Shown here: positions 1-64,000 of the stretch, piece after piece
How positions within the stretch are numbered: position 1 is the stretch's first letter
How the letters are laid out: each line of letters begins with the position of its first letter
IMG/VR virus record: IMGVR_UViG_3300043478_000082
Span: 507 to 64,506 of that record
DNA length: 64,000 nt
Origin: a virus
Direction: 5' to 3' (one strand)
Translations under genes and position numbers: made by a program
The notes under the pieces: model-generated
What the model saw: only the letters and a program-made list of their open reading frames with translations
What the model was told of the DNA's origin: nothing
The model's database searches: none

Positions 1-3000
1 ATCGACGCCGAGCTGAGCCTCAACAGCACCAGCGCGCGCGCCGAGCTGCGGAAGTTCCAGGAGGCCGCGAACCGCATCGGTGCCGAGATCGAGCTGGGAC
101 TGAGCGACAAGTCGAAGTCCGAGTTGAAGGCGCAGCTCGCCGCCATCGACGAGCAGATCGACGACATCGACGCCGTTGTCGGCATCGAGCTGTCACCGGG
201 CGCACGGTCGCAGCTCGAAGCGCAGCTCAAGGAGTTGCAGAAGACCGCCGAGCAGTTCAGCGAGATCAAGCTCCAGGCCAGCCTCACCGGCCAGGCCAAC
301 ATCAACGCGGCGCTGAAGCAGATCGAGGAGCAGGTCCGCACGATCGAGTTCCGCCTCGACGCCGACCCCGCGGCCTTGCAGGCGAAGCTCGCCGAGCTGT
401 CCTCGAAGAAGGAGGACATCGAGTTCCAGCTCCGGATCGACGAGAAGTCGCGGGCGATCATGGAGGCGCAGCTCCAGCGCATCGGGATCGAAGACCGCAC
501 GATCGAGATGCGGGCGATCCTCGACGAGAAGCAGGCGCTGGCCCAGCTCCGCGCGTTGCAGAACGTCCAGATCGACCTCGGCCTCAGCACCGATCAGGCG
601 ACCGCCCTGTACGAGTCGTGGAAGGAGCGACTGGAGGCCCAGAAGGTCGAGGCCAGGATCACCGGTGACTTCACCGACTTCAACCTGAGCATCCGCGAGC
701 TGAAGGCGAAGCTCGCGCTAGAGCAGTTCGAGGCGAAGATCGACGCCGACGTGGCGGGGGCGCTGGCGAGCGTCCAGATCCTCGAAGAGGCCATCGCCAA
801 CGACGACTTCTCGATCCCGGTCGACGCCGATCTGACCAAGGCGCGCGCCGCGATCACGTTGTTCCGCGAGATCCAGCAGCACAACGACATCGAGCTGCCG
901 GTGGACATCGACGTCGATGCGCTGGACGCCGCGCTGGCCCGGATGGAGGCGACGGCGGCGGCTGGCGGCGACAAGGCGGGCAGTGCCTTCGGCACGTCGT
1001 TCGGCGGCGGAGCGAACAAGGGCTTCTCGCTCATCCCCGGCCAGATCGCGCAGTGGGCGCCGCTCATCGGCATCGCCCTGGGTCCCGCCGTGCAGGTGCT
1101 GGAGGGTGCGCTCGGCGGTGCCATCCAGGTGGTGTCGTCGGCCTTCTCAGCGCTGGGTGGAGCGGCCGGAGCCGCGGCTCCGATCGTCGCCGGGCTCGGT
1201 GCCGTGATGGGCGCGGTCGTCATCGGCTCGCTCGGCATGGGCAAGGCGATCAAGGCCAGCTCCGAAGCCTTCACCGAGATGGAGGACACGGGCACCGTCA
1301 GCGAGGCGACCTTGAAGAAGGTCGACAAGGCGATGCGCCAACTGACCCCCGCAGCGCGCGGCGTGGCGCAGGAGATCGCCGCGATGCTCCCGCAGTTCCG
1401 GGATCTCCAGAACATCGTGTCCTCCCACCTCTTCGCGGGGATGGGGGCCGAGCTGCACGCGCTCAGCGCGGAGACGATCCCCGACATCGCCGCCTCGCTG
1501 GTGCTGGCGGGCGACAGCGCCAACCGATTCGGCAAGCAGATGCTGGACGCGATCCGCGGCATCGACTTCACCGGCACCTTCGCTGCCATCCAGCCCGCGA
1601 TCGACTCGCTCGGGCGGGCCATCGCCAACGTCGTGCGGGCCATCGAGCCCTTCCTGAAGGCGGCAGCTCCGGCAGCCCGGGAACTGGCGTCATGGATCGA
1701 GGACGCATCCAAGTCGTTCCTCAACATGGTCCGCGCCGGGGCCGGGAGCGGCGCCATCACCAAGTTCCTGCTGGAGGGCGTCGAGAGCCTGAAGGACTGG
1801 GCGCGGCTGGTCGGCGCGGTCGGGGATGCCCTGTTCACCTTGTTCCAGGCGGGCAAGTCCGGCGGCGACGGCATGGTCAAGTCGCTGACCGACATCGTTA
1901 ACAAGTTCGACGCCTGGATGGAGTCGGCCAAGGGTCAGAGGGCTCTCACGGACTTCTTCGCCACCAGCCGTCAGCTCCTCAGTGACCTGGTCCCGCTCTT
2001 CAAGGGCGTGGCGGACGGCATCGGCAGCATCGTGTCGCCAGCCGCAGGGGGCAGTTTCCGGCAGCTCACCACCGGGCTCGGCGACGTCGCGCGGGTGGCG
2101 GGCGAGCTGATCAACGTGTTCAACCGCATGAACATCACGGGGACCGTGGTGTCGGCGTTCGCAGCCTTCGCCCGCGCCCTGGAGCCGATCATCCCGGCGC
2201 TGGATCAGGTGGCCGATGCGATCGCCATCAACCTGGCCTCGGCAGTGCGGCTGCTCAACCCGCTGATCTCGGGACTGGCGAGCGTCATCGGCTTCGTGGC
2301 CGACGCCTTCAACTCGCTGTCCGGCCCAGTGCAGACCGTCGTCCTCGTGCTCGGCACCTTGATCGCCCTGGGGCCGAAGATCGGCAGCGGGCTGAGCAGC
2401 ATCGGCACCGCCTTCACGTCGCTGAAGACGAACATCGACCTCATCCCCACCTCCGCGGGGCTGGCGCGGCTGGCGCTGTCGGAGATCGGCACCGGCATCA
2501 AGAACCTCGACTTCTCGGCCATCGGCGCGGGCGTGAAGAACCTCGGTGAGTCGGTCAGTCAGTTGGCGAAGGGGGTCGGCGCGGCGTCGGGCGTGGCGAT
2601 GGCGTCGGCCCTCGGCATCGCCTTCGGCATCCAGTTGGCCGTCGAGTCCGACAACATCGCCGGGAAGATCCAGGGGATCGGGACGATCATCGCGTCGACC
2701 TTCGCTGCCTTCGCGGCGGGAGGACCCATCCTGGCTGGCATCTCGCTGGCTCTCGGCGGCGTCACCGCGCTGTTCCAGGCCAGCGCGAACGAGGCGAAGA
2801 AGGCCAAGGCCGAGGTCGACGAGTACGTCAACGCGATCGGCGGCATCGGCCCCGCCTTCAACAAGATCAACTTCGTCAAGGAGGTCCTCACCAACCTCCA
2901 GGACGAGCAGGAGTCGACCCGTCAGGGCTTCCTGAAGATGGGCGTCTCCATCGGCGACTGGGCCGCGAACCTCGCCAACGGTGGCAACGCAGCATCCGCC

Positions 3001-5082
3001 ATGATCACGATGCTGGACAAGATCGGCCCCGCCGGGCAGGAGGTGGCGAAGGGGCTGAAGGACGGCTCCGTCTCGGCGTTGGACTTCAACAACGTCCTCC
3101 AGATCGTGGCCGCGGGCGGGACCGGCACGAACGAGGCGCTCGGCCTCACCACCGAGAACATGCACGCCATGATCGACGCCTTCGGGGCGGCGGGCGTCTC
3201 CGGTGACCAGGTCGTCGAGATGTTCGACTTCCTGAGCGACGAGGGCAGTGAGACCAGCAAGGCGATGGCTGAGCTGGTGCTCCGCAACAAGGAGGCCGGG
3301 TCAGCCCTCGAAGACCTGAGCAACAACGGCGACAAGGCCGCCGATGGCCTCGACGCCACCGCCGACGCCAGCGCCAAGGCTGCCGAGCAACTGGTCAAGC
3401 TGAACACAGAACTCTCCAACGCCGATGGGAAGGCGAAGGCCACAGCCGAGGGGTTCGACTCGATCACGGACGCCGTGTTCGGCATCGCCGGTCCGATGAG
3501 CACCGTGGAACGGTCGATGGCTGGGGTCGGCAAGGCAGCCGACGCGGCGGCCGAGGCTTCGGACGCGATGGGCAAGGCCCTCGACACGCTGATCAGCCCG
3601 GCGCTGGATGCCGAGGGGGCGCTGTCGGGCTACCGCGCCGCTGTCGATGACCTCGCCACGTCGCTGAAGGACAACGGCACCTCGCTCGACCTCAACACCG
3701 AGAAGGGCCGCGCCAACCGGGAGCAGATCCGCACCAACATCGAGGCGATCGAGGCATACGGGAAGGCGGCGATCGCGGGCGGTGACGACCAGGCTCACGT
3801 CACGCAGTCGATGGAGGACATGCGAGCCGAGCTGGTCAATCAGGTCGCTGCGTTCACCGGCAGCACGGAAGCGGCTGAGGCATACGTCAACCAGCTCGGA
3901 CTGACCCCGGAGAACATCAGCACCGTCGTCAACACACCAGGGCTCCTGGAAGCCTCGCAGACGATCCTCTCCTACGACAACGACCTCGACGGCATCGACG
4001 ATCGCGTCGACACCGAGTTCTCGGCCACCAACCTCGAAGTGGTCAAGTCGAAGCTCGCCGAGTACGGCGTCGACCTCAGCGGCATCCCTGACGACGTGCT
4101 GACCAAGTTCCTCCAGGAGAACTGGCAGGCCGTCCACGATGCGGCGACGGGCTTGGCGACCGATGCTCAGACGGTCACCGACACGCCTGCCGTGGTGACG
4201 GCGACGTCGGAGGGCTTCCCTGGGGTGACTGATCAGATCGCGGGGGTCGCCAACGGCATGTTCGGCATCGACAGCACCCCGGCCACGGCGACCGTCAACG
4301 CCGAGGGCATCGAGCAGACCAACACCGGCATCGAGGGCGTCGACTCGAACATGAAGGACCTCGACGGCAAGACGGCCAAGCCGCAGGTCGAGCTGACCAA
4401 CAACCTCATCGTGCTGGCCGTGATCGCGACCATCGCAGACCAGGTGAAGAAGCTCGGCGCGATGAAGGCGGCACCCGACGTGACGGTCCCCAACTTCGGC
4501 CTGGTGGTCGGCCAGACCGCCGTGATGATCGCGCTGCTCAACTCGCTCAACACGACGACGGCCAAGCCGCAGGTGTCGGTGCCCGGCTACGGGACCGTCG
4601 CCGGTCAGCTCGCTGCGCTCCTCGCGCTGGTCATCACGCTCGACAACTCCAGCGCCTCGGTGAGCGTGTCGACGCCGGGCCTCAGCACGGCGATCAACGA
4701 CTTCCGTACGTTGCAGAACCTGCTCAACTCGATCAACGGGAAGGTCGTCACGACGACGACGAAGAACATCACGCAGAACATCACCCAGACCATCGGAGGA
4801 GGCATGGCGGGCATGATGATCAACGGTCCGCAGACGCTGAACGTCGGTGAGCGTGGGCTGCGCGAGGCGCTGATCCCGCTCGACTTGCCGCTCAGTCGCG
4901 TCGACCCATCGGTGCGGGCGATGGCCGAGGCGCTGCGCGGAGGTGGTGGCGGTGTCCCCGCGGCTGGCAGCATCGGACGCCAGGTGAACGTCTACAACTC
5001 GATCGAGGTCAACTCCACGTCCGCCGACCCCGTGGCGGTCGCCACGCAGGTCGTCAACCGCGCTGCGGCGATGGCGAACTGA
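1..5082 (+). CDS. Tape measure protein (5' end outside window)
   Basis: Frame is open from base 1 (ATC GAC GCC...) to TGA 5082, >1690 aa. Ala/Gly/Leu-rich amphipathic helical protein directly upstream of the minor tail genes. Confidence 0.9.
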   Translation: MDAELSLNSTSARAELRKFQEAANRIGAEIELGLSDKSKSELKAQLAAIDEQIDDIDAVVGIELSPGARSQLEAQLKELQKTAEQFSEIKLQASLTGQANINAALKQIEEQVRTIEFRLDADPAALQAKLAELSSKKEDIEFQLRIDEKSRAIMEAQLQRIGIEDRTIEMRAILDEKQALAQLRALQNVQIDLGLSTDQATALYESWKERLEAQKVEARITGDFTDFNLSIRELKAKLALEQFEAKIDADVAGALASVQILEEAIANDDFSIPVDADLTKARAAITLFREIQQHNDIELPVDIDVDALDAALARMEATAAAGGDKAGSAFGTSFGGGANKGFSLIPGQIAQWAPLIGIALGPAVQVLEGALGGAIQVVSSAFSALGGAAGAAAPIVAGLGAVMGAVVIGSLGMGKAIKASSEAFTEMEDTGTVSEATLKKVDKAMRQLTPAARGVAQEIAAMLPQFRDLQNIVSSHLFAGMGAELHALSAETIPDIAASLVLAGDSANRFGKQMLDAIRGIDFTGTFAAIQPAIDSLGRAIANVVRAIEPFLKAAAPAARELASWIEDASKSFLNMVRAGAGSGAITKFLLEGVESLKDWARLVGAVGDALFTLFQAGKSGGDGMVKSLTDIVNKFDAWMESAKGQRALTDFFATSRQLLSDLVPLFKGVADGIGSIVSPAAGGSFRQLTTGLGDVARVAGELINVFNRMNITGTVVSAFAAFARALEPIIPALDQVADAIAINLASAVRLLNPLISGLASVIGFVADAFNSLSGPVQTVVLVLGTLIALGPKIGSGLSSIGTAFTSLKTNIDLIPTSAGLARLALSEIGTGIKNLDFSAIGAGVKNLGESVSQLAKGVGAASGVAMASALGIAFGIQLAVESDNIAGKIQGIGTIIASTFAAFAAGGPILAGISLALGGVTALFQASANEAKKAKAEVDEYVNAIGGIGPAFNKINFVKEVLTNLQDEQESTRQGFLKMGVSIGDWAANLANGGNAASAMITMLDKIGPAGQEVAKGLKDGSVSALDFNNVLQIVAAGGTGTNEALGLTTENMHAMIDAFGAAGVSGDQVVEMFDFLSDEGSETSKAMAELVLRNKEAGSALEDLSNNGDKAADGLDATADASAKAAEQLVKLNTELSNADGKAKATAEGFDSITDAVFGIAGPMSTVERSMAGVGKAADAAAEASDAMGKALDTLISPALDAEGALSGYRAAVDDLATSLKDNGTSLDLNTEKGRANREQIRTNIEAIEAYGKAAIAGGDDQAHVTQSMEDMRAELVNQVAAFTGSTEAAEAYVNQLGLTPENISTVVNTPGLLEASQTILSYDNDLDGIDDRVDTEFSATNLEVVKSKLAEYGVDLSGIPDDVLTKFLQENWQAVHDAATGLATDAQTVTDTPAVVTATSEGFPGVTDQIAGVANGMFGIDSTPATATVNAEGIEQTNTGIEGVDSNMKDLDGKTAKPQVELTNNLIVLAVIATIADQVKKLGAMKAAPDVTVPNFGLVVGQTAVMIALLNSLNTTTAKPQVSVPGYGTVAGQLAALLALVITLDNSSASVSVSTPGLSTAINDFRTLQNLLNSINGKVVTTTTKNITQNITQTIGGGMAGMMINGPQTLNVGERGLREALIPLDLPLSRVDPSVRAMAEALRGGGGGVPAAGSIGRQVNVYNSIEVNSTSADPVAVATQVVNRAAAMAN

Positions 5083-5083
5083 C

Positions 5084-6022
5084 ATGTACGTCGGCTACAT
5101 CAGCATCGGCTCCGACGATCCGTTCGCGTCGCCACCACTGAACGCCACTGAGGTCGTGAACAACCCTCGGGCCTACGCCTATGCGAACTGGGCCGGGCTC
5201 GACTGGCTCGTCCCTTGCGACGACTGCGACGGCGTAATCGACGTGACCTCGGAGGGCAGGGGCTACCTCTCACCGATCACCGACCCAGCCCCGTGGTACG
5301 ACCCGGACAACCCCGACTCGTGGGCCTTCCTCGGCGTCGCCGGGATGGAGGTGACGGGAGCCTCCGACTCCACCCGCCAGTCCAACGTCTCGATGAGCCT
5401 GTCCGGCATCGGCGTGATGGGACCCATCTACATGGGCCCGCGCACGATGGTCGTGCGGGCGCTCGTCGTCGCCACCGACGACTGTGGCCTGGAGTTCGGC
5501 CTCCTGTGGCTGCGGCGCCAGTACACCCTCGTCGTCAACCCGTGCGGTGGTGACCCGCTGACGTTCTTCGACTGCTGCCCGTGCCTGTGTGAGGACGACA
5601 CCAGCGGTGGTCCGTGCTGGGCGACCAACTACACCGAGCTGAGCGACGGGCCGGTCTGCGAGCCAGACTTCTGGCCGACCACCTACGCCGAGCTCATCGT
5701 CGGGCCACCGGCGGAAGACGAAGCGTGGTGCGACTGGCCCGACGTCTACCGCCAGCTCCGCACCGGTCCGCCGCCCTGGTCGTGCTGCATCGACCAGTGC
5801 TTGGTCCCGTACATGCGCCAGTTCCACAACGCTCGCGTCACCACCGGGCCGACCGTGTTGCGTCGCCCGGCGATGTCGTGCGGCTCGCTGGCCGAGGTCG
5901 AGTTCACGCTCGTCGCTGCGGACCCGGCACCGCACACGATGCCGTTCCTATCGGTGCGGGAGTGGATGGGCGGCCTCCCCGACGACATCCTCATCGACGA
6001 GCCGGAGCTGGTGGCTGCCTGA
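5084..6022 (+). CDS. Minor tail protein, distal-tail (Dit)-like, Cys-rich
   Basis: First gene after the tape measure gene. About 15 Cys in 312 aa. Assignment is from synteny. Confidence 0.6.
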   Translation: MYVGYISIGSDDPFASPPLNATEVVNNPRAYAYANWAGLDWLVPCDDCDGVIDVTSEGRGYLSPITDPAPWYDPDNPDSWAFLGVAGMEVTGASDSTRQSNVSMSLSGIGVMGPIYMGPRTMVVRALVVATDDCGLEFGLLWLRRQYTLVVNPCGGDPLTFFDCCPCLCEDDTSGGPCWATNYTELSDGPVCEPDFWPTTYAELIVGPPAEDEAWCDWPDVYRQLRTGPPPWSCCIDQCLVPYMRQFHNARVTTGPTVLRRPAMSCGSLAEVEFTLVAADPAPHTMPFLSVREWMGGLPDDILIDEPELVAA

Positions 6023-6414
6023 TGGCGCAGTGGAAGCGCGCCCGACTGGTCGTCACCGGCGACACACGCGGCGTGTTCCTGGGCGGCGTCATGCCGACGA
6101 TCACGCTGCGTCCGAGCGCCGACACGGGCAAGCTGCGGATCGGTCTGTGGGTCGTCAACGAGCGTCTGGCGGGCTGGCTCGTGCCCTTCCTCCCGGCGAA
6201 CATGGTCTTCACCATCCGCCAGGGCCGCGCCTCGGGCTACGTCGACGGAGTGCTCCAGGACCTGCCCGGTCAGCTCCTCGACTGGGACGGCGCCCGCTGG
6301 CCCGCTCGCAACCAACTGATGCCCCACGGCTCGTTCGTGCTCTCGCTCGACCAGGAGCCCACCAAGGCGATCCCAGTGCTGGTCGACGTCAGCGTCGAAG
6401 CCGTGGAGCTCTGA
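6022..6414 (+). CDS. Minor tail protein, hypothetical
   Basis: ATG 6022 overlaps the previous TGA, in the frame of ORF 5614..6414 (MAQWKRARLVV...). Confidence 0.6.
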   Translation: MAQWKRARLVVTGDTRGVFLGGVMPTITLRPSADTGKLRIGLWVVNERLAGWLVPFLPANMVFTIRQGRASGYVDGVLQDLPGQLLDWDGARWPARNQLMPHGSFVLSLDQEPTKAIPVLVDVSVEAVEL

Positions 6415-7526
6415 TGCCGTTCTTCTGCGGGCGACACCGCGCCTTCATCTACGAGCGTGGCGGCGTCAACCTCATCGCGGAGATCGAGCCCCTCACGGCC
6501 GTGCGCTGGCAGCGGATCCGTGACGACGTGTCGACGGCCGAGATTCGCGTGCCGACCCACTACTGCTGCGAGATCCTCGGTGACCTCCGCACGGTGAAGC
6601 ACGAGCTCCACCTGTACCGCAACGACCTACCGGTGTGGGAGGGGCCGATCACCCGCATCGAATACGAGTTCGAGCAGGCCAGCATCTTCGCCGCCGACGT
6701 CCTGTGGCAGGCGACGCGCACGGTGCTGAACGAGGGATACAACCAGGCGTACCCGAACATCGGCAACGCCATCGACCGCATGGACTGGCTGATGCGGGAC
6801 AAGACCTTCGAGCTGTACGGAGATCCGTGGAACGTGGCGACCGCCGGGCACCTCCATCCGCTGCATCACGCCGGTGATCCGAAGACCGCCCGCGTCGTCA
6901 ACGCCTGGCAGTTCTACACCTGGGAGGACTTCGACAAGTACGCCGAGGACTACGGCACCGACTACACGGTGGTCGGTCGCGACATCTACTACTTCGACCT
7001 CAACCTGGCCTGGAAGATCATCCCGCCGCTCGACGAGAACTACCTCAGCCAGTTCCCGCGCATCGTCGAGTACGGGAACCAGGCGGCGACGCGCGGGGTG
7101 GTCACCAACGGTCACGGCTACGCCGGGGTGTCCGAGTTCCCGGCGCCCGCCCTGATCGACGAGTGGGGTCACATCGACTGGCTGGTCACCAACGAGAGCG
7201 ACGGCCAGCTCGACAACGTCCCCACGCCGGAGGAGATCGCGACGTGGGAGGCGACGGCGGCGCGCAACATCAACGATCGCGTCCCACCACCCGTCGCCAT
7301 CGTCATCCCCGCCAACACGACGCTCCTGCCCGGCGGTCCGTGGTTGATCGAGGACCTCGTGCCCGGCGCCTGGTTCCAGGCCGACGTGACTCGCCTGTGC
7401 CGCTCGGTGTCGGAGTACCAGCGCATCCACGAGGTCGTCGTGACCGAGCAAGCTCCTGACGGTGAGACGGTGCAGTTCAGCGCGGTCAGTGCACCGGCCT
7501 CGATGGTGATGCCGGAGGACCCCTGA
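6414..7526 (+). CDS. Minor tail protein (baseplate hub/Tal-like)
   Basis: ATG 6414 is coupled to the previous stop ([11 protein letters not shown]...). [13 protein letters not shown] and VWEGPI segments resemble siphovirus hub proteins; synteny agrees. Confidence 0.65.
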
Positions 7527-9319
7527 TGGCGAAGATCCCCGGTGACCGTGAGAGCCTCCCGGCGTACCTGCGTGACCTCGACACGCGCCTGACGCGCCAG
7601 GAGCGCCACGTCCACAACGGGCTCGGCTCAGGTGGCGGGCCGATCGGCCCTCCTGGTCCCACGGGTCCTATGGGACCGACAGGCCCACCGGGGACCGGAG
7701 CCACCGGCCCCACCGGACCAGTGGGCGGAACGGGCGTCGCTGGACCGACTGGTCCGACCGGACCGAACGGCGCGACCGGAGCGACCGGCTCACCTGGTCT
7801 GACAGGACCCACGGGTCCTGCCGGTCCGACCGGCGCCACCGGCGCGACGGGCGCGACCGGAGCGACTGGCCCGGCTGGCTCGACGCCGCAATCCGTCGTC
7901 GCGGCGACGACCGGCAACATCACGCTGTCGGGACTTCAGACCATCGACGGTGTCGCCGTCACGGCGGGCCAGCGCGTGCTGGTCAAGAGCCAGACCGACT
8001 GGCGACAGCACGGCATCTACATCGCCGCCGCAGGAGCATGGACGCGCGCTCCTGACATGGACGCCAACGGCGAGATCGCCGGGACCGTCACCTACGTCCA
8101 GGGCGGGACGCTCAACCACAACACGACGTGGGGCGTGGCCACCCCGACCCTCACCGACACCGGCTTCGTGCTCGGCACCAACGACATCACCTGGGCACGC
8201 ATCGGCGCCCAGCCTCCGGCGTACGTCGGTCCGTGGCGCACCGGCGCCGCTGCTGTGGACATCAACACGGCGCAGTTCGGCAACGTCCTGGCCGGGATGC
8301 TGCGGGAGGGAATGCACGTCGACGCCTCGGGCTTCGTGCGGTTCTACAGCCGTACCGGCGTCGTGGCGGGTGGGTCCCAGATCCAGTTCCACGAGGTCGC
8401 TCCCGACCACGTGACGACGCAGTGGATCGCGTCGCTCATCAACAGCCGGTTGCAGGTCGGCGACATCTGCATCGGCAACCAGCCCAACCACAATCTGTGG
8501 GGCGTCTGGATCGCCTCGTCGGAGAGTGCCGGGACCTACATGATGTTGCGCGGCAGCGGCGGCGAGCTGTTCCTGAACGCGGGGTCGGGGCAGATCATCG
8601 GGCTCCGCCACGGCAACGCCTCGATGATGGATGTCAGCCCTGGCCTCGTGGCGGCCAGCGGGAGATTCCAGACCGGCTTCAACTCTCCAGACACGGTCTG
8701 GCCCAACGCTCAGTTCTTGGGCATCCCAGCCGTTGGCGGTCAGCAGTGCCGGATCGCCCTCCAGTCGCCAGGGGTCGCGCCACAGATGCGCTCCTACGCC
8801 CCCGAGGGCGAGATCATCTCGGTGATCAACAACCTGGCGAGCGCCTTCACCGTGATCCAGGCGTCGGCGTTCAGTGTCGCTTCGTCCAGGACCATCAAGC
8901 GCGGCGTGCGCTCACTGCGCGACAGCGAGCGTGCCGCCGTCCATCACGACGTCCGCGCCGACGTCGTGCCCGAGCCAGAGATCATGTCCCTGCGCCCGGT
9001 GGCCTTCCGCCCCAAGGTCCCAGCGCTGCGGATCGTCCCAACCGAAGGCGAGAGCTACACCGCCGACGACCCGGACTCGTGGCGGTCCGAGCCACAGGTG
9101 GGCATCCTCGGCCACGAGGGCACCCGCGAACGCCTCGGCCTCATCGCTGAGGAAGTTGAGACGGTGATCCCCTCCGCCGTCATCCACAACCAGGACGGCG
9201 ACACGTTGAGCATCGACTACGCGCAGGTCACCGTCGCCCTGCTCGATCATGTGCAAGAGCTGACCCGCACCGTGGAGACGTTGCGATACCGCCTCGCAGA
9301 ACTTGAAGGAGAATCATGA
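7526..9319 (+). CDS. Tail fibre with collagen-like (Gly-X-Y) repeats and C-terminal peptidase S74-type intramolecular chaperone
   Basis: About 27 GPT/GAT triplets and an [18 protein letters not shown] module. The C-terminus SSRTIK...LRPVAF...[12 protein letters not shown]...[17 protein letters not shown] is typical of autocleaving chaperones. Confidence 0.85.
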
Positions 9320-9645
9320 GCGCATCCTCGATCAACCGAGCCGCCAACGACGCGCAGCTCCAAGCCCGCGTCATCGCGATGGCGCAGCGGGAGATCATCT
9401 TCAACGCCGACCTCGCCGCGACGACCTTCGGGCGCCAGCTCGCCACCGGGATGATCCAGGTGCAGCCGCTGATGTGGCCCGTCGCCGTGGACAACGAGGC
9501 TGCGTACGAGTCGGCTGAGCTGGCTGGGCGAGGCGCTCCTGGCCACGACGTCGACATCATCACCGACGCCAACATCACCGCCTCGCTCGTCACCCACTGG
9601 CCGTACGCGTCCGGCGAGGGTCCGAACGCTGAGCCAGCAGCGTGA
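9316..9645 (+). CDS. Hypothetical tail-associated protein
   Basis: ATGA overlap with the fibre gene; RBS GAAGGAG. Confidence 0.6.
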
Positions 9646-9678
9646 CCATCACTACAGTTCGAGCGGCGAGGAGGGACG

Positions 9679-10452
9679 ATGCCTGCTGACACCACCTGTC
9701 GCGACTATCCGTACCCGGTAGACGGCGACCCGATCGACGTCGCTGGCGACATCAAGCGCCTGGCCGACGCCGTTGACGCAGACGTGTGCGCCATCGCTGG
9801 TCAGCTCGGTGCTGGCGTACCGATCGGCACCCTGCTCATCTCCGCGCTGGTGACCGAGCCGATCGGGTTCGTCTTCTGTCGCGGCCAGGCGCTCGATCGC
9901 ACGACCTACGCCGCACTGTTCGCAGCGATCGGCACTCGCTACGGAGCAGGGAACGGCACGTCGACCTTCAACGTGCCGAACATGCAGGCCACGCTCCCGG
10001 TCGGCTTCAACACCAACGTCAACCCCCCGGCGGGCGTCACCACCGCCTTCAGCACCGCGCTCGGTGAGCGCGGTGGCTCGACGAACGCCACGCTGCCGAG
10101 CCACCAGCACGCGGGCACCGATCACCTCCACGGCATCAATCAGTTCACCGGTCCCGAGAACGCGGCTCACAGCCACAACATCAACATGGGCGAGGTTTAC
10201 CGGTACAACCCGTTCGTGCCGGTCGGCTACCACGCCGGAGGCTCGCCGGGCGACGGTTCGCCGTTCGACATCCTCAACACCAACGGCCTCGCCACCGCTG
10301 GCGAGAACCAGAACCACGTCCACGCGATGAACGCAGCGACCGACGCCGCCGACCGCAACCTGGCGACCGGCTTCACCGGCGTCAGCCCGAACGGGGCGAA
10401 CTACCCGCCGTGCCAGTCGTTCAACTACATCATCAAGGCGGTGAGTGGCTGA
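9679..10452 (+). CDS. Phage tail-collar domain protein
   Basis: PIGT...GFVFCRGQALDRTTYAALFAAIGTRYGAGNGTSTFNVPN motif plus HxH repeats; RBS GAGGAGG. Confidence 0.85.
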   Translation: MPADTTCRDYPYPVDGDPIDVAGDIKRLADAVDADVCAIAGQLGAGVPIGTLLISALVTEPIGFVFCRGQALDRTTYAALFAAIGTRYGAGNGTSTFNVPNMQATLPVGFNTNVNPPAGVTTAFSTALGERGGSTNATLPSHQHAGTDHLHGINQFTGPENAAHSHNINMGEVYRYNPFVPVGYHAGGSPGDGSPFDILNTNGLATAGENQNHVHAMNAATDAADRNLATGFTGVSPNGANYPPCQSFNYIIKAVSG

Positions 10453-10979
10453 TGGCTCGGTGCCGGTGCGCTTCAGAGAACTGCACCTGCCAGCTCCGCG
10501 GTGGACCTGGCGTCGCCATCGCTGGCTCGGGTGCGGTGAGCAATCCGTGGGTGATCAGCTTCACGCCGAACGCGCAGGGCACCCTGACGACGAACGACTC
10601 GCCATCCGTCAACCTCCAGCGCGTCGGCGGGGGCACGCAGCAGGACCCGTTCATCCTCATCGCCCACGCTCAGATCGACCCGCTGATCGACTTCGTGGAC
10701 ACGGCCGAGGTCGACTTCACGGTCACCGGCAACGGCACCGAGGCCAGTCCGTTCGTCGTGTCGGCGGTCATCCCGACGATGGACCTCATCGCCACCGCGG
10801 TCACCGGCGACGTGATGACGATGGATTCGGACGGCATCTGGCGACCGGCGCCCGCCAACGTCGTCGACGAGGCCGTGATCGTGACCGCGGGCGGACTCAG
10901 CGGCGACGGTTCGATCGCCGCGCCGCTGCGCGTCGACCTGTGCACCTACGGTGACCTCCGTGCAGCATGTGCGCCTTAA
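10452..10979 (+). CDS. Hypothetical virion protein (Cys-rich N-terminus)
   Basis: ATG 10452 is coupled to the previous TGA (MARCRCASENCTC...), with repeated G-x-G-T-x-x-x-P-F segments. Confidence 0.6.
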   Translation: MARCRCASENCTCQLRGGPGVAIAGSGAVSNPWVISFTPNAQGTLTTNDSPSVNLQRVGGGTQQDPFILIAHAQIDPLIDFVDTAEVDFTVTGNGTEASPFVVSAVIPTMDLIATAVTGDVMTMDSDGIWRPAPANVVDEAVIVTAGGLSGDGSIAAPLRVDLCTYGDLRAACAP

Positions 10980-10988
10980 ACTCTCTGC

Positions 10989-11438
10989 GTGATCCCATGC
11001 ACTGAGTGGCCGGGGGCCAGGACCAAGGCTGGCTACGGGCGCAAGTCCGTCACCATCGACGGCAAGAGGAAGGTGCGTGTCGCGCACCGCTGGGTGTGGG
11101 AGCAGGCGAACGGTCCGATCCCACCCGGCAAGATCCTCATGCACTCATGCGACAACCCACCGTGCATCGAGCTGCGACACCTCACGCTGGCGACGCAGGC
11201 CAAGAACATCGAGGACATGATCGCCAAGGGACGCCAGCGATCAGCACCCGGCGAGCGCAACGCTCGCGCCAAGCTGACCGAGGGCGACGTGCGCGTCATC
11301 CGCCAGCGGCGCGCCGCGGGCGAGGTGCTGCGCACGATCGCTGCCGACTACGGCATCACGATGGCGAGCGTCTGCTCTATCGCCCGGCGTCAGACCTGGA
11401 CGCACGTCGCCGACTTGAAGGCGGCCTGCGCTCCCTAG
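10989..11438 (+). mobile_element. Free-standing HNH homing endonuclease (HNH_3 type with C-terminal HTH)
   Basis: AHRWVWEQANGPIP...MHSCDNPPC...HL...TQAKNIEDM motif; GERNARAKLTE...IR...TIAADYG C-terminus. Confidence 0.85.
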
Positions 11439-11785
11439 TCCGGCGGTCCCGAACCCTGCGCGATGCCGATGTGGTGCGAGATGTAGTTGGGTGGGACCGA
11501 AGCGATCGAGGTGTAGCCCTCCAGCGTCATGCACTGGTTGGTCACCTCTTCGTAGGTCAGGCCCTGGTAGTCCGGTCCGTTCATCTTGTTCCACGCCAGC
11601 GGGCTCCCGCTGCCCTCCCACACGTCGTAGAGCTGCTCGGCCGGTGGGTCGACCGGGATTGGATCGACCGGGTCTAGCGGCACATCGGGCGCCACCGGCG
11701 GGACGTGGTCTTCGGGCCACGGATCATCTGGTGGAGCGGGCTCCGGGACGTAGTTGCCGTCTGGCGGCGGGCCGTCATCGCTCAT
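11435..11785 (-). CDS. Pro/Asp-rich hypothetical protein
   Basis: ATG 11785 lies 6 nt after a TACGTT -10-like hexamer (leaderless); divergent from 11817. Confidence 0.45.
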   Translation of the reverse strand: MSDDGPPPDGNYVPEPAPPDDPWPEDHVPPVAPDVPLDPVDPIPVDPPAEQLYDVWEGSGSPLAWNKMNGPDYQGLTYEEVTNQCMTLEGYTSIASVPPNYISHHIGIAQGSGPPD

Positions 11786-11816
11786 GTGCTGAACGTACAG
11801 GTCTACGCTCCGTCCT

Positions 11817-12185
11817 ATGAGCGACGAGTCGTTCGGTGACTGGGAGGCAGACGATTCCCTCGACACGGAACCGCTGGATGGTGAGCAGGTCGCTCGCAGA
11901 GTGCACGAGGACCGGGCCTACCTGAGCGAGCTGGCCGGTGATGAGCTCGCTGCCTTCGATGCGCTCAGCGACGACGAAGAGGGCCTGGCCGTCGCGCTCG
12001 GTGATCGCCTCGTCGAGATGCTGACGCGCGATCCGAACAGCGCGCCGTGGGAGTTCCACGAGGCGGTGGCGTTCTTCTCCGGCGAGCCGGAATGGGAAGC
12101 GCTCAGCCCCGGAGCTCGCGAGGTCGCCGTGGGACTCATCGACGACATCCTCGACTGGGCCAGCCGACAAGGAGCTCTGTCCTGA
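11817..12185 (+). CDS. Acidic hypothetical protein
   Basis: 122 aa ORF; TACGCT hexamer 7 nt upstream of the ATG; TGATG coupling to the endolysin. Confidence 0.6.
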   Translation: MSDESFGDWEADDSLDTEPLDGEQVARRVHEDRAYLSELAGDELAAFDALSDDEEGLAVALGDRLVEMLTRDPNSAPWEFHEAVAFFSGEPEWEALSPGAREVAVGLIDDILDWASRQGALS

Positions 12186-13045
12186 TGGCGGGCATCTACT
12201 ACGACTTCGCCTCGATCCTCAGCAACGCCGGATGCAAGGTCGGGGTCAACTCGATCAACGCCGGGTGGGAGCGTCGAGCCCGCAGCTCTGGCGGCTTCCC
12301 CTCGCCGCCGTTGGCGGTCTGGTGGCATCACACGGCCAGCAAGACGGCGGTCAACAACGACCTCCAATGGCAGTGCCACTCGTGCCCGGACAAGCCGGTC
12401 GGCAACATGCTGCTCGACCGCACCGGGACGTTCTGGCCGGTCGCTGGCGGAGCGAGCAACTGCGCCGGGAAGGGCGGTCCTGCCTCCTTCTCACGCGGCA
12501 CCGTCCCGGCGGACTCGGGCAACACCCGCGGCTTCCAGATCGAGTGCGCCAACAACGGTGTTGGTGAGGTGTATCCACAGGCTCAGATCGACGCCTTCTT
12601 CCGCGCGTCCAACGCGCTCAACGCCTTCGTCGGCAACCGACCGAGCGACGTGATCTCCCACAACGTGTGGGCCCCGTCGCGCAAGATCGACCCTGCTCGC
12701 AACACATCCGTGCAGGGACCGTGGGTGCCGCGCAGCACGAACAGCTCGGGCACCTGGAACCTCGACGACATCCGCAACGAGTGCGGGCGTCGTGCAGGCG
12801 CCAGTCCTGGCCCCGGTCCTGGACCCGGACCCCAACCACCGGATGGAGATGACGACATGAAGGCACAGGTCATCAAGGGCGACGGCAGCGACAGCTACTG
12901 GGCCTGGGATGGTGTACGGATCGGCGGCATCCCGAGTCTGGAGTGGGTGTCGTGGGGCTTCGAGGCTGGTCTGTATCAGAACACCGAACCAGTGCTCTAC
13001 CCACAGGGCTTCATCGACCAGCTCGTCGCAACGCAGAGCGGGTGA
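12185..13045 (+). CDS. Endolysin, N-acetylmuramoyl-L-alanine amidase (Amidase_2-like)
   Basis: WWHHTAS, SNCAGKG, FQIECAN and ISHNVWAPSRKIDP Zn-amidase motifs; GPGPGP linker and short C-terminal domain. Start at ATG 12185. Confidence 0.85.
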   Translation: MAGIYYDFASILSNAGCKVGVNSINAGWERRARSSGGFPSPPLAVWWHHTASKTAVNNDLQWQCHSCPDKPVGNMLLDRTGTFWPVAGGASNCAGKGGPASFSRGTVPADSGNTRGFQIECANNGVGEVYPQAQIDAFFRASNALNAFVGNRPSDVISHNVWAPSRKIDPARNTSVQGPWVPRSTNSSGTWNLDDIRNECGRRAGASPGPGPGPGPQPPDGDDDMKAQVIKGDGSDSYWAWDGVRIGGIPSLEWVSWGFEAGLYQNTEPVLYPQGFIDQLVATQSG

Positions 13046-13048
13046 GCG

Positions 13049-13246
13049 ATGTTCGCGGTCGACGACGGCCTCACCAGCGGCAACTTCAATGTCGCCGACG
13101 TCTTCTTCCTGATCGGAGCGATCCTCGGGGTGATCGCCGCCGTCCTGTCCATCCCACGCACCACAGCGACACCAGCTCATGCGTGGTCGAGCGTGGCTGG
13201 ATGGCTCGCCGCCGGGTTCATCGCCTTCGGGCTGTTCCTGCTGTAG
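13049..13246 (+). CDS. Small 2-TM membrane protein (holin-like)
   Basis: Two hydrophobic helices, immediately after the endolysin. Confidence 0.6.
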   Translation: MFAVDDGLTSGNFNVADVFFLIGAILGVIAAVLSIPRTTATPAHAWSSVAGWLAAGFIAFGLFLL

Positions 13247-13248
13247 CG

Positions 13249-13509
13249 GTGACTCCGCCGGGCGATCGCCGCGAGCTGGTCGCTCTCGTGCTGGCGATCG
13301 GGCTGGCGGCGTCGCTGCTGCTGATCGTCGCGGCGGTGATGTACGACGCCGTGCGCTCCGACACGCCAGGTCTGAGCGAGAACGCCACGCAGATCCTGAC
13401 CGGTTGGGGCGGCGGGATCATCGGCATCGTCGGCAGCTACCTCGGCTTCCGGGCCGGGGAGAAGGCCGAGCACACGCGAGACCACCATGATCCAGAGGAG
13501 GAACCGTGA
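13249..13509 (+). CDS. Small 2-TM membrane protein
   Basis: GTG 13249 in the frame of ORF 12943..13509; LVALVLAIGLAASLLLIV and GWGGGIIGIVGSYLG segments. Confidence 0.55.
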   Translation: MTPPGDRRELVALVLAIGLAASLLLIVAAVMYDAVRSDTPGLSENATQILTGWGGGIIGIVGSYLGFRAGEKAEHTRDHHDPEEEP

Positions 13510-13787
13510 CCGTACCGCAGGTATACACGCAGCGCTCGCTGTGGCAACGGGAGCCGGTCCGCGTCATCGGCGCGGTCTTCCTCTTGGTCAACGGAGTGAA
13601 CGCGCTGCTGCTCGGGATCGGTGCGTACGACGGTGGTGCTGCGGCCGCGGTGACGGGGTTCATCGCGGTCGCCAGCACCGCAGTCGGAGAGCTGTTCACG
13701 CGACCAGAGGTCGTGCCCATCCATCCGCTGGAGGACCTGGCTGATGCCGAACGACTCCGAGGAGCCGCGCCACCCACCTCGCCGTAG
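13506..13787 (+). CDS. Holin-like membrane protein
   Basis: REPVRVIGAV...TM...TM...RPEVVP pattern resembling actinophage holins. Confidence 0.65.
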   Translation: MTVPQVYTQRSLWQREPVRVIGAVFLLVNGVNALLLGIGAYDGGAAAAVTGFIAVASTAVGELFTRPEVVPIHPLEDLADAERLRGAAPPTSP

Positions 13788-14025
13788 CTTCAGCGACTTC
13801 CTGTCCACCCGGACGACGGTGGACCTGATGGTCCTGACGCTCACGTTCGTCGTGGCCTTCGCCATCCTCGCCACTGGTGCAACGGTGGCCGTCATCGAGA
13901 TCATCCACCCTGAGTCCGACACCACCGGGATCACGGACGGCCTGATGACCATCGTCACCGGCATCGTCGGCGCGCTGCTCGGGCTGATCGCCGGGAAGAA
14001 CGACGCTGGGCCCCCACCGCCATGA
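13744..14025 (+). CDS. Small 2-TM membrane protein
   Basis: Two hydrophobic helices; ATGA coupling to the collagen gene. Confidence 0.55.
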
Positions 14026-14705
14026 CACCGACTGCCGTCATCGGCACCCTCGCCGCAGCCAGCGCGCTCGCCGTCGCCCTCATCGTCGGCGTGTTCGCCT
14101 GGCAGGCGCTCGCCGACGTGGACACGACGCCGCCGACCACCACCATCGCCAGCGGTCCGCCCGGTCCGCCCGGTCCGACGGGCGGTCGGGGGCAACAAGG
14201 CGAACCGGGTGAACCTGGTGCACCAGGTCCAGTAGGCGCACAGGGTCCGCCTGGCGCGCAAGGATTGCCCGGTGCGACGGGTGCGACAGGTCCTTCAGGT
14301 CCTGCTGGCGCTGACGGCAACGCTGGCGTCGATGGCAGTCCTGGCGATGTCGGCCCGCGAGGTCCGGCGGGCTCGACCGGCGCCACGGGTCCGCGTGGAG
14401 CCACTGGGACGCCAGGCGCCGCGGGTGATCCCGGTCCCCCCGGCGCATCTGGCAGCCAGGGTGAACCAGGTGCGACCGGCGATCCCGGCCCACCTGGCAG
14501 CACGGGCGAAGCGGGGGAACCCGGACCCGCGGGCCCTGCCGGACCACCTGGCTCACCGGGTGAACGGGGCGAGGTAGGTCCGGCGGGACCACAAGGTCCG
14601 CCCGGCCCGTCATGTGGGGCGGGATTTCACCTGGAAGTCGTGAGCGTGCACCAGCGTCAACCGGTCGACGGTGACCTGGAGATCACGGTGTGCGCCGCGG
14701 ACTAG
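14022..14705 (+). CDS. Membrane-anchored collagen-like protein
   Basis: N-terminal hydrophobic anchor, about 50 uninterrupted Gly-X-Y triplets, short Cys-pair C-terminal domain. Confidence 0.85.
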
Positions 14706-14845
14706 GTGAAGATCGACACGCCTCCTGGTCCGACCAGGAAGCCGACGATGATCAAGACGATGCCGATCAGCCACTGCCGTCGCACGCAGTAGACGATCCC
14801 GGCGATGACCAGGATCACCGCCAGCAGCCACAGCAGGAAGGGCAT
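14702..14845 (-). CDS. GPGG-motif small membrane protein (47 aa)
   Basis: Hand translation: [47 protein letters not shown]. Below the ORF-track cutoff; matches the actinobacterial GPGG small-protein pattern. Confidence 0.7.
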
Positions 14846-14896
14846 CAGCTCTTCGGCTGGTCCTGCTGCTCGCGCTGCTCGCGCTCACGCCGCTGA

Positions 14897-15133
14897 TCAG
14901 GCGTTTCGTTGGGGTCGGGCTGGCTGGGCTGGTTCGGTTCGTTGCTCACACCCACAGGATTCCCCCGGCTGGCTCGTCCTAGTCACCGGGTGTCGCTCAT
15001 GCCACCCGCGCGCCGTGCGAAGCACGAGCACCGTCGTGGCCCACACGGCGCCGAACCAGATGATCACGATGACGACCGCGATCGCGATGGTCACCGGCAC
15101 CAGGCCGAGCATGAACCGAGCGACCTCATGCAT
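14897..15133 (-). CDS. Small membrane protein
   Basis: MHEVARFMLGLVPVTIAIAVVIVIIWFG...; start overlaps the stop of the upstream oxygenase. Confidence 0.45.
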   Translation of the reverse strand: MHEVARFMLGLVPVTIAIAVVIVIIWFGAVWATTVLVLRTARGWHERHPVTRTSQPGESCGCEQRTEPAQPARPQRNA

Positions 15134-16031
15134 CGCCGAGAGCGGCGAACTGGTGACCGTTGAGCAGCGAGTGGTAGCGATCCCGGAACGCCTCTTGGCG
15201 CTCACGGCCGTCCTTCCAGAGCAGGTACGGGCGACGGCTCAGGTAGCTGAACGTCAGCGAGTAGCGGTCCCTCGCGACCGGTGGTGACGCTCGGTGGAGG
15301 CACCGCGCCGTGTCGCAGAAGTTCGCCGTCAGTCGCGGGCCCTCGCACGTCACCCAGTCAGCGCGGGGGATGATCGCCTGGATGCGCTCCATGTCCGGCG
15401 GCTGCGCTCCGATGAAGCGGCCGCCGTTCACGCTCAGCACCTCGGCCGAGTCTGCTGCGTTCAGGCACTGGAACGGCCCACCGTCGACGTCGACGTCGTT
15501 GAGGTAGACGATGATCTTCAGCAGACGCTCGTCCTCCGGGTCGCGGTGGAAGTTCCGGGTCCCGACGAGCACGCCGTTGGCGAGCTCCCGCTTGACGGCC
15601 ACGCCGAGGTACCAGACCGGGAGCCCGAAGTAGCTCTCGGCCAGATCGAGCAGCGGCTGGGATAGCCCGAACAGGAACGGCTGCGGTTGGCTCACCAACA
15701 CGTCGTCGCTCACGTCGTAGTAGTGCTCGGGTCCGTCGTTCCGCTTCAGCGCCAGGTCTACCAGCAACTCGTCGGCGGCGTCGAGCATGTCGCGGTAGTC
15801 GAGCCCGAGCCAGTCAAGGTGGCGCTGGGCGACGCCGCTGGCTCGCAGCTCCCGGCGCACGCTGGCCCATCGCTCACTGCTCAGCACGGGTAGTTCGTGA
15901 CGGTGCTTCAGTCGGGCCAGGCGATGGCCGTGACGCAGCAGCGCGTCGTACGGCGGGATCTCGCGTGCCCGGTAGTGGAGCCGAACGGTCCACACAGACC
16001 GCCCGTTGTCTGGATCCCACAGGATCGTCAT
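15126..16031 (-). CDS. 2OG-Fe(II) oxygenase, PhyH-like
   Basis: RNFHRD (HxD), KIIVYLNDVD..GGPF, distal CLHRA, and RDRYSLTFSY Arg. Start ATG 16031 follows the ACAGGAAGGAC motif and has its own promoter. Confidence 0.7.
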   Translation of the reverse strand: MTILWDPDNGRSVWTVRLHYRAREIPPYDALLRHGHRLARLKHRHELPVLSSERWASVRRELRASGVAQRHLDWLGLDYRDMLDAADELLVDLALKRNDGPEHYYDVSDDVLVSQPQPFLFGLSQPLLDLAESYFGLPVWYLGVAVKRELANGVLVGTRNFHRDPEDERLLKIIVYLNDVDVDGGPFQCLNAADSAEVLSVNGGRFIGAQPPDMERIQAIIPRADWVTCEGPRLTANFCDTARCLHRASPPVARDRYSLTFSYLSRRPYLLWKDGRERQEAFRDRYHSLLNGHQFAALGDA

Positions 16032-16070
16032 GTCTGTCCTTCCTGTCCCACCGGCTGGTAGGTTCTGCCG

Positions 16071-16081
16071 TAAGTATACCA
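16071..16081 (-). promoter_or_regulatory. Early promoter motif TGGTATACTTA (extended -10)
   Basis: Intergenic copy of the 12-fold repeated motif. Confidence 0.7.
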
Positions 16082-16304
16082 GCAGCGAGGGGTCCACCCC
16101 AACGCCGGGAGGCTTCTACTGGACGTAGAGCAGGAGCGTGAGCAGGAGCGCGATCGCGAAGCACAGGAGCGCCGGGCCGTCACCTCGATACATCGCTGTT
16201 GCACCGCACCCCGAGGATCAGGAACATCACCACCAACACGAGCACGGCGGTGACGACGACCGCGAACTGGACCATCCAGTCGAGACGTCGCCACCGCCGG
16301 AAGC

Positions 16305-16811
16305 TCAACGCCAGGCGCCCATTCCGTACTGGTGGTACTGAGCCGCGGCGCACTCCATCTGGAGTGCCACGTTGCCGCGGATGTTGCCGGTCGTGGCGCC
16401 GCAGAGGTTGCGCCAGTGATTCACGAGCGTCGAGCCCTTGAAGTTCTGGCCGAACAGCCCGCCTCCGGTGTCGTCGCTGTCGACGACCCACGAGTACGGA
16501 TTGCAGCCGCTCTCACGCCGGGCGATCGGACCGAAGATGCCCCACGGCAGTCCCGCCGCGGCGGCCTCCTCAGCGAACGACGAGCAGTCGCCGGTCGTCC
16601 ACCCACCCGTCTCCAGGTACTGGGCGAACTGTGGTCCGTCACTGCCCGTGTCCTGGAGCGCAGCCTGGATCTCGGGCAGGGCGGCGAACTCCTCCGCCGC
16701 GGCCGGATCCTGGTCGTGCCACGCCACCCAGTCCTGGATCTGCTTCGGCGTACACGCTGTCGTCAGCGCGATCAACGGCCCCACGATCAGTAGTGGGATC
16801 AGCTTCTTCAT
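16305..16811 (-). CDS. Lipoprotein with lysozyme-like/SLT transglycosylase domain
   Basis: MKK + hydrophobic stretch + LTTAC lipobox; IARRESGCNP catalytic-Glu motif and GGLFGQN; RBS ACAGGAGA. Confidence 0.7.
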   Translation of the reverse strand: MKKLIPLLIVGPLIALTTACTPKQIQDWVAWHDQDPAAAEEFAALPEIQAALQDTGSDGPQFAQYLETGGWTTGDCSSFAEEAAAAGLPWGIFGPIARRESGCNPYSWVVDSDDTGGGLFGQNFKGSTLVNHWRNLCGATTGNIRGNVALQMECAAAQYHQYGMGAWR

Positions 16812-17249
16812 GGTGTCTCTCCTGTATGGGTCGGGGCGCGCTGAAAGCACACCTTGGTTGGGAGATCTGTCGAGCGTAGTGAGAGGCCCTGGGCGCGAGG
16901 GAGTGCGCCGCAGGGCCCCTCACGGCTTCGGCGGTTCCTGGTCGAACGCCTCGATGGCTTGCAGCAGGACGTTCGTCGGCCCCAGCGATGAGGTCGACGT
17001 GCTGGGGATCAGGTTCGCCTGCCACGAGCGTGCGGCGGCGAGCAGCCGCGGCCAGCGCGGGTCCATGTCCGGCACGTCCACAGCTTCGTCAACCAACGGG
17101 TGGCTCCTGATCCGGATCGCCCCGCAGGACGAGCGTCGGTGGGCCGATGTAGTGGTAGTGACCGACTGCCGTGCCGTCGAAGCGGTAGGCGAAGTCGTAC
17201 GGACACTCAGGATCGACGCAGAGCTGGTAGAGCGGACCGGGGTCGTTCT

Positions 17250-17786
17250 TCACAGCGTCTTCGCCATCCCGGCCGTGATCAGCAGGTCGCAGAAGCCCTC
17301 GGCCGTGTCCCACTCGCCATCGGGGAGCTCGCAGTCGGTCGGCAGCATCATCACGATGTCGGCCAGCCGCTGGTACTCCTCCACGCTGACGTAGCCCAGC
17401 GGCTCGCCCCACAGGATCGTCGTGCGCTCGGGCAGATCGACCTTGCCAGATGGCAGATCGAACTCCGCCGCCGGGATCGTGATCTCGATCGCACACGGGA
17501 CGAGCACGCCGACTTCGACGTGCGTCGGCTCCTCGATGAACGGCCGCATCTCGGCGGTCATGCGGTTCGACGAGTACGTGGCGTCGCCCCAGATCGTGGA
17601 GAGGTTCCACTGGTTCTCGAACATGACGCAGGCGGCGCGCGTCTCCATGCGGTAGTCGGGGAACTGGTCCAGGAACGGCTCGCCTGCCGGGATGTGGTCC
17701 CTGGCCGAGCCTCGGCGGAAGGTCGCGGGGTAGCTCCGTTGTCCGGCCCACAGGACCGACAGGTCGGGGTCCCAGCGGAACTTCAC
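17250..17786 (-). CDS. Hypothetical protein
   Basis: 178 aa ORF with GTGA overlaps on both sides. Confidence 0.6.
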   Translation of the reverse strand: MKFRWDPDLSVLWAGQRSYPATFRRGSARDHIPAGEPFLDQFPDYRMETRAACVMFENQWNLSTIWGDATYSSNRMTAEMRPFIEEPTHVEVGVLVPCAIEITIPAAEFDLPSGKVDLPERTTILWGEPLGYVSVEEYQRLADIVMMLPTDCELPDGEWDTAEGFCDLLITAGMAKTL

Positions 17787-18004
17787 GCGACCGCGGCCTC
17801 CTCGGCCGTCACGTCGTCCTTCGCCTTGCGCGTGCGCGGCGTCATGCGCGCCAGCGCCGAGCGCAACTCGGCCAGCTCGGCCACCTTGTCGCGGATCTGG
17901 TCAGCGAGCGTCTTCTTCTGACCCCGCAGCTTGGTGAGCTCGTTGGTGACGGTGACGATCTCCGCCTCGATCCCCGTACGGAAGCCTTCCAGCTTCTGGT
18001 TCAT
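17783..18004 (-). CDS. Coiled-coil hypothetical protein
   Basis: ATG 18004 after GAGAGGAG RBS; heptad pattern. Confidence 0.6.
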   Translation of the reverse strand: MNQKLEGFRTGIEAEIVTVTNELTKLRGQKKTLADQIRDKVAELAELRSALARMTPRTRKAKDDVTAEEAAVA

Positions 18005-18193
18005 GGCATGTCTCCTCTCGATGGACGAACTCTCTCTACGTGGCGGACCGCTGAGATCCACACACCGTTCTCCCGATGCCCGAAGATCACCTCGCCTCGA
18101 CGGTTGTAGGCGTGGAGGTGGCAGTACGGGATCGGCTTGCTCAGCACCTTGAAGTGCACGAGGGCGATGGCCGGACGTGAGCACTCGGACAGA

Positions 18194-18703
18194 TCACACA
18201 GCAGCACTCGGCGCCTCCCAGCCTGGTTGACCTTCGGCGGTGTTGTACCCGACCACCCGCTTCACCAGCGCGCTGGTCATGCCGTCGTCGTAGAGGCTCA
18301 GGCCGAACTGGTCACCGAGGTTGCTCGCCGCGCGCTTCAGCGCGCCGGACTCGGCCGACTTCAGCGCCATGTCGTGAGCGTCGCCCGGTGAGTAGTCGGG
18401 CATCGTCGACTCGGCCACCGACGAGCCGCTGTAGCGGGCTCCGGTGGCGAGGATCTCGATGGTGCAGTGCGCTCGGTAGGCGACCTTGATTCCGGCCTTG
18501 CCGTTCCGCAGCTCGTGGGCACGCTCGACCACGCACTCGGGCGGCCAGGTGTCCACCAGCGACCATCCGGCGAAGCCGAAGATGCGGTTCAGCGCGGCGC
18601 GGATGTCGAACGCCTCGACGTGGCTGTAGCCCTCGGGCGTCTGCTTCACGCGGTGCGCGGCGATCGGCCGCAGCAGCGTGGCGGTCTGCTCATCCGTCAA
18701 CAT
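18194..18703 (-). CDS. Rad52/Rad22-family (Sak) single-strand annealing protein
   Basis: GYSHVEAFDIRAALNRIFGFAGWS...A.KSAESGALKRAASNLGDQFGLSLY signature. Confidence 0.85.
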   Translation of the reverse strand: MLTDEQTATLLRPIAAHRVKQTPEGYSHVEAFDIRAALNRIFGFAGWSLVDTWPPECVVERAHELRNGKAGIKVAYRAHCTIEILATGARYSGSSVAESTMPDYSPGDAHDMALKSAESGALKRAASNLGDQFGLSLYDDGMTSALVKRVVGYNTAEGQPGWEAPSAAV

Positions 18704-19193
18704 CGTCGGCCTCCATCACGATGGCGTAGGTCGAGCCGATGGTGACGTACTCGTCGGGCTCCAAGCCGATGAGATCACGGGCGCTCTGCTTCAAGGCGGT
18801 GGCACTGATCGTGCACACGTCGGTCACGACTCGCACCGCCTCACGGGCAGCGTCCCGGCGCACGTCGTTGATCTCGCCGGTGTAGGGATCCCGGCCGACC
18901 GACTGCGCCACGTTGAGCGCTAGGTCCCGGTGCAGGCGGGACGTCCCACCCGGCCCCACCCGACGTGATCGCTTCTCCACTCGGCGGATGGTGCGGATCA
19001 TCGGCACGCTCAGCTTGTCCTCGGGCATCGCCTCGATCAGTTGCAGTTCCACGGCGTCGATGAGGTTCTTGCTCATCACCCGGATGCGTTCCAGCGCGTC
19101 GTAGCGCAGCGCCAGTTCCTCCAACGGCCCTTCCGTCACATCCTCTATCGCCACGTCCATCAGGTTCGTTACAGCGGCGTACAGCGCCTCCAT
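18690..19193 (-). CDS. Hypothetical protein
   Basis: 167 aa; ACAGGGAGG RBS variant and its own promoter motif. Confidence 0.65.
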   Translation of the reverse strand: MEALYAAVTNLMDVAIEDVTEGPLEELALRYDALERIRVMSKNLIDAVELQLIEAMPEDKLSVPMIRTIRRVEKRSRRVGPGGTSRLHRDLALNVAQSVGRDPYTGEINDVRRDAAREAVRVVTDVCTISATALKQSARDLIGLEPDEYVTIGSTYAIVMEADDVDG

Positions 19194-19225
19194 GTCGGCC
19201 CTCCCTGTAGGTGTCAGCCTCAGGG

Positions 19226-19236
19226 TAAGTATACCA
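19226..19236 (-). promoter_or_regulatory. Early promoter motif TGGTATACTTA
   Basis: Intergenic copy upstream of 19193. Confidence 0.7.
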
Positions 19237-19241
19237 CATGG

Positions 19242-19445
19242 TCAACTCGTCCACCCCATCACGATGCGGTAGTTGCGGTGCTTCGTCTCCTCCAGATGAC
19301 GGTCCTCGGATGCGATCGTGTGGAACTGCTCGTCGCACGTCGTGCAGACCGTGTGGTACGGACCCTTTGCCGTCCGGCGAGTGGTGCGCGTCTTCTTGCG
19401 GGGGACGATGCCCAGCGCCTCAGCCTGTTGGTGCGTCATCTTCAT
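19242..19445 (-). CDS. Small protein with C2H2-like Zn finger
   Basis: CTTCDEQF-x8-HLEETKH. Confidence 0.55.
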   Translation of the reverse strand: MKMTHQQAEALGIVPRKKTRTTRRTAKGPYHTVCTTCDEQFHTIASEDRHLEETKHRNYRIVMGWTS

Positions 19446-19635
19446 GACGTGCCCCCTTCCGCCTCAGCTCGTCGCGCCCGACCTTCGAGCGCTCGGCGCG
19501 CTTGCGGTGCTGCTCCAACGCGGCCTCGGCCTGCTTCTCGACCTTGTAGCCGATCTGGCGCGAGCGGATCGTCTCGCACATCTCGCAGTCGTCGTGCAGC
19601 TTGCCGTCGAGCTGGTGAGCGTGCGGCCGCGCCAT
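19420..19635 (-). CDS. Small basic hypothetical protein
   Basis: ATG 19635 is coupled to the upstream TGA; HxxxCxxC motif. Confidence 0.5.
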   Translation of the reverse strand: MARPHAHQLDGKLHDDCEMCETIRSRQIGYKVEKQAEAALEQHRKRAERSKVGRDELRRKGARHEDDAPTG

Positions 19636-20132
19636 CACCGAGTCCAGCCACTGACCTGCATCCGGTGGTAGGCGGCTCGTCCCTCGGGCGTTGGCTCCCA
19701 CACGATGCGCCCGTCGTGCTCGGCGCCGGTGTCGCGGATGTACGCGGCAGCGCGCAGGTCGCTGCACCGACGCCGACAGCCCTCCCACTTGGCGATTTCG
19801 GCGTAGGTCGTCATGACGTGGTCGGTGGCCTGCTTGTCGGTGGCGGCGCCGATCATCACGAAGAAGCTGAGCAGCCTCCCGGCGTAGGTCTTGGAGCTGA
19901 ACCGCCGCACGTCGCCGTTGCTCTTGGATGCAGCGTGGGACGTGCGAGGGTCAGACGGCCGGGCCGGAGCCGCCCCCACCGGTCCGGCCATCTGGATCTT
20001 GATACGCCCCAGAGCTTCCTCCACGGCGTCGAAGCCCCACAGACCTACCAGGTCACCGAGGTCGATCGCCAGGACCTGCTCCCGGGACACGGGTGGCTCG
20101 TCAGGCTCATCGAACAGACTGTGTTGCGTCAT
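19635..20132 (-). CDS. Phage protein with ARxSDPxTSHAA motif and probable winged-HTH
   Basis: ARPSDPRTSHAA followed by RRRCSDL...IRDTG...G..VW; ATG follows ACAGGAAGGAC. Confidence 0.6.
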   Translation of the reverse strand: MTQHSLFDEPDEPPVSREQVLAIDLGDLVGLWGFDAVEEALGRIKIQMAGPVGAAPARPSDPRTSHAASKSNGDVRRFSSKTYAGRLLSFFVMIGAATDKQATDHVMTTYAEIAKWEGCRRRCSDLRAAAYIRDTGAEHDGRIVWEPTPEGRAAYHRMQVSGWTR

Positions 20133-20316
20133 CGGGCGGGTCCTTCCTGTGTGTGCCACCGGGGAGTGTTGTTGGCAAACGACACCGGCCCCGATGGCAC
20201 GCCACCAGCTTACACGCCCGGAGGCGTGTGGAGCAAAGCCACCAGGCGTACTACGATGGGCGGAGTGGAGGGGCACTAGACCTGCACGTTGTCGTGCCCC
20301 TCCACAACGTCCTTCG

Positions 20317-20781
20317 TCAGGGTGCCTCGGCGATGATCTCGGCCTGATCCGACGCCGACAGCAGCGTGCTGTTGAGCAGGACGGCAGGATCACGTCCCGC
20401 CGCCAGGCCCATCGCCAGCAAGGCGTTCACCAGCAGGTTGATGTCAGCTTCGTACAGGCCGGGAGCCTCGCCGCGATGGTGGGTCGCTCTGATCAGCTCA
20501 CCGCGATGCGCCCGGATGCGCCGGGTGAGCTCAGGGATCGAACGGCGCAGGAGGGCCGTGGCAGTCACGGCACTCGTGTCATCGCGCATCGTCACGTGAG
20601 CGTACGTGCCGGTCAGGTAGTTGTAGGCGACGTAGAACCCACGATCCCGCAGCCGTGGGAGCGATCGGCGCCACGCCTCAGACGAGGCGCCGACGTCCTC
20701 GCAGGCGGCTTCCAGCTCAGTACGGGTGTGCGGAGCCCAGTCGGACAGCAGGGCTGCGACGGCGTTGTCGATCCAGCTCAC
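20317..20781 (-). CDS. Hypothetical protein, possible winged-HTH
   Basis: TRTELEAAC...WRRSLPRLRDRGF helix pattern; GTGA overlap. Confidence 0.55.
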   Translation of the reverse strand: MSWIDNAVAALLSDWAPHTRTELEAACEDVGASSEAWRRSLPRLRDRGFYVAYNYLTGTYAHVTMRDDTSAVTATALLRRSIPELTRRIRAHRGELIRATHHRGEAPGLYEADINLLVNALLAMGLAAGRDPAVLLNSTLLSASDQAEIIAEAP

Positions 20782-21536
20782 GTGGCCTCCATCCCCTGAG
20801 TCACGAACGTCGCGCAGCGATCGAGCAGACGGCGGTACGTGTCCTGCTCCTCTGTCGAGAGGTCGCTCTCCATGACCAACGCGTGCGCTCGTGCGAGCGC
20901 CGTGCCGACCTGGAAGGAGAGCTCCTGCAACTCGGCCAGGCGCGTCCGGCGGGGGCTGAGGTTGCGACGCTCCCAGTCCTTCTGCTGGCGGTCCACGATG
21001 TCGGGGATCGACTCGCCACCGGGGCCTCGGTCGACCTCCGCGACTCTGCGGTCGATGACCTTGCGGTAGACGTCGTCGGCCACCTTGGGCGTCGCCAGGA
21101 TGACCTGGGCCACCGTGTCGACGCCGTGCTTCTCGACCATCTGCTCGATGGTCGTGACGGCGCCGGGCAGCGAGTCGAAGCCGTCCGTGCCGGTCCGCAT
21201 GGCTGGGAACTCGCGGATCGGGATGGTGACCTTGCCGGGGCTCGGGTACTTCCCGTCGTGCTCATCGAGCCACGCCTGGACGTACTTGCGGACCGACGTC
21301 GCCGAGCGCAAGCCGAGGATGCCCCGCTCAGCGAACTGGACCGGCGTCTCAAAGCTGCCGCCATTGGCAGCTTTGCGAGCGTTGCGTCCGTTCACCTCGT
21401 CGAGTCGGACGTAGGCCGCGACGATCGCCGCCCGCTCCCACTTGGCCTTCGTGATGAGTGAGCCGAGGCCACTCAACTGATCGGCGGCTTCCTCCAGCGT
21501 GGCTGGGATCACCACCTGTCTGTCTCGTGCTGACAT
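20778..21536 (-). CDS. Hypothetical (probable DNA-binding) protein
   Basis: ATG 21536 after AAAGGAGA RBS, downstream of a promoter motif. Confidence 0.6.
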   Translation of the reverse strand: MSARDRQVVIPATLEEAADQLSGLGSLITKAKWERAAIVAAYVRLDEVNGRNARKAANGGSFETPVQFAERGILGLRSATSVRKYVQAWLDEHDGKYPSPGKVTIPIREFPAMRTGTDGFDSLPGAVTTIEQMVEKHGVDTVAQVILATPKVADDVYRKVIDRRVAEVDRGPGGESIPDIVDRQQKDWERRNLSPRRTRLAELQELSFQVGTALARAHALVMESDLSTEEQDTYRRLLDRCATFVTQGMEAT

Positions 21537-21581
21537 TGACTCTCCTTTGTTGTCATGCCACCACCCCTTATGGTGGTCTGT

Positions 21582-21592
21582 TAAGTATACCA
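21582..21592 (-). promoter_or_regulatory. Early promoter motif TGGTATACTTA
   Basis: Intergenic copy upstream of 21536. Confidence 0.7.
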
Positions 21593-21595
21593 AAC

Positions 21596-21783
21596 GTGAG
21601 GCACAAACGACAACGCCGGAGAAGGTCAAATGTTGGGCTCGAACAAATACCAATGGCGGTATTTGGAGCCTCACAAACAAATATCCGGCGCCCGATACTT
21701 GCTCAGCATCTAGGGCGCCGGATATCATGCGGGTTACCACAGCCCGGCATCAGTGTATCCCACTAGCCGGATCAACCCGGCTA
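21596..21783. other. AT-richer non-coding element of four consecutive hairpins (ncRNA or origin candidate)
   Basis: Stems 21596-602/21668-674 (enclosing 21644-651/21658-665), 21681-693/21713-725 (13 bp perfect), 21727-735/21741-750 and 21764-770/21777-783. Confidence 0.5.
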
Positions 21784-22315
21784 CGGGAATCGGTGCCACG
21801 TCCCGCTGCATCCCTGCACCCCGGCATCGAGCCGGTTCGTACACGCGTCAGAGGCGGACCTGCCCACGCGGGGTTGGGCTCCCCGGTAGCGCGGTGTTCA
21901 AGATGCGGCTGAGGTGATCCTCAGTGAGGCTGGGGAGAACTGGGTCACGTCGCGTCAAGGGGCGCGCTTAGTAAGAGGGGTGCCCAGTGACCGGGTTCTC
22001 CGACCGGGGGTCCAGGGGGTTCGACCCCCTGGGATAGCAGGCGGAGGGGACCGGGGTCGCTACAACCCCCAGGTGCGAAGAACGAACGGGCGCGAGAGAA
22101 ACTGGACACGATCCAGACGCGTGCTCGACGGGCTGCCGATCGACAGGTATACTGAGCCACTGGGCAGCGCTTCGGTGTCTGTCCTTCCTGTACCAATCGG
22201 TCCCCGGCTGACGAGCCCCACCGCCCGTCGCCGGGGACCGTGCGGGTTCACAGGCGCTCTGCTAAGCCGAGTCGTTGAAGCGCCGCGGCGTTGAAGGCGA
22301 CGGCCCTGTGATCGG

Positions 22316-22546
22316 TCAGGGGACGCGCACCAGCGAGCGGGCCACCGTCATCCAGGCGCCGCCTCGGAACTCGACCTGCACTCGTGCCCTCGGCAGGCAC
22401 ATCACGACCTTCGCCCACGTCGAGAGCTCAGGGTCGTCCGGGCAGATCTGGATCCAGGTGCCAACCTTGATCTTCGGCGGCTCTTTGGCTGCTCGGACCT
22501 TCTGCGGCTTCGGCGCGGAACGCGGTCCGTCGAAGGTGTCGCTCAC
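22316..22546 (-). CDS. Small SH3/KOW-like hypothetical protein
   Basis: GTG 6 nt after TATACT (leaderless); KIKVGTWIQI...WAKVV...VQVEF beta pattern. Confidence 0.5.
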   Translation of the reverse strand: MSDTFDGPRSAPKPQKVRAAKEPPKIKVGTWIQICPDDPELSTWAKVVMCLPRARVQVEFRGGAWMTVARSLVRVP

Positions 22547-22550
22547 CTTG

Positions 22551-22561
22551 CTAGTATACCA
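22551..22561. promoter_or_regulatory. Overlapping divergent -10 boxes (TATACT on -, TAGTAT on +)
   Basis: Only 18 bp separate the starts at 22546(-) and 22565(+); each hexamer is 6-7 nt from its start codon. Confidence 0.6.
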
Positions 22562-22564
22562 GGC

Positions 22565-22861
22565 GTGAGGCGCACCGAACTGCGGCGGACCCCGATGCGT
22601 CGCAAGCCGAAGCGCGATCCGATGCCGCCGGAGTTGCGCGAAGAGGTCCTGCGCCGGGACGGCTACGGCTGTCAGGCGAGGGGGATCGCGCCCGGTCGCT
22701 GCTCGTATGGCTACGAGGTCCATCACCTCCTGGCCCGCGGTCGAGGTGGCCGCCATGAGCTCGCCAACCTGATGACGCTCTGCCCGCTGCATCACCACTG
22801 GGTGACCGATCACCCGATCGAGGCGGCCGAGCTGGGCCTCAACCGTCGTGGTTACGCCTAG
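22565..22861 (+). CDS. HNH endonuclease
   Basis: VLRRDGYGCQ...C...EVHHL...GG.H.LANLMTLCPLHH. Confidence 0.85.
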   Translation: MRRTELRRTPMRRKPKRDPMPPELREEVLRRDGYGCQARGIAPGRCSYGYEVHHLLARGRGGRHELANLMTLCPLHHHWVTDHPIEAAELGLNRRGYA

Positions 22862-22909
22862 GAAGCCTCGTGGCTTGCGCCTGAAGGCTTACGCGGCTAG
22901 GATGGGGCA

Positions 22910-23278
22910 GTGCAGGATGAAGATCAGTTCCCACAGCATGTGACCACGCCATACGAGATCGAACAGATGCTCGCTCGGGCCTTGAAACGTCTGGACGAGC
23001 TGACCACCGAGTACCGCCGAGTTGAGATGGACGCCGCCATCGCTGAGGCTGACTACCGCCGGGCGAAGGGCGTCAAGGCGCTGGCGATCATCCGCGGCAA
23101 CCTTCCAGCCAAGGAGCGCGACGCCCGCATCGAGTTGGAGCTGGACGAAGAGCGCAGAGTCCACCTGATCGCCCAGGCCGAGCTGCACAGCCACCGGGAG
23201 CTGCTCAACACGATCCGCACCCGGATCGAGGCCCTCCGCAGCCTGAACGCCTCGGTGCGGGTGCTGGCGACCCCGTGA
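22910..23278 (+). CDS. Coiled-coil hypothetical protein
   Basis: GTG 6 nt after TAGGAT; helical heptads. Confidence 0.6.
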   Translation: MQDEDQFPQHVTTPYEIEQMLARALKRLDELTTEYRRVEMDAAIAEADYRRAKGVKALAIIRGNLPAKERDARIELELDEERRVHLIAQAELHSHRELLNTIRTRIEALRSLNASVRVLATP

Positions 23279-23502
23279 AAGCGTGCAAGCTCTGCGGCGC
23301 CGAGGTCCGGTACGTGAGGACCCGCCTGGGCGTCAGGATGCCACTCGACCCCACCCCGACGAGTGACGGCACCATCGAGCTGACCGAGGACGACGACGGC
23401 GCCGAGGTAGCGGTGGCGACCGGCAACCTCACCCTGTTCCACCAGGAGGCCATCCGCTACACGCCTCACTGGCTGACCTGCCCCGAGAGGAACAATTCAT
23501 GA
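23275..23502 (+). CDS. Small Zn-binding phage protein
   Basis: CKLCG...RMPLDP.P...HWLTCP. Confidence 0.6.
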   Translation: MKACKLCGAEVRYVRTRLGVRMPLDPTPTSDGTIELTEDDDGAEVAVATGNLTLFHQEAIRYTPHWLTCPERNNS

Positions 23503-23756
23503 ATCAGCTCAGCCTGCGACGGCTGAAGTCGTTGCACCGCAAGGTGCTGGAGGGCGAGGCGGCTCGCATCGAACGGGACGTGCTGCTGTGGCAGATGTCG
23601 CGCGTCGAGGGCGAGACGCAGCAGGTGCTGGCCGACGCCCTCAATGAGGTCGCTGCCCAGCGCGGCGGCACGGCGATGAGTCGCAACGCGATCCAGAAGA
23701 TCGTCATGCGCGAGGACCGGACGGCCGAGAGCTTCCAGGAGCAGGGACGGACATGA
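23499..23756 (+). CDS. Small HTH-like protein
   Basis: TQQVLADALN...MSRNAIQKIV; coupled starts and stops. Confidence 0.5.
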   Translation: MNQLSLRRLKSLHRKVLEGEAARIERDVLLWQMSRVEGETQQVLADALNEVAAQRGGTAMSRNAIQKIVMREDRTAESFQEQGRT

Positions 23757-24415
23757 GCATCACGTACGACGAGAAGTCCCAGCCGCACCTCGTCCCGATC
23801 GACACGGTCGACGAGTACCCCGACAACCCCCGTCGCGGCGACACCAAGGCGCTGCGGGAGTCGATCCTCACCAACGGCTTCTACGGCGTGCTGATCGCCC
23901 AGCGCTCGACCGGGTTCATCCTGGCCGGGAACCACCGGCTCCGGGTGCTACGGGAGCTGGGCGCCAAGGACGTCCCGGTGATGTTCATCGACTGCTCCGA
24001 CTCCGACGCCAGGCGCATCGTGCTGGCCGACAACCGCACGAGCGACCTGGCGTTCTACGACGACCCGACGCTGTTCAAGCTGCTCCAGGAGCTTGACGGT
24101 GACCTCAGCGGCACCGGCTACGACCGGGCCAGCTACGAGCTGCTGCTGCAAGGACTGGAGGGCGAGCAGATCCTCGGCGGCATCGCCCAGGGGTTCAGCC
24201 CCGAAGAGCGGGAGGCGGCGTACATCGACAGCGAGGTGCGCTCGATCATCCTGCCGTACAGCGGCGAGGCGTACGACGACGTGGCCGAGAACCTCCAGGC
24301 GCTGCGCTCGGCACTCAGCCTCGACACCAACGCCGACGTGGTCGAGGTGCTGGCGCGCGTCGCTGTCTGCAACATCGACTGGTTCACCGGCGAGGTCCGG
24401 ACGGACACCTACTGA
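23753..24415 (+). CDS. ParB/Sulfiredoxin-like N-terminal domain protein
   Basis: YPDNPRRGD...LRESILTNGFYG.LI....FILAGNHRL..L..LG...VPV.FI...A..IVLADNR. Confidence 0.85.
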   Translation: MSITYDEKSQPHLVPIDTVDEYPDNPRRGDTKALRESILTNGFYGVLIAQRSTGFILAGNHRLRVLRELGAKDVPVMFIDCSDSDARRIVLADNRTSDLAFYDDPTLFKLLQELDGDLSGTGYDRASYELLLQGLEGEQILGGIAQGFSPEEREAAYIDSEVRSIILPYSGEAYDDVAENLQALRSALSLDTNADVVEVLARVAVCNIDWFTGEVRTDTY

Positions 24416-25395
24416 TGGCGACCCGCTCCACCGTGCAGATCCCGCGCATCGAGCGTGAGCGCGTCGTGCCGTGGGTCCGCTGCACGTACGCCGACACCCT
24501 CGACGAGCGCTGGGACGGCCAGCTCCGCTCGTGCGGTGCGCTGATCCCGTTCCACCCGAAGCACCCCTGTCGTCACTGCGGTCAGATCCAGGCCCGCGCC
24601 CACGCCGAGGCGCCGAAGGACCATCTCGTCATCGACGGCCCGGCGCAGATCATCGACGCCGGGACCGGCGAGGTCGTGTGCGTCCACTGGACGGGCGCCG
24701 AGTCGATCGCCACCCGCATCCAGCACGGCCTGAACGGCGTCGCCTGGCACGACGAGGTGGGGGCCAAGATCAACAACAGCGGACGCCTCAGCGGGCTGCG
24801 GGTGAGCCACCGGGTGTTCGGCTACACCCAGCCCGCTCCGATGCGTCAGCGCTACGGCTGTGCGACCAGCTCGTTCAACCTCGACCACCCAGACGTCTAC
24901 GCCGACGTCGAGCAGTTCTGCCTGCTGGCCGAGTGGGTGTTCCGCACCTTCGCTCCCGACGTGCACGAACACACCGGGACGGTCACCCGCAAGGCGATCC
25001 CCGACGCCTGGCGCATCGCCGGGACGCTGTGGACGAGCGGGATCATCAACAACACCGCGGCGCTCCCGATGCACAAGGACAGCTCCAACGTCAAGGGCTC
25101 GTGGTCCGCGATGCTGGGCTGTCGCCGACAGATGGGCGGCGGTCTGCTCTACCTCGCCGACTACGACTGCTACCTGTCGATCCCCCACGGGAGCATCAGC
25201 ATCTTCGACGGCCAGTCAGTGGTCCACGGCGTGACGCCGATGGAGCCCAGAGGCCCTCAGGCGAGCCGCTACACGCTCGTCAGCTACTCGAAGACGGCGA
25301 TGTGCCGCTGTGCCCCCAAGCGAGGAGACGAGGTGCGTAGAGCGGCTCTGGCGGCCACACGGGCGGAGGACAACAGGATGCGCCGTGGAACGTGA
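24415..25395 (+). CDS. TET/JBP-type 2OG-Fe(II) dioxygenase
   Basis: IINNTAALPMHKDSSN (HxD), GG.LYL, IFDGQSVVHGVTP (distal His), RYTLVSY (2OG-binding Arg); adjacent to a ParB-like gene as in phage TET/JBP loci. Confidence 0.8.
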   Translation: MATRSTVQIPRIERERVVPWVRCTYADTLDERWDGQLRSCGALIPFHPKHPCRHCGQIQARAHAEAPKDHLVIDGPAQIIDAGTGEVVCVHWTGAESIATRIQHGLNGVAWHDEVGAKINNSGRLSGLRVSHRVFGYTQPAPMRQRYGCATSSFNLDHPDVYADVEQFCLLAEWVFRTFAPDVHEHTGTVTRKAIPDAWRIAGTLWTSGIINNTAALPMHKDSSNVKGSWSAMLGCRRQMGGGLLYLADYDCYLSIPHGSISIFDGQSVVHGVTPMEPRGPQASRYTLVSYSKTAMCRCAPKRGDEVRRAALAATRAEDNRMRRGT

Positions 25396-26245
25396 AGCCG
25401 ACCTCCGCCTGTTCGCCCAGTGGCACGTCGACAGCGGCGACATCGACCCCGTGTACCCGGTGCTCCGCTGGATCGAGGAGGACGTGTGCGTCGACGAGAA
25501 CGAGGCCGTGGCGCTGACCTTCCTCTACGTCGCCTACTACGACCTGACCAGCGCGGTGATGACGTGGCTCGACGGCTGGCGGCCTGGCCAGGAGTTGGAC
25601 TGGACGCAGTTGAAGCGACCGACTGGCACCGAGCGCCGCGCCCACCGTGACCCGGCGCAGTTCGTGCCCCACCTCTACGAGCTGGGTCGGATGCTGCGCC
25701 CTGACTACATCGACGTGATGCGGAAGATGAACTGGTGGGAGCTCCAAGATGAGCTCGCCCGCTGGCGGGGGAACGGTCGCTGGGCGGCGTACAAGACCGG
25801 CGAGATGCTCGGCCAGGTCAACGACTGGGAGATCGAGCCGCTCGACGCCGGTCACGCCAACAGCTCGGGGCCGCGCAAGGGACTGGCCGACGTGTACCCG
25901 GACATGGCGCTCGTCGGCAACCGAGCGAGCGTGATCCGCCGTCTGGACACGCGCACGGCCGAGCTGGCCGCGGCGCTCGATCTGCCGGTCCGTCAGGTCG
26001 AGACGGTGCTGTGCGACTGGCACTCGACGCTCCAGGGTGGCTACTACGTCGGCCACGACATCGACCTCATGCTCGAGCAGTCGTTGCGCCCGCAAGTACC
26101 TGACCACATCCGCCACCTCATCATCGACGCCCGCAGTGACTCGTTCAACGACCGCTGGCTCGGTGAGGTCCACGGGTGGCCGGGCATCCGCCGGGAGCTG
26201 AAGAAGCGCTACCGAGACCAAGGGGAGCTGATCTGGTGGTCCTGA
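25385..26245 (+). CDS. Amino-acid:DNA transferase (alpha-glutamyl/putrescinyl thymine pyrophosphorylase-like, aGPT-PPlase family)
   Basis: GNGRWAAYKTGEML (HhH-like), HANSSGPRKGL and VETVLCDW....GYYVGHDID motifs; GTG 25385 after GGAGG. Confidence 0.7.
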   Translation: MEREADLRLFAQWHVDSGDIDPVYPVLRWIEEDVCVDENEAVALTFLYVAYYDLTSAVMTWLDGWRPGQELDWTQLKRPTGTERRAHRDPAQFVPHLYELGRMLRPDYIDVMRKMNWWELQDELARWRGNGRWAAYKTGEMLGQVNDWEIEPLDAGHANSSGPRKGLADVYPDMALVGNRASVIRRLDTRTAELAAALDLPVRQVETVLCDWHSTLQGGYYVGHDIDLMLEQSLRPQVPDHIRHLIIDARSDSFNDRWLGEVHGWPGIRRELKKRYRDQGELIWWS

Positions 26246-26667
26246 AAGTGACCTACCCGCTCTGGGAGGACGAGAAGAAGGTCCGCGCCATCGCCAAGCG
26301 CTGCGGACCGTTCGTGTCGACCTACCGCGGGATGCGCGGTCTGCGCGACTACTACGACAAGGGCTGGGTCGGTCTGGTCTGGGCCGACGATGAGCCGGTG
26401 GGCTTCTGGGTGATCCGCCAGGGGATCCGCAACAAGTGGACGACCATCCACGAGATCGGCGTTGTGCCCGAGGCACAGCGGAGGGGCTACGGGGAGCAGA
26501 TGATCAACTTCCTGCTGTCCTCGTCGCCCTACTGGTGCCTGCGACTGGTCTGCGACGCCCGCAACGAGGGCGGCCTGGCGTTCTACCGCCGGATGGGCTT
26601 CAAGCGGCTCCACACCCGCTTCAACAAGGCAGGAGACACCATCGTGGACTTGGTGCTGAGCGCATGA
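26236..26667 (+). CDS. GNAT-family acetyltransferase
   Basis: IHEIGVVPEAQRRGYGEQMI (motif A) and NEGGLAFYRRMGF. Confidence 0.85.
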   Translation: MVLKVTYPLWEDEKKVRAIAKRCGPFVSTYRGMRGLRDYYDKGWVGLVWADDEPVGFWVIRQGIRNKWTTIHEIGVVPEAQRRGYGEQMINFLLSSSPYWCLRLVCDARNEGGLAFYRRMGFKRLHTRFNKAGDTIVDLVLSA

Positions 26668-27425
26668 GGCTGCTCGTCGTCGGCAACGGCATCGCTGGGT
26701 CGTGCGTGGCCCATCAGGCCCGCGCTCGGGGCTACCGGGTCACCGTGATGGCCGACAGCACCCGTCCAGCGGCCGCGGAGGCCGCGCTGTGCGTCGTGCG
26801 CCCGTCGTGGTTCTCGGGGGTCGAGCGGAGCATGGTCTGGCACGCCCTCGGCTGGTACGAGCGCATCGGGGCCGTCACGAGCGGCCTGGCCGACTACTCG
26901 GCCTACAACACGAAGATCCGCGAGCGCCGGACCGGCTACTTCGCCATCGACCCGTCCAAGGTGCTCGTGGAGCCCGATCTGGACGATCGGTACGAGGGTC
27001 GGCCCGAGGGCTACGACGCCGTGACCCTGTGCCTCGGTGCGTACTCCGACGTGTTCTGGAAGCGGACCTGGGGCGTCACGAGCGTGGTCGAGCACGAGGG
27101 GCCCGCGCTGCGCGCTCACTTCGCCCGCCCGCGGGAGGTGCTGTTCGCCGTGTGCCACGACGGCGCTCACGTCCGCTTCGGCAGCGCGGTCGGCGCCACC
27201 GAGTCCCAGGCGCGCTTTCGCCAGCAGATGATGGAGGATCGGGCCCGCGCCGTGGGGATGCTGAGCGGCGATGTCTCCCATATCGTGGGACAGCGGCTGA
27301 TGCCGCCCGGTCAGGTCGGCCCGGTGGAGCTCCGCGAGCCCGGCGTGTGGACGATGCACGGCTTCGGCCGCGTCGGGTTCAGCTTCGCCCCCGCCCGCGC
27401 CGAGGAACTGCTGGCGAAGCTCTGA
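26664..27425 (+). CDS. FAD-dependent oxidoreductase/lyase (DAO/glycine-oxidase-like)
   Basis: N-terminal LLVVGNGIAG Rossmann motif; C-terminal HGFGRVGFSFAP..A; ATGA overlap. Confidence 0.8.
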   Translation: MRLLVVGNGIAGSCVAHQARARGYRVTVMADSTRPAAAEAALCVVRPSWFSGVERSMVWHALGWYERIGAVTSGLADYSAYNTKIRERRTGYFAIDPSKVLVEPDLDDRYEGRPEGYDAVTLCLGAYSDVFWKRTWGVTSVVEHEGPALRAHFARPREVLFAVCHDGAHVRFGSAVGATESQARFRQQMMEDRARAVGMLSGDVSHIVGQRLMPPGQVGPVELREPGVWTMHGFGRVGFSFAPARAEELLAKL

Positions 27426-27937
27426 TGCGCGTTGTCTACGTCATCGGGGCGCCCGGCTCTGGCAAGTCGACGGCGGTCAGTCTGGCGACGCGCGACTGGG
27501 AGCACATCGTCGACTGGAAGCGCCCGTTCGCCCACAGCGTCTACGTCGAGGGCGTCCGCCTCGGGCGCACCGAGGCGCAGTTCCCCGGCACCGACACGCT
27601 GTCGATGAGCGTGAACCCGCTGGCGTGCGAGTTCGTGCAGACCGACGACTACCCGCTGTGCGTGGCCGAGGGCGACCGGTTGGCGAACGCCAAGTTCCTC
27701 GATGCCTGCCCGAGCCTCACGCTGATCCACCTCGACGTGTCGGTGGCCGTCGCTCGTGAGCGGGCGCGCAAGCGGGCGGAGCAGTTCGGCAGCAGGGTTC
27801 AGGACGAGAGCTGGTGGAAGGGGCGGGTGACCAAGGTGGACAACCTGCGAGCGCGCTTCCCACACGTGAGCGTCGATGGTTCCCGCACGTCGGAGGCCGT
27901 AGCCGCCGACGTGCGGGAGATCATCCTACGTCCGTGA
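27425..27937 (+). CDS. P-loop kinase (candidate 5-hydroxymethyluracil DNA kinase)
   Basis: YVIGAPGSGKST Walker A; GTDTLS and VAEGDRL segments; TGATG coupling. Confidence 0.7.
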   Translation: MRVVYVIGAPGSGKSTAVSLATRDWEHIVDWKRPFAHSVYVEGVRLGRTEAQFPGTDTLSMSVNPLACEFVQTDDYPLCVAEGDRLANAKFLDACPSLTLIHLDVSVAVARERARKRAEQFGSRVQDESWWKGRVTKVDNLRARFPHVSVDGSRTSEAVAADVREIILRP

Positions 27938-28134
27938 ACCAGCACTCGTGGATCTCGTAGCGGAACACCACGGCGATGGGGACGTCTTCCAGATCGGGTG
28001 AGCGGTACATCCAGATGTCGTGGCCCAAGTGGCGGTCCACCCAAGCGCGTCCTGCTCGGCTGTTGGAGCGGGGCATGACCATGAAGTCGTCCCCACCGTC
28101 AGCATCGCGGACGTGGACCACGGGGCGGCGACAC

Positions 28135-28374
28135 CTAGGACAGCGCCCGTTCGCCTTCACGCAACACGCGGAAGCGGTCCACCTCCGGCAACAGGATCAG
28201 CGATCGACCGCTGTCCCAGTTGACGAAGATCTGCATCCCGTTGCCCCCAGTGACCGTGCCCTCTTCGCCCGGCGTGAGCGGGTCAGGGTCGGGCTCTCCG
28301 TGGGCGATGAACTCGATGCGCGCTCCCGTCGGAACTGGGCACGGATCGTTGAGCAGCTCGTAGCGATCGCTCAT
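28135..28374 (-). CDS. DUF4314-like small protein
   Basis: PGEEGTV..GNGMQIFVNWDSGRSLILLPEVD pattern. Confidence 0.6.
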   Translation of the reverse strand: MSDRYELLNDPCPVPTGARIEFIAHGEPDPDPLTPGEEGTVTGGNGMQIFVNWDSGRSLILLPEVDRFRVLREGERALS

Positions 28375-28427
28375 GTCGACATGTCATCCCTCCTGTAGGC
28401 GGGACGCCCAGGGTGTGGGCGTCCCGC

Positions 28428-28438
28428 TAAGTATACCA
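28428..28438 (-). promoter_or_regulatory. Early promoter motif TGGTATACTTA
   Basis: Followed in the transcript by a perfect 12-bp hairpin (28399-410/28416-427) and the RBS. Confidence 0.7.
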
Positions 28439-28461
28439 CAGGGGGAGGTGTCCCCGCCAGC

Positions 28462-29397
28462 TCACTCCGGCTGCTGGAGGTCCTGCATCAGTGAGAACAT
28501 CGCCGCCATGTCGGAGCGCAGCTTGCGGAGCTGAGCCTTCAGGCTTGCGTTCTCCAGGAGGACCTCCTGGACGTAGAGGCGCAGGCCCTCGAAGTGCTGC
28601 GTCAGCAGGTCGGTGGGCTGCAACTCCGGCTCGACCAGCGGGGTCGGCTCGACCTCCTCGACGATCGGCTCTGGATCGGTGGGCTCCGGCTCAGGGGTGG
28701 GCTCCGGCTCAGGAGCAGTACCGTTCGTACCGGCCCGCTCACCGATCCGCTCCCAGTCTGGGTCCTTGCCACGCACCGCGGTGCGGACCTGATCCCGGTA
28801 GTTCGCTTCTGCCTCTCCATCGGCGATGTGCTTCTGGCGGTGACCGCCGAGCGACTTGGGCGAGGGGAACGCCGCAGTGCAGATCATGCACTCGTAGTCG
28901 ACGTGGCCGTCAGACCAGATTCGCTCGTAGCTTGCCGCCGACTGATAGGTCGTTGCGTTGCCGAGGTGCGCCATGTACGGCTCTCGGCTGAGGAGCGTGA
29001 CATCGCTGTCTGGGTCTACTTCGTCAGGCGTAGCGTCAGGGATCACGGAGTGCTCAGCTAGGTCGGTGATCACCCGGCGGTGATCGGGACTCAGCTTGGC
29101 CGTGTCGCAGATCCGGACCGCTACCTCCAGCGGCAGGATGAACTCCGCAGTGTGCGTGGCGATCTTGTGGATCCAGGATCGGAACACGCCGAACTTCAGG
29201 TTCGTCCCATCGGGGATCTCGATGACCACCCCCTCCTTGCGATCCCCGTGGCGCAGGAGCGTGGCTCGGTTCGGCTTCTCGATCACGTCCCAGCCGAGAG
29301 ACGCGGCCAACAGGACCGTGGCGGCTGAGGCGTGCGAGTAGCGGTGGATGTCGCGTGGCACGAAGTGGGCGACGAGGAAGGTGGCCTGCGGACTCAA
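28462..29397 (-). CDS. Protein with HicA-like N-terminus, classical C2H2 zinc finger and C-terminal coiled coil
   Basis: CMICTAAFPSPKSLGGHRQKH fits C-x2-C-x3-F-x5-L-x2-H-x3-H. Start is uncertain (TTG 29397 overlapping the upstream TGA, or GTG 29361). Confidence 0.65.
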   Translation of the reverse strand: MSPQATFLVAHFVPRDIHRYSHASAATVLLAASLGWDVIEKPNRATLLRHGDRKEGVVIEIPDGTNLKFGVFRSWIHKIATHTAEFILPLEVAVRICDTAKLSPDHRRVITDLAEHSVIPDATPDEVDPDSDVTLLSREPYMAHLGNATTYQSAASYERIWSDGHVDYECMICTAAFPSPKSLGGHRQKHIADGEAEANYRDQVRTAVRGKDPDWERIGERAGTNGTAPEPEPTPEPEPTDPEPIVEEVEPTPLVEPELQPTDLLTQHFEGLRLYVQEVLLENASLKAQLRKLRSDMAAMFSLMQDLQQPE

Positions 29398-29630
29398 CGC
29401 AGTACCTCGACACCAGCAGACGCAAGCTTCGTCCACGTCCCATCGGTGCCGACGCCCCAGCCCTGGACGATGCGCCCGGTGATGCGAGCGACGTCGGTGC
29501 CCATGCCGTGATGGGCGAACGCCTCGTCCGTGGTGAGCTCAATGGCGATGACGCGCACGCGGTCATCGCTGTTGCAGAGCCAGAGGTCACCGGGCCGTAA
29601 CTCGTCGGCCCGGAGGTCTAGGTAGTTCAT
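29394..29630 (-). CDS. Small hypothetical protein
   Basis: ATG 29630 after ACAGGAAGGAC. Confidence 0.6.
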   Translation of the reverse strand: MNYLDLRADELRPGDLWLCNSDDRVRVIAIELTTDEAFAHHGMGTDVARITGRIVQGWGVGTDGTWTKLASAGVEVLR

Positions 29631-29666
29631 GTTCCGTCCTTCCTGTAGATGCGCTGTGGAACCACG

Positions 29667-29677
29667 TAAGTATACCA
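29667..29677 (-). promoter_or_regulatory. Early promoter motif TGGTATACTTA
   Basis: Intergenic copy upstream of 29630. Confidence 0.7.
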
Positions 29678-29918
29678 CGGTGGAGGGGTCGTTCGCAACG
29701 CGACGAACCCCCAGGAGGGCCGTCCTGGACAGGAAGGTGAACCAGGACGACCCACCGGGGGGTTCAGTCGTGACGACGCAGCTCCTCCATGAGACGGTCA
29801 CGGGAGCGGCGCCTCTCCAAACGCCGCTCCCGCTCCGCGTCGGCCCGGCGGCGATGTCCCCACGCCGCGTCGACGATGACGACGAAGATCAGCACGAGGA
29901 AGATCACTACGACCACCG

Positions 29919-30377
29919 CTACTCCTCGTCGCGCGGGAGGGAACCTGTCGCCAGCCAGGCGGTGAACTCGTCCTCGGTCATCGAGATCATCTCCGGGCCG
30001 GGCACCGTGTCGGCGTTGGCGACGATGGTCAGGCTCTGCCCGAGCCTGGTCGCCTCGGTCAGCACTGCTTGCCAGATGTTGGCGAGCTCACTGAACGCCT
30101 GCGCTGCTCCCACCGGTGGCGGGAGCGTGTCGCCCTCCTCGGTCATCTCGTTGGCGGTGAGCACCGCAGGACCGAACACCGGACGGCCCAGGCAGATCGA
30201 GCCGACCACGTTGAACTGACGGCCTCGCAGCAGGCCCTCGTCATCGACGAACGCAGCGACCGGTCCGTAGCCGCGGCAGATGTCGATCCAGTTGCCGATC
30301 GCCAGCTTGATCGCCTCGTACTCGTTGGGGATCCACGACCACGTCGCGTCCTCGTTGATGACCAGCAGCTCACTCAC
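29919..30377 (-). CDS. DUF3846-like protein
   Basis: AFVDDEGLL....N..GS......VFGPAVL pattern. Confidence 0.55.
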   Translation of the reverse strand: MSELLVINEDATWSWIPNEYEAIKLAIGNWIDICRGYGPVAAFVDDEGLLRGRQFNVVGSICLGRPVFGPAVLTANEMTEEGDTLPPPVGAAQAFSELANIWQAVLTEATRLGQSLTIVANADTVPGPEMISMTEDEFTAWLATGSLPRDEE

Positions 30378-30972
30378 CGACCGGCTCCGGCATGAGCAGC
30401 GCGGAGATATGGTCGCCCAGCATCTCGACGGCGATCTTGGCGATCGCCACCGGGACGGGACCGGGAGGACGGTTCCTGCGGGCTTCGTGGACGGTCTTGA
30501 CGACGTCCCGCATGGCGTTGGAGATCTCTCCCTCCGACATGCCCTCGATGTCATCGCGCTCGTAGCGATCTTCGACGTTGTAGACCAGGGTGTGCGTGGC
30601 GTTCAGGTTGTCGAGGTCGAAGACGATGACCATCAGGCCGGTCTTGACCGTGGTGTCGCCACCGAGCGCCCGCTTCTCCAGCGAGCCGCGTTCTAGATCA
30701 GCCAGCTCGCTCTCGTGGTCCGGCTTGCTGATCCACGTCTCGCTGAGCAGGACGATGTAGTGACCCTCGAACAGCGGGCCCAGGATGCTGCCGATGGCGT
30801 GCAGCGCTCCCGGCATCCCGTGGTTCTCCTGCGACACGACGGGGACCACCGACACCGCGGTGGTCTGGTCGGCGCCGAGGATGATGACCGCCGGGGCGAG
30901 TTCACCGTCACGTCCGTAGTTGGCGAGCGCCCCTTCGGCGTAGCGCTCAGCGAGTTCCTTGCAGCTCCTCAT
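30370..30972 (-). CDS. Hypothetical protein
   Basis: ATG after ACAGGAAGG and a promoter motif. Confidence 0.65.
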   Translation of the reverse strand: MRSCKELAERYAEGALANYGRDGELAPAVIILGADQTTAVSVVPVVSQENHGMPGALHAIGSILGPLFEGHYIVLLSETWISKPDHESELADLERGSLEKRALGGDTTVKTGLMVIVFDLDNLNATHTLVYNVEDRYERDDIEGMSEGEISNAMRDVVKTVHEARRNRPPGPVPVAIAKIAVEMLGDHISALLMPEPVGE

Positions 30973-31015
30973 CTTCTTCCTTCCTGTGTGTGAGTGGGGG
31001 CTACCCCATCGCCCG

Positions 31016-31026
31016 TAAGTATACCA
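31016..31026 (-). promoter_or_regulatory. Early promoter motif inside a 12-bp inverted repeat
   Basis: cccatcgcccgt-AAGTATACC-acgggcgatggg (31005..31037). Confidence 0.7.
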
Positions 31027-31056
31027 CGGGCGATGGGTCGCACCACCGCTTGGGAC

Positions 31057-32535
31057 CTAGCTGCCGTTGCTGGCGAGCTCGTACCTGTAGTCGCCGTCGC
31101 CGTCGACGACCCTGGTCCCGTGCACGGCCTTCTGGATCACCTCGCCCAGTGCGGCGCTGAGGTGGACGTCCACCCGCTCCTCGCTGGCGCCCTCCATCAG
31201 CCGGTACTGGTCACGCAGCGCGTCGGCGGCCAGGCAGATCGCCTCGGTGCCGATCGCCCCGATCCTGCCGTTGTTCAGCGTGATCGAGTAGCGGACGCTG
31301 CGGTCGAACACCTCCCGCACGAAGGCGGGCATGTAGCCCTCGCAGCGTCGATACACCTCGTCCCAGTCGACGTCTTCGTCGAGCGTGGCGATCACCCGCC
31401 GTCCCAACTGCTCGATCCCCGGCCGGTCCATCGCGCCGATCGAGATGACCGCACCGATGCGGCCCGGTCGCAGCATCCCCTTGTGGATGTCCTCGGCGTG
31501 GTTGGTGGTGAAGATGGTGAGCAGCCTCAGCCCCTTGGCCTTGATCCCGTCGAGCATGTCGAGGTGACGCTCGATGGTGTTGCCGGACTGCGGGCCCGCC
31601 ATCGTGTCCACGTCCTCCGCGAACACGACGGCGGGCTGGTACATCCGGGCCATCTCCAGCGTGGTGACGAGGTTGTCCCGCCCTGGTCGGCACATCAGGA
31701 ACGTCCACCCGTTGGCGACGGCGATCTGCGCCGTGAGCATGGCGGCACCGGTCTTGCCGGTCCCGTACGGCCCCTCCAACAGAGCGGCGAACTTGCCGTC
31801 CTGCCCGAGCGTGGCGAGCAGCTCGCTGTGGCGGATGAAGCACCACACGTCGCCCTCCAGGCGGCGCGTCACTGACTCGGTGAACACGAAGTCAGCCGGG
31901 TCGATCACGTCGACGTCGATGAAGTTCTCGCCGCCGTCGATCGCCTTCCCCTTGTAGATCGAGTTCTCCCGCAGGTGCTTCTCGATCAGCTTGAACAGGC
32001 CGTCGAGGTGACGACGCCACTTGCGCGGCGCCTCCACGGTGACGGAGAAGACCACGCCCAACTCGGGGTCCCTGGCGCTGCCAAGGTGGAGCGTGGCGCC
32101 GGACAGACCGGGGATCTGCATCGCTCCCCACGGCACCTGCTCGGTGTCGTCCTGGCCCGGTCCGGTCTTGATGTCGATGAGCTGGGGGAGCTGGCGCCCG
32201 AAGAACGTGTAGAGCGTCTTGCCCAGCGTGAACCCGGCGAACTCCTTGATCGCCAGGCGTGTCGCCCGAGCCCCGTCGTGGGGGCGGTACGGGAACACCT
32301 TGGTGAACTCGACGAGGTTCTCTTCGTCGTCGAGCCGCTTCTGGAGGAAGCTGATGCCGCTCTCCAGCGTGGCGTTGGCCGGGAGGATGTACTTCGTCCC
32401 GGTGAACACGATGTCGTCGTCGGTGTGAAGCCCACCACCGATCTCAGCGAGCCGAACGAGTGCCTCCTCGCGGAGCTGCTCCTCCTGGCTCTTCGGAACT
32501 TCGAGCTCCGAGCGCGGGCGGTTCTTGACTGCCAT
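31057..32535 (-). CDS. AAA+ ATPase (classic CDC48/FtsH-like clade)
   Basis: Walker A GPYGTGKT, Walker B VVFAEDVD, SRH TTNHAEDIHKGMLRPGRIG; ATG 32535 after ACAGGAAGGAC. Confidence 0.9.
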   Translation of the reverse strand: MAVKNRPRSELEVPKSQEEQLREEALVRLAEIGGGLHTDDDIVFTGTKYILPANATLESGISFLQKRLDDEENLVEFTKVFPYRPHDGARATRLAIKEFAGFTLGKTLYTFFGRQLPQLIDIKTGPGQDDTEQVPWGAMQIPGLSGATLHLGSARDPELGVVFSVTVEAPRKWRRHLDGLFKLIEKHLRENSIYKGKAIDGGENFIDVDVIDPADFVFTESVTRRLEGDVWCFIRHSELLATLGQDGKFAALLEGPYGTGKTGAAMLTAQIAVANGWTFLMCRPGRDNLVTTLEMARMYQPAVVFAEDVDTMAGPQSGNTIERHLDMLDGIKAKGLRLLTIFTTNHAEDIHKGMLRPGRIGAVISIGAMDRPGIEQLGRRVIATLDEDVDWDEVYRRCEGYMPAFVREVFDRSVRYSITLNNGRIGAIGTEAICLAADALRDQYRLMEGASEERVDVHLSAALGEVIQKAVHGTRVVDGDGDYRYELASNGS

Positions 32536-32642
32536 CTGGGTCCTTCCTGTAGGAAGCGGGACCGGAGTGTCCCTGTGCCAGCACCGAGCGCCCGCCCTCG
32601 GTGCTGACGCAGCGACACTCCGGTGGGTGGAGTGCCGCCGGT

Positions 32643-32852
32643 TCACACGCTCTTGAACAGCACTCGCTGCGTCTCCACGAGACGAGTTGCTGCGATCATC
32701 AGGGCATCGCGCCTGACCCCTTCGTCGGCCTTCTCCCAGGCCAGGTTCCACGCTCGCCACGCGGCGTTCTCTTCCTCGTCGGTGGCCTGGCAGTAGTCCA
32801 CCAGCACGCGGAACAGGTCTTGTGCTCGCATCTTGATCAGTGCTTCGGGCAT
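32643..32852 (-). CDS. Small hypothetical protein
   Basis: ATG after ACAGGAAGGAC and a promoter motif. Confidence 0.6.
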   Translation of the reverse strand: MPEALIKMRAQDLFRVLVDYCQATDEEENAAWRAWNLAWEKADEGVRRDALMIAATRLVETQRVLFKSV

Positions 32853-32897
32853 CTCCGGTCCTTCCTGTAACGGTCCCACGCCCTGCGGCGTTCTACT

Positions 32898-32908
32898 TAA
32901 GTATACCA
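32898..32908 (-). promoter_or_regulatory. Early promoter motif TGGTATACTTA
   Basis: Intergenic copy. Confidence 0.7.
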
Positions 32909-32992
32909 GCGGTGAGCCCTCACCGCCAACTCCATGAGTGGGCTCGCCGGACGTGGCGGCGGAAAGGCGACCTCGCCCGACGAACCCTCCCG

Positions 32993-33346
32993 CTACTCGT
33001 CAGCAGCAGGCCCCTCCCACCACGGTCCGTAGTGCCCGTGACGGAGCGCGGTGGAGATGGCGTCGTCATGCTCATAGCGCCGGACGTCGTGTACCCGGCC
33101 GATGCGGTAGTAGACCGCGGCAGGCATCTCGATCTCGTGTCCGTTGGAGTGGTCGATACATGTCACCAGCTCGTGCACCGCACCATCCGGCCACTCCACC
33201 CGCTCGGTCCGTTCGCACCAGGCGTGCGCGTGATGCTGCCCCTCGATCGGTCCCTGCCCCACGGCCGTGCCGTGAGCCAGCACGAGCGTCTCGTCCTCGC
33301 TGACCATGTGCAGGGCGACCTCGAAGCAGTTGCCTGTCGCCGTCAC
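32993..33346 (-). CDS. Hypothetical protein with GNC...HG...HAHAW motifs
   Basis: The Cys...His arrangement suggests a papain-like/transglutaminase-like or metal site. Family not confirmed. Confidence 0.5.
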   Translation of the reverse strand: MTATGNCFEVALHMVSEDETLVLAHGTAVGQGPIEGQHHAHAWCERTERVEWPDGAVHELVTCIDHSNGHEIEMPAAVYYRIGRVHDVRRYEHDDAISTALRHGHYGPWWEGPAADE

Positions 33347-34011
33347 GGGTACCGCCGGAACTTGCGCTGGACCTCACCCGAGACGTAGTGGTAGTCGGCG
33401 TTCATCAGCTCGGCTGCCTCGATCTCACGTCGGCACGTCATCTCGTACACGCCCGGTGACTTCATCCGTCCCCAGCGCAGGCTCCCGTCACTGCGGCGAC
33501 CACGCAGCGTCACGATCGCGCCGCAGTCCATGCAGATGCGCTCCTCGGGCTGATCACGTTCGACGCTCACTCCTCGTTCTCCTGGTCGTACACGACGGGC
33601 AGGCACGCGGCGCACACGTCCATGTCCTCGAACAGATCGAAGTCATCCGGCACGGTGATCGTGGCGCCACAGCGAGCACACATCGCCTGCTTCACGTCAC
33701 CACCTGCCAGGTCAGGAAGCCGCCGCTGCCGAGCGCGATCAGCGCGATCGACGGCCCGATGACACAGCCGCATCCGCAGCAGCCGAGTTGGTTCGTCGCT
33801 CGAACGTAGAGACGTACCAGCCAGCTCATTGCTCGATCCGATCGACTGCCTGTGACAGCGTGATGTCGACCGGCCACGGGAAGTCGTCGCACTCCTTACG
33901 GACGTACTCGGCCAGCCGGTTGCCGAGCTCTCGCACGGCGTTCTCGTCGGGCAGCTCGGGGTCAGCGAGCACCACGGTCAGCTCGGCGTAGATGACGTAG
34001 CGACGCTTCAT
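33343..34011 (-). CDS. Block of four short coupled ORFs (two CxxC proteins, one TM, one hypothetical)
   Basis: ORFs ending 33343, 33567, 33692 and 33826 with overlapping start/stop codons. Confidence 0.45.
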
Positions 34012-34430
34012 GACTCGTCCTCGGTTACGTCGCCGTTGGGCCACACGAAGATGATCCTCCGCTTCTGCTTGCGCGCGTAGCGGACCGTCGACCACGTGCC
34101 TGAGCGGCGGACCTCAGGTCCACGCGGGCAGGCGACGAGCACGTCGCAGAGGTCCACGATCTCCTTGTTGCGGGCGAGGAACGGGCGCTCCTCATGGATG
34201 ACGTCGGCCTCGCAGTAGGCGCGCTTGGCGGAGTGGGGACCGGGATGGGCGTGGCGCACGAAGCTGTGCTCCACGCAGCAGCGGTCGAACGCAGCGTCGG
34301 CCCCGACGCAGTCACCGTGATGGACCTCGACGATGCCCATCGCGTTGCGGATGCCCCCGAGCAGGAACCCCAGCGCGCTGACCTGTGCCGCCGGGAGTTC
34401 GTCCTGGGTGCCGGTGAAGCCGATGATCAC
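34008..34430 (-). CDS. SLOG-superfamily (DprA/Smf- or YpsA-like) protein
   Basis: IIGFTG, HHGDCVGAD, LARNKEIVDLCDVLVA, SGTWSTVRYA. Confidence 0.7.
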   Translation of the reverse strand: MIIGFTGTQDELPAAQVSALGFLLGGIRNAMGIVEVHHGDCVGADAAFDRCCVEHSFVRHAHPGPHSAKRAYCEADVIHEERPFLARNKEIVDLCDVLVACPRGPEVRRSGTWSTVRYARKQKRRIIFVWPNGDVTEDES

Positions 34431-34747
34431 AGCAGATCCCTCCGCCGCCGCTCCTCCATCTCGACCCGCGCCTCACGGCACGACACGCAGTCGCAGTCGT
34501 TCACGACCGGAGTGACCGCCGGGAAGTCCACCGAGCGCACGCGAAGGCGAGGAGTCGACAGGCGCTTGTTGTGGAAGCGCACGAAGACCTCGTACTCGCT
34601 GCACCACCCTCGCTTGTTGGCCTCGGCGTAGATCGCATCGGCGATGTGGGCGAGGTCGGCGAGGGCAGCTCGCAGCTCCTCCTGGATCGCCGCCTTCGTT
34701 CCGGGGTTCGGTGGAGCCTTGACTCCGGTCGCGGTGATGTCGGCCAT
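34427..34747 (-). CDS. Small hypothetical protein
   Basis: ATG 34747 after ACAGGAAGGAC. Confidence 0.6.
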   Translation of the reverse strand: MADITATGVKAPPNPGTKAAIQEELRAALADLAHIADAIYAEANKRGWCSEYEVFVRFHNKRLSTPRLRVRSVDFPAVTPVVNDCDCVSCREARVEMEERRRRDLL

Positions 34748-34791
34748 CTCCGTCCTTCCTGTAGGTGCGACGCCCCCCGTGGGCATCCCCA

Positions 34792-34802
34792 TAAGTATAC
34801 CA
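34792..34802 (-). promoter_or_regulatory. Early promoter motif TGGTATACTTA
   Basis: Intergenic copy. Confidence 0.7.
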
Positions 34803-34825
34803 CGGGGGACGGGTCACCACCAGCA

Positions 34826-35881
34826 TCACGACACTGCCGCCGGACCCTCCGGCTCCTCTTCCAGGACCGCCACGTCGGCCACGAAGTCGTGCCCGTCGTC
34901 GGTGAGCTCCAGGCTGTGCACCGTGGAGGATGAGCCGATGCGCTTCAGCAGACCAATGCCGACCGCATCGCTGATCGCCTGGACCGCCGTGCGTCGCCTG
35001 ATGCGTTCCTGGTGCTCCAGGTACTCCCGTGCCTCGGTGCTCGTCACCCGTCCGTACTTGCGCACGTAGACGAGCAGCGTGGTCAGCCGAGCGTCGTCAC
35101 CGAAGGCCGCCTTCTTGGCGTACATCAGCTCGATCTCGGTCTTCATCGCGCGGCGGATGAAGGTGACCTGCCCTCCGGTGATCGGACTCTCGGCCTCGAT
35201 CGGCACTCGGTTCACGTCGTACACCCAGCCGTGGTCGACCATGCCGACGTTCGACTTCACGACCCCGATGATCTTGGCGTCACCCCGGTGCCCGACGAAC
35301 AGGACCTGGCGGGCCACCGTGGACAGTCCGACCGAGCCGAGCATGGCGTTCACGGTCGGCTTCTTGATCTCCTTCGTCGTGTGGTGCACGGCGATGAGCG
35401 TGATGCCCCGTCGTGCGCAGGCGAGGATGACGGGCTTCAGCCGCTTCTGCACTCCGGCGTAGCTCGTCAGGCTGCCCGAGAACTGGGGAATCAGCGGGTC
35501 CAGGATCACGACCCTGGCCCCGGTCACCTCACAGGCGATCAGCAGCTCGTCCAGGTGGTCGGGGAGCACCAGGTCGTCGCGGCTGTGGATGAGCTTCATG
35601 TCCGCCCCGGCGACCAGCAGGTTGGGGAGGATGGTGACCTCGGGGTCGTCCTCAGAGTTGATCAGCAGGACTGGCGTGGGATGTCCGGCGTAGTCGCCCG
35701 GCAGCTCGCCCCGACTCAGCAGCGCGGCCAGGTGGGTGGTGAGCGTGGACTTCGACTCGCCCCCTGGCCCGACGATGAACGTCATCGTGGCCTCGGGGAT
35801 CATCGTCTCCCACACCCAGCGTCGGCGTGATGCCTGACGCTGAGCGAACGACCACGTCCCGGTGTTCTCCTCCTCGCTCAC
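34826..35881 (-). CDS. RepA/AAA_25-type (RecA-superfamily) replicative helicase with C-terminal wHTH
   Basis: FIVGPGGESKST, LINSEDD, VVILDP, AVHHTTKE, MLGSVGL..VARQV, IGVVKSN; GTG 35881. Confidence 0.8.
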   Translation of the reverse strand: MSEEENTGTWSFAQRQASRRRWVWETMIPEATMTFIVGPGGESKSTLTTHLAALLSRGELPGDYAGHPTPVLLINSEDDPEVTILPNLLVAGADMKLIHSRDDLVLPDHLDELLIACEVTGARVVILDPLIPQFSGSLTSYAGVQKRLKPVILACARRGITLIAVHHTTKEIKKPTVNAMLGSVGLSTVARQVLFVGHRGDAKIIGVVKSNVGMVDHGWVYDVNRVPIEAESPITGGQVTFIRRAMKTEIELMYAKKAAFGDDARLTTLLVYVRKYGRVTSTEAREYLEHQERIRRRTAVQAISDAVGIGLLKRIGSSSTVHSLELTDDGHDFVADVAVLEEEPEGPAAVS

Positions 35882-36042
35882 AGCTTCCTCAGGCGGGCGA
35901 CGAAGTGCTCGTCGAGCTCGTCGCCCTCGTTGAGGATGCGGGAGAGGTTGATCGCCGCGATCGCGGCGTGGTGAGCCAGCCCTCGCTGTCGCAGCGTGGC
36001 GTAGGCGGCGAGTGCTTCCCACTCGTCTGGCGTGAATGCCAT
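35878..36042 (-). CDS. Small hypothetical protein
   Basis: ATG 36042 after ACAGGAAGGAC. Confidence 0.55.
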   Translation of the reverse strand: MAFTPDEWEALAAYATLRQRGLAHHAAIAAINLSRILNEGDELDEHFVARLRKL

Positions 36043-36173
36043 GTCGATGTCCTTCCTGTGGACCCTGGTCGGGATGACCAGGAGTGGCGCGGCAGGTGCG
36101 ACCCTGCTGACCTCACGCGGAGCGCGCCGGTGAGCCGGAAGGGGACAACCCCCCTCCGGCTCACAGTGCACGG

Positions 36174-36692
36174 TCAGCCCGTCTTGCTGGGCTTCGCCGG
36201 AGCGTCGCCCTGGCGCTTCAGGTAGTCGACCCGGCCGCCCGTGTTCACCTTCCAGGTGTCGTCGGTGACCTTGGCCTTCCGCCCGAAGCTGTGGGTCACA
36301 GCCTCGGTGATGGCGGAGCACTGGATGCCCAGCGCCTCGGCGATCGAGCGGTAGCTCGGCGCCTCGCCGCCGTCCTGCGTGCGGAGCTGGCGCAGGTCCC
36401 ACACCAGCTTCTGGACCCACTCGACCTTGTGGCTCGTCCACATGCCCTTGGGATAGGTCTGGCCGAACGCCTCCTTGACGGGGTACTCGACCTGCGGGAA
36501 CTCACCGCCGTTGGCTCGCAGGGCCGCGGCGACCAGCGCCTTGCCCTTCGTGCCCAGCTCCGGCGCCCGACCCAGCGGGTAGCGGGGATCGGCCGGAGCC
36601 GCCTTCTCAGCCTCGGCCTTGGGGGCCTCGGTCGCGGGGGCCGGAGCCGCCGCCTTCTTCGTGGTGGTCTTGCCACCGTCCTGCTCTGCCAT
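36174..36692 (-). CDS. HTH-like DNA-binding protein with Ala/Lys/Pro-rich N-terminus
   Basis: SYRSIAEALGIQCSAITE helix-turn-helix; ATG 36692 after ACAGGAAGG. Confidence 0.6.
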   Translation of the reverse strand: MAEQDGGKTTTKKAAAPAPATEAPKAEAEKAAPADPRYPLGRAPELGTKGKALVAAALRANGGEFPQVEYPVKEAFGQTYPKGMWTSHKVEWVQKLVWDLRQLRTQDGGEAPSYRSIAEALGIQCSAITEAVTHSFGRKAKVTDDTWKVNTGGRVDYLKRQGDAPAKPSKTG

Positions 36693-36739
36693 CACTGGCC
36701 TGCCTTCCTGTATGCGGTCGAGCACCTTGCCCGATCTGC

Positions 36740-36750
36740 TAGGTATACCC
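36740..36750 (-). promoter_or_regulatory. Promoter motif variant GGGTATACCTA
   Basis: Degenerate copy upstream of 36692. Confidence 0.5.
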
Positions 36751-36857
36751 TACCTGTGGGGGAGCACCGGTTGCACTTCGCACCGGTGTGCCATGCGGCA
36801 CATGCCTGAGCGCTCCGCGTCCGGCACCCACCCGTGTCGGTGCCGGGGACGCAACGC

Positions 36858-36959
36858 TCAGCGTTCGAGCCGTCCGTTCGGTGCGGCGATCGCCCCGAGT
36901 GCGAGCATCACGCCGACGAGTGAGACGCAGACCAGCAGCGTCCCGTAGATGCGCTTCAT
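36858..36959 (-). CDS. 33-aa single-TM peptide
   Basis: Hand translation MKRIYGTLLVCVSLVGVMLALGAIAAPNGRLER*, directly after ACAGGAAGGAC. Confidence 0.5.
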   Translation of the reverse strand: MKRIYGTLLVCVSLVGVMLALGAIAAPNGRLER

Positions 36960-36993
36960 GCGCTGTCCTTCCTGTAGGAACCGGCGGTTGCCG

Positions 36994-37103
36994 GAGTGGG
37001 TGCCGAGGACTCGAACCTCGGTGACTGCCAGTCACCCGACGTGTGCCACAGAACCGAGCAGGGTGAGCAACGGGGTACGCACGCGCACAGTTCGCCCACT
37101 CAC
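36994..37103 (-). ncRNA. tRNA-like structured element (non-canonical)
   Basis: T-arm CGAGG-TTCGAGT-CCTCG and anticodon-like arm GGTGA-CTGGCAG-TCACC, closed by GAGTGGG/CCCACTC. No clear D-arm, variable loop or CCA. Confidence 0.3.
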
Positions 37104-37780
37104 CGCGCCGCCCTCCACCTGCGGACGGCGCGCCCGCCTTCGACGCACGCCCAGCAGAGGGCGACCAGGAGGTAGTAGAGGCCGATGCACGACCACTTGA
37201 GTGCGAACCACAGCCCGATGGCGAACCACTTGGCGAACCACAGCGCTGGCACGACGAAGAGCGCGGCCAGGTCGAGCTTGAAGCGATAGCTGGTCATTGC
37301 CCGATGGCCGAGCGCATCCAGGCCAAGAGTCCGCAGGACCCGACCAGCCACGGCACGAAGGCCGCGATGAAGCGGACGTTCTCGCTCATCAGCACTCGTC
37401 TCCGCCGAGGTACTCGTTGACCTCGCACTCGTGACGGTCAGCCGCGGCGTGCGTCTGGTAGACGACCACGCCCGTGCCGACGCCCGCCACGGCGACGACC
37501 AGGGCGATCAGCCAGGCGCGCCGACGACGGCGGTCCCTGGCCCGGAGGTAGGCGACGGTGTCGCTGTCGGCGCCCATCAGTCCAGCCCTCGCAGCCAGCG
37601 CATCGCCTCGTCGCTGCCGACCGAGGACACGTAGTCCCAGTCGCCGTTGGCCCGCACGATGAAGAGCTCGTACGTCACGAACTCCTGGCCCGAGCTCTCG
37701 CTCGTCATCTCCCGCACCTGCACGAGACGGCCACCCGCGGGTGTCGTCACGCCGGACAGCGGCGTCAGTCGGTCTGTCAT
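37100..37780 (-). CDS. Block of short ORFs (37100..37297 TM, 37389..37577 TM, 37577..37780)
   Basis: Hydrophobic helices, coupled stops; 37780 follows an ACAGGAGGG RBS. Confidence 0.5.
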
Positions 37781-37888
37781 GTCATGTCCCTCCTGTAGGA
37801 ACGGGGAGCCGGATGCTCCCCTGGTCGCGGCCCCACCTGAGCGGGGACGCGACCAGGGGCCAGGACCGTGGGGTCCTGGCTCCGTGGC

Positions 37889-38197
37889 TCAGAAGTCGCA
37901 GTCGTACCCCGTCCCGGCGACCACGTCGGGCGCCCATGTCGCACACCCGAAGTCGTCGGCGTCGGCCGGGTCGATGTCGTAGATGTTCAGCGTGTTGACG
38001 TTGCCGATCAGGTCGCAGTCGGTCTCGTCACCGGAGTCGACGAACACCGGACCAGGCGCGCATGGCACCTTGACGCTGTGAGCAGGGGCGATCGTGGGGA
38101 CCTCGACGCGGTGCCCACCCATCGTGCAGCCGACTGCCGTGGGAACGAGGACGCCGATGGCAGCCCCGATGAGCAGGGATGATGTGCGCTTCTTCAT
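37889..38197 (-). CDS. Cys-rich lipoprotein, leaderless
   Basis: MKKR + hydrophobic stretch + AVGC lipobox; ATG 6 nt after TATACT. Confidence 0.6.
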   Translation of the reverse strand: MKKRTSSLLIGAAIGVLVPTAVGCTMGGHRVEVPTIAPAHSVKVPCAPGPVFVDSGDETDCDLIGNVNTLNIYDIDPADADDFGCATWAPDVVAGTGYDCDF

Positions 38198-38201
38198 GGT
38201 G

Positions 38202-38212
38202 TAAGTATACCT
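38202..38212 (-). promoter_or_regulatory. Promoter motif AGGTATACTTA (leaderless transcript)
   Basis: TATACT-tacacc-ATG. Confidence 0.7.
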
Positions 38213-38363
38213 ACGGTGGAGCAGCAACCGCTACTCGCACCGCTGTCCTTCCTGTGTCTGGAAACGGTCGGGGATGACCGCCCCGACCACGCCCGCTCCG
38301 TGTGGGACCAGGCGCGCTCGGGACGGCAGGGACCCCGTAGGACCCCTGCCCATCCCCCGTCGT

Positions 38364-38768
38364 TCAGGCCGTCTTCGCAGGCACCGGGACCAGGGCCGCA
38401 GCCTTCGCCGCCCGTCCCCCGGTCATCGTGCGCACCTCGTCGGCGGACAGCTTGTTCCGCCGGACGTGCGCCCCGTAGGCACGCTCGGTGAGCATGGAGC
38501 ACTGCGCCCCGATGGCTTCCGCCACCGTGCGGTACGAATTCGCCCCGACTCCGCCCGCGTTCCGCAGTGCGAAGACCAGGGCCTGAACGCCGTGATCGGT
38601 CGTGGACGTATAGGTCCCCGCCGCGTAGCGGTGGCCGAAGGCCAGACGCTCCGGATGGGTGGATGTGGGCAGTGTGCCCACGTGGGCGGCGAGGATCTTG
38701 ATCCCCTCCGCGGTCAGTGCTGGCGCCGTCGCCAGCGGGGTCGTCGTGGTGTTGATGTCGTTTGCCAT
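38364..38768 (-). CDS. HTH-like protein, paralog of 36174..36692
   Basis: SYRTVAEAIGAQCSMLTE; ATG 7 nt after TAGATT. Confidence 0.6.
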   Translation of the reverse strand: MANDINTTTTPLATAPALTAEGIKILAAHVGTLPTSTHPERLAFGHRYAAGTYTSTTDHGVQALVFALRNAGGVGANSYRTVAEAIGAQCSMLTERAYGAHVRRNKLSADEVRTMTGGRAAKAAALVPVPAKTA

Positions 38769-39137
38769 GACAGAGAATCTATCGGGGCCGATGCTCACTT
38801 GCACACTCCCCGGCGTGTGCCGTTTGGCACACCGATGTCATCCGTCCAGGTGGATGACCATCCGGAGGGGGTCCGGCCAGTCCGCCGCCGTCCGCCGCCG
38901 GAGGTGTGCACGCCCCCAGGCTGACCGAGACAAGCCCACCCGCTTACCACTAGCCGATAGAAGGTCTACCTACAGAGCAGCTCCGAGGTCACGAATCGGT
39001 ACCGAGGGAAGACCGCGGAGGCCATTCGGCTAGCCGCATTCGGAGGGCGCTGAGACGCTCGAACGAACCCACCCGCCCCGTTCTTGGCCTCCGTTCCCGT
39101 TCACGGCATGAGCGGCGATGCGGTTAACGTTAACGGG

Positions 39138-39449
39138 ATGGCCCGACCCGTATCCAAGGGCGAGACGATCGGCTTCCGGCTCCCGCTGGACGTCGACGAG
39201 CACGTTCGCCACTGCGCCGACATGCACGACGAGACACCGGCCGAGTACCTCGCCCGGCGAATCACGGAGGCGTACGAGCGTGTGCTGGAGCGCCAGGAGC
39301 GCATCGCCGGGACGGTCAGCGAGCCCACCGGCTGCGAGCACCTCCACGCCCCGTTCATCAGCTCCAACACGCCGCTGCGGCGGTGCGAGCGGTGTCAGGC
39401 CGTCGAAGGGCGCGACGGCGTCTGGCGCCTCATCCGTCAGAGCGCCTGA
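39138..39449 (+). CDS. Ribbon-helix-helix regulator with C-terminal Zn ribbon
   Basis: ETIGFRLPLDVDEHVR...ETPAEYLARRI; CEH...CERC. ATG 7 nt after TAACGT. Confidence 0.65.
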   Translation: MARPVSKGETIGFRLPLDVDEHVRHCADMHDETPAEYLARRITEAYERVLERQERIAGTVSEPTGCEHLHAPFISSNTPLRRCERCQAVEGRDGVWRLIRQSA

Positions 39450-39465
39450 TCGAACAGACGTTCGT

Positions 39466-41228
39466 CTAGAGGCTCATGTCGAGCAGGCCGTAGGTCGGGC
39501 CGTTGGCGACCCGGTGCTCCAGCAGGCAGCGCGTGCAGGCCGGATAGCGCAGGTCGGCCTCGTTCGAGGTGATCGGCTCCGTGTGCAGGGCGCGATCGAG
39601 GTAGGGGCAGTCCGGACGGTGGACCATGATGATGCGCTGACGGGCGTTGCGCTTCACGCCGACAAGCTTCACCAGCCGCCCTCGGCGCAGTCGGGGCACA
39701 GCGTGAACGCCTTGCCGACCCGAGCGTGACCGTCGATGTGGGCCTGCACGAAGGTCACGAGCACGTACGGCATCGCCGGGCCGCGCTTGTCGGTGCGTCC
39801 GCAGCGGGTGCGTCGGGCGCCCGCTGTGTCGACGATGTGCGTCGGAGCGTCAGTCATCGCTGCTGCGGCTGTTGCGGAGTTCAACGACGATGCGCCCGGC
39901 CAGCTCGTCGGGCAGCTCCAGGGCGCGGATGGTCCGCAGCGTGGCGGCGTCCTGCTCGGCGGCCTCGGCCGCGGACAGGAAGCTCATGGCGTGCTCACGG
40001 GCCAGCGTCGGGTCGACCTGACCGGTGACGAAGTGCCCATCCGTCGTCACGGCGGTGACGGTGAGGAACGGCTCGCCGAGCTCGTTGACGCCGCTGGTCA
40101 CGTTGATCGAGGCGAGGTCAGCCATTGGCGGGCACCACCATCGTCCACCCGTCGGGGTCGTTCACGTCGATCGTCGCCCCCAGCTCGTCGGCCAAGCGCA
40201 GCAACTTGAGCGCGACGTCGAACGGCTGCGGGAGGTGGATCACCAGCTTGACGCACGAGGTCAGGCCGTCGCTGTTGACCGGCTCGTCAGGCGGTCGTGG
40301 GTCATCCTTCGCGCACTCGGCGCACTCGAACCAGACCACGCCGTGGATGCAGTCAGCGGCCATCAGGTGCTCGTCAGTCATCGGGCCACCCCAGCGGACT
40401 CGACCACAGCAGCGGCACGGTCCAGCGCGCCGCGCCGGGCACGAACACCTGCTTGGTCCGTGACGGGACCCGGTAGGTGCTGATCCACACGACGGCCTCG
40501 GCGTCGCGCTCCCACTCGCCGTCGTCGTCGGCGATGCCGACCGGCACCGTGACGTCGTCACCGAGGTGGACCAGGCCCATCTGCCAGGCCCCGGCGAGCA
40601 TGTTGAGCACCTCACCGGTCATCTCGTTGCCGAGCGCTCGGCCCTCGATCGACTGGCACGGCATCCACAGCTCGGCAGCACCGAGGCCGACCGTGTAGTT
40701 GAACCAGGAGCGGCTGGTGACGTCCTGGTCGCTGGTCGGGAAGACGCCGACCTGCATCCACGGCCACTCGGTCGGATAGTAGGCGTGGACCAACGGGGCC
40801 AGCGTGATGATGTCGAGCGTCGTCATGGCCCGTCCGTCCGTGACGGCGGCGGCAGTTCGTCGCGATGCAACGAGTGCCCGTCCGAGGACAGGCCGCGGGA
40901 CACGGCCACCGTGACGGCCACGATCCGCCTCCGATGACCGAGCCCGCCCTCGTCTGCGGTCACGACGCAGACGATCTCGGCGCCATCCGGGACCCGCACC
41001 TTGTCATCGACCACCTCGTAGGTGACGAACTCAAGGTCGCGGGCCAGCTCAGCGCTCATAGTCCTCCCCCTTCACCATGTCGAGGTGCGGGCAGTAGAAG
41101 CCCGCCGACGCCAGGCCGGGGATCAGCATCTCGGTGAGGCGGCCCTCCATCTCGGGCGGGACGGCGTCGTGGAAGATGTGATGCTCGGTGATCAGGTGAC
41201 CACAGCGCTCGCACAGCTCAGCGCTCAC
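39466..41228 (-). CDS. Block of about seven short hypothetical ORFs, several with CxxC pairs
   Basis: ORFs ending 39466, 39669, 39850, 40118, 40374, 40823 and 41049 tile with overlapping start/stop codons. Confidence 0.5.
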
Positions 41229-41883
41229 TGACGTTGCCCTCGTCGTCGACGTCGACGTCCAAGTTGAGGCCCTGACCACCGGCGCGGCGGTCGGCGACGT
41301 GCGACGAGGTCATGGCGTAGGTGCCGACGTAGGCCGCCCCGGCCTGCGCTGAGCGGGTGTTCTGGGCGAAGCCCATCGAGCGCCCCTGCTCGAACGTATC
41401 CGGTCCCATGCCCAAGAAGATGAACTCCCAGGAGTAGACGTCGGTCTGCTGCTTGATGAGCTCCTGCACCCGCTCCAGCGTCCAGTCCCGGCTGCTGTTC
41501 TCCTCGCCATCGGTCTGCACGACGAAGATCACCACGTCGGGGCGCTGCGGCGGCTCGAAGCTGGACAGGTACTCGCCAGTGGCGGTGATCGTCATGCCGA
41601 TGGCGTCGAGCAGCGCCGTGTTCCCCCGCGGCGTCAGCGTGTAGGCGGGGCAGTTGGCGATCGGTCCCTGGTAGAGCGTGTGCAGCCACTCGGCCTTGAG
41701 GCCGATGTCCTTGAAGTTGCGCGGCCCGCCGGGAGCGTCGAAGTCGGCCAGCGTGATGGTGCAGTCGCCGGGCAGCACCCGCTGACCGTCCAGGAAGGCG
41801 TTGACCGCCCCCTCGGCGTCGGCGCGGATCTGATCCATCGAGCCACTGCGGTCGCAGAGCAGGGTGATGTGGGTGGTGGTCAT
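41218..41883 (-). CDS. von Willebrand factor A (vWA) domain protein
   Basis: ITLLCDRSGSM (MIDAS DxSxS), PRGNTALLDAIG, VVQTDGEENSS. Confidence 0.85.
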   Translation of the reverse strand: MTTTHITLLCDRSGSMDQIRADAEGAVNAFLDGQRVLPGDCTITLADFDAPGGPRNFKDIGLKAEWLHTLYQGPIANCPAYTLTPRGNTALLDAIGMTITATGEYLSSFEPPQRPDVVIFVVQTDGEENSSRDWTLERVQELIKQQTDVYSWEFIFLGMGPDTFEQGRSMGFAQNTRSAQAGAAYVGTYAMTSSHVADRRAGGQGLNLDVDVDDEGNVSER

Positions 41884-43055
41884 GATGTGTCTCCTTGTTC
41901 AAGTTCTGTGATGCGGGCGCGCAGGACCGGCAGCTCGCAGCCCCGGCACGGGATCGTCGGGTAGCACCACTCGCTGTCCTCGAAGCACCACGCCCGATGG
42001 CTTCCAACGGTGCGATGCTCGCCGCACTCGCGCTGCTCGAAGCCCTCCCAGTCGGGCTTGTGGTCAGTCATTGGCGGCGATCCAGATGTCGATGACGGTG
42101 ATGCACTTGTCCTGCCAGGCCCCCACGTCGTCGACGTCAGGCCCGAAGGGGGCGCCGTAGGCGATGCCGACCGACTCGGCGTGGATGACCGTGCCCGTCT
42201 CGGCCAGCAACACGATCAGCTCGCCGCGGTAGGCGTTGTCGGGGTCCTGCTCGACGTAGCAGCGGAAGCGTCCGTCGTCGACCGTCTGGTCCCACACCTC
42301 GCTCATGGCTGTGGCTCGAAGTGGCGCTGCGTCTCGCCGTCGACGTAGTGGTAGTCGGCGCTGATGAGCCGTGGCCGCTCGCCGCTCAGCTCGTACTGGA
42401 CGCGACAGCAGAAGTTGAAGCCGCTGCGCTCATGGTCGTCGTTGACGAGTCGCTTGCCCCACCCGAGGCGCACCTTCTCGATCGGCGCACCGCAGTCGGC
42501 GCAGGTGGTCAGCTCATCCATCTGGGTTCTCCTCGATACCGAGACGCCTCATGGCGTCCATCAGCTCTGCTTGCACGCCGGGGTCGCTAGGACCGCCCAC
42601 GACGATGGCGTCGGCCACCCGGCGCAGGCGCTCGGGCAGCACGGTGGTCGGGTCGACGAGCAGGATGATCGGCTTGTCGAGCATGATCAGCAGGCCCAGC
42701 TCGACGGCGAACTTGACGTCCACGTCCTCGGGCTTGCGGGGCACGATCGACACGCCGATTGTCGAACCCTCGATCATCGGCACCAGCTCCGTGCGGACGT
42801 GGGTGACGTAGCTCTTCCACTCGGGGTCGAGCTCCCAGTCGCGCTGAATCTCGAACTCCTCCTGCTCCTTGGCCCACTGTCCCTTGCGCTCGGCGCGCTC
42901 GCGACGGCGGCGTTCGGCGCGGTCCTCGCTCATCGAGGCCCCTGCACGATCGCGGCCACGAGGGCGTAGATGAACAGACCGATGTTGAGCAGGCCGAGCA
43001 GCGCAACGAGTCCGCAGCCCCAGTCGGAGGCGATGAAGCGATCGACGCGGTTCAT
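41880..43055 (-). CDS. Block of short hypothetical ORFs (41880..42071, 42064..42306, 42303..42521, 42514..42933, small TM ending 42930)
   Basis: Tiled, translationally coupled ORFs. Confidence 0.5.
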
Positions 43056-43483
43056 CCCGGACCCAACTGGTTGAGCTGCTGGCTGACGTAGAGGTCGTAG
43101 ACGGTGGTGTGCTCGTCCATCAGCATGTACGGGAGCATCACCTGGTCGAGGCTGACCATGCGGGTGGCGACGATGGCGAGCTGCGCCTCGATCCAGTCCT
43201 TCATGATCCGCCATGCCACGCGCTCGGCCTGCTCCTGCGTCTTGAACCGCCGAGCCACGGAGCGGTCGCGCTCCATCACCGCCCACACCGCCGAGACGTT
43301 CACCGGCAGTCGGTAGCGCATCAGCCCGTGAGGACCCTGCATGGCGAAGCCGATGCTGCTGACCGAGGCGTCGCCGCTGTACTCGATGAGGATCTGCGCC
43401 GCCCCGCTCTTGGCGAGCAGCTCGGTGATCTGCGTCACCGTGCGGAGCGATGGGACGGTCGTCGTGTAGTTGAGGAGCGGCAT
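43052..43483 (-). CDS. Conserved-looking phage hypothetical protein
   Basis: LNYTTTVPSLRT...I...L...GA..I...QAERVAWRIMKDWIEAQLA pattern. Confidence 0.6.
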   Translation of the reverse strand: MPLLNYTTTVPSLRTVTQITELLAKSGAAQILIEYSGDASVSSIGFAMQGPHGLMRYRLPVNVSAVWAVMERDRSVARRFKTQEQAERVAWRIMKDWIEAQLAIVATRMVSLDQVMLPYMLMDEHTTVYDLYVSQQLNQLGPG

Positions 43484-43592
43484 CAGCGCCACCCGTCGTA
43501 GCGGTTGATGAGGCGGATCGCCTTGGCGAACGCACGGACGGTGAAGATGAGCACCTCGATGGTGACGACGGCGGCGACGCCGAGCAGCAGCA

Positions 43593-44185
43593 TCAGTCCG
43601 GCTCCACGCAGAGCATGTTGCCGAGGGCGACCACGCTCACGCGGCCGTCGACAAGGGCGGTGAGGGCCTTGGTCTTGCCGTCGCGGCACTCGTCACAGTC
43701 GTGCGGCAGCGGCCAGGCGTCGACCTCGTCCATCGTCGTGGCGAATGTCCACTCGACACTCACGAGCTGGCTGAGCGGGTACTGGACGGCCAGCGTGGCG
43801 CGGGCGATCGAGTTGAGGTCGTCGGCGTAGATGGCGCCGTTGCCGCCGAGAACGATGGTGTCGTGGTACTGGCGCATCAGTCGTCGTCCAGGCGACTGAT
43901 GGCCTCGACGGCGCACGGGTGCCTCATGATGGTGGTGATCACGCCGAAGATCTCGACCAGCATCCGCTTGTCGCTGGTGCCGTTGTCGGTGAGGTCGCTG
44001 ACGATGCTCGACAAGCCGCTGGTGAACACGACCAGTCCTCGCCACGCCTCGGGGCTGTCACCGAGCAGCTCGGCCAGGCTCTCGACGAGCGGCTCGTAGC
44101 GTCGCAGGAGCTGATCGGCCATGTGGTCGACGAAGGCGTCCAGGATCTGTTCGCGCAGGCGGTCCTCGCTGTACTTGTCAGCCAC
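43593..44185 (-). CDS. Two hypothetical proteins (43593..43877, 43877..44185)
   Basis: Coupled TGATG junction. Confidence 0.5.
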
Positions 44186-44534
44186 CGGCGTTCACCACGT
44201 CTCGTGGGTTGCCGCTGAGGACCTGCATGGGCGACTCGTGCGTCGAGCCCTCGCAGAGCCAGTCGTTGTAGACGATGATCGTCACCCGGTCGGTGGTCGA
44301 CCAGAAGCCCACCGGCACTCCGGCGGCAGGAAGCCAGCAGGTGTGGGCGAAGTTCGGGAACTGGTCGGCGTTGACGATGACGTTGGTCTTGCCGAGCACC
44401 GTCTCGATCTGCGTCTCGGGCAGGTCGTCGACGGCCTTGCTGTCGTCACCGGAGCACGACAGGCCCCCGGTAAGGGCGAACATTCCGAGCAGCCACAGGG
44501 CCCCCAGGAAGCGAAGCGAGCGCGAGGAGATCAC
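44178..44534 (-). CDS. Putative lipoprotein
   Basis: Hydrophobic signal followed by GLSC. Confidence 0.45.
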   Translation of the reverse strand: MISSRSLRFLGALWLLGMFALTGGLSCSGDDSKAVDDLPETQIETVLGKTNVIVNADQFPNFAHTCWLPAAGVPVGFWSTTDRVTIIVYNDWLCEGSTHESPMQVLSGNPRDVVNAGG

Positions 44535-44628
44535 GTCATCCACAGCGCCACCACCCCTCCGATCGCCAGGACCAGCAGCACGACGACGCACGCGGCGATC
44601 ACGTCGTAGCGGGTGTCGTTGCTCTCGA

Positions 44629-45015
44629 TCACGACGCGGCCTTGCGCGGGCGGCGCTTGGTGATCGGAGTCGGTGCGAGGGCGTCCAGGAACAGCGAGTC
44701 GTCGAGGCCCTCCCACCACTTGGCTCGCCACCACGCCGGGTCCTCACCCGTCTCGTTGGCGGCGATGTACCAGTCCGGCGCGTCGTAGCTGCGCGAGATG
44801 ATGATCCCCGTCATCCGCATGACGGTGTCGTAGCGAATGGTCCCGCACAGCTCGCAGCGGTACGTCAGCAGCGTCCCCGTCCACGGTCGTTTGTTCGGGT
44901 CGCCAGGGATCAGCTCCATGCGATGGAACCGCGTCGCCCGGCAGCGGGCGGCTTGGCGGACGGCGTCGCGCAGCGCGTCACCGTCGAGATGTGGGTGTGC
45001 CTTCGATCGACTCAT
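44629..45015 (-). CDS. Hypothetical Zn-binding protein
   Basis: C....H...CELCG; ATG after ACAGGAAGGAC. Confidence 0.6.
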   Translation of the reverse strand: MSRSKAHPHLDGDALRDAVRQAARCRATRFHRMELIPGDPNKRPWTGTLLTYRCELCGTIRYDTVMRMTGIIISRSYDAPDWYIAANETGEDPAWWRAKWWEGLDDSLFLDALAPTPITKRRPRKAAS

Positions 45016-45037
45016 GTCAGTCCTTCCTGTAGGGAGG

Positions 45038-45247
45038 TCACGTCTTGGGCAGACGCGCGCGCTCGGGGTTGGCCTTCAGCTCCGCCATCCACTCGCGGTA
45101 CAGCGACGGGTTGAGCATCTTGGTCAGCAAGAGCTTGGCGGTCACCGCCCTCGATCGCCCGAGCGACTCCGCCTCTTCATCGAGCAGGTCGGTGACCTCG
45201 TGAGGCAATCGGAACTGGACGTGGGTGTCGGGGCGTGCTGCTGGCAT
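45038..45247 (-). CDS. Ribbon-helix-helix (CopG-like) regulator, leaderless
   Basis: THVQFRLPHEVTDLLDEEAESLGRSRAVTAKLLL; ATG 6 nt after TATACT. Confidence 0.7.
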   Translation of the reverse strand: MPAARPDTHVQFRLPHEVTDLLDEEAESLGRSRAVTAKLLLTKMLNPSLYREWMAELKANPERARLPKT

Positions 45248-45251
45248 GCAC

Positions 45252-45262
45252 CAAGTATACCA
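45252..45262 (-). promoter_or_regulatory. Promoter motif TGGTATACTTG (leaderless transcript)
   Basis: TATACT-tggtgc-ATG. Confidence 0.7.
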
Positions 45263-45304
45263 GGGGGGAGGTGTCCCTAGCCACTAGCCGCTAGCGTCCG
45301 AGGG

Positions 45305-45580
45305 ATGTCGCGCAACGTCACCAGAGGCAAGACCATCGGCGTGCAGCTCCCACTCGGGCTCGACGCCTACGTCCGTGACCAGGCGAGACGTTCAGCGACC
45401 AGTCCGGGCCTGTGGATGACTCACTTCCTCTGTGGGTCACTAGCCGCTAGTCTTGGGACATGGACGTCGACCCCCGAGACTCCCACATCGCAGAGCTGGA
45501 GCGACTCGCCTACGCCCAGGGAGCCGCAATCCGTCAGCTCCACGAACGGCTCAACGTTGCCCACGAGGCCATCCTCGTGA
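45305..45580 (+). CDS. RHH-like regulator (N-terminal half convincing)
   Basis: KTIGVQLPLGLDAYVRDQA resembles the 39138 protein; the 3' part overlaps the next gene. Confidence 0.45.
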   Translation: MSRNVTRGKTIGVQLPLGLDAYVRDQARRSATSPGLWMTHFLCGSLAASLGTWTSTPETPTSQSWSDSPTPREPQSVSSTNGSTLPTRPSS

Positions 45581-45654
45581 TGGAGGCGCGGATGATCCTC
45601 GTCACCAGCGCCCTCGACCGCTGGGCCGATCGCTGGGAGGACCTCGTCGCGTAG
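45460..45654 (+). CDS. Small coiled-coil protein
   Basis: ATG 6 nt after TAGTCT. Confidence 0.55.
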   Translation: MDVDPRDSHIAELERLAYAQGAAIRQLHERLNVAHEAILVMEARMILVTSALDRWADRWEDLVA

Positions 45655-45685
45655 TTCCGGGCACCGGAAGTGGTACAACTCGTGG

Positions 45686-45892
45686 ATGGCGATCAACGGC
45701 ATCGGCCGTCCGTCGAAGGGGCACCGCATCCGCATCGTCACCCGCGTCGATCCCCTGACCCACCTGCTCGTCGCTCGCGCCGCCGCCAAGGATGAGCTCA
45801 CCATGAGCGAGTGGCTGGAGATCGTCGTGAAGGACCGCGTGGCGCCGATGTACGCCCGCGACGGTCGCTCCCGCATCGAGGCGCCGACATGA
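45686..45892 (+). CDS. RHH-like small DNA-binding protein
   Basis: GRPSKG..IRIVTRVD....LVARAA..DELTMSEWLE. Confidence 0.6.
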   Translation: MAINGIGRPSKGHRIRIVTRVDPLTHLLVARAAAKDELTMSEWLEIVVKDRVAPMYARDGRSRIEAPT

Positions 45893-46386
45893 CCGACGTC
45901 GACACCGAAGTGCCGGACAGCTCCAACCAGCACGGTCCGTTCCGTCAGTACCGCCAGGGGATGGCCGCGCTCGCCCTGCGCCTGGCCGGAGCCAGCTACA
46001 TGGAGGTCGCCGAGGCGCTCGGCCTGTCGGGCATCGCGGATGCCCGAGAGCTGATCGAGTCGACCCTCGCCAACAAGGTCACCGCACAAGACCGCGAGCA
46101 TCTACGCCGAGAGGAGGCGGCGCGCCTGGATCGACTCCAGCGCGGGGTGTGGACCAAGGCCCTCGATCAGAACCATCCGGAACACCTCGCGGCGGTCAAG
46201 GTGGTGTTGCAGATCAGCGAGTCGCGCCGTCGCCTGCTCGGCCTCGATGCACCGACTGAGATCAGCGTGCACACGCCGACGCAGGACGAGATCGAGCGCT
46301 GGGTGTCGACGGTCAGCGCGCAGTCAGTGGCCGACTACACGGTGCTGGAAGCGAACGTCGTTGAGCTCCCGGCGCTTGCCCAGTGA
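45889..46386 (+). CDS. terS: Terminase small subunit
   Basis: ALRLAGASYMEVAEALG HTH; RLDRLQ..VW..A...AV..VL.ISE.RRRLLGLDAP; lies upstream of terL. Confidence 0.75.
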   Translation: MTDVDTEVPDSSNQHGPFRQYRQGMAALALRLAGASYMEVAEALGLSGIADARELIESTLANKVTAQDREHLRREEAARLDRLQRGVWTKALDQNHPEHLAAVKVVLQISESRRRLLGLDAPTEISVHTPTQDEIERWVSTVSAQSVADYTVLEANVVELPALAQ

Positions 46387-46693
46387 CCGCGAGGATCTGG
46401 CGACGTGGGTTGCTGAGGCGATCGACGCCGACGAGCACAAGCGTGTCATCGGACGGGGCTGGAAGAACCGCGTCCTCGATGGTGCCAACGTCCACAGGCT
46501 CATGACTGCCACGCCGACACACACCGAACTGCACTTCCGCGTCTCGATGGAGGAGGCCATCGTCCTCTCGCGAGCGCTGTCGGGCCAGAAGCTCACCCGC
46601 AACGCCTTCATGCGCCGGGCTCTCGCCCACTGGCTCATCAAGCACGAAGGCGTCGACCCGGATCTGATCCCCAAGCTCGCCAAGGACCTGTGA
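46376..46693 (+). CDS. Hypothetical protein with RHH-like C-terminus
   Basis: LHFRVSMEEAIVLSRA...TRNAFMRRAL; start uncertain. Confidence 0.5.
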   Translation: MPSDREDLATWVAEAIDADEHKRVIGRGWKNRVLDGANVHRLMTATPTHTELHFRVSMEEAIVLSRALSGQKLTRNAFMRRALAHWLIKHEGVDPDLIPKLAKDL

Positions 46694-48069
46694 TGGACCT
46701 CGATGCGTATCGCACCTGGACCCCTGCCGCGCAGCAGCGAGCACTGTCCGCGCTTCAGGCTCGCACCAACGACACCTGGCGTCCCTTTTACTGCCCGCGG
46801 GCTGGCTGCGACGGAAACCCACACGACACCTGGGAGTGGAACCACGCCCGTGCCGACCAGCATCCACCCAAGGACCTCGACTGGCTCACCTGGCTGATCA
46901 CCAGCGGGCGAGGGGCGGGCAAGACGCGCACCGGGGCCGAGCTGACCCACCAGATGACCGAGGTGACCGGGCGCCTGGCCGTCATCGCAGCGACCGGCGC
47001 CGACGTGCGTGACACCTGCCTGGAGGGCGAGAGCGGCATCCTCACCATCGCCCGCCCCGACCGGCGCCCCAAGTACGAGCCGTCGAAGCGCCGCCTGACA
47101 TGGCCCAACGGCTGCGTCGGCACCACGTTCTCGGCCGAGGAGCCCGACCGCCTGCGCGGCCCCGAGCACGGATACGCCTGGTGGGACGAGCCCGCTCACG
47201 CGCCGCTGTGTCAGGACGTCTGGGACAACCTCCTGTTCGGCCTGCGCATCGGCACTCGCCCGCGCACCGTGCTGACGACGACGCCCAAGCCCCGACCTTG
47301 GTTGAAGGGCGTGCTCGCTGACCCGCGCACGCGCCTGACGGTGACGTCGACGTACGCCAACCTGGCGAACCTCGCCCCGACGTACGCCGAGCAGGTGATC
47401 GCCCGCTACGAGGGGACCAGGCTCGGCCGCCAGGAGCTGCACGGCGAGATCCTGGAGGACGTCGAGGGCGCGCTGTGGACGTGGGAGATGATCGAGGCGT
47501 CGCGCGTCGTGCACGCGCCGGAGCTCGTCAGGGTGGTTGTAGGTGTCGACCCGGCCGGATCGTCGCGAGTGCAAGCCGATGAGACCGGGATCGTCGTCGT
47601 CGGGCGTGACGCCAGCGGCGAGATCTACGTCATCGCCGACCGCTCCGGCCACTACACGCCGCTCGGCTGGGCGACCGCCGCCCACCACGCCTACGAGGAC
47701 TACGACGCCGACGCCATCGTGGCCGAGGTCAACTTCGGCGCCGACATGGTGGCGTCCACCATCCGTTCCAGCGGCTTCACCGACCGCCTGATCACCGTGC
47801 GCGCTCGTCACGGCAAAGACGCTCGCGCTGAGCCGATCGTCGGCCTGTGGGAGCAGCAGCGAGCGCACATCGTCGGCACGCTGCCCGAGCTGGAGGCGCA
47901 GCTCGTGTCGTGGGTGCCGTACTCCGGCGACCACAGCCCCGACCGCCTCGACGCGATGGTCTACGCCGCCACCATCGTCGCCCACCAGCCGGGTCGGGTC
48001 GAGGTCATCTCGCCGGTCCACATGCAGATCACCACGGGCGGCATCCCAGGACTGAGGAGAGTGCAGTGA
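46693..48069 (+). CDS. terL: Terminase large subunit
   Basis: GRGAGKT Walker A, WWDE Walker B, VGVDP and DRLDA RNase H-like nuclease motifs. Confidence 0.92.
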   Translation: MDLDAYRTWTPAAQQRALSALQARTNDTWRPFYCPRAGCDGNPHDTWEWNHARADQHPPKDLDWLTWLITSGRGAGKTRTGAELTHQMTEVTGRLAVIAATGADVRDTCLEGESGILTIARPDRRPKYEPSKRRLTWPNGCVGTTFSAEEPDRLRGPEHGYAWWDEPAHAPLCQDVWDNLLFGLRIGTRPRTVLTTTPKPRPWLKGVLADPRTRLTVTSTYANLANLAPTYAEQVIARYEGTRLGRQELHGEILEDVEGALWTWEMIEASRVVHAPELVRVVVGVDPAGSSRVQADETGIVVVGRDASGEIYVIADRSGHYTPLGWATAAHHAYEDYDADAIVAEVNFGADMVASTIRSSGFTDRLITVRARHGKDARAEPIVGLWEQQRAHIVGTLPELEAQLVSWVPYSGDHSPDRLDAMVYAATIVAHQPGRVEVISPVHMQITTGGIPGLRRVQ

Positions 48070-48986
48070 TCCTGTGCGTCTACGCCATCATGCGCGACGA
48101 GGTCGACAACGTGCTGCCGTGGGCCGAGACGACGGTCGACGCCGACGTGCGCTTCGTGCTCGACACCGGCTCGGTCGACCACACGCCCGAGCACCTCGTG
48201 GCTGCGGGGGTCCGCGTGGCCAGCGGCCGGTACGAGCCGTTCCGCTTCGACGATGCTCGCAACGCCGCGCTGGCCCTGTCGCCCGAGGCCGACCTGTTCC
48301 TGCGCCTCGATGCCGACGAGCGCCTGCCCGACGACTGGCGGAGCCAGCTCGACGACGCCTACAGCGAGCGCATCCCGCGCTACCGCTACCGGGTCCACAA
48401 CACCGATGGCGTCTGGGGCACGATCACTCGCGACGACATCCATCAGCGTCCGGGCTTCCGTTGGAAGTACCCGACCCACGAGGTGCTGCTCGGCCCACCC
48501 GTCGCCGTCGACCTCCCCCGCTTCGTCGTGCAGCACACGAGTCCACCGGAGCGGCGTTCGCACCATCACTCGAACCTCGACGTGCTGGCGAACGCCATCT
48601 TCGAGTACCCCGGCGACCACCGGATGCACTTCTACCTCGCCCGCGAGTTCTGGTACGCCGGACAGTGGGGCGACTGCCGCCTGGCGATGATGAACTTCCT
48701 GTCGCTCCCCAACGGCTGGGGCGCCGAGCGGGCCGAGGCGTACCGCATCCTCGCCGCCATCGACGACTACCCCGAGCGGTGGCTGTGGAAGGCGGTCGGT
48801 GAGGCGCCCGAGCGGCGCGAGCCGTGGGTCGACCTCGCCCGGCTCTTCGTCAGCACCGGCGACGGTCAGCGCGCCACGCTGATGCTGAGCGAGGCCGAGC
48901 GGCGTACCGACGAGACGATCTACACGACCGACCCGAGGGCCTGGGGTCCGGGGTTCGACGCGCTGCGCGACGCGTGCTCGGTGTGA
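48066..48986 (+). CDS. GT2-family glycosyltransferase with TPR-like C-terminus
   Basis: VYAI..DE, VLDTGSVDHT, F.FDDARNAAL, LRLDADE (DxD), W..P.HE; helical repeats with FYLARE. Confidence 0.85.
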   Translation: MILCVYAIMRDEVDNVLPWAETTVDADVRFVLDTGSVDHTPEHLVAAGVRVASGRYEPFRFDDARNAALALSPEADLFLRLDADERLPDDWRSQLDDAYSERIPRYRYRVHNTDGVWGTITRDDIHQRPGFRWKYPTHEVLLGPPVAVDLPRFVVQHTSPPERRSHHHSNLDVLANAIFEYPGDHRMHFYLAREFWYAGQWGDCRLAMMNFLSLPNGWGAERAEAYRILAAIDDYPERWLWKAVGEAPERREPWVDLARLFVSTGDGQRATLMLSEAERRTDETIYTTDPRAWGPGFDALRDACSV

Positions 48987-49176
48987 GCCTCCTGGCGCAA
49001 CTGGGCGATCGCCGTCACGACCGGGCTGGCATCGCCGGGGTCAGCATGCTCGTGGATCCAGATGACCGAGCGTTTCGAGAGCAGGCCCTCGTCGTTCCAC
49101 TCGTGGCGGACCAAGTCGTGCAGCTCCATGAGCCACCCCCCTCGACGCCCTGGCTCTGGGGGCGCCTGGATAGGCA

Positions 49177-49380
49177 GTGTCCCACGTGACCACCTTCAAC
49201 CGCATCACCACGAGCATCGAGCAGGGCCCGCGTGGCGGCTTCCGCATTCGCATCCGCTACTGGTCGACCGAGCACTGGGAGGCCAACGAGGAGCTGTCCC
49301 AGCGCATCTTCGCCTCGCCCATCGAGGCTGAGGACACCGCCGTGCGCGTCGCCCACGCTCTGCGGGAGCGTCTCGGATGA
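49177..49380 (+). CDS. Small hypothetical protein
   Basis: 67 aa; ATGA coupling to the next gene. Confidence 0.45.
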   Translation: MSHVTTFNRITTSIEQGPRGGFRIRIRYWSTEHWEANEELSQRIFASPIEAEDTAVRVAHALRERLG

Positions 49381-49724
49381 TCGCTGACGCCTCACCGCTG
49401 GCCTTCGACGACCCGTTCGTCCTCGTCTGTGCGGCGGTCGTTGCCATCCTCTCGGTGGCCCGCTTCACCCGCCTGATCGTCGACGACGACTATCCGCCGA
49501 CGCGCTGGCTCACCGAGCGCTTCGTGCGTGCCGTGCCCGAGAAGTGGGGCGTGCTGGTCGAGTGCTCGTGGTGCACGTCGCCGTACGTCGCAGCGATCAT
49601 CGTCGGCTGGGCCTGGGCGACGGACCTGCACTGGTCGTGGTGGTTCGTGAACTCGATCGCCGCACTGTCGTGGCTGGCCGGATTCATGAATGCCCGCGAC
49701 ATCCCGCCTGACCAGCGCGAGTGA
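49377..49724 (+). CDS. DUF1360-like membrane protein
   Basis: ARFTRLIVDD...CSWCTSPY pattern with TM helices. Confidence 0.7.
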   Translation: MIADASPLAFDDPFVLVCAAVVAILSVARFTRLIVDDDYPPTRWLTERFVRAVPEKWGVLVECSWCTSPYVAAIIVGWAWATDLHWSWWFVNSIAALSWLAGFMNARDIPPDQRE

Positions 49725-49820
49725 TCGTCGCCCTCTGGGCGCTCGCTCTGCTGTTCTTCGTGGTGTTCGTGTGGGCGGTGTGGCGCTCGCACAGGTGACG
49801 AGGTCTACGCTCGTGCGCCA

Positions 49821-51599
49821 ATGGCACGGGTGCGTCAACCTGCCCCGACTCCGCCGACCGGGTTCATCGCCTCCGCCGTGCGTCTTCCGACGGCGAGTCG
49901 CAACGTCGCCGGGCGCAGCGAGGGATGGCAGAGCCAGGCGTGGCAGTTCTGGGAGACGGTGGGTGAGCTGCGCGCCGTGAGCGTGTGGATCGGCAACGTC
50001 CTGTCCCGAGCGCGGCTCATCGCGGGCAAGCGTGAGGGCCGGATGATCGTCCCGATGACCGACGCCACCCATCCCGCCACCGAGGCGATGGAGGCTCTCT
50101 ATGGCGGACCGCAGGGCCAGGAGGAGATGCTGCGTCAGTACGGCATCCACGACACCGTCGCCGGAGAGCTCTACATCGTCAACACGGCCTCCGATGACCG
50201 CTGGTACTCGCTGGCCGCTGGCAAGGTCACGCAACTCCCCGGCGGCAAGCTCCAGGCCGACTTCGGCACCGAGGGTGGCGCGAAGCCGCTGAAGCCCGCC
50301 GACTTGGTGATCCGCCAGTGGACGCCGCACCCGCGAGACCCGTCCCGCGCCGACAGTCCGGTGCGCTCTAACCTCACCACGCTGGCTCAGATCACCGGCT
50401 ACGACCAGCACATCTCGGCGCAGATCCGCTCACGCCTGGCGGGCGCCGGGATCCTGTTCCTGTCCAACGAGGTGTCGTTCCCGGTGCCGGAAGGCGTCGA
50501 CCCCGGTGCGTCGCAGGCGCAGATCTTCATGGCCCTGCTGGGCGAAGCGATGATGACGCCGATCCAGGACCCCAGCGATCCCAGCGCGCTGGTGCCGATC
50601 GTGGCGATGGTGCCGACCGAGAGCCTGGGCAAGAACGAGCACCTGAAGTTCTGGACCGACCTCGACAACGCGGTGGTCGAGATGCGCGACGCCGGGATCA
50701 AGCGCCTGGCGCTCGGCATGGACGTGCCGCCCGAGGTGCTCCTGGGCGTGGCCGACGCCAACCACTGGAACGCCTGGCTGTCCGAGGAGAGCGCGGTCAA
50801 GGCGCACCTGGAGCCGCGCCTCGGCAACTTCGCCTGGGGCCTGTCGAACCAGTACCTCCGCCCGGCGATCAAGGGCCGCATCCCGGCCAGCGAGAGCCTG
50901 GAGGACTACTACGTCCTGGCCGACACGTCGTCGATCCGTCTGCGCCCGAACCGGTCGTCGGAAGCCATCGAGCTCTACAACCTCGGTGAGTTGTCCGGCG
51001 AGGCGCTGCGGCGTGAGACCGGCTTCCAGCCCGAAGACAGCCCCGACAGCACCGAGTTCGAGCGTTGGCTGCTGAAGCGGGTGTCGACCGGCGCCGTCAG
51101 CCCCGAGCAGACCGCCGCCGCGCTGAAGCTCCTCGGCATCGACCTCGGTCCGATCAACGTCAGCACCGGGCAGCAGCAGCCCGACCACACCCGCCTGGAC
51201 ACGAAGCCCGCGCTGGAGCAGCGCAACGTGCCCGACATCGCTGAGTCGCAGGAACGAGCGATGAGCCAGGACGGTCTGGCGGCAGCCTGCGACGTGTTGG
51301 TCTTCCGAGCGCTGGAGCGGGCAGGGAACCGCCTCCGCAACGGTCATCCGCGCACCGACACCTCGATGATGGCGGCGGTCGACGTCTACCGGACGCTGGG
51401 TGGCGAGGCCGACAACCTGCTCGCCGGGGCGTGGGACTGTGCCGCCGAGGTGCTCGGGCCGTACACCGCGGACACGCTGGGCGTGACCGACACCCTCGAC
51501 TTCTACGTGCGCGGCCTGCTCAGCTCGCACCGCCCGCACAGCTCTGTCGTGCTCAGTGCGCTCCTGGCCTCGCGGCCGACTGCGCTGGCGGTGACGTGA
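49821..51599 (+). CDS. Portal protein
   Basis: 592 aa after the terminase; WQSQAWQFWETVGEL, RLAGAGILF, LALGMDVPPEVLLG....NHW.AW motifs of actinophage portals. Confidence 0.85.
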   Translation: MARVRQPAPTPPTGFIASAVRLPTASRNVAGRSEGWQSQAWQFWETVGELRAVSVWIGNVLSRARLIAGKREGRMIVPMTDATHPATEAMEALYGGPQGQEEMLRQYGIHDTVAGELYIVNTASDDRWYSLAAGKVTQLPGGKLQADFGTEGGAKPLKPADLVIRQWTPHPRDPSRADSPVRSNLTTLAQITGYDQHISAQIRSRLAGAGILFLSNEVSFPVPEGVDPGASQAQIFMALLGEAMMTPIQDPSDPSALVPIVAMVPTESLGKNEHLKFWTDLDNAVVEMRDAGIKRLALGMDVPPEVLLGVADANHWNAWLSEESAVKAHLEPRLGNFAWGLSNQYLRPAIKGRIPASESLEDYYVLADTSSIRLRPNRSSEAIELYNLGELSGEALRRETGFQPEDSPDSTEFERWLLKRVSTGAVSPEQTAAALKLLGIDLGPINVSTGQQQPDHTRLDTKPALEQRNVPDIAESQERAMSQDGLAAACDVLVFRALERAGNRLRNGHPRTDTSMMAAVDVYRTLGGEADNLLAGAWDCAAEVLGPYTADTLGVTDTLDFYVRGLLSSHRPHSSVVLSALLASRPTALAVT

Positions 51600-51600
51600 C

Positions 51601-53712
51601 ATGGCGAGCATCACTGAGCTCACAGCGCTGATCGACGACGAGATCACCGCCGCGCTGGCGGAGCCGGATCACTCGATCCGCATGACCATGCTGCGCGACG
51701 CCGGGGCTCGGGCCTTCGCCCGTGCGTACGAGGACCTCAATGGTGACCCCGAGGGCTACGAGCAGGCGCGCTCCGAATTCGTGAACACACTGACCAGCGC
51801 GGCGGGGATGACCTTCCCGGACGGCACGGAAGCGCAGAACACACGCGTCACGCACGTCTTCGCCACCGCCGCGGCCAACGGAGCCATCGTGGCGGCAGCG
51901 TCGCCGGGCACCGAGTTCGAGTGGATCACCAAGCTCGACGACGACGTGCGCGAGACGCACCGTCCGCTGCATGGCGAGGTGCGGGCTGCGGGGACGCCGT
52001 TCCTCGTCGCCGGAGTGCCGCTGCTCTACCCCGGCCAGCCGGTCGGTCCGCCCGAGGTCTGGATCAACTGTCGCTGCGTGCTGTCGGCGAGCGCGTCGAT
52101 TACGTCGGGAGGCGACATGGGCGACCACAACCACTCCTGGACACCAGGCGATCACTCGCACTCGTTCACCGAGCGGATCGCGGCACACTCGCATGGGTTT
52201 GCGCCGAGCCACGTCCACAGCGTCACGCTCGCCGCGTGCGCTTGCGGATGCGGTGGCGTCGAGGGCTCGTGCGAGGAGCCCGATGATCTGGAGGCGGCGG
52301 TCAGCAACGAGCCGTGGTCGAACTGGAGCGCCGCTGACTACAACGTCCAGCAGTGGCACCGCGCCTGCCTCATCCATCTGCACTCGGGGCCGCCGACGTC
52401 CAAGAGCGAGTGCAAGCTCCCAGTGCGGACGCCGACCGGCGCGTTGAACAGAAACGGCGTCCACGCGGCCGCTGCTGCGCTTGCCGGAGCGCGCGGCGGC
52501 GTCGATGCTCCCTCCGAGGACAAGGCCAAGGCGAGGCGCGCCCTCCTGGCCCTGTACCGACGCATCGGTGACGATCCGCCCGACAGCCTGCGCGCTGATG
52601 GGTCGGAAGCTGCCGAGCTCACGGCGTGGGCTCCGTCGACCTCCCCGCCCGGCACCCACGACGCGCCAGGATGGGTCACCAACCCGCGCGAGACGCAGCG
52701 TCTGCGGACCTACTGGACCAAGGGCGCGGGGGCGGCGAAGATCCGCTGGGGAACACCCAACGACCTCACCCGCTGCCATCAGCACCTCCAGAAGTTCGTG
52801 GGACCGTTCGCCTGGGCGACGTGCCAGAACATGCACAAGGAGGCGCTCGGCTTCTGGAACCCCGAGAGCAACCCCGGTCACCGCAGCCGCCGTGCCGATG
52901 GTGACCTCATCGACGACGAGACATTCGACATGGTCACCGCGGCCTTCATCGCTGCGGCCGAACTGGAGGACCCGATGGAGACGATGATGCTGGCACCGCC
53001 TGCCGAGTGGTTCGCCAACCCCGGCTTCGATGCCCCCACCCCGCTGACGATCACCAGCGACGGTCGCGTGCTCGGGCACCTGGCTTCCTGGGACACCTGC
53101 CACGTCGGCATCACCGGCGACTGCGTGAAGCCGCCACGCTCGAATACGAACTACGCCCACTTCCGCACGGGCGAGGTCGAGACGCGCGAGGGGACGCTGG
53201 TCGCCGTGGGGCAGATCACGATGGACACCGGGCACGCCGGAGCCGAGGAGGGTCCGCAGGCCGCGGTCAGCCACTACGACAACACCGGGACCGGCGTCGC
53301 TGACGTGTCGGCGGGCGAGGACGACCACGGCATCTGGGTCGCTGGCGCCATGCGTCCGGGCGTGTCCGAGCAGCAGATGTACGTGCTGAAGGCGACCGGC
53401 GCCCTGTCCGGAGACTGGCGCCGCATCGGCGGGAACCTGGAGCTGGTGGCGGCGCTCGCCGTCAATGTGCCGGGCTTCCCGATCCCGCGTGTCGAGCTGG
53501 CGGCGTCGGTGGGGCGCACGATCTCCCTCACCGCCGCCGCGGTCGTCACCATCGACCCGAACGCCCTCGACGCCGACCGCGTCGCCGTCGCGGTCCTGGC
53601 GGCGATGGATCAGCGTAAGGCCGACGAGGCTCGCCGCCAGCGCGCCGCGCTGCTGACCACCGAGATCACCGAGCTGCGGGTGAGTGCGCTCGTGGCCGCA
53701 GTGGAAGGCTGA
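51601..53712 (+). CDS. MuF-like head morphogenesis / capsid maturation protease fusion
   Basis: W.TKLDDDVRETH...PF.V....L.YPG......INCRC (MuF); C-terminal GRVLGHLASWDTCH...SGDWR protease-like region. Confidence 0.8.
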   Translation: MASITELTALIDDEITAALAEPDHSIRMTMLRDAGARAFARAYEDLNGDPEGYEQARSEFVNTLTSAAGMTFPDGTEAQNTRVTHVFATAAANGAIVAAASPGTEFEWITKLDDDVRETHRPLHGEVRAAGTPFLVAGVPLLYPGQPVGPPEVWINCRCVLSASASITSGGDMGDHNHSWTPGDHSHSFTERIAAHSHGFAPSHVHSVTLAACACGCGGVEGSCEEPDDLEAAVSNEPWSNWSAADYNVQQWHRACLIHLHSGPPTSKSECKLPVRTPTGALNRNGVHAAAAALAGARGGVDAPSEDKAKARRALLALYRRIGDDPPDSLRADGSEAAELTAWAPSTSPPGTHDAPGWVTNPRETQRLRTYWTKGAGAAKIRWGTPNDLTRCHQHLQKFVGPFAWATCQNMHKEALGFWNPESNPGHRSRRADGDLIDDETFDMVTAAFIAAAELEDPMETMMLAPPAEWFANPGFDAPTPLTITSDGRVLGHLASWDTCHVGITGDCVKPPRSNTNYAHFRTGEVETREGTLVAVGQITMDTGHAGAEEGPQAAVSHYDNTGTGVADVSAGEDDHGIWVAGAMRPGVSEQQMYVLKATGALSGDWRRIGGNLELVAALAVNVPGFPIPRVELAASVGRTISLTAAAVVTIDPNALDADRVAVAVLAAMDQRKADEARRQRAALLTTEITELRVSALVAAVEG

Positions 53713-53717
53713 GAGCC

Positions 53718-54104
53718 ATGAGCGATCCCGAGCCGCTGGCGGCCGACCCGCCCGCCAAGACCAACATCACCGACACGCCCGGCGACGGCACGACGATCAC
53801 CACGCTCGTCAGCACGCACGACCGCGGCTCACTGGAGTGGAACGAGCGCCGCGGCGACGGCGATCCGTTCGGTCCAGAAGGTCCGCCGGTCGTCGTCGTA
53901 CCGGCGACCGGCGCCACCGCAGGGACGCCCGGTACGTGGACGCCATCGGGCTCCACCCCGCCCGCCACTCCCGCGGCAACCGCGGTCACCGCATCGCCCG
54001 CCACTGCGTGGACCACCGGTCAGTACGTCCAGACGGGCCTCGCCGGAGCGCCAGGTCACACCTACTGGGACGGCGACTCCTGGAACGTCGGAGCTGCGCC
54101 CTGA
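53718..54104 (+). CDS. Probable head decoration protein
   Basis: C-terminal ~65 aa module shared with the major tail protein. Confidence 0.55.
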   Translation: MSDPEPLAADPPAKTNITDTPGDGTTITTLVSTHDRGSLEWNERRGDGDPFGPEGPPVVVVPATGATAGTPGTWTPSGSTPPATPAATAVTASPATAWTTGQYVQTGLAGAPGHTYWDGDSWNVGAAP

Positions 54105-54241
54105 TGGGCTGTGGATGCGGGAAGAAGCGCAAGTACCTCGTCACCACGAAGGCCGGTGAGCAGTCGACCGTCGACACGCTCTCGGCCGCGATGACGATCA
54201 TCCGCCGGGAGGGCGGGAACTACCAGCCGATCAAGGTCTGA
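54104..54241 (+). CDS. 45-aa MGCGCG-motif protein
   Basis: MGCGCGKKRKYLVTTK...; TGATG coupling. Confidence 0.6.
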   Translation: MGCGCGKKRKYLVTTKAGEQSTVDTLSAAMTIIRREGGNYQPIKV

Positions 54242-54401
54242 TCGCTGGCGGTACATCACAGCGGGTGTAGGGTCACGCCCCAAGACGACCGAGGGACCCC
54301 GTTGGAGCGAAGCTCCGGGGAACCGCCGAGCCGCATAGCGGCTCAGGCGTGGTTGGCGAACGATCTCAACGACCCATCCCTCTCGACCTGCGGAGGCTGT
54401 G

Positions 54402-56075
54402 ATGTACGAGCTGCCCGAGGACCTCACCGCACTGTCGGCCGAGGAACTGCAAGCGCTGATCGACGGGGGCCTCGATGCACTCCGCGCGCTGAACGTCACG
54501 GCCGAGTCCTCGGAGGAGGACATCGCTGAGGGCGAGCGGATCGTTGGCCTCCTGAAGAACGTCCAGAAGCAGATGCCGAAGACGGTGGCTGTCCAGGAGA
54601 AGCGTCGTGAGCGCGCCACTGCTCTCCAGCAGGCGATCGTCGACTCCACGCCTGAGGAGCCAGAGACGCCCGAGGAGCCCGATGCTCCCGAGACCCCGGA
54701 GACGCCGGAGCCCGCCGAGGCCGTCGTCACGCCAGACGAGGTGATCACGCCTGAGCTGGTCACCGCGGCTGGCTCACCGGCACGACGCGCCGCGGCCAAC
54801 GCGGCGCCGGTCACCGTCCCGGCCCGCACGACCGAGGCCGTCAGCCTCATCGCCGCGGCTGACGTGCCCGGCTTCTCCACCGGCGCCCCGCTCGATGGGC
54901 TCGGCGCTGTCGTTGCGGCACTCCTCAACCGTGCTCGCGGACTGCCGACGACCCGCATCGGTGGCGCCGATGGCGTGCGCATGAACTACGGCGCCGCGAT
55001 CATCCGCAAGAACGGCTACGGCGACCTCAGCCAGGCAGTCGAGCACGACGACCAGGCGATGATCTGGCGAGCGGGCGACGAGCGCCGCCTCCCCGGCAAC
55101 AGCCTCATCGCCGCGGGAGGTTGGTGCGCTCCGTCCGAGACGCTCTACGACCTCTGTCAGTTCGAGACGGTCGACGGCATCCTCAGCATCCCCGAGACGC
55201 AGATCACCCGTGGTGGCATCCGCTGGACGCAGGGTCCGGACTTCAGCGACATCTACGAGGCGTGCGGCTTCTTCCTCACCGAGGCCGAGGCGATCGCCGG
55301 GACGGCGCAGAAGGACTGCTGCATGGTCGAGTGCCCGCCGTTCGACGAGATCCGTCTCGACGCCATCGGCCTGTGCGTGAAGACCCCGCTGCTGACGAAC
55401 GCCGCCTACCCCGAGCTGGTCCGCCGGTTCATGGAGGGCTCGCTGGTCGCCCACCAGCACAAGGTCAACAAGTACATCATCGACAACATCGCCGCCGCGG
55501 CTGGCACGCCGTCCGTCCTCCAGGACAACGGCTCGCTGGAGCAGACGCTGGGCCAGGTCGAGATGCTCGCCCTCGGGATGCGCTACCGCTACCGCATGAG
55601 CCAGACGCAGTCGATCGAGATCGTCGCCCCGTTCTGGCTGCGGACGCTGCTCCGCATGGACATCGCCCGCAAGTCGGCGGTCAACCCGACCGAGGTGTCG
55701 GACGAGCGGATCAACGCCTGGTTCGCCTCGCGCAACATCAGCGTCCAGTGGGTCTACGACTTCCAGGACCTCCAGTTCCCGGCGCCGCCCGCTCCCGCAT
55801 GCATCCCGACCGTCCCGGCCACCGTGACGATCCTGATGTACCCGGCCGGGACCTGGATCAAGGGCTCCCTCGATGTCATCAACATCGACGCCGTCTACGA
55901 CTCCACGGGCCTGTCGCAGAACGTGTTCACCGCCCTGTTCATGGAGGAGGGCATCCTCGCTGTCCAGCGGTGCACCCACACCTGCGCCTACACGATCCCG
56001 ACCTGCGTCACCGGCCGTACGGGCGCTCAGGATCTCACCGAGTGCTACCTGTTCGGGGTCGACGCGACGCCGTGA
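54402..56075 (+). CDS. Major capsid protein with N-terminal scaffold-like region
   Basis: Coiled-coil/acidic N-terminus; LIAAGGWCAPSETLYD...P.....RGGI motif of mycobacteriophage cluster-B-like capsids. Confidence 0.85.
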   Translation: MYELPEDLTALSAEELQALIDGGLDALRALNVTAESSEEDIAEGERIVGLLKNVQKQMPKTVAVQEKRRERATALQQAIVDSTPEEPETPEEPDAPETPETPEPAEAVVTPDEVITPELVTAAGSPARRAAANAAPVTVPARTTEAVSLIAAADVPGFSTGAPLDGLGAVVAALLNRARGLPTTRIGGADGVRMNYGAAIIRKNGYGDLSQAVEHDDQAMIWRAGDERRLPGNSLIAAGGWCAPSETLYDLCQFETVDGILSIPETQITRGGIRWTQGPDFSDIYEACGFFLTEAEAIAGTAQKDCCMVECPPFDEIRLDAIGLCVKTPLLTNAAYPELVRRFMEGSLVAHQHKVNKYIIDNIAAAAGTPSVLQDNGSLEQTLGQVEMLALGMRYRYRMSQTQSIEIVAPFWLRTLLRMDIARKSAVNPTEVSDERINAWFASRNISVQWVYDFQDLQFPAPPAPACIPTVPATVTILMYPAGTWIKGSLDVINIDAVYDSTGLSQNVFTALFMEEGILAVQRCTHTCAYTIPTCVTGRTGAQDLTECYLFGVDATP

Positions 56076-56113
56076 TCTGAGGGCAGTAAGGACGAGCGGA
56101 AGGAGGTGAGTCG

Positions 56114-56902
56114 ATGGCCGAAATGATCGCAGGAGCACGGTGGTTCCTGGACGTCCCAGCGCCGCCTGTCCTCGGTGGCGGTGTTCTCTCGGTGGCTCGC
56201 GTCATCGACAATCCTCCGACGCACGCCCTGATGGGCTCCGAGTACACCACCGACGCCTGTGCCACCGCGCAGGAGTGGCTCGAAGACTGGTGCGACATGA
56301 CACCGGCTACCCAGAAGGTGTTCGACACCGGCTGGGAGATCGTGCAGGGTGACCCGTTCGTCGTCTACACGGGCCTGTCGTGCATGTTGAGCACGCTCGA
56401 CGATGCCAGGGGCCGTGTCTTGGATCGCTTCGCCTACGCCGAGGGGCGTTCGGTGGACAAGAACATCGCCGCCTGGCTCAGCGCCCACGCCGAGGTCGAC
56501 TTGGGCGGGCCGTTCCAGATCAACGAGGCCATCGGGATCGCCGAGGCGTACGCGGCCACGATCTACGGCGGCGTGCCGACGCTCCTCATCCCTCGTCAGT
56601 TCGTGGCCTGCGCGTGCGGGTACGGCATCCGCTCGAACCTCGACGGGTCGCTCTCGACGTGCCAGGGCGCGCAGGTCGCCAACATCACGGCACCGATCAC
56701 CCTCCCGGTCGCGCCCGACGCCACCGGGACGATGTTCGTGACCGGCCAGATCACGCTGCTGCGAGGCGACCTCGGCTCGTACTCGACGCCACAGCAGGTC
56801 CTCGACGACGGGGACTTCGAGCCGCCGCGTGCGCTGGCCGAGCGCATCTACGTCCCACTCATCGAATGCCTGACCGCCAAGGTCCAGGTGACGTGCTCAT
56901 GA
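56114..56902 (+). CDS. Second capsid-associated protein (possible pentamer-specific capsid protein)
   Basis: 262 aa between the capsid and major tail genes, as in cluster-B-like phages. Assignment is by synteny. Confidence 0.5.
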   Translation: MAEMIAGARWFLDVPAPPVLGGGVLSVARVIDNPPTHALMGSEYTTDACATAQEWLEDWCDMTPATQKVFDTGWEIVQGDPFVVYTGLSCMLSTLDDARGRVLDRFAYAEGRSVDKNIAAWLSAHAEVDLGGPFQINEAIGIAEAYAATIYGGVPTLLIPRQFVACACGYGIRSNLDGSLSTCQGAQVANITAPITLPVAPDATGTMFVTGQITLLRGDLGSYSTPQQVLDDGDFEPPRALAERIYVPLIECLTAKVQVTCS

Positions 56903-56918
56903 ACCAGAGGAGCTAGCG

Positions 56919-57836
56919 ATGGCGAATCCCAAGTCCTTCCCCCTGGTGCGTGGCCGGGTCATGCGCGTGACCAAGGTCGACGGCTGCTGCGCCCCGGTCT
57001 ACGGCCCGGACAACCAGGTCGTCACCGAGGGCTTCGTCAGCGTCGCCCTGACGGCGAACGTCAACGAGCCCGAAGAGATCAGCGTCGTCAACGCCGCGGG
57101 CAAGACCTGCGTGCGTGACCCAGGGTGTCCCGAGTTCCAGGGCTACAGCGCCGAGATCACGTTCTGCGAGGTGTCGCCGTGCCTGTTCTCGCTCGTCACC
57201 GGCCAGCCCAGCGTCACCGACTCGGAGGGCGAGATCATCGGGTTCCGCATGAACACCGGGATCTCGACCTGTGACTCGGGCTTCGCGCTGGAAGTGTGGA
57301 TGGGCGTCCCCGGCGTGGCTTGCTCGGGTGATGCAGGGGCGTTCGGCTACCTGCTCCTGCCCTGCCTCCAGGGCGGCGTGGTCGGCGACTTCACGATCGA
57401 GAACGCGGCGGTCACGTTCACGGTGACCGGTGCGGCCACCAAGGACGGGAACGGCTGGGGCGTCGGTCCGTACGACGTCGTCGAGGCTGCGGGAGGCGGT
57501 GCCGCTGGCCCGCTCCCCGATCCGCTCGATCCGGACGACCACCTCTACGTCATCTTCACGACCGTCGCTCCGCCCGACGAGACGGACGGCTGCGTGGAGC
57601 TCACGCAGGGCGGCACGACCCCGGCCACCGGAGCCACGGCAGGCATCCCAGGCACCTGGACGCCGAGCGGATCAGCGCCTCCGGCCAATGCCGCCGCAGC
57701 CACGTCGGCAGGCGTCACTGCCTCACCCGCCACGCTGTGGACGGTGGGTCAGTACGTCCAGGGCTCGACCGCCGGAACGGGCGGCGAGATGTACTGGGAC
57801 GGCACTGCCTGGACCGCGGGAAAAGCCCCGGCCTGA
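56919..57836 (+). CDS. Major tail (tube) protein
   Basis: GRVMRVTK.D.C, FVSVAL, F.LEVW, GYLLLP, FTIENAAVTF.VTG pattern. Confidence 0.85.
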   Translation: MANPKSFPLVRGRVMRVTKVDGCCAPVYGPDNQVVTEGFVSVALTANVNEPEEISVVNAAGKTCVRDPGCPEFQGYSAEITFCEVSPCLFSLVTGQPSVTDSEGEIIGFRMNTGISTCDSGFALEVWMGVPGVACSGDAGAFGYLLLPCLQGGVVGDFTIENAAVTFTVTGAATKDGNGWGVGPYDVVEAAGGGAAGPLPDPLDPDDHLYVIFTTVAPPDETDGCVELTQGGTTPATGATAGIPGTWTPSGSAPPANAAAATSAGVTASPATLWTVGQYVQGSTAGTGGEMYWDGTAWTAGKAPA

Positions 57837-58480
57837 TCGTCGTTCCGACGGTCACGAACGGCCCTTGGTGTCAGACCTTCGGGCAGCCGATCGTCGACCT
57901 GGAGATCGTCGGGACAGGCTTCAACCCCACCACCAAGGTCTGCATCGCCACGGCTCAGACTGCGACCGAGTGGACCCTGGCCGAGTTCGGCCAGACCACC
58001 TACGTCGACCCCGAGCACGTGCGGCTCAGCGCGTCGCCGAGCGACCCGAACTACCCGGCGGCACCGCCTGGGTCGGGCGCGATCATGACGCTGCTCGTCA
58101 ACAACGGGCCGATGACCTTCAATCCGCAGGAGCCGCCGCTGTACGTCGCGGCGCAGTCCTTGACGCTGGTGGTCGAGCCGTCGTTCACGGCCATCACCAC
58201 CCCGGCTGGGGGCACGATGGCGTGGGCCGACAACGGCACCGTGCAGTGGAGTGGCGCGGATCTGTTCAGCTTCGGGCGTCTCACGGTCATCTGGCCCGAC
58301 GATTCCGAGCACGTCGTGGCGAACCCGAACCAGCCGTCCGGCGACGGCGCGACGCTGACGTTCACCTCGATCCAGACCTTCAAGCCGCCCGCGCCGGGCG
58401 TGGTTCGCTTCCGGTTCGAGAACCAGGCGAACAACTGCTTCGCCGAGGCCGTCAGCGTCCCCTCGCTCACGCTGACCTGA
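57818..58480 (+). CDS. -1 frameshift extension of the major tail protein (IPT/Ig-like domains)
   Basis: G GGA AAA slippery heptamer at 57818-57824; the -1 frame stays open for 218 codons and has no convincing own start. Confidence 0.7.
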   Translation, partial: GKSPGLIVVPTVTNGPWCQTFGQPIVDLEIVGTGFNPTTKVCIATAQTATEWTLAEFGQTTYVDPEHVRLSASPSDPNYPAAPPGSGAIMTLLVNNGPMTFNPQEPPLYVAAQSLTLVVEPSFTAITTPAGGTMAWADNGTVQWSGADLFSFGRLTVIWPDDSEHVVANPNQPSGDGATLTFTSIQTFKPPAPGVVRFRFENQANNCFAEAVSVPSLTLT

Positions 58481-58493
58481 CTGAGGAGGGCCG

Positions 58494-58868
58494 ATGAGCA
58501 GTCCTGGCCGCTACGACCTCCACCTCTACCGCGGTGACACGCGGGCGTGGCGCTTCCGGCTGTGGCAGGACGCCGCCCAGTCTGTGCCCTTCGACCTCAC
58601 CGGCATCGACGTCGCCGCGCAGATTCGCGGTGGCAACTGCAACGTCACGCCGATCAACCTGCTGCTCGTGGTCACGCTGCCCAACATCATCGACGCCGTG
58701 CTGTCGGCCGCCGACGCCGAGCGAGCGCCCGCCAACGGCCGCTGGGACCTGCAACTCACGAATCCGACCGACGTCCCACCGCGCGTCCGCACCGTGCTCG
58801 CCGGGCGCGTTCTCACCACCGATGACGTCACCGACGTCACGGGCGTGGTCGCGCTGGTGACGGCATGA
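58494..58868 (+). CDS. Virion-associated protein (BppU N-terminal-like)
   Basis: [12 protein letters not shown]...RWDLQLT...RTVLAG.V....DVT; RBS GAGGAGG. Confidence 0.6.
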
Positions 58869-60763
58869 GCATCGACGACGTCATCGACGTCACCATCGAA
58901 GACCCGCTCGACGACATCACCGTCATCGACATCGGTGACCTGTCATCGGGCGCACCGGGTCCGCAGGGACCACCAGGGCCGACTGGTCCGAGCGGCGCGG
59001 CGGGCGCCACCGGACCGACCGGCGCACAAGGTCCGGCAGGTGCTGACGGTTCCCCTGGCCCGCAGGGCATCGCTGGCCCGACCGGACCAAGCGGTCCCGC
59101 AGGCGCCACCGGTCCCGCCGGGCCGACTGGCGCCGCGGGCTCGGGCGTCACGATCGCGGGCACCGACACCTGGACGGCCATCAGCGCGCTGCCGTCACCA
59201 GCGGTTGGTGAGATGTGGATCGCCTCGGCCGACGACCCATCCGGTCCTGGTGGAGTCGAGGCTGGCGACGGGCTGGTGTGGGACGGCTCGCAGTGGACCA
59301 ACGTCGGCCCGATCCGTGGCGAGCCGGGGCCAACCGGTCCGCAGGGTGCGACCGGCCCACAGGGAATCCAGGGCCTCCAGGGCGTCGCAGGCTCGGCTGG
59401 CGCCACCGGAGCGCAGGGCATCCAGGGCGTCACGGGACCAACGGGGCCGACCGGGACCAACGGCACGGACGGAGCGCCCGGAACGCCCGGAGCGAGTGGC
59501 GCGACGGGACCCACCGGCCCACCGGGCGACCCCGGCGCGACGGGAGCTACGGGACCTACCGGCCCGGCATCGACCGTCGCCGGACCGACCGGCCCCACTG
59601 GAGCTACCGGCCCGACCGGAGCGACCGGCGCGCCCTCGACGGTGGCTGGTCCGACCGGTGCCGATGGTCCGCAGGGCATCCAGGGGATCCAGGGCATCCC
59701 CGGCCCTACCGGGGCGACCGGCGCGGCCTCGATCGTTCCAGGTCCAACAGGCGCGACCGGGCCGACCGGGGCAACCGGCGCACCCGGAGCCGATGGCGCG
59801 CCGGGAACCGCAGGAGCAGCCGGGCCAGCAGGACCGACCGGTCCGACTGGCGCAACTGGCGCGACCGGGACAGCTTCAATCGTCCCCGGTCCTACCGGCG
59901 CGACAGGACCAACCGGCGCGACCGGACCAACCGGCGCGGCCTCGACTGTCGCTGGGCCGACCGGCCCTACAGGACCCACTGGCGCCGCCTCGATCGTCCC
60001 TGGCCCCACCGGACCGACCGGAGCCACCGGACCAACCGGAGCCAACGGCACCGGCCTCGTCGACGGCGACAAGGGCGACATCGTCGTGTCGGGCTCGGGC
60101 GCGACGTGGATGTTCGACAGCGCGGTGGTCACCGCCTTCGCCCGCACGCTGCTCGACGACGCCAACCAAGCCGCGATGCAGACCACGCTCGGCCTTGTCC
60201 CAGGCACCAACGTGCAAGCGTTCCACGCCGACCTCAACGACCTCGTGACCCGATGGACCCCGGCCAGTGCCGCCGGACCGGCTGCCCTCAACTTCGCCGA
60301 GGACACCGACAACGGGACCAACATCGTCACCCTGTCGGCACCAGTGGCGGTCGGCAGCGACGTGTTCGCCGTACTCCCGGCGGCCGGTGGCACGTTGGCG
60401 ACGCTGGCCGGGGCCGAGACGCTGACCAACAAGACGCTGACCGATCCGAAGATCACGATCGCGATCAACGCCCAGACCGCCGCCTACACCCTCGTGCTGA
60501 CCGACGCCTCCAAGCTCGTCACCCTCACGAACGCACTGGCGCTCACGCTGTCGGTGCCGACTGACGCCAGCGTGGCGTTCCCGATTGGCACGACGATCGA
60601 CCTCGCCCAGATGGGCGCCGGGAAGGTCACCGTCGCTGCGGTCACGCCGGGTACGACGACGGTTAACGGCACGCCGTCGCTCGGCTTCCGGGCTCAGTAC
60701 AGCGCGGCCACCCTCATCAAGATCGCCGCCAACAACTGGCTCTTGGTGGGCGACCTGGCATGA
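58865..60763 (+). CDS. Long collagen-like fibre protein
   Basis: About 100 Gly-X-Y triplets (GPT/GAT-rich, with AST(V/I)(A/V) interruptions); C-terminal [14 protein letters not shown]...AFPIGT module. Confidence 0.85.
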
Positions 60764-61902
60764 GGTCGGGCGTCGGCATCTTCGCGTCGGCGCACGTCGT
60801 GCCGGGCGGCAGCACCGTCTACACCGACGACTTCAACCGGGCCAACGGAGCGCTCGCGGCGCCGTGGGTCACGCCCGAGGGCAACCACTCGATCGTCTCC
60901 AACGCCGTCGCGGTCGGCGCATCGAGCCCGAACATCTCGTACTACACCGGCACGTTCGCCAACGACCAGTGGGTCGAGGCCGACATCGCCGGGCTGGTCT
61001 CCGGCCTCACGACGATCTCGGTGTGCGTCCGCTACAGCGGCGGCAACCTCTACTACCTGTGGGTCGACGGCTCGTTCCACACGCAGATCTTCAAGCGCGT
61101 CGGCGGCACGTACACGCAGGTCGGGTCGACGGGTGCGCTCAGTGCGCAGAACGCCAAGGTGGCGCTCGGAGTGCAGGGCACCACCCTGCGGACCTTCGTG
61201 AACGGCGTCGTCGACGTCACCGCCACTGACTCGGCGCTGGCCAGCGGGTCGCCGGGCATCATCAGCGCCAACGGAGCAGGAGCCACCCTCGACAACTGGC
61301 GCGGTGGCAGTGGGGTGTATCCGGGTCCCGTCGTCTTCGCCGACAACTTCAACCGAGCTGACACCACGCAGTCCGGTGGCGGCGTCGGCGGTGTCGGGCT
61401 CGGCGCGAACTGGACCGCCGCCTCGTGGGCGATCCAGTCCAACAAGGCGGCGAAGGTCGGCGGCAGCGGCGACTACGCGGTGGCCCACTTCGACACCGGC
61501 TCCGACGACAACTGGTCCGAAGCCGACACGGTCATCGGCAACAGCGTCTACGCGGTCATGAATGCCCGGCGTCCGAGCGCCACCGACGACTCGGTCAACG
61601 CCACCGGGTACCTCGGCTTCATCCAGCCCGACGGCTCCGCGACCTCGCTCGGCAAGTCGATCAACGGGGCCTATCAGGACATCGGCTCGTGGGGTCCCGG
61701 CCCGGCCGGGTTCGTGCAGGGCGTCAGCGTCCACAAGCTGCGGCTCGAAGTGCAGGGCACGACGATCCGCCTGTACGTGGACAACATCCTGAAGGTCACC
61801 GCCACCGACTCGTCGATCGTCTCCGGTCACTTCTGCGGCTTCAACGCGAACGTCGTGAGCTTCGACAACTTCCGCTGTGGCGCTCTGCCGTGGACGCCCT
61901 GA
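60760..61902 (+). CDS. Fibre tip / lectin-like protein with two tandem beta-sandwich repeats
   Basis: Internal repeat (DDFNRA...W...LxVQGTT(L/I)R.(F/Y)V......TATDS....G) occurs twice. Confidence 0.65.
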
Positions 61903-61915
61903 AAGGATGTGAGTC

Positions 61916-62719
61916 ATGAGCGACCCCGGTCCCACTCCGGCGGCTCCGTGCATCCCCTGGGAGCTGGACGCCACCTGCTGCTCCTGCGGCGACGAGTGGG
62001 AGAACTACGAGGACGGCGTCAAGGAACGCGCCTCTGCGCTCGCCTGGTCGACGCTGCGTGCGCTGACCGGCGGCCAGGTCGGCAACTGCCCGGTGCTCAT
62101 GCGTCCGTGTCTCGGCCCGCCGTGCTCGGTGTGCAACCCCGATGGCGTCTGGATGCGTCCGTTCATCCGCGACGGCAACTGGTTCAACGCGGTCTGCGGC
62201 ATCGACCCATGCTCGTGCGAACGGCTGTGCGAGATCGTCACCCCCGGTCCGATCGCCGAGGTGCTCTCCGTGGTGCTCGACGGCGAGGACATCCCGCTGG
62301 ACAATTTCAGGGTCGACAACGGGAACCACCTGGTCAGGCAAGACGGCGAGTGCTGGCCGAGCTGCCAGAACATGAACCTCCCGCTTGGCGAGCCGGGCAC
62401 CCTCGGCATCACCTACGTCCCGGGCATCAAGCCCGACGCGGCCGGTCTGTGGGCGGCGGGGACGCTGGCGTGCGAGTACGCCAAGGCGTGCAACGGGAGC
62501 AAGGGGTGCAGACTGCCCTCGGCAGTCACGTCCATCTCACGCCAGGGCGTCAGCTTCAACCTGTCGTCGACGATGTTCCCCGATGGCATGACCGGGATCC
62601 GCGAGGTCGACGCCTACCTCACGGCGCTCAACCCGGCTGGACTGCGGGTGCCGCCGATGGTGTGGAGCCCGGACCTCCAAGCGACGCGCCACCGCTACAC
62701 GACGTGGGTCGGCACGTGA
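61916..62719 (+). CDS. Head-to-tail adaptor
   Basis: A...A...LRALTG, LACEYAKAC....CRLP..VTSISRQGVS, TGIREVD..L...NP motifs. Confidence 0.75.
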   Translation: MSDPGPTPAAPCIPWELDATCCSCGDEWENYEDGVKERASALAWSTLRALTGGQVGNCPVLMRPCLGPPCSVCNPDGVWMRPFIRDGNWFNAVCGIDPCSCERLCEIVTPGPIAEVLSVVLDGEDIPLDNFRVDNGNHLVRQDGECWPSCQNMNLPLGEPGTLGITYVPGIKPDAAGLWAAGTLACEYAKACNGSKGCRLPSAVTSISRQGVSFNLSSTMFPDGMTGIREVDAYLTALNPAGLRVPPMVWSPDLQATRHRYTTWVGT

Positions 62720-63213
62720 CGATCATCGAGCCCATCGCTCCGCCCGCCATCGCCGTCGCGCTGCTGGATCTGACCGAGTGCGTCTGCACTGAGCTCGCCA
62801 CGACGGGAGGAGGTCCGATGTGCTGGTGCGGCTTGTACCCCGGCCTCACGGTGTCGTGGGACTACTGCGGCGAGTGTGACGGCGACAAGTGCGGGATGGC
62901 CTACGTCCGCCTGGCCGGAGTCACGCCCTACGATCTGTTCCCGTTCCCGGTGGTGGACGACCGCTGCGTCAAGCCGCTGGCGTGGGCGATCGAGGTCGGC
63001 GCGCTGCGCTGCTTCCCCACGCCCGGTGACGGCAGCCTGGTCGACCCGAACACGATGGCCGAGGTGGCGATGGTCCAGGCGCTCGACGCGCAGGCTGTGT
63101 GGCGAGCGCTGAAGTGCTGCGGCATCGACCTGGCCGTCGAGGCATGGCGCCCGCTCGGTCCGCTCGGTGGCTGCGTCGGCGGCGCCTGGACTGCGTTCGC
63201 GGCGATCGACTGA
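62716..63213 (+). CDS. Tail completion/terminator-like protein, Cys-rich
   Basis: GTGA overlap; GP.GGCVGG.W motif; synteny. Confidence 0.55.
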   Translation: MTIIEPIAPPAIAVALLDLTECVCTELATTGGGPMCWCGLYPGLTVSWDYCGECDGDKCGMAYVRLAGVTPYDLFPFPVVDDRCVKPLAWAIEVGALRCFPTPGDGSLVDPNTMAEVAMVQALDAQAVWRALKCCGIDLAVEAWRPLGPLGGCVGGAWTAFAAID

Positions 63214-63761
63214 TGGCCTCGGGCGTCAAGGTCACGGTCACCGACCGGGCGATCATCTCAGCGCTCAACACGCCGGGGGGCGACGTCTACCGCTGGCGCG
63301 ACGAGGTGGGTCGCGAGGTCAAGGCCATCGCGGAGGAGATCGCACCGATCAACAACCCGATGAACGCCGAGCACCGCGGCGGTGAGGTCGGCACGTACCA
63401 GGCGTCGTTTGGCTTCGACCGCCGGGGCAGCTCGGGCCACCACGTCGTCGCTCGCGTCACCAACAGCTCCGATCACGCCGACATCGTCGAGTTCGGGCGC
63501 AGCTCCAGCAGCCAGATGCAGATCTTCTCGTGGACGGAGTTCGGCGGAGCGATCGTGCGCGTCGGCGGGCCGGGCAGCATCTCCAAGTTCCTGGAGGGCG
63601 CACGGACGGTCCAACGCCGCCAGGCACTGGAGGCATTCGCCAGCCACCTGCCGGAGAAGATCGGCAAGTCGACCCAAGCCAGGGAGGGCTACCACGTCCT
63701 CTCGCGGGCCCTCGTCGGTGCGATGGGAGCCCAGGGGATCTCAGCACGCGTTGACGCCTGA
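63213..63761 (+). CDS. Neck protein (HK97 gp10-like)
   Basis: A...AP.....G.Y.ASF....V.NSSDHA.IVEFG pattern. Confidence 0.6.
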   Translation: MASGVKVTVTDRAIISALNTPGGDVYRWRDEVGREVKAIAEEIAPINNPMNAEHRGGEVGTYQASFGFDRRGSSGHHVVARVTNSSDHADIVEFGRSSSSQMQIFSWTEFGGAIVRVGGPGSISKFLEGARTVQRRQALEAFASHLPEKIGKSTQAREGYHVLSRALVGAMGAQGISARVDA

Positions 63762-63777
63762 CGTAACGTGCCACGCC

Positions 63778-64000
63778 ATGAGGCAGTTCGGTACAGCGGC
63801 TCGGCGTGGTGTTGCGGCGGTCAACAACCCCGTCGACATCACCTTCCAGTGGGAGAAGTCTGAGAACGACTGGGTCGACATGGTCGCCCACCCCCCGACC
63901 ACCGGGCAGATCGCCCTCTTCCTCAGTCACCAGGGCACCGGAGCAGCGGGCGTGCGAGCCATGTTCGAGCTGTTGCAGGCGGTGATGGAGAGGTCGGACT
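63778..64000 (+). CDS. Probable tail assembly chaperone (3' end outside window)
   Basis: ATG 63778 is open to the window end (MRQFGTAARRG...HPPTTGQIAL); position precedes the tape measure gene. Confidence 0.55.
   Translation, partial: MRQFGTAARRGVAAVNNPVDITFQWEKSENDWVDMVAHPPTTGQIALFLSHQGTGAAGVRAMFELLQAVMERSD

Follow-up and report, generated by a model that had tools for sequence, protein, structure and literature searches.

A probable post-replicative thymine-hypermodification cassette in a soil actinophage without a DNA polymerase or nucleotide-level hydroxymethylase

Six genes in the genome of an uncultured soil phage probably form a complete cassette for the post-replicative hypermodification of thymine, in a phage that possesses neither a DNA polymerase nor a nucleotide-level hydroxymethylase. 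The source is a phage of high-GC bacteria (an actinophage) recorded only as soil-metagenome contigs, and the window (the whole 64,000-nt stretch of DNA that was analysed) is only 764 bp short of the full record, a 64,764-bp virus with a CheckV completeness of 100%. The cassette occupies positions 23753–27937 of the + strand and encodes, in order, a ParB-like protein, a TET/JBP Fe(II)/2OG dioxygenase, an amino-acid:DNA transferase (AADT), a GNAT acetyltransferase, an FAD-dependent enzyme and a P-loop kinase. Gene identities, catalytic residues, folds and synteny that is conserved, in a genome with no other route to 5-hydroxymethyluracil (5hmU), make it very likely that the pathway is a hypermodification of T started by the dioxygenase, with the balance tipping slightly towards 5-acetylaminomethyl-dU (5-AcNmdU) as the end product.

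A six-frame HMM search of the complete genome returned no match at E ≤ 1 for thymidylate synthase or ThyX (Thymidylat_synt, Thy1), DNA polymerases of families A, B and C (DNA_pol_A, DNA_pol_B, DNA_pol3_alpha), dCMP deaminase (dCMP_cyt_deam_1) or C5-methyltransferase (DNA_methylase). A sequence-only reading of the window had claimed that a thymidylate-synthase-like hydroxymethylase, a dCMP deaminase, a DNA polymerase and a C5-methyltransferase were all missing, and this is borne out by the complete genome. The same reading held that a hydroxymethylase or polymerase in the part of the genome that it had not seen would speak against its proposal; neither was found by HMM in the complete record.

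The six genes share one orientation and each overlaps the next, by 1, 11, 10, 4 and 1 nt at successive junctions, so that the tightly coupled arrangement described from sequence is real. The identical gene order was found in two further contigs (L005 and L010), and dN/dS ratios between the cassette and that of L005 are below 1 (0.22–0.53). All six of the original gene assignments were kept after testing by Pfam, PHROGs, structural and homologue comparison; the profile and structure searches that the sequence-only reading had asked for gave results from Pfam, PHROGs, the PDB and AFDB that match every assignment, with the PHROGs families in agreement with Pfam. Directly upstream are five small genes (22275–23756, +) encoding proteins of 97, 98 (HNH, PF01844), 122, 75 and 85 aa that abut or overlap one another and the ParB gene, and probably belong to one transcription unit with the cassette; the 122-aa and HNH genes are seen again upstream of the ParB–TET pair at many related loci. 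The rightward block that finishes with the kinase opens approximately 120 nt downstream of a promoter-like motif, GGTATACTGA (22146–22155, +). This motif is a near-consensus copy of a recurrent phage element, GGTATACTTA, which has 17 matches compared to 2.7 expected by chance; it is the sole near-consensus copy on the + strand, with every perfect copy on the − strand. From its sequence and position we infer that it may act as a promoter. The arrangement TCGACG-17-TATACT was also flagged at 22125–22153 (+).

The first gene encodes a ParB-like protein of 220 aa (23753–24415, +), a predicted activator of the dioxygenase, which matches phrog_723 (E 8e-35) and, below the curated cut-off, Pfam ParB_N (E 1e-4). 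Its AF2 model consists of an N-terminal ParB/Srx nucleotide-binding domain (NBD), two weakly predicted helices, a disordered linker and C-terminal helices, and is confident over the NBD (residues 1–100) and the C-terminal helices (171–212), with residues 100–165 weak or disordered. The best PDB matches of the model are ParB, Noc and KorB, and no helix-turn-helix (HTH) family in Pfam is matched by the protein, though the weakly modelled middle could hide a degenerate HTH. The ParB gene is directly upstream of the TET gene in 55 of 80 related IMG/VR loci. As has been reported by O'Toole et al. (PMC13229309), ParB activates its dioxygenase, is needed on canonical dsDNA and has no obvious DNA-binding domain. 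[quoted passage not shown]

The dioxygenase (326 aa; 24415–25395, +) is predicted to convert thymine to 5hmU in DNA. It matches Pfam Tet_JBP (PF12851) at E 1.6e-7 and 31.1 bits, under the curated cut-off of 34.9, and 117 of 120 homologues carry a precomputed PF12851 match among the matches listed. The motif H-x-D...H...R noted previously is genuine, with the iron triad H220, D222 and H271 and the 2OG-binding R285 invariant across 56 homologues. The protein also carries an N-terminal Cys4 module, and C299, kept in 53 of the 56 homologues, is followed by a confident C-terminal helix (303–325). The AF2 model (pLDDT 93) is a double-stranded beta-helix that matches TET/JBP folds, its best PDB matches being CcTet, TET2 and NgTET1. 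In AFDB Swiss-Prot the top 15 matches are all JBP1/JBP2 (E 3e-16 to 3e-12), with NgTet1 at 7e-10, and by this modelled fold the JBP thymine dioxygenases are the closest structural likeness of the enzyme. Phage 5mYOX enzymes have been demonstrated to act on already replicated DNA, turning T into 5hmU, and one subclass requires a neighbouring ParB (O'Toole et al., PNAS 2026, PMC13229309).

The P-loop kinase at the end of the operon (170 aa; 27425–27937, +) has an intact Walker A motif (GAPGSGKS) and matches Ploopntkinase3 (PF18751) at 82 bits (cut-off 27); it is a putative 5-hmU DNA kinase (5-HMUDK). It matches PaMx11 gp49 weakly (E 8e-6) and has homologues in 417 actinophage records. The AADT (aGPT-Pplase2, 286 aa; 25385–26245, +) is predicted to exchange the phosphate on 5-phosphomethyl-U for an amino acid and matches Pfam ADDT (PF18724) at 68 bits (cut-off 26.2). 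Of the 12 residues that make up the active site in PaMx11 gp46, ten are kept, including the nucleophilic Cys and the Glu/Thr metal ligands: C210, E206, T207, D21, W133, K137, E83 and D225 align with gp46 C247, E243, T244, D24, W146, K150, E92 and D262, respectively. C210, E206, T207, D21 and K137 are invariant in the PaMx11, M6, PhiW-14 and actinophage homologues, with D21 and K137 representing the Asp/Lys amine-binding pair.

The FAD-dependent enzyme (253 aa; 26664–27425, +) is a predicted N-alpha-glycyl-thymine oxidase/lyase yielding 5-aminomethyl-U. It exceeds the cut-off for Pfam DAO (38.2 versus 27.9 bits), possesses the FAD-binding GxGxxG (VVGNGIAGS) and has PaMx11 gp47 (8z79/8z2o) as its top PDB sequence match (E 1.4e-6), aligning confidently over the first ~100 residues only. 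W49, F50, R211, R186 and R236 align with gp47 W51, F52, R242, R210 and K268; W49 and F50 are the counterparts of the base-cage Trp51/Phe52, and R211 of Arg242, the proposed binder of the glycyl carboxylate. The DNA-wedge residues Y180, Q182 and Y244 of gp47 are not kept, with a gap, Arg and Met in their place in a central alignment that is itself uncertain. The GNAT (143 aa; 26236–26667, +), a predicted 5-aminomethyl-U N-acetyltransferase, matches Acetyltransf_1 at 44.4 bits (cut-off 20.7) and PaMx11 gp48 at 30% identity over 120 of its 143 aa (E 2e-18). Amongst 50,697 phage records it has 17 matches, all of them gp48 orthologues of Pseudomonas phages located beside gp47-like genes. A gp48-like acetyltransferase was not found in the 80 related IMG/VR loci and only two other contigs carry one, making this enzyme the distinctive feature of the cassette.

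The chemistry of each step is an inference, as are the choice of amino acid, how many thymines and which sequence contexts are modified, and what the modification does biologically. The host would copy the phage DNA with ordinary dTTP and the modification steps would follow on the polymer. Once activated by the cognate ParB-like protein, the JBP-like dioxygenase would hydroxylate some thymines to 5hmU, and the P-loop kinase would phosphorylate the hydroxymethyl group to give 5-PmdU. Cys210 of the AADT would then attack C6, the phosphate would be expelled and an amino acid, most likely glycine, would be added (N-alpha-GlyT). The gp47-like flavoenzyme would oxidise the N–C-alpha bond and release glyoxylate, leaving 5-aminomethyl-U, the amine of which would be acetylated by the gp48-like GNAT to 5-acetylaminomethyl-dU. 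The likely benefit would be the shielding of phage DNA from host nucleases. The on-DNA route from T through 5hmU, phospho-hmU, glycyl-T and aminomethyl-U to acetylaminomethyl-U, as first proposed from sequence (there with aminoacyl-T for glycyl-T), is well supported because of the JBP-like model and the likenesses to gp46, gp47 and gp48.

The general pathway could hold with a different donor or end product, leading to a non-glycine base other than 5-AcNmdU and possibly an uncatalogued one; this has a minor share of the probability. In sequence the AADT is as far (~19–21% identity) from the glycine-transferring gp46 and M6 gp51 as from the putrescine transferase PhiW-14 gp109, which would allow a non-glycine donor and, in an outcome regarded as unlikely, an uncatalogued thymine derivative made wholly on host-replicated DNA at sites selected by the ParB-like protein and dioxygenase. 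Against this, the carboxylate-binding Trp is retained (W133, which the glycine enzymes share and the putrescine enzyme replaces with Tyr, a single contrast), as is the Arg aligned with gp47 R242, and the gp46/gp47/gp48 trio of PaMx11 works in the glycine route only (PMC8989533); W133 and the gp47- and gp48-like neighbours suggest that the donor is probably glycine. For a different end product, the FAD enzyme departs from gp47 at three residues that contact substrate or DNA, and related cassettes instead hold an Amidoligase_2 and an LMWPc-like protein between the AADT and the flavoenzyme, a swap which implies that the flavoenzyme family serves more than one chemical context; the gp48 orthologues as sole phage relatives of the GNAT argue against a different product.

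A target other than the DNA of the phage itself, either host DNA or an RNA such as tRNA U34, the substrate of MnmC-type flavoenzymes, appears improbable. The weak NCBIfam matches of the flavoenzyme to MnmC and ThiO, which would point in this direction, cover the N-terminal FAD motif only, whereas the closest characterised relatives of the five enzymes and the ParB-like protein work on DNA polymers, the dioxygenase fold resembles the DNA-acting JBP and TET enzymes, and characterised 5mYOXs are inactive on nucleosides or nucleotides (PMC13229309). Still less probable, to the point of being very hard to credit, is that the true substrate of the dioxygenase is 5-methylcytosine (5mC) produced by a host methyltransferase, opening a cytosine hypermodification. 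Characterised phage T-dioxygenases do oxidise 5mC and T about equally in vitro (PMC13229309), and since they accept both, the earlier position that activity on 5mC would overturn the thymine reading does not hold. What counts for T is a complete genome lacking a C5-methyltransferase together with downstream enzymes of the 5hmU pathway, the kinase, AADT, flavoenzyme and GNAT families all having been characterised on 5hmU derivatives. The dioxygenase fold is nearest to the JBP thymine dioxygenases, and the thymidylate-synthase-type hydroxymethylase of PaMx11 was matched in none of the 80 related loci, in a census whose queries did not include a C5-methyltransferase.

Compared to known systems, the cassette closely resembles the ParB-dependent T-dioxygenase clusters of the 5mYOX study (clade C1 with a cognate ParB; PMC13229309), as judged from the described traits of that subclass (e.g., 5mYOX176). 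Shared features include a ParB-like gene directly upstream of a Tet_JBP dioxygenase, a dioxygenase extension C-terminal to the last conserved Cys (C299 here), the ParB176 layout of NBD, short helices, disordered linker and C-terminal domain (a DNA-binding domain is evident in neither protein, though the middle region is weakly modelled here), the absence of a C5-methyltransferase, and the linkage of the ParB/dioxygenase pair to a P-loop kinase and AADT. The Cys4 module of this dioxygenase was not found in the main text of that study, and the downstream steps were not reconstituted there. The dioxygenase-started route was predicted from metaviromes in 2021 (Lee et al., PMC8989533), and experimental work in 2026 established phage T-dioxygenases that depend on ParB and come linked to kinases and AADTs (PMC13229309). 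The statement that biochemical demonstration was lacking therefore no longer applies to the first step and stands for the whole six-gene combination. Trypanosomatid JBP1/JBP2, the best structural match (rmsd 3.2–3.8 Å over ~235 residues, 16–21% identity), likewise convert T in DNA to 5hmU and decorate it afterwards to make base J, but they are large multidomain eukaryotic proteins with no ParB partner, and their 5hmU is glucosylated rather than phosphorylated and aminated as in the scheme proposed here.

For the later steps, the four enzyme families (AADT, FAD lyase, GNAT and 5-hmU DNA kinase) are those of PaMx11 gp46–gp49 (PMC8989533), with catalytic residues kept and the GNAT a specific relative of gp48; the PaMx11 chemistry has been reconstituted in vitro (PMC8989533; PMC11472151) and structures of the pathway enzymes are available (Wen et al. 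2024, PMC11472151). In PaMx11-type phages, 5hmdU is attributed to a dUMP hydroxymethylase acting at the nucleotide level (Lee et al., NAR, PMC8989533), and a thymidylate-synthase homologue adjoins the PaMx11 cassette, whereas this phage has no such homologue and no polymerase. Additionally, the GNAT precedes the FAD enzyme here, identities are only 19–32%, and the host is an actinobacterium rather than a pseudomonad. Tet_JBP, AADT (37–42% identity) and kinase genes are shared with isolated actinophages that carry five-gene versions of the cassette, namely Phelemich and Reprobate (gp1–gp5; Mycobacterium), Tonitrus (gp1–gp7; Rhodococcus), whose cassette has been published as a 'thymidine hypermodification system', and Kozie (gp1–gp4; Microbacterium). 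The ParB is matched in Phelemich and Tonitrus and unmatched in Kozie, while matches for the gp47-like flavoenzyme came from Phelemich/Reprobate (29%) as well as Kozie (30%), with none in Tonitrus. These cassettes all precede the terminase at the left end of the genome, in contrast to the mid-genome, early-type rightward operon described here, and none of the four phages has a gp48-like GNAT, so that their pathways are predicted to end with 5-aminomethyl-U or some other base. Since characterised counterparts of all the steps are known from other systems, the cassette is not a new system in kind.

The cassette occupies positions 23753-27937 (+), where six genes follow one another with stop/start overlaps of 1, 11, 10, 4, and 1 nt. 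In order, they encode a ParB-like protein (PHROG E 8e-35; ParB_N below the Pfam cut-off), a Tet_JBP dioxygenase (Pfam E 1.6e-7, slightly below the cut-off), an amino-acid:DNA transferase (AADT; Pfam ADDT, 68 bits), a GNAT (Pfam, 44 bits), a DAO-type FAD enzyme (Pfam, 38 bits), and a P-loop kinase (Pfam Ploopntkinase3, 82 bits), bearing out the genes, families, and positions that had been read from the sequence alone. All six genes are present in the same order in two other metagenomic contigs, with protein identities of 67-88% (contig L005) and 49-66% (contig L010) and dN/dS values of 0.22-0.53 relative to L005. A decaying or inactive cassette is rejected in view of the intact catalytic residues, the intact reading frames, and dN/dS <1.

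The cassette genes are the last six of eleven abutting genes in a rightward block, which starts ~120 nt downstream of a promoter-like motif, GGTATACTTA, at 22146-22155 (+). Allowing ≤2 mismatches, the window contains 17 matches to this motif, compared to 2.7 expected by chance; with ≤1 mismatch, the - strand carries 11 copies, located between 16071 and 45261. The perfect copies all lie on the - strand and precede leftward genes, and the single near-consensus copy on the + strand precedes the cassette operon, which suggests that the cassette is expressed together with the early genes. Upstream of the ParB gene, a 98-aa HNH endonuclease (22565-22861, +) and a 122-aa helical protein (22910-23278, +) recur ahead of ParB-dioxygenase pairs in ~20 related loci, some fairly distant, and this recurrence may reflect either backbone synteny or a functional link.

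The virus record is 64,764 bp in length (GC, 65-72%) and rated 100% complete by CheckV, with just 506 and 258 bp at its two ends falling outside the window. Based on the portal protein, which shares ≤38.5% identity with portals of Arthrobacter, Microbacterium, Mycobacterium, and Gordonia phages, and on sequencing runs, in which the locus was found as assembled Logan contigs exclusively from soil metagenomes, the source is an uncultured soil actinophage. When the cassette was compared with 50,697 phage records by Megablast, nothing matched, so the records include no close isolate.

Whether 5-hydroxymethyluracil (5hmU) could originate anywhere other than in finished DNA was addressed by searching the whole genome in six frames with HMMs, a procedure in which control genomes gave signal. 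No candidate at E≤1 was found for Thymidylat_synt (which covers the dUMP/dCMP hydroxymethylases), ThyX, dCMP deaminase, C5 DNA methyltransferase, or DNA polymerases of families A, B, and Pol III alpha. These searches, which uphold the absences noted in the sequence-only reading, were relied on in place of PHROG scans of 20 further ORFs, which were mostly blank, in part because GC3 can select ORFs from the wrong frame. That reading had also allowed for a hydroxymethylase or polymerase hidden in the missing part of the genome; the remaining 764 bp are too small to hold one. The genes found for replication and recombination encode a Rad52/Rad22-type annealase (18194-18703, -), an AAA/nSTAND-like ATPase (31057-32760, -), which relatives likewise keep near the cassette, and an AAA_25 (RepA/DnaB-like) ATPase (34826-36022, -). 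Without a polymerase or hydroxymethylase, the phage must be copied by host enzymes out of the ordinary dTTP pool, and, as the genome holds no other source of 5hmU, oxidation of thymine in the polymer is the sole route to a C5-functionalised pyrimidine. Elsewhere, an ORF that overlaps the large terminase gene at its end (47847-48986, +) matched phrog_13126 'beta-1,4-glycosyltransferase' (E 1.6e-52) and no Pfam family; glycosylation of virion proteins, which occurs in some mycobacteriophages, is the probable role of its product, which may alternatively act on 5hmU in DNA.

The dioxygenase has H220, D222, H271, and R285, all invariant in 56 homologues, and a confident AlphaFold model (pLDDT 93, pTM 0.90) that matches CcTet, TET2, and NgTET1 amongst solved structures. 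Amongst Swiss-Prot models, JBP1/JBP2, the thymine dioxygenases of trypanosomatids, take all of the first 15 places (E 3e-16 to 3e-12; rmsd ~3.2-3.8 Å across ~235 residues), with the 5mC enzymes NgTet1 and CMD1 ranked behind them. Activity on 5mC had earlier been counted as evidence against thymine oxidation; in vitro, thymine and 5mC are both oxidised by the characterised enzymes (PMC13229309), and such activity would not be decisive. The JBP alignments begin only at residue ~61-70, past an N-terminal module (residues ~21-57; 24475-24585) with four cysteines (C23, C40, C52, and C55), which looks like a zinc ribbon. The four cysteines are kept in all 41 homologues that have the region, and shorter relatives (~278 aa) lack it; O'Toole et al. 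2026 (PMC13229309) do not use the word 'zinc' in their main text. PHROG places 'queuine tRNA-ribosyltransferase' on this family, an inherited misannotation at odds with the Pfam and structure matches, and phrog_6059 and many mycobacteriophage gp2 entries carry either this label or 'DpdA-like'.

In the ParB model, the ParB/Srx domain and the C-terminal helices are confident, and between them lie two weak helices followed by a disordered stretch, the same layout as described for ParB176 (PMC13229309). ParB, Noc, and KorB head the matches of the model amongst solved structures. A predicted complex of ParB and the dioxygenase scored 0.16 against a mark of 0.32, in a prediction run without controls, which counts neither for nor against an interaction; O'Toole et al. 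were likewise unable to trap a stable complex (PMC13229309). For ParB, which the sequence-only reading had as a possible targeting factor, the role of activator fits better.

The tailoring enzymes resemble those of Pseudomonas phage PaMx11. The AADT retains 10 of the 12 active-site residues defined by the crystal structure of PaMx11 gp46, including the Cys nucleophile (C210), metal ligands (E206/T207), and glycine-contacting residues (D21/W133/K137). By sequence, the best solved relative of the flavoenzyme is PaMx11 gp47 (8z79; E 1.4e-6). The GxGxxG motif is retained, as are the Trp/Phe of the base cage and the Arg proposed to bind the carboxylate of the glycyl group; the Tyr180 wedge, Gln182, and Tyr244 of gp47 are missing. 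The GNAT aligns with PaMx11 gp48 at 30% identity across 120 of 143 residues (E 2e-18), and its matches in the 50,697 phage records are solely gp48 orthologues. For the kinase, the labels 'terminase small subunit' and 'adenylate kinase', found on the family in hundreds of actinophage records, are inherited misannotations that conflict with Pfam Ploopntkinase3.

Collectively, the cassette very probably encodes a dioxygenase-started thymine hypermodification pathway, in support of the interpretation first drawn from the sequence. We infer the chemistry of all its steps by analogy. [quoted passage not shown] The kinase would then generate 5-phosphomethyl-U, after which Cys210 of the AADT would attack C6, with expulsion of the phosphate and addition of glycine. 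Oxidation of the N-C-alpha bond by the flavoenzyme and hydrolysis would yield 5-aminomethyl-U and glyoxylate, and the GNAT would acetylate the amine to 5-acetylaminomethyl-dU (5-AcNmdU). The steps from the kinase onwards follow chemistry reconstituted for PaMx11 gp46-gp49 (PMC8989533) and structurally rationalised by Wen et al. 2024 (PMC11472151). On balance, and with distinctly less assurance than the pathway itself, 5-AcNmdU is the favoured product. The chief uncertainty is the AADT donor; the enzyme is equally far (just 19-21% identity) from glycine transferases and a putrescine transferase, and the substrate cage of the flavoenzyme partly differs from that of gp47.

If the product is confirmed, six small genes would constitute a self-contained route from thymine in finished DNA to 5-acetylaminomethyl-uracil, requiring neither a phage polymerase nor rewiring of the nucleotide pool. 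Such a route would unite two separately studied halves, ParB-dependent thymine oxidation and the PaMx11 tailoring steps, provide a portable means to write 5-acetylaminomethyl-uracil into DNA in vivo, and add a soil actinophage lineage to the phages shielding their DNA through thymine hypermodification.

An IMG/VR scan with the single dioxygenase protein gave nothing and an alignment query worked, providing the 80 best relatives for a census of neighbouring genes. ParB was a neighbour in 55 of the 80 loci, the kinase in 21, the AADT in nine, and a gp47-like flavoenzyme in three, with no gp48-like GNAT or thymidylate-synthase homologue at any of the 80; thirteen loci had a kinase and no recognisable AADT within the flank. 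Amongst the closer relatives, a constant ParB-dioxygenase head is followed by interchangeable modules (L006, L008, L009, L011-L013, L080, and two ENA contigs for the varied loci), demonstrating free exchange of tailoring functions: AADT-GNAT-FAD-kinase; AADT-Amidoligase_2-LMWPc-FAD-kinase, with Amidoligase_2 and an LMWPc-like phosphatase between the AADT and flavoenzyme; radical SAM/SPASM with Methyltransf_21; a kinase alone; unannotated proteins of 228-305 aa; or nothing. The varied modules point to uncharacterised thymine modifications.

The sequence-only inference of a pathway acting on DNA repeats published work, as Lee et al. (PMC8989533) had reached the same conclusion. Phage 5mYOXs are post-replicative thymine dioxygenases (O'Toole et al. 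2026, PMC13229309), and, for action on canonical dsDNA, the ParB-associated subclass, with which P-loop kinases and AADTs are linked, requires its own ParB (PMC13229309). Amongst isolated actinophages, Phelemich and Reprobate possess close analogues (ParB-TET-AADT-FAD-kinase), the published thymidine hypermodification system of Tonitrus is ParB-TET-AADT-kinase, and Kozie has a related set in which ParB was not detected. What sets the cassette apart is its gp48-like acetyltransferase: with it, a dioxygenase front end is joined to a complete back end of the PaMx11 type, an uncommon combination of modules within an already known kind of pathway.

Follow-up and report, generated by a model that had tools for sequence, protein, structure and literature searches.

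The structural operon and its tail tube gene

The window, by which we mean the whole 64-kb stretch of DNA analysed here, makes up almost all of an IMG/VR virus record of 64,764 bp that is rated 100% complete. The phage is uncultured, comes from soil and is taken to infect high-GC bacteria. The closest cultured phages are those of Microbacterium (Gillianvirus, clusters EC/EG), Mycobacterium and Gordonia, with about 65-67% nucleotide identity over part of the tail gene. The virion genes surrounding the locus, together with the features described below, are collected in Table 1. Since the tape measure gene lies in the first lines of the window, the structural operon must run across the junction of the record.

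Table 1 Features of the tail gene locus and of the structural operon (positions in the window)
Feature	Position	Strand	Remarks
Portal	49821-51599	+	phrog_776
MuF/protease fusion	51601-53712	+	
128-aa ORF	53718-54104	+	
Major capsid protein	54399-56075	+	phrog_777
262-aa protein	56114-56902	+	phrog_779
Major tail (tube) protein	56919-57836	+	305 aa, 30.7 kDa; phrog_792 "major tail protein", E 2e-89
Slippery heptamer G_GGA_AAA (putative)	57818-57824	+	X_XXY_YYZ register with frame 0, three codons ahead of the stop
Candidate stimulatory hairpin	57830-57863	+	starts 5 nt past the heptamer; 13 bp, interrupted stem
Frame-0 stop TGA of the tail protein	57834-57836	+	falls in the hairpin's 5' arm; shares bases with CTG 57833-57835 (CTGA)
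-1 extension (predicted)	57824-58480	+	218 codons plus stop (58478-58480), 23.0 kDa
124-aa protein (next gene after the extension)	58494-58868	+	phrog_1084; preceded by a strong Shine-Dalgarno, GAGGAGGG, at 58483-58490
Collagen-like tail fibre	58865-60763	+	further genes beyond
Tape measure gene	124-5082		about 6 kb further along the operon than the tail gene, from which four more genes and the record junction separate it

The tail gene itself is a conventional one. It has a GAGGAG Shine-Dalgarno sequence 7 nt ahead of its ATG and a third-position GC content (GC3) of 0.88, and its homologues in phages of Microbacterium, Mycobacterium and Gordonia carry the annotation major tail protein. The product is laid out as a core of approximately residues 1-230, a linker rich in Ala, Gly, Pro and Thr, and a C-terminal module of about 60 residues with a YWDGTAW motif. 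The same division holds for the tube-protein family as a whole, in which the core (~1-230) is conserved and the C-terminus is modular, the ~60-aa YWDG.AW module being found in many relatives. The 3' end of the gene reads GCG GGA AAA GCC CCG GCC TGA.

A coding -1 frame behind the tail gene

The -1 frame relative to the tail gene is open from 57332 to 58477, far past the stop of the tail protein. We used GC content by codon position to establish which frame is in use on either side of that stop. Frame 0 has a third-position GC of 0.88-0.95 up to about 57800, and from the stop onward the high GC3 moves to the -1 frame, whose values for the three codon positions are 0.58/0.53/0.93, the same signature as that of the capsid and tail genes. 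The GC3 of the other two + strand frames past the stop is 0.53-0.58. This settles the frame in use, namely frame 0 before the stop and -1 after it. The excess of T over A in third positions of the -1 frame is also that of genuine + strand genes. Three other open reading frames across the region were rejected as composition shadows: a + strand frame at 57430-58497 (GC3 0.53), a minus-strand frame at 57749-58312 (GC3 0.58), and a minus-strand frame at 58051-58470, which shares its third positions with the real frame and has the reversed A/T bias at them.

The coding sequence that follows the stop has no obvious place at which its translation could begin. Between GTG 57737 and GTG 58019 (57738-58018) there is no ATG, GTG or TTG in the -1 frame, and the second of these codons sits 61 codons into clearly coding sequence. 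None of the start candidates in the -1 frame is preceded by a purine-rich Shine-Dalgarno sequence, while the neighbouring genes carry GAGGAG and GAGGAGGG 5-7 nt before their ATG. The original prediction, that the extension has neither a convincing ribosome-binding site nor a start of its own, is thus borne out, with only the non-canonical CTG at 57833 left as an exception.

The slippery heptamer and the hairpin

The heptamer G GGA AAA was predicted at 57818-57824, with a -1 frame reading GKSPGLIVVPT... and open to 58480, and the letters and positions are all correct. GGGAAAA occurs once in the 64-kb window, both strands counted. Heptamers of the type XXXYYYZ with A or T as Y number only four on the + strand of the 64 kb, and just one of the four, the G_GGA_AAA of the tail gene, falls in the zone of about 500 nt in which frames 0 and -1 are both open. 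We estimate roughly that an in-frame heptamer would be found within the last 100 nt with a chance of ~0.002, and by this estimate the arrangement exceeds chance expectation.

A stem-loop at 57838-57850 had also been noted behind the heptamer. It is real, but it is merely the tip of a longer stem, in which 9 bp (57834-57842 with 57846-57854, closed by a UUC loop) are stacked on 4 bp (57830-57833 with 57860-57863) and a 5-nt bulge lies between the two. The predicted free energy of this hairpin is -20.3 kcal/mol, which is only moderately better than that of shuffled sequences (z -2.51; 2 of 200 shuffles equally good). Its spacing of 5 nt from the heptamer suits a stimulatory structure, for which 5-9 nt are expected. 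When the 120 nt downstream were folded as a whole, the result was not better than that of shuffles (z -0.39), so that only the local hairpin stands out. Its sequence is the same in the sole relative that has the extension, which leaves no covariation to read.

Comparison with relatives

That relative, L002, is a contig of 6.6 kb from another sample and sequencing run, with about 90% nucleotide identity to the window. It is collinear with the window over the gene for the 262-aa protein, the tail gene, the extension, the gene for the 124-aa protein and the collagen fibre. Heptamer, stop and hairpin are unchanged, the letters being the same from 57816 to 57870, and the extension is intact, with one indel relative to the window, of 6 nt and in frame.

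The substitutions between the two genomes differ in character on the two sides of the heptamer. From GTG 57737, the codon from which the gene caller of the source record had called a 247-aa protein, to the stop of the tail gene there are five differences, all of them in frame-0 third positions. Read in frame 0 they are 5 synonymous and 0 non-synonymous, and in frame -1 the two counts are reversed (0 and 5). It follows that no protein constraint acts on the -1 frame ahead of the heptamer. A start at 57737 is unsupported; it would entail a 100-nt overlap with the tail gene and has no Shine-Dalgarno sequence. In the extension, dN is 0.095 and dS 0.205, giving a dN/dS of 0.46, as compared with 0.03 in the core of the tail gene at a similar dS of ~0.2. 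Judged by these substitutions, purifying selection acts on the -1 frame only downstream of the site, and the value of 0.46 is relaxed relative to the tail core. On the same grounds the extension is a real coding region, evolving fast, as expected of an exposed accessory domain.

In IMG/VR we examined 16 other tail-protein relatives, with 38-82% amino acid identity. Their genes lack both a GGGAAAN near the end and a coding ORF in the -1 frame. The nearest ones end in ...AGVAP*, and the window's protein ends in ...AGKAPA*. A pattern search of IMG/VR for other gene ends of the form YWDG..AW...GCGGGAAAAG gave 0 matches. Among the relatives examined the heptamer and the start-less ORF are thus always together or both absent, and a genome that kept the ORF and lost the heptamer was not found among them. 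The heptamer itself is retained in L002 and, from two further runs (X2 and X3, described below), in contigs that cover the site, and it is absent from the 16 relatives that lack the ORF. This conservation covers one shallow lineage (the window, L002 and the short contigs, at ~90% identity) and counts as one evolutionary event.

The sequence downstream of the tail gene varies widely among relatives, which marks the position as a recombination hot spot. The C-terminus of the tail protein is itself a site of additions. In one relative (L012) it bears, in place of the ~60-aa module, a bona fide IPT/TIG domain in frame (E 9e-14), and in three others (L018, L016 and L014) PKD-like domains are found in frame at the same C-terminal position. 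Decoration add-ons at this position are therefore a habit of the tube-protein family, to which the phage of the window would add one further C-terminal decoration, out of frame.

What the extension may be

L002 was also the only genome in which we found a real homologue of the extension, whether by tblastn in phage GenBank, in IMG/VR and in JGI metagenome contigs, or in searches of one genome per prokaryotic species, of 5.8 billion proteins and, by phmmer, of 1.84 billion representatives. Three other phmmer matches, to giant adhesins of the RTX/LapA type with Ig-like repeats, were set aside as a weak lead only, with 6-8 bits per repeat; their whole-protein E-values are inflated because these adhesins have 13-16 near-identical repeats. 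Neither the window's copy nor that of L002 has a Pfam match even at E <= 10, TIG (PF01833) included, and the extension matches no PHROGs family and no PDB sequence profile. Compared by hhalign with the genuine TIG domain that the tail protein of L012 bears, it gave a probability of 0.2.

Structure prediction with AlphaFold2 gave all-beta models of low confidence (pLDDT 44.7 with no alignment and 50.2 with a two-row alignment), in which two beta-rich domains are predicted at approximately residues 20-89 and 109-206, counted from 57836. The C-terminal one superposes on generic Ig-like sandwiches with Z 5.5-7.4, a level that is common according to the tool. The feature neighbours of the extension in the ESM Atlas are mostly IPT/TIG clusters, and the Atlas shape search gave TM values below 0.5. 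The Ig/IPT-like domains of the original prediction are thus weakly supported, as the adhesin repeats, the Atlas neighbours and the all-beta models all point that way as weak leads, but a Pfam match is lacking and the profile comparison with the L012 TIG domain failed. We call the extension beta-rich, with probably two Ig-like domains; we do not file it as TIG and describe it as possibly TIG-like.

Proposed expression by -1 frameshifting

We consider it likely, from the arrangement of the locus, that programmed -1 frameshifting yields a 520-aa fusion beside the 30.7-kDa subunit. The mass of the fusion, computed from 302 + 218 residues, is 53.5 kDa. The fusion of the tube protein to the start-less ORF, as originally predicted, is supported by the register of the heptamer, the coding -1 frame, the lack of a start or ribosome-binding site, the candidate hairpin, the joint presence or absence of heptamer and ORF, and the in-frame TIG and PKD domains of relatives. 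In the proposed mechanism most ribosomes would read GGA AAA GCC CCG GCC and stop at the TGA, producing the 305-aa tube subunit. A minority would slip with GGA and AAA in the P and A sites, at a moment when the hairpin 5 nt further on is holding the mRNA. In this tandem slippage both tRNAs, for Gly and for Lys, would shift back by one base to pair with GGG AAA, which makes AGC at 57824 the next codon, and the slipped ribosomes would go on through ...TAGK-SPGLIVVPT... to 58480. The long product would then consist of the complete tube protein followed by a beta-rich, probably two-domain, C-terminal surface decoration of 218 residues. Both forms would co-assemble in the tail tube, so that the outward-facing domains are sub-stoichiometric. 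The role of the decoration would most likely be weak binding to the cell envelope, as has been proposed for other Ig-like or carbohydrate-binding decorations of siphophages. We infer the slippage itself and its efficiency, as well as the presence of the long form in virions and its role in adhesion, and the extension is argued by analogy to be a surface decoration.

A different and rather unlikely reading is that the extension is a separate protein and the heptamer coincidental. Translation would begin by termination-reinitiation at CTG 57833 or at ATC 57836, or else at GTG 57737. The CTGA overlap has the same geometry as the common ATGA and GTGA coupled starts, but reinitiation there would require a CTG start codon, and these are very rare in bacteria. 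For GTG 57737 there is the 247-aa protein called by the gene caller, which conflicts with the purely non-synonymous differences in that frame. In L002 the gene caller found only an internal GTG, which gives a 127-aa fragment and cuts off 40% of the clearly coding region. The genome is mosaic downstream of the tail gene, and separate small genes are expected in such a place. The neighbouring genes have strong Shine-Dalgarno sequences, whereas no candidate start of the extension has one. It is also improbable as a coincidence that the sole GGGAAAA of the genome should be found in register and 10 nt upstream.

We regard it as very improbable that the extension is a silent remnant, left by a module that entered behind the tail gene, lost its start and is now untranslated. 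The absence of a start and of a ribosome-binding site, a sole homologue in L002 and the relaxed dN/dS relative to the tail core are what a remnant might show. A dead sequence would not, however, be expected to keep a 214-codon frame intact in two genomes that have diverged to a dS of 0.2, with an in-frame 6-nt change as the only indel, nor to hold dN/dS clearly below 1 and GC3 fully at 0.93. Phage genomes rarely retain 650 nt of dead sequence within a structural operon.

Finally, the break adjoins a short homopolymer (AAAA) in a metagenome assembly and might be a sequencing or assembly error in the A-run of one continuous 520-codon ORF, a reading with practically no likelihood left. The probable source run, assembled independently by Logan, gives exactly the same letters throughout the stretch. 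Contigs from two other studies (runs X2 and X3) cross the site (57780-57932 and 57673-57907) with 1-2 substitutions and no indel, and L002, from a separate run, has the same letters there. This agreement of independent contigs excludes an assembly error.

Relation to known recoding systems

With the alternatives weighed, the preferred reading of a -1 frameshift can be set beside known cases, of which the MTP-TpeX system of the lactococcal 936 group (Skunavirus) is the nearest. In these phages a +1 shift at the "shifty stop" CCC.UAG adds 22.6 kDa to the 33-kDa MTP (Murphy et al. 2016, PMC4759559; Hayes et al. 2019, PMC6669499). Western blot and immuno-electron microscopy show TpeX as a decoration of the tail, which is thought to bind carbohydrate or the host surface (PMC4759559, PMC6669499). 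As in the proposed reading of the window, the major tail gene is directly followed by a start-less ORF that becomes fused to it through recoding at the stop, the MTP already has a C-terminal add-on domain ahead of the shift, and the extension is variable and present in only some members of the group. The sizes are also similar, with 33 + 22.6 kDa there and 30.7 + 23.0 kDa here, and long forms of 470-530 aa. The two systems differ in the recoding signal, which is a +1 site at CCC.UAG in the 936 group and a -1 X_XXY_YYZ heptamer with a hairpin in the window. They share no sequence similarity and belong to different host phyla, and TpeX was proven by Western blot and immuno-electron microscopy, whereas the present case is known from the sequence alone. 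The case of the window is thus closest to TpeX in architecture and size, but uses a -1 heptamer that is typical of chaperone genes.

[quoted passage not shown] According to the accounts given there, the extension is an Ig-like or adhesin domain that is dispensable for tube formation (Auzat 2008; Zimmer 2003, via PMC5009743 and PMC6669499). The likeness lies in a short and a C-terminally extended tube protein made from one gene by frameshifting. The shifts in those phages are +1, and the SPP1 extension has about 100 residues (9 kDa), unlike the -1 shift and the 218 residues predicted here. For Lactobacillus phage A2, -1 frameshifts in major virion protein genes are cited in PMC5009743 and PMC5221750 (Garcia 2004; Rodriguez 2005). 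What this phage shares with the case proposed here is a longer, second structural product that arises when ribosomes slip back by one base at the 3' end of the gene for a major virion protein; its slippery sequence, its host (Firmicutes) and its extension are different. The second of the A2 frameshift cases is reportedly the major tail gene, orf10.

The frameshift in the lambda-type tail assembly chaperones G and GT was reportedly treated by Xu, Hendrix and Duda in 2004. The mechanism and the type of heptamer (G_GGA_AAG or G_GGA_AAA), near the end of the upstream ORF, are the same as those proposed here. The G/GT pair, however, immediately precedes the tape measure gene and encodes proteins that are absent from the virion, whereas the upstream gene in the window encodes the tube protein. 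We rejected a G/GT pair as an explanation of the locus, since the first ORF of the pair encodes the major tail protein and lies far from the tape measure gene. Relatives have a separate chaperone gene beside their tape measure gene.

Ig-like extensions are reached by +1 shifts, by -1 shifts or in frame, apparently by chance (PMC5009743, PMC4759559, PMC6669499). The mechanism is therefore not new, as frameshift-extended major tail proteins are already documented in several phage groups, and the window provides a well-supported new example. A tail-gene frameshift of this kind is not mentioned in the actinobacteriophage literature that we searched, although this search was limited and does not prove its absence.

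Origin and implications

As to how such a locus arose, we tentatively propose that a lineage-specific two-domain module, belonging to no family, landed out of frame behind the tube gene in the recombination hot spot and was rescued by a new heptamer, with the change of the protein end from ...AGVAP* to ...AGKAPA*; we hold this scenario to be possible, with slightly less than an even chance. If it is true, the locus would be a young and datable snapshot of the Fraser-Davidson idea, by which promiscuous decoration domains come by chance to be expressed through frameshifting. The locus would, moreover, provide the first -1 extension of a tube protein to be predicted in the actinophage-like group of phrog_792 (mycobacteriophage cluster B, Microbacterium EC/EG-like). 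The close relatives that lack the module form a clean pair with the window for asking how recoding sites arise.

A real fusion would mean that the locus is wrongly annotated by automatic gene callers both in the phage of the window, with a 247-aa overlapping ORF, and in L002, with a 127-aa fragment. Frameshift-made tail decorations, known mainly from phages of Firmicutes and mostly of the +1 type, would thereby extend to a soil phage of high-GC hosts that has a canonical -1 site. The tail of this phage would carry a variable surface module, which may contribute to host adsorption.

Conservation of the proposed frameshift cassette

The proposed frameshift cassette (57816-57870) carries no substitutions relative to L002, a relative of about 90% nucleotide identity from another sample. 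With dS at about 0.2 in the coding regions on either side, approximately 2-3 would be expected. This difference, which is not significant alone, weakly suggests that the cassette is under additional constraint. Besides the slippery heptamer at 57818, the A/T-type XXXYYYZ heptamers of the window are limited to those listed in the table, and the one at 52195 is in the wrong register relative to the MuF/protease fusion gene (51601-53712). For a chaperone-type frameshift site, no suitable canonical XXXYYYZ heptamer was found on the + strand of the window except that at 57818.

Features discussed in the text (window numbering, except for L004, a relative with its own coordinates)
Feature	Position	Strand	Remarks
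Tape measure gene	124-5082		at least 1652 aa; 5' end possibly outside window
CCCTTTG	19363	+	A/T-type XXXYYYZ heptamer
CCCTTTT	46783	+	A/T-type XXXYYYZ heptamer
GGGTTTC	46820	-	A/T-type XXXYYYZ heptamer
GGGTTTG	52195	+	A/T-type XXXYYYZ heptamer
Small module, head-side copy	53898-54101		end of ORF 53718-54104
Small module, tail copy	57620-57833		3' end of tail tube gene
Small module in L004	L004 1984-2151		C-terminus of 619-aa ORF 295-2154
Collagen-repeat tail fibre protein	58865-60763		632 aa; Pfam Collagen, E 6.5e-36

Organization of the structural operon

Because the tape measure gene sits at the start of the window, the structural operon runs on across the record ends. The genes from 60760 to the record end, including 61909-63999, have few or no family assignments. 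The collagen-repeat fibre gene lies two genes past the tail tube gene, an unusual site for a fibre gene, and similar proteins are present in L002 and in two other relatives (L003 and L010).

Modular C-termini of head-associated and tail proteins

In L004, the module-bearing ORF stands at the position of the major capsid gene, directly 5' of the homologue of the 262-aa protein gene, and five other relatives (L007, L008, L011, L012 and L015) have a module match at the equivalent position, in putative ORFs. The small module is without any Pfam family. Since copies occur in the 128-aa ORF, at the end of the tail tube gene and in the L004 ORF, head-associated and tail proteins have one small module in common.

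In the tail tube protein of L012 (3001-3945), an in-frame IPT/TIG domain (E 9e-14) stands in place of the YWDGTAW module, and tail tube relatives in L018 (3001-3939), L016 and L014 have PKD-like domains, also in frame, where this module would be. In this family of tail tube proteins, the C-terminus is a site where decoration domains are exchanged.
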